This document shows, piece by piece, positions 1-8,956 of a DNA stretch of 8,956 bases. The stretch lies in IMG/VR virus record IMGVR_UViG_2751185961_000010. One strand, written 5' to 3'. Numbering within the stretch: the first letter of the stretch is position 1; every line of letters begins with the position of its first letter. Source of the stretch: a virus. Taxonomy: Duplodnaviria; Heunggongvirae; Uroviricota; Caudoviricetes. The translations under genes and the position numbers were made by a program. The notes beneath the pieces were generated by a model. That model was not told the origin of the DNA. It did no database searches and saw nothing but the letters and a program-made list of their open reading frames with translations.

Positions 1-5955: not shown

Positions 5956-7361
5956 AGAAAAAAGCGCGGGGACAGGGTGATGATTCGTCACTGGCACTTA
6001 ACCAGATGGGGGCCAGCCAGCGTGGCAGGGTTCTTCTTGCTCATTACGGAGGGGAACTGGCAATAAACCCTGACTCTGACACAGTTCACTATTACAACGG
6101 GGTTATATGGTCCCCCGTGCAGGACAAAGAGCTACAGCGCACAATGGCGCAAATCTTCATTGACGAAGATATCTGCTATTCACAAAACGCCATTAAATCG
6201 GCAGTTGACACAATGAAGTTAAGTTTACCCGTAATGGGTAATACCGCCCGTCACCTGATTGGATTCAGCAACGGGGTATTTGATACCCGTACAGGTGATT
6301 TTCGGGAACACGATAAAGATGACTGGCTGTTAATTGCCAGTGAGTTACCGTTCACTCCACCAGCAGAGGGTGAAACGCTGGCAACACATGCGCCGAATTT
6401 CTGGAAATGGTTGCGCCGTTCGGTGGCAGAGAATGACCGCAAGGCGGATCGCGTACTGGCAGCGTTATTTATGGTGCTGGCGAACCGGTACGACTGGCAG
6501 TTATTCATTGAGGTAACTGGTCCTGGTGGAAGCGGTAAAAGCGTTATGGCGGAGATTTGTACCATGCTGGCGGGTAAGGCCAACACGGTATCGGCAAGCA
6601 TGAAGGCACTGGAGGATGCAAGGGAACGCGCGTTAGTGGTTGGCTTTTCACTGATTATTCTGCCGGATATGACCCGCTACGCGGGTGATGGAGCAGGAAT
6701 AAAGGCCATTACGGGCGGTGACAAGGTGGCAATTGACCCGAAACACAAAGCGCCATACTCAACGCGTATTCCGGCGGTAGTGCTGGCGGTTAACAACAGC
6801 GCCATGTCATTCAGTGACCGCAGCGGGGGGATCTCGCGTCGTCGTGTGATATTCAATTTTTCGGAGGTTGTACCGGAAAACGAGCGCGATCCGATGCTGC
6901 CGGAAAAAATAGAGGGTGAGCTTGCTGTAGTGATTCGTCATCTGCTTACGCGCTTTTCTGACCAGGACGAAGCCAGACGCCTGTTACATGAGCAGCAGAA
7001 ATCAGAAGAAGCCCTTGCAATAAAGCGTGAGGGGGATTCGCTGGTGGACTTCTGCGGCTATCTCATGTCGTCGGTAATGTGTGACGGCCTGTTAGTCGGT
7101 AATGCTGAGATTATTCCGTTCAGTCCGCGCCGTTATCTCTATCACGCCTATCTCTCGTATATGAGGGCGCACGGTTTCAGTAAGCCCGTAACACTGACGC
7201 GCTTCGGTGCAGATATGCCAGGCGCAATGGCGGAATATGGCAGGGAGTATATGAAAAAGAGAACGAAAGAAGGTGTGCGATCAAACGTGATACTGATGGA
7301 TGAGTCTGAGGACTGGCTGCCGTCATGTGCACCAGTGAAAAATGAGGGTGATAAAAATTAA
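5865..7361 (+). CDS. P4 alpha-like replication protein: D5_N / P4-family primase C-terminal domain with SF3 helicase P-loop NTPase and probable origin-binding C-terminal domain (498 aa from the first ATG)
   Basis: LIGFSNGVFDTRTGDFREH...LFIEVTGPGGSGKSVMAEI contains the Walker A motif GPGGSGKS in the context typical of D5/P4-alpha family NTPases. Immediately followed by the iteron array. No Shine-Dalgarno at ATG 5865, and the frame is open from 5709. Confidence 0.88.
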   Translation: MHHNERQNWRNYLDIERKNISDGLVIELPVKKKARGQGDDSSLALNQMGASQRGRVLLAHYGGELAINPDSDTVHYYNGVIWSPVQDKELQRTMAQIFIDEDICYSQNAIKSAVDTMKLSLPVMGNTARHLIGFSNGVFDTRTGDFREHDKDDWLLIASELPFTPPAEGETLATHAPNFWKWLRRSVAENDRKADRVLAALFMVLANRYDWQLFIEVTGPGGSGKSVMAEICTMLAGKANTVSASMKALEDARERALVVGFSLIILPDMTRYAGDGAGIKAITGGDKVAIDPKHKAPYSTRIPAVVLAVNNSAMSFSDRSGGISRRRVIFNFSEVVPENERDPMLPEKIEGELAVVIRHLLTRFSDQDEARRLLHEQQKSEEALAIKREGDSLVDFCGYLMSSVMCDGLLVGNAEIIPFSPRRYLYHAYLSYMRAHGFSKPVTLTRFGADMPGAMAEYGREYMKKRTKEGVRSNVILMDESEDWLPSCAPVKNEGDKN

Positions 7362-7374
7362 GTTATAGAAAAAC

Positions 7375-7604
7375 TGTTCACCGCTGTTCACCCTGTGACA
7401 AATACATTTGATATCAGTAAGTTAATGGGTGAATAGTTTTGTAAAACTATTCACCGGAGTGTTCACCCGTTCACCCTTTTGTTTGATTTTTGAACGGCGA
7501 GCGGGTGAACAGGGTGAACAGTTGGTGAACACCTTTACAAAAAGTGTTCACCCTTTAACCTCATGAATTTAAAGATGAAATAGCAAAAGGTGAACAGTTG
7601 AACA
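7375..7604. repeat. Iteron array (P4 type I iteron octamer TGTTCACC / GGTGAACA in both orientations): candidate replication origin (ori/crr-like)
   Basis: Forward TGTTCACC at 7375, 7385, 7460, 7545 and CGTTCACC at 7468. Reverse GGTGAACA at 7504, 7513, 7524, 7589 and GTTGAACA at 7597. Degenerate palindrome GGTGAATAGTTTT-GT-AAAACTATTCACC at 7428-7455. Spacings of about 9-11 bp. Confidence 0.8.
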
Positions 7605-7648
7605 GTCTTTTGGCATAAATTTTTATTTATTCCTTTGAGGAAAATTTT

Positions 7649-8098
7649 ATGACAGAGAAACACGCTAAAAAATCACACTCACCCGCCATCGATTTAACCG
7701 AACAGGGATCTGTTGTGAAGTTCGTATCGGCACGAGGCAGGCCAGTGCTTTTAGTGCCAGGAAAACATCTGCATTACTGCGATGAAAATCATATCCCGAT
7801 CCTGATTGTCTGGAAGCGAACAGTCTACGCCGATGTGACATGGCTGAATGACTCGCTGGTGTTGATACACCGCGACCTGTTTGAGCGTGAAGAATTCCGG
7901 CGAGACATTGAGGATAGGGCAGAAAAAATCTATGAGCAATATGCAGCAAACAGCAAAAGAGCCGCACGGGCAATCACTCACCATTTCATGACGCTGTATG
8001 ACCTGAAAGCAGAAGACGCAGAAAAAGCAGCGTGTGATTTATTTGATATGACAATGGATATTATCCAGGAGTACCGGAACAAGGAGCGCAGACCATGA
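7649..8098 (+). CDS. hypothetical protein (149 aa), translationally coupled to the downstream ssb
   Basis: GAGGA 7 nt upstream of the ATG, preceded by an AT-rich region with a TTGGCA -35-like hexamer. Stop overlaps the ssb start (ATGA). No family recognised. Confidence 0.75.
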   Translation: MTEKHAKKSHSPAIDLTEQGSVVKFVSARGRPVLLVPGKHLHYCDENHIPILIVWKRTVYADVTWLNDSLVLIHRDLFEREEFRRDIEDRAEKIYEQYAANSKRAARAITHHFMTLYDLKAEDAEKAACDLFDMTMDIIQEYRNKERRP

Positions 8099-8535
8099 CA
8101 GCACAGATTGCAGCTTACGGGCGGCTGGTGGACGACCCGCAGGTAAAACAGACCAGCAAGGGTACAAACATGACGCTGGCGAGAATGGCGGTATCCGTAC
8201 CGTGCCATAACGCAGATGACGGACAGGCGACTCTATGGCTTGCCGTAACAGCCTTTGGTAAACAGGCCGACCATCTGGCGAAGCACCAGAAAGGCGACCT
8301 TATCAGCGTGGCGGGTAACATGCAGATAAGCCAGTGGACCGGACAGAACGGGGAGACGCGGCAGGGGTGGCAGGTTATCGCCGACAGCGTAATCAGTGCC
8401 CGTACTGTTCGCCCTGGTGGAGGTCAGAGAAAACACACAGGCCAGCCACAAAACACAGGGGCACAGACCTCATCACGGGGACATCCACCGCAGAATAATC
8501 ACGATGACCTGTTCCCTGACGATATCCCGTTCTGA
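8095..8535 (+). CDS. ssb: Single-stranded DNA-binding protein (divergent SSB, OB-fold, acidic C-terminal tail DDIPF), 146 aa
   Basis: Pattern G.LV.DP......G...........DG..TLW..V.AFGK.A..L.K..KGD...V.G......W..Q.G..R....V, a Gly/Gln-rich linker, and the C-terminal ...DDLFPDDIPF that matches the SSB tip motif (D-D-D-I-P-F). Confidence 0.88.
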   Translation: MTAQIAAYGRLVDDPQVKQTSKGTNMTLARMAVSVPCHNADDGQATLWLAVTAFGKQADHLAKHQKGDLISVAGNMQISQWTGQNGETRQGWQVIADSVISARTVRPGGGQRKHTGQPQNTGAQTSSRGHPPQNNHDDLFPDDIPF

Positions 8536-8723
8536 GCGGTTCGAAAGCTGCTCAGTGTCTTGCAGGTGAGAGTCCTGCCGCAGTAATTGGTTAGTTTGAC
8601 TGCGTAGCGATGGCGTACATGTGGAGGGTGACCGAAGCATGGGAGCAACGCCGGATAAACGTGTCCCCCGATCCAGACAGTGGGCGCGCGCAAATACACA
8701 GCCCGTAACTGACAGTGAACTCA

Positions 8724-8956
8724 GGTAATGCTGCCAACTTACTGATTTAGTGTATGATGGTGATTTTAAGGTGCTTGCGTGGCTTCCATTTCCATCAGAT
8801 GTCCTTCCTGCTCCGCTACTGAAGGCGTGGTGCGTAACGGCAAAAGCACTGCCGGACATCAGCGCTATCTCTGCTCTCATTGCCGTAAAACATGGCAACC
8901 ACAGTTCACTTACACCGCCTCTCAGCCCGGTACGCACCAGAAAATCATTGATATGG
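8724..8956 (+). mobile_element. IS1-family insertion sequence, partial; begins with the terminal inverted repeat and continues rightward out of the window
   Basis: GGTAATGCTGCCAACTTACTGAT at 8724-8746, followed by the InsA start. This is an exact inverted copy of window positions 1-98. Confidence 0.92.
8779..8956 (+). CDS. insA: InsA (IS1), N-terminal fragment running off the window
   Basis: GTG start; translation (M)[58 protein letters not shown] matches recalled IS1 InsA with a few substitutions. Confidence 0.88.

Follow-up and report, generated by a model that had tools for sequence, protein, structure and literature searches.

The window analysed here, a stretch of 8,956 nt, contains an island segment (98-8724) bracketed by inward-facing IS1 ends, one at 1-97 on the minus strand, which is the reverse complement of 8725-8800, and one at 8725-8956 on the plus strand. 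All further genes and RNAs given with coordinates in this paragraph lie on the plus strand. Next to the left end is a tyrosine integrase gene (98-1149, identified by Pfam), 5'-truncated by IS1; the corresponding genes of relatives comprise 1215-1233 bp. It is followed by a gene for an alpA-family regulator (1792-1995; Pfam Phage_AlpA, E=2.4e-20), and Rfam detected an isrK-like RNA (4391-4467) and a C4/CI-type antisense RNA (4492-4579), which together form a P4-type immunity region. The same tandem of isrK and C4 is present in the early leader of P4. An ORF overlapping the immunity RNAs (4286-4804) matches Pfam "Ash" and corresponds to the "cI" ORF of P4, which matches Phage_ASH and overlaps the CI RNA. 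The window furthermore encodes two Rha-domain proteins and, before pri-rep, a DUF4222 protein. The pri-rep gene (5533-7361), coding for a P4-alpha-like SF3 helicase with an origin-binding domain, ends 14 bp upstream of an array of octamers at 7375-7604. After the array come an AT-rich leader (7605-7648), a 149-aa ORF (7649-8098) and ssb (8095-8535; Pfam SSB, E=6e-17; TIGR00621). The 149-aa ORF, located between the array and ssb, gave no match in Pfam, NCBIfam or PHROG, and relatives carry a shorter hypothetical gene in its place. On its right side, the island has been replaced by IS1 and a group II intron fragment, the latter located 3' of ssb.

The earlier note had assigned the element to the P4 lineage rather than to generic prophages. 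This holds for the modules common to P4, i.e. AlpA, the isrK/C4 RNAs, the helicase and origin-binding domain and the origin itself, but not for the element as a whole. The gene set of P4-like satellites consists of int, psu, delta, sid and alpA together with epsilon and alpha (PMC8628076). Int and alpA are present in the window together with the P4-type immunity RNA tandem. For psu, delta and sid there was no Pfam match on the ORFs of the window, which is truncated by IS1, and the annotated relatives L002 and L076 lack these genes as well. The epsilon protein of P4 (Derepression family) matches PF25738, but none of the scanned window ORFs does. Int and alpA are located upstream of pri-rep in the same orientation, and no phage structural or lysis gene intervenes, an order also found in the relatives. 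Further along, the latter have either ProQ/FinO and PerC genes, or capsid and terS genes as are characteristic of PICIs and of capsid-forming PICIs. The N-terminus of Pri-Rep and the gene order match E. coli PICIs. Judged by its gene content, the element is a decayed remnant of a PICI-type island with a P4-related early region and replication module, and not a P4-like satellite. PICIs and P4-like satellites are treated as independent families (PMC6092414).

The pri-rep gene, with a coding capacity of about 606 aa, is frameshifted. An 8-bp tandem duplication (CAGGTATA/CAGGTATA, 5822-5829 and 5830-5837, plus strand) splits it into the ORF 5533-5955, which contains the first approximately 99 in-frame codons, and the ORF 5865-7361, which encodes the remaining part read from an internal Met (498 aa). 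This duplication is absent from four relatives, including L076, which is 94% identical across the array. Both pieces match consecutive parts of phrog_864. The intact homologue of L002 comprises 607 aa and is about 97% identical to the window copy over the 498-aa part; relatives in E. coli encode a "DNA primase family protein" of 584-607 aa. The 498-aa protein, which the earlier note had tied to a cognate origin, is thus the 3' part of a longer gene, but it does contain an origin-binding domain. The region encoding this winged-helix domain (7032-7322, plus strand; aa 390-486 of the 498-aa ORF) was recognized by phmmer with PDB 1KA8, the solved origin-binding domain of P4 alpha (E=7.4e-24).

Pfam domains detected in the pri-rep product were D5_N, DUF5906 (SF3 helicase) and Pox_D5. 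BLASTP of the intact allele against P4 alpha aligns residues 301-771 of the latter alone, with 49% identity. Profile searches found neither a Zn-ribbon nor a Toprim primase domain in the window pieces or in the intact 607-aa homologue, whereas P4 alpha itself matches Zn_Ribbon_Prim and Toprim_3. Going by these matches, Pri-Rep is alpha-like solely in its helicase and origin-binding domain. The N-terminal part of about 170 aa had no match in Pfam, NCBIfam or PDB; it is shared with the Pri-Rep protein of EcCICFT073.

Between 7375 and 7604, 12 octamers of the TGTTCACC type were detected, eight of them exact and four with one mismatch. Exact copies start at 7375, 7385, 7460 and 7545 on the plus strand and at 7504, 7513, 7524 and 7589 on the minus strand. 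The one-mismatch octamers are TATTCACC at 7428 (minus) and 7448 (plus), CGTTCACC at 7468 (plus) and TGTTCAAC at 7597 (minus). The earlier note had listed eight exact and two one-mismatch copies along with a palindrome made of degenerate copies, and the two palindrome copies account for the difference. The palindrome is perfect: two head-to-head TATTCACC sites form 28 bp at 7428-7455 with 13-nt arms that are 100% complementary and 2 nt apart. Such a pair of sites, R-12/13-F, is kept in relatives.

The number of sites is far above chance. By simple arithmetic about 0.007 exact octamers are expected in 230 bp, and not a single exact TGTTCACC was found in the rest of the 8956-bp window when sites on both strands were scanned. 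With up to one mismatch allowed, the whole window contains 23 matches compared to 7.2 expected, a value reached by none of 200 shuffles. Neighbouring octamers start 8-11 bp apart, and the 12 sites together show phasing at a period of about 10.7 bp (resultant 0.82; matched by 10 of 5000 random placements), in line with the helical-turn spacing proposed before. Among 11 divergent relatives of the TGTTCACC group, conservation was 95% in the octamer columns versus 74% in the spacers (Mann-Whitney p=7e-15).

The array is built as an inverted pair of modules of about 100 bp, termed M' and M. With F for a plus-strand and R for a minus-strand site, the full layout reads F F-35-r-12-f-4-F f, a gap of 28 bp, and R R R-13-F-36-R r. 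M' (7375-7475) comprises the sites starting at 7375, 7385, 7428, 7448, 7460 and 7468, and M (7504-7604) those starting at 7504, 7513, 7524, 7545, 7589 and 7597. When M is aligned to the reverse complement of M', 78 of 97 positions are identical. The central 28-bp spacer (7476-7503) holds the dyad between the two modules. Each module contains an AT-rich spacer: one of 35 bp in M' (7393-7427), which shows low duplex stability and is a candidate unwinding or bending segment, and one of 36 bp in M (7553-7588), seen in the layout, GC and stability profiles. The length of the M' spacer is conserved across the family (35-40 bp). An AT-rich intramodule spacer of 35-40 bp is found in the window, in vB_KppS-Ant, in P4 and in CFT073, in the last case for the first spacer only. 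A site resembling the IHF consensus (7412-7424, one mismatch) was not adopted, because matches of this kind occur at chance level across the window and the site is absent from CFT073 and P4; it is perfect in L002 and lacks family-wide conservation.

For comparison with P4 we used the record NC_001609, in which ori is located at 9310-9413 and crr at 4291-4590, directly after the 3' end of alpha. This record annotates TGTTCACC and the variants TATTCACC, TGTTCACA and TCTTCACC as "ori type 1 repeat" in both ori and crr. The octamer of the window is therefore identical to the type I iteron of P4, as had been claimed from the sequence of the window before. Our statements on DNA binding by P4 alpha draw on the GenBank annotation of P4 and on a citation in PMC4234260.

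The ori of P4 consists of a single module M with the layout R R R-14-F-35-R R, and both halves of the window array exhibit the same order of sites with nearly equal spacings. The reverse complement of M' is identical to the P4 ori cluster (9310-9413) at 79 of 99 positions; M is collinear with it and identical at 75 of 97 positions, so that the halves show 77-80% identity to P4 ori. The motif TGTTCACCCTTTAAC is common to the window modules and P4 ori, and the same is true of TGTTCACCC(T/A)TTAAC in M, M' and P4 ori. In P4, however, this one module is located upstream of the early operon and needs crr at a distance of 4.5 kb, whereas the window carries two inverted modules side by side 3' of the gene. 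The type 2 repeats of P4 (CAYTTAAAGY, three copies) have only chance-level matches in the window and none near the array.

The crr of P4 resembles the window array in its location directly 3' of the initiator gene and in its octamers, which include the TATTCACC variant. It consists, however, of two direct 120-bp repeats (R-6-F-f-35-R r) rather than of an inverted pair of ori-type modules. A crr unit is co-oriented with M and identical to it at 72 of 87 positions, and resembles M less than P4 ori does. Both halves of the array are closer to ori than to crr. The designation as candidate ori/crr given in the earlier note suits the array, which consists of two inverted modules oriented to each other like ori and crr of P4. 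Read along the initiator gene, the arrangement in P4 is M' (ori), 4.5 kb, and M M (crr). In the Erwinia relative L017, M' is located 2.7 kb upstream and M 2.1 kb downstream of the gene, and in the window and the E. coli PICIs both are fused to M'M. The relative orientation of the modules is identical in all of these. While ori and crr of P4 are separate sites kilobases apart, the window holds one composite cluster and no second one, as do L002, L076 and L077, which are complete related islands. Going by this module arrangement, the compact array appears to do the jobs that P4 divides between ori and crr. As it unites the ori (M') and crr (M M) of P4 in one site, the array together with the initiator should suffice for replication.

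Further related loci were collected in a scan with one genome per species, yielding 72 loci from Enterobacterales, Orbaceae and Pasteurellaceae. The array is kept immediately 3' of the gene and in the same layout. TGTTCACC is the octamer of the downstream array wherever the C-terminal domain belongs to the window or P4 type. Close relatives that are about 80% identical overall and differ mainly in one C-terminal hairpin have other octamers in the same layout and position: TGTCTACC in L007, L011 and L012, TGTCCGCC in L014 and L015, TGTCCACC in L016, TGTGCACC in the Proteus loci and TCTCTACC in L053. In the octamer just the central bases vary, and TGT and CC on either side of them are constant, except in L053 and CFT073, where TCT or TAT replaces TGT. 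The variable segment of the protein is K-x-x-T-K-x-G-x-x-x-N, with an insertion of 5 aa in several groups, and probably represents the wing of the winged helix. Covariation of octamer and hairpin together with the conservation of the octamers is the pattern that would be expected of a cognate pair of initiator and iteron.

The closest counterpart with experimental data is the island EcCICFT073, inserted between roxA and phoQ. Its genes are ordered DUF4222, pri-rep (12242-13996 of locus L078), a gap of about 288 bp, a small ORF and ssb, and as in the window int and alpA are located upstream; the order pri-rep, origin, small ORF and ssb is thus kept. The octamers of EcCICFT073 occupy the same position as those of the window, i.e. 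the gap between pri-rep and the small ORF with ssb. Their layout is also the same: F F, about 35-40 bp, R, 12-13 bp, F F F, then R R (R), F, 36-40 bp and R R. The intact allele of L002 is 48% identical to the Pri-Rep protein of EcCICFT073 over 595 aa, i.e. full length including the N-terminal domain. The C-terminal binding domains of the window and CFT073, however, are only about 31% identical, and the CFT073 iterons are TGTCTACC, TATCTACC or TCTCTACC instead of TGTTCACC. Moreover, CFT073 lacks the isrK/C4 RNAs present in the window, and the frameshift of pri-rep distinguishes the window copy from that of CFT073.

In the experiments of Fillol-Salom et al. 2018 (PMC6092414), a temperature-sensitive plasmid was kept at 44°C when it carried pri-ori, but not when it carried pri-delta-ori. 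Mapping the primers of that study, we located the pri-ori insert at 12198-14308 and the pri-delta-ori insert at 12198-14000 of L078. In the work of Brodel et al. (bioRxiv 10.1101/2022.09.30.509847), replication of a payload with the CFT073 origin depended on provision of the CFT073 primase in trans. Because the CFT073 gap shares its layout with the window array and the pri-ori region is needed for replication, the array corresponds in position and architecture to a validated PICI origin. The pri-rep-ori class of PICIs is described as having the origin immediately 3' of pri-rep, with two iteron sets around AT-rich DNA (PMC6092414), and the window shows all of these features, with the origin 3' of pri-rep, two iteron sets and AT-rich DNA. 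Another satellite origin summarised in the same paper follows the same general design of an initiator-helicase gene and then the origin, again with AT-rich DNA between two iteron sets; by its description it is set apart by unrelated iterons and an unrelated initiator family.

Taken together, we consider it highly probable that 7375-7604 is the origin recognised by the adjacent Pri-Rep of the P4-alpha type. This reading builds on site content, homology, covariation and layout conservation, all computed here, and on the need for the orthologous region in replication known from the literature; from these we infer binding, the melting site, priming and the activity of this copy. The feature is a member of a class of phage-satellite origins that is already known and has been validated experimentally. 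What is new is modest: the specificity identical to that of P4 and the homology to P4 ori at the level of modules, the inverted two-module design, and the covariation of iteron and hairpin.

According to the mechanism we propose, the C-terminal winged-helix domain of Pri-Rep would bind the 12 octamers, and would do so as head-to-head pairs where the two R-13-F palindromes lie. Oligomers of Pri-Rep on one face of the helix may then distort the DNA, and one adjacent AT-rich segment would melt, either one of the 35/36-bp intramodule spacers or one of the flanks. Subsequently the SF3 helicase of Pri-Rep would be loaded, followed by priming and extension by the host polymerase. The SSB encoded downstream may assist replication. 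The earlier note had suggested the AT-rich stretch 7605-7648 as unwinding region and as promoter for the 149-aa ORF and ssb. Its low stability is real, with a GC content of 20% at 7610-7649 and with 7615-7639 ranking among the segments of lowest stability in the whole window. However, it is only one of four such segments, as stability near the array is lowest in the 25-mers 7351-7375, 7615-7639, 7402-7426 and 7565-7589, and its equivalent in EcCICFT073 is not AT-rich. For this reason melting at 7605-7648 is possible but not preferred over melting at the intramodule spacers. The suggested promoter was not found: a promoter and terminator scan detected no sigma-70-like promoter in 7605-7648, and no terminator 3' of pri-rep. 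The only promoter-like match of the scan (7408-7437) is at chance level and was rejected. A Shine-Dalgarno sequence (GAGG) precedes the start codon at 7649, and the 149-aa ORF and ssb may be read through from the pri-rep transcript.

A different question is whether the origin is active in this genome. With a likelihood not far below that of a coin toss, the array is a functionless relic here, in a decayed island with nothing left to fire the origin. The 8-bp duplication frameshifts pri-rep, the integrase is 5'-truncated, and inward-facing IS1 ends cut the island on both sides. Because of the frameshift the replicon may be dead in this genome, and with its initiator gene broken the origin is probably silent unless served in trans. 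On the other hand, none of the 12 sites is damaged and they equal those of the relatives in quality, which argues for a recent decay, and the 498-aa ORF has kept the helicase and the binding domain. Furthermore, the origin could be served in trans by another element of the same specificity in the same cell, or by P4 alpha. Firing of the origin would thus require either Pri-Rep or alpha of TGTTCACC specificity provided in trans, or production of the 498-aa product in an active form. A relic would in any case concern the current activity of the array and not its identity as an origin.

Replication of P4 needs two sites in cis, and crr alone is insufficient as P4 origin. An array located where P4 has crr, directly after the alpha gene, might therefore be just a crr-type cis enhancer which binds the initiator and interacts with the true origin located at some other place in the island. 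The Erwinia relative L017 with its split clusters upstream and downstream of the gene would fit such a division. We regard this as very unlikely, however, as the window and the islands L002, L076 and L077 contain no other TGTTCACC cluster to serve as partner and both halves of the array are nearer to P4 ori than to crr. Moreover, the EcCICFT073 pri gene replicates with the orthologous region alone, and the origin fragment works with primase in trans.

Iteron arrays of plasmids often serve also as control sites, and in P4 the binding of alpha is reportedly modulated by Cnr for copy control. The array, located between co-oriented genes with no terminator, could on these grounds be a transcriptional operator or a site of copy control by handcuffing, regulating the read-through from pri-rep into the 149-aa ORF and ssb while replication starts elsewhere, but this is the least probable of the alternatives, since deletion of the orthologous region abolishes replication, there is no promoter-like site for an operator to act on, and a control role would add to the origin function instead of replacing it.

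If the array is an origin as proposed, one subfamily of PICIs shares its replication specificity, i.e. iteron and origin modules, with phage P4, and a hitherto unannotated intergenic region can now be labelled as an origin. Because the octamer is identical and the binding domain 50% identical, P4-like satellites and this PICI subfamily may fire or titrate each other's origins in a shared cell. A more general model would combine this with two further assumptions: that split and fused origins can turn into one another as forms of a single two-module machine, the long-puzzling crr requirement of P4 being a need for two facing modules, and that the hairpin of the binding domain is a simple, swappable specificity code for the three bases at the centre of the iteron. 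We put this combined model forward as a speculation only, and it is rather doubtful that all of its parts hold jointly. PICI primase/origin pairs already serve as conditional replicons for DNA delivery (bioRxiv 10.1101/2022.09.30.509847). For such uses the iteron/hairpin covariation listed above offers a set of probably orthogonal primase/origin pairs, and the specificity shared with P4 is a warning of possible cross-activation. The locus itself is biologically ordinary, i.e. a decayed island with a probably silent origin.

In a BLAST search, 689 of 5426 complete E. coli genomes proved to contain homologous arrays, the best match being 93.7% identical, and among the matches listed none had an annotated feature beneath the array. 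A full-text literature search for the octamer returned primer noise alone. The same module also occurs on a circular E. coli record with a length of 10.8 kb. Short ORFs of 20-45 aa overlie the array of the window on both strands; as conservation is confined to the octamers, we regard these ORFs as incidental.

The 498-aa protein proposed in the earlier note exists as an open reading frame but is not a whole gene. It represents the downstream remnant of pri-rep (5533-7361), the gene encoding a P4-alpha-like helicase with an origin-binding domain, whose reading frame is shifted by an 8-bp tandem duplication (CAGGTATA twice, 5822-5837). This duplication is missing in four relatives. The N-terminal ~170 aa (5533-5829 in the window; 11002-11520 in L002, the closest E. 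coli island, with an intact 607-aa Pri-Rep) are conserved among the PICI Pri-Rep proteins, have no match in Pfam, NCBIfam or PDB and do not align with the primase region of P4 alpha. By our own reading, the peptide IFAGSDAW in this part might loosely resemble the primase motif EGYATA, with the glutamate missing. Priming by the PICI Pri-Rep "primases" is a putative activity.

In the octamer array directly downstream of pri-rep (7375-7604), the first AT-rich spacer contains a sequence resembling the IHF consensus with one mismatch (TATCAGTAAGTTA, 7412-7424), and its equivalent in L002 is a perfect consensus at the same position. It is missing from the E. coli PICI EcCICFT073 as well as from phage P4, IHF-like matches occur throughout the window only at chance frequency, and we did not adopt it as an IHF site. 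Between the origin and ssb lies a 149-aa ORF (7649-8098) with no match in Pfam, NCBIfam or PHROGs; in relatives this slot is occupied by a shorter hypothetical gene (~81-85 aa).

In a relative from Erwinia rhapontici (L017) the TGTTCACC clusters are split around the alpha-like gene, with an M'-type cluster 2.7 kb upstream and an M-type cluster 2.1 kb downstream of it (283-375 and 6739-6841). This layout is intermediate between the split ori and crr of P4 and the fused origin of the PICIs. A circular E. coli record of 10,790 bp deposited as a plasmid (NZ_CP148328.1) is a complete PICI-like element comprising int, alpA, an Icd-like gene, DUF4222, primase, array and capsid genes, and is presumably an excised, replicating island.

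The same IS1 end points inward at both ends of the window (1-97 and 8725-8956, inverted to each other), enclosing an 8.6-kb island fragment and truncating the 5' end of the integrase gene. The layout resembles that of a composite transposon, or the outcome of decay mediated by IS1. Just 3' of ssb, Rfam detected group II intron domains D1-D4 (RF02003, 8560-8713, plus strand, 67 bits). This match stops at 8713, abutting the IS1 terminus at 8725, and so probably represents only part of an intron.

An isrK Hfq-binding RNA (4391-4467, 52 bits) is directly followed by a C4 antisense RNA (4492-4579, 74 bits), both Rfam matches on the plus strand within an ORF assigned as "Ash" by Pfam. Phage P4 likewise carries this tandem (8420-8692 of its sequence), and there the C4 match overlaps the old "cI" ORF, itself a match to Phage_ASH. 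Much of the Ash protein family may thus be the signature of a conserved RNA instead of a protein. L002 contains two C4 copies (9533-9620 and 9993-10080) amid Icd-like pseudogene fragments, suggesting a duplication of its immunity region.

Follow-up and report, generated by a model that had tools for sequence, protein, structure and literature searches.

Is the SSB of a phage satellite one half of a dedicated protein pair, or is it a module of its own that shares a start signal with whichever gene happens to stand in front of it? This question is raised by the 3' part of a stretch of viral DNA from the IMG/VR record IMGVR_UViG_2751185961_000010, which we analyzed over its whole length of 8,956 nucleotides and refer to as the window. 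Here, a gene for a 149-aa protein (ORF149) lies just beyond a putative origin of replication and runs into a satellite-type ssb gene. A preliminary description of the locus had presented the two genes as a specific pair that might serve replication of the island, hijack the replication of a helper phage, or act as an anti-defense or decoy factor. In the following, we describe the island and its replication module, the two proteins and the gene slot upstream of ssb, and then weigh what ORF149 might be doing there.

Layout of the satellite island and its replication module

To judge from its gene content, the window is a satellite-type island of E. coli of the P4-like/PICI type, and the region of interest makes up the distal half of the satellite's replication module. 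Its satellite hallmarks, which bear out the earlier designation of the locus as satellite-encoded, comprise an integrase, AlpA-like and Rha-type regulators, the C4 and isrK RNAs, DUF4222, a P4-type primase/helicase and iterons. These and the other features of the window are as follows:

85-1149, integrase
1792-1995, AlpA-like regulator (phrog_2790/66)
Between the AlpA-like regulator and the isrK/C4 RNAs in island order, two Rha-type regulator genes
4391-4579, isrK and C4 RNAs
Between the isrK/C4 RNAs and the primase/helicase, DUF4222 gene
5533..7361, plus strand, P4-type primase/helicase (D5_N, DUF5906 and Pox_D5 in Pfam; phrog_864, E 1.1e-160)
7375..7596, unstranded, iteron cluster with 8 copies of GGTGAACA/TGTTCACC in both orientations; P4-alpha-type ori/crr-like element
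7597..7648, plus strand, AT-rich spacer (ca. 24% GC over 7600-7649) that holds the Shine-Dalgarno sequence of ORF149
7649..8098, plus strand, ORF149 (149 aa, ATG start) in the slot 5' of ssb
8095..8098, plus strand, ATGA overlap, with the ORF149 stop codon within the ssb start ATGACA
8095..8535, plus strand, ssb (146 aa, ATG start), encoding a satellite-family SSB
8560..8713, plus strand, 5' fragment of a group II intron (D1-D4 model; Rfam RF02003, 67.1 bits versus a gathering score of 49)
8725..8956, plus strand, left end of IS1 (terminal repeat and start of insA; InsA N-terminal domain PF03811, E 1.5e-20)

Satellites of the GN-PICI type are defined by unidirectional int, alpA and primase genes with an ori beyond the primase gene (PMC10111431), and the window shows this same arrangement, i.e., the three genes run in one direction with the ori 3' of primase. 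The primase/helicase itself scores 98.3 bits against TIGR01613, below the cut-off of 108.7, and its gene is frameshifted; an intact homolog of 608 aa is found in E. coli O103.

The putative cognate origin of this primase/helicase is built from an 8-mer, GGTGAACA, which is present in 8 exact copies at 7375-7596 (0.27 expected, and matched in none of 200 shuffles) and nowhere else in the window. In the annotated phage P4 genome, this 8-mer bears the label "ori type 1 repeat", and all 11 copies of GGTGAACA/TGTTCACC there fall within the annotated crr and ori. We take this identity from the annotated genome; a search of the literature for the P4 iteron sequence gave unrelated primer matches only. 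The island of E. coli O103 carries GGTGAACA iterons at the same place. In view of this match to the P4 repeat and of the position of crr directly 3' of alpha in P4, we assign the origin 5' of ORF149 to the P4-alpha type.

ORF149 starts 53 nt beyond the iteron cluster, past the stretch of 24% GC, so that the locus indeed lies directly past the origin, as had been claimed. The ATGA overlap reported in the preliminary description is likewise present, with the two ORFs sharing 8095-8098. Each gene has its own Shine-Dalgarno-like sequence: GAGGA, 9 nt 5' of the ATG, for ORF149, and AAGGAG, within the 3' end of ORF149, for ssb. Promoter-like sites did not exceed their frequency in shuffled sequence, no convincing promoter of its own was seen before ORF149, and the same scan found no terminator-like site.

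The satellite SSB

The second ORF encodes an SSB by several independent profiles, i.e., PF00436 (E 6.4e-17; 62 bits with a cut-off of 26), TIGR00621 (65.3 bits with a cut-off of 53.95) and phrog_44 (E 6.9e-39), and it matches 26 solved SSB sequences (best E 1.5e-10). An OB domain (residues ca. 1-105) is followed by a short linker rich in G, Q and P (ca. 106-137) and by the C-terminus HDDLFPDDIPF with the acidic tip PDDIPF, which gives the protein the disordered linker and acidic C-terminal tip that characterize the SSB family. In E. coli SSB (EcSSB), it is the acidic tail that recruits host factors. Among the satellites, this tip has the form D-x-I-P-F in E. coli islands but is not conserved in those of Rahnella and Pantoea.

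Residues W48, F54 and W81 of the satellite SSB align with W54, F60 and W88 of EcSSB and do not vary among nine satellite SSBs. The shorter L23 loop leaves no counterpart of EcSSB W40. The preliminary description had spoken of an SSB with a DDIPF tail and a shortened, divergent OB core. The tail is present as described, and the wording on the core is fair, given only 27% identity to the OB domain of EcSSB and the shortened L23 loop and N-terminus.

An SSB is an already known feature of these satellites. The "Replication" category of GN-PICI genes consists of primase, SSB and DUF5906, and SSB is co-located with primase and a mapped ori (Mageeney et al. 2023, PMC10111431). Among 5,426 complete E. 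coli genomes, 1,784 encode the satellite SSB family, some of them up to six times. Satellite ssb loci number 523 in IMG/VR and about 2,300 in E. coli genomes. Both ORF149 and ssb are under purifying selection, with dN/dS values of 0.13-0.22 across the two families.

ORF149 is a real gene without an assignable family

ORF149 matched no family in Pfam, NCBIfam or PADLOC, and its only PHROG match is marginal (phrog_24381, function unknown; E 0.0021 over 25 residues), in agreement with the earlier view that the protein could not be assigned to any family. A profile search against the PDB gave no significant match either (best E 0.41). The structure-based search that the preliminary description had advised was run with an AlphaFold2 model built from a 15-sequence alignment (mean pLDDT 82, ca. 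90 over residues 25-147). In this model, a disordered N-terminal leader (residues 1-19) precedes a compact alpha/beta core (ca. 24-147) with the predicted order beta-alpha-beta-beta-alpha-alpha-alpha-beta-beta-alpha, of which the last helix is long. Foldseek returned no significant match to the model in the PDB (best E 0.016, TM ≤0.44) and none at E ≤0.001 in BFVD.

The only recurrent, and weak, structural theme was that of the DHHA1 domains of RecJ/Cdc45/NrnA and the related C-Ala domain of AlaRS. There was no significant structural superposition, and we therefore did not adopt the reading of ORF149 as a DHHA1/C-Ala-like domain and keep the theme as a lead only. Two other candidate identities were discarded. 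The record of one E. coli homolog is labeled as a PX domain protein, but no Pfam PX match appeared at E up to 0.1 and the match to sorting nexin-15 in the PDB reached only E 0.41. A role as DNA mimic is unsupported by the pI of ca. 6.7 (family median 6.6).

Homologs of ORF149 occur in E. coli, Salmonella, Klebsiella, Rahnella and Pantoea and share 28 invariant columns. With a dN/dS of 0.22 relative to the O103 allele, which indicates purifying selection, we regard ORF149 as a real gene and not as a chance ORF. It is a rare one, being present in 109 of 5,426 complete E. coli genomes, and the identical protein was found on 376 contigs. A genome-wide locus scan with one ORF149 alignment returned a single locus in Rahnella, and a broader alignment offered no conserved stretch that could be used for such a scan.

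The gene upstream of ssb varies while the SSB module stays

Comparison of the window with E. coli strain 2013C-3033 revealed 96.4% identity over exactly 8095-8535, i.e., from the start to the stop codon of ssb, with unrelated flanks on both sides. In that strain, ssb is preceded by a 103-aa phrog_27268 gene and the primase is of the DUF927 type. Similarity to the window begins at 8094 in two other E. coli islands and at 8083 in a third. In E. coli, the satellite SSB type also outnumbers ORF149 by ca. 16 to 1.

We surveyed the slot in 80 IMG/VR loci, namely those closest to the query SSB. A slot gene precedes SSB in nearly all of them, which is a phrog_1231 gene (ca. 85 aa) in 64 loci, a member of a 101-aa family in 11 and a remnant of ORF149 in two. 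In 63 of the 80, the upstream gene extends onto ssb by 4 nt, whatever this gene is. The proportions of the slot families are biased because the sampled loci are closest to the query SSB and mostly near-identical E. coli islands, but this bias does not affect the existence of at least three unrelated families in the slot. These sequence comparisons show SSB to be a fixed, exchangeable module, and the gene joined to its start varies.

A local F-x-TL...AE-x-AE resemblance among ORF149 and the other slot families had suggested homology. Profile-profile comparison with hhalign showed the slot families to be unrelated (probability ca. 1% or less), which rejects ORF149 as a remote homolog of phrog_1231 or of the 101-aa family. 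In passing, we note that the 5' leader DNA of the slot genes is ca. 65-70% similar across ca. 40 nt only.

The 4-nt overlap belongs to the slot and not to ORF149, since any occupant terminates at the TGA contained in the ssb start ATGACA. As the ssb start supplies this stop codon, whichever gene occupies the slot is translationally coupled to ssb. No description of the slot variability or of this shared stop/start design was found in the literature that we searched.

ORF149 also occurs with varied replicons, and its loss is tolerated. It was found with at least four primase/iteron specificities, and the islands carry one kind of iteron each, i.e., GGTGAACA, TGAACCAACC, GGTAGACG, TGAACCGACT, TAACCCGCA or TATCCACCC. 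A function as an origin-specific regulator was rejected for this reason, given its occurrence with four different iteron and primase types. Some genomes of O145:H28 and O157:H7 strains have kept primase, SSB, ProQ/FinO and PerC, with ORF149 reduced to a remnant of 209 bp.

Based on the frequencies, the module boundaries, the slot survey and the tolerated loss across varied replicons, we view ORF149 and SSB as co-expressed neighbors and not as a co-evolving pair. The idea of a specific pair, as put forward in the preliminary description, is thus weakened by the near-identical SSB next to an unrelated gene, the ca. 16-fold gap in frequency, the exchange of genes in the slot and the deletions of ORF149.

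The same observations bear on the alternative of a dedicated accessory role for ORF149 in replication, exerted together with SSB, either as a mediator that loads the satellite helicase/primase on SSB-coated DNA or by binding the tail of SSB. In that case, the remaining slot families would encode mediators that are analogous but non-homologous. Such a role would fit the order of primase, ori, ORF149 and SSB that is kept in E. coli, Klebsiella, Rahnella and Pantoea, with the overlap present in the first three of these. Every intact close homolog of ORF149 that we examined in Enterobacterales sits 5' of an SSB, and three of four relatives examined have the 4-nt overlap seen in the window. A distant homolog in Salmonella follows a P4-like primase gene after 25 nt, nearly all 80 loci of the survey have a gene in the slot before SSB, and the top structural neighbors of the model, weak as they are, are DHHA1 domains that handle ssDNA. 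However, a 96%-identical SSB allele works with an unrelated slot gene, ORF149 is seen with four different primase/iteron types, and some lineages have deleted it with primase and SSB intact. Moreover, a gap of 118 nt separates the ORF149 homolog from ssb in Pantoea, and distant relatives occur as lone integron cassettes or within R-M or Septu loci, with no replication genes nearby. We consider a dedicated replication factor unlikely on this balance, and the constant order of ORF149 before SSB in Enterobacterales could nevertheless reflect a real functional link.

Distant relatives of ORF149 in integrons and defense loci

An exhaustive profile search over 1.84 billion representatives recovered 59 proteins, with profile E values of 1e-8 to 1e-10 for the distant relatives of ORF149. 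Most of the 59 are 115-130 aa long and 20-30% identical, and they share the motif N-x-W-F-x-x-C...I-P-Y-I-x-V...A-D-V-x-W-D-Y. A scan of 54 family members against Pfam gave no consistent match. Across the broad family alignment, strict invariance is limited to P50 and A128, with C44 close to it; since this leaves no universally conserved residues of catalytic appearance, the family does not look enzymatic.

The genomic contexts of these relatives are diverse. One forms a single-gene cassette between attC-like repeats in the chromosomal integron array of Ectopseudomonas alcaliphila. Another lies between the methyltransferase (Mod) and the restriction enzyme (Res) of a Type III system and overlaps the Res gene by 4 nt, while a third is found just 5' of Septu PtuA/PtuB. 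The Salmonella relative 25 nt past a P4-like primase gene belongs to a satellite without SSB, and others reside at a prophage end near a tail gene or in neighborhoods with toxin-antitoxin pairs. Given the lone integron cassette, a protein of the ORF149 type is unlikely to need a satellite SSB.

In its most far-reaching form, a conflict-related reading would make ORF149 a new, self-sufficient conflict protein of mobile elements that serves defense, counter-defense or interference with the helper, and the ssb-proximal slot an unrecognized hotspot for accessory genes that are switched on together with satellite replication by virtue of a stop codon lying in the ssb start. We put this forward as a tentative possibility, as a role of ORF149 in conflicts is assigned through guilt by association, with roughly a dozen genomic contexts, of which several are on short contigs. 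The family would on this reading move among integron cassettes, defense loci (Type III R-M and Septu) and phage satellites.

Relatives of ORF149 in or beside defense loci also bring up the suggestion that the two genes form an anti-defense or decoy device. The satellite SSB and ORF149 would mask or mimic phage SSB and thereby blunt or trigger SSB-sensing defenses, or they would hijack helper replication. The premise of the preliminary description that some defense systems sense phage SSBs is well founded, as phage SSBs activate Retron-Eco8 (PMC13402713), AbpAB (PMC10732053) and DARNA (bioRxiv 10.64898/2026.02.22.705581), and the satellite SSB does diverge from that of the host (27% identity). 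On the other hand, neither protein matches PADLOC defense profiles, nothing in this analysis links the satellite SSB to any sensing system, and plain replication would account for the fixed position that SSB has next to primase and ori in thousands of islands. A device of this kind therefore appears decidedly improbable to us.

A decaying copy of the island

The island in the window is not in its original state. An 8-bp tandem duplication, located by alignment at 5824-5839, splits primase into ORFs of 140 aa and 498 aa, of which the latter, the helicase part, retains an ATG of its own. Downstream, the intron fragment is inserted 25 nt past the ssb stop codon, where related islands have ProQ/FinO and PerC genes, and IS1 cuts off both this fragment and the rest of the island within the window. 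The capsid or terminase genes that follow ssb in other related islands are absent from the window. ORF149 and ssb are both intact. The island is probably immobile and, because it is decaying, its replication module may no longer be a working replicon.

These findings could also mean that ORF149 and ssb are, in this genome, the silent remnant of a dead island without any current function. The primase frameshift caused by the 8-bp duplication, the group II intron fragment and IS1 in place of the usual genes past ssb and the lack of a convincing promoter for ORF149 itself would all agree with this. Against it stand two intact ORFs and an identical ORF149 protein on 376 contigs, dN/dS values of 0.13-0.22 that speak for families maintained by selection, and the helicase part that still has its own ATG. 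We hold a silent remnant to be quite improbable.

A proposed reading: replication module with accessory cargo

The explanation towards which we lean, if only slightly, is a composite one: the locus is a replication module in which SSB coats the strands at the origin and ORF149 is autonomous accessory cargo and not an obligate partner of SSB. On induction, transcripts of the upstream early operon would extend across the primase gene and past the origin, with joint translation of ORF149 and SSB. SSB would coat the single strands that the satellite helicase opens at the origin, and its D-D-I-P-F tip would provide the link to the replisome and restart proteins of the host. In this way, the satellite would have an SSB supply of its own while competing with its helper phage. 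ORF149 would be a small and probably non-enzymatic alpha/beta protein that travels as independent accessory cargo and probably binds some partner. With relatives that are lone integron cassettes or lie in or beside defense systems, it would most likely act in conflicts among phages, satellites and their hosts.

The satellite ssb is present in about a third of complete E. coli genomes, and no functional study of it was found in the literature searched; likewise, no function is known for any of the three slot families. Were the slot genes replication mediators, this would explain how one SSB can be shared by satellites with many different primases. If they were conflict genes, the slot would be a new place for defense or counter-defense functions that are expressed only upon satellite induction. 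Either way, the ORF149 family ties satellites to integron cassettes and defense loci and offers a concrete small protein to test.

Comparison with known systems

Among the known occupants of the slot, the phrog_1231 gene has the same position and the same 4-nt overlap as ORF149, and the two proteins possibly share an N-terminal leader (KK.H...IDLTE). However, phrog_1231 proteins are with ca. 85 aa about half the size of ORF149 and have no detectable homology to its core.

The origin region resembles that of phage P4: the identical 8-bp iteron stands in inverted and direct copies just 3' of primase/helicase, as in P4 crr, and the window also carries the C4 and isrK immunity RNAs. P4 differs in that attP and int follow crr instead of an ssb or an ORF149-like gene, and its alpha protein has 777 aa, compared to 608 aa for the intact O103 form of the primase, whose gene is frameshifted in the window.

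The SSBs of other GN-PICIs share the position past primase and ori and before PerC or late genes as well as the unidirectional layout. They belong to the same family, and the SSB of the window is 69-97% identical to those of the other E. coli islands examined. Differences lie in the surroundings, i.e., the rare ORF149 is found before ssb where a phrog_1231 gene is usual, and the downstream part of the island has been replaced by the group II intron fragment and IS1.

Finally, the satellite SSB is like EcSSB (PDB 1EQQ and 1EYG) in its OB-fold, the equivalents of W54, F60 and W88, the disordered linker and the D-D-I-P-F tip. It differs from EcSSB in its low identity over the OB domain (27%), its length of 146 aa versus 178 aa with a linker of ca. 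35 aa versus ca. 55 aa, its shorter L23 loop and N-terminus, and a leucine in place of H55, which is part of the tetramer interface in EcSSB.

Variation around a conserved ssb

In related islands, the gap between the primase gene and the exchangeable gene directly upstream of ssb (the slot gene) carries iterons whose sequence differs from island to island and tracks the differing primase type, and the ssb downstream of these varying iterons is conserved across the same islands.

Primase-slot gene gaps with iterons in related islands
L001, 9076-9297
L007, 5578-5944
L002, 6907-7159
L025, 5707-5973
L028, 3404-3723
L027, 8217-8512

ORF149, the uncharacterised protein encoded in this slot of the window, has a disordered N-terminal leader (KKSHSPAIDLTE) similar to the N-terminus of the phrog_1231 proteins that usually occupy the slot (KKQHSRPIDLTE), when window 7649-7705 is compared with 3747-3820 of L030 and 907-980 of L032; in DNA, the likeness is weak. 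ORF149 may be a replacement of the body of a phrog_1231-type gene in which the original 5' end was retained. An internal deletion allele of ORF149 is found in E. coli O145:H28 RM13514 (L114 2215-2705), where the 209 bp that are left are 95% identical to the window and the primase and ssb on either side of them are both intact, and such an allele is also present in the homolog matches H61-H65.

Relatives of ORF149 at other loci

Distant relatives of ORF149 are found in several other settings. A 122-aa relative is inserted between mod (718 aa) and res (998 aa) of a Type III R-M operon (L003 649-6187; also L004-L006) and overlaps res by 4 nt, an unusual three-gene arrangement. Another of 134 aa precedes a Septu system by 107 nt (L112 6001-8428 and L113 420-2847; PtuA, E 1.6e-165; PtuB, E 6.7e-99), while a 124-aa relative forms one cassette of a chromosomal integron array in Ectopseudomonas alcaliphila (L017 4620-10592, L018 27-9246), which comprises 11-17 attC-like repeats of ~74 nt each and an IS110-family insertion. 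The RefSeq label of the E. coli homolog H55 (NZ_CM143724.1 3450059-3450448), 'PX domain-containing protein', looks unreliable because no PX match could be obtained with Pfam.

Other elements of the window and comparison with related islands

Additional features of the window
4391-4467 and 4492-4579, isrK and C4 antisense RNA matches, above Rfam gathering scores
8560-8713, group II intron match (Rfam D1-D4-4 model, full-length, 67.1 bits vs gathering score 49)
8725-8956, IS1 left end (InsA N-terminal zinc ribbon PF03811 from 8779, E 1.5e-20)

isrK and C4 are P4-type immunity RNAs, and the ORFs listed in this stretch are probably non-genes. On the 3' side of ssb, the group II intron match starts 25 nt beyond the stop codon; the intron is truncated by IS1, and no intron-encoded protein is found within the window. 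While ProQ/FinO and PerC genes follow ssb in related islands, the window has the IS1 left end in their place. In the primase/helicase gene (5533-7361), the tandem duplication of 8 bp at 5824-5839 (GGTATACA GGTATACA) shifts the reading frame, so that the window contains ORFs of 140 aa and 498 aa, whereas E. coli O103:H2 12009 encodes the primase/helicase as one 608-aa protein.
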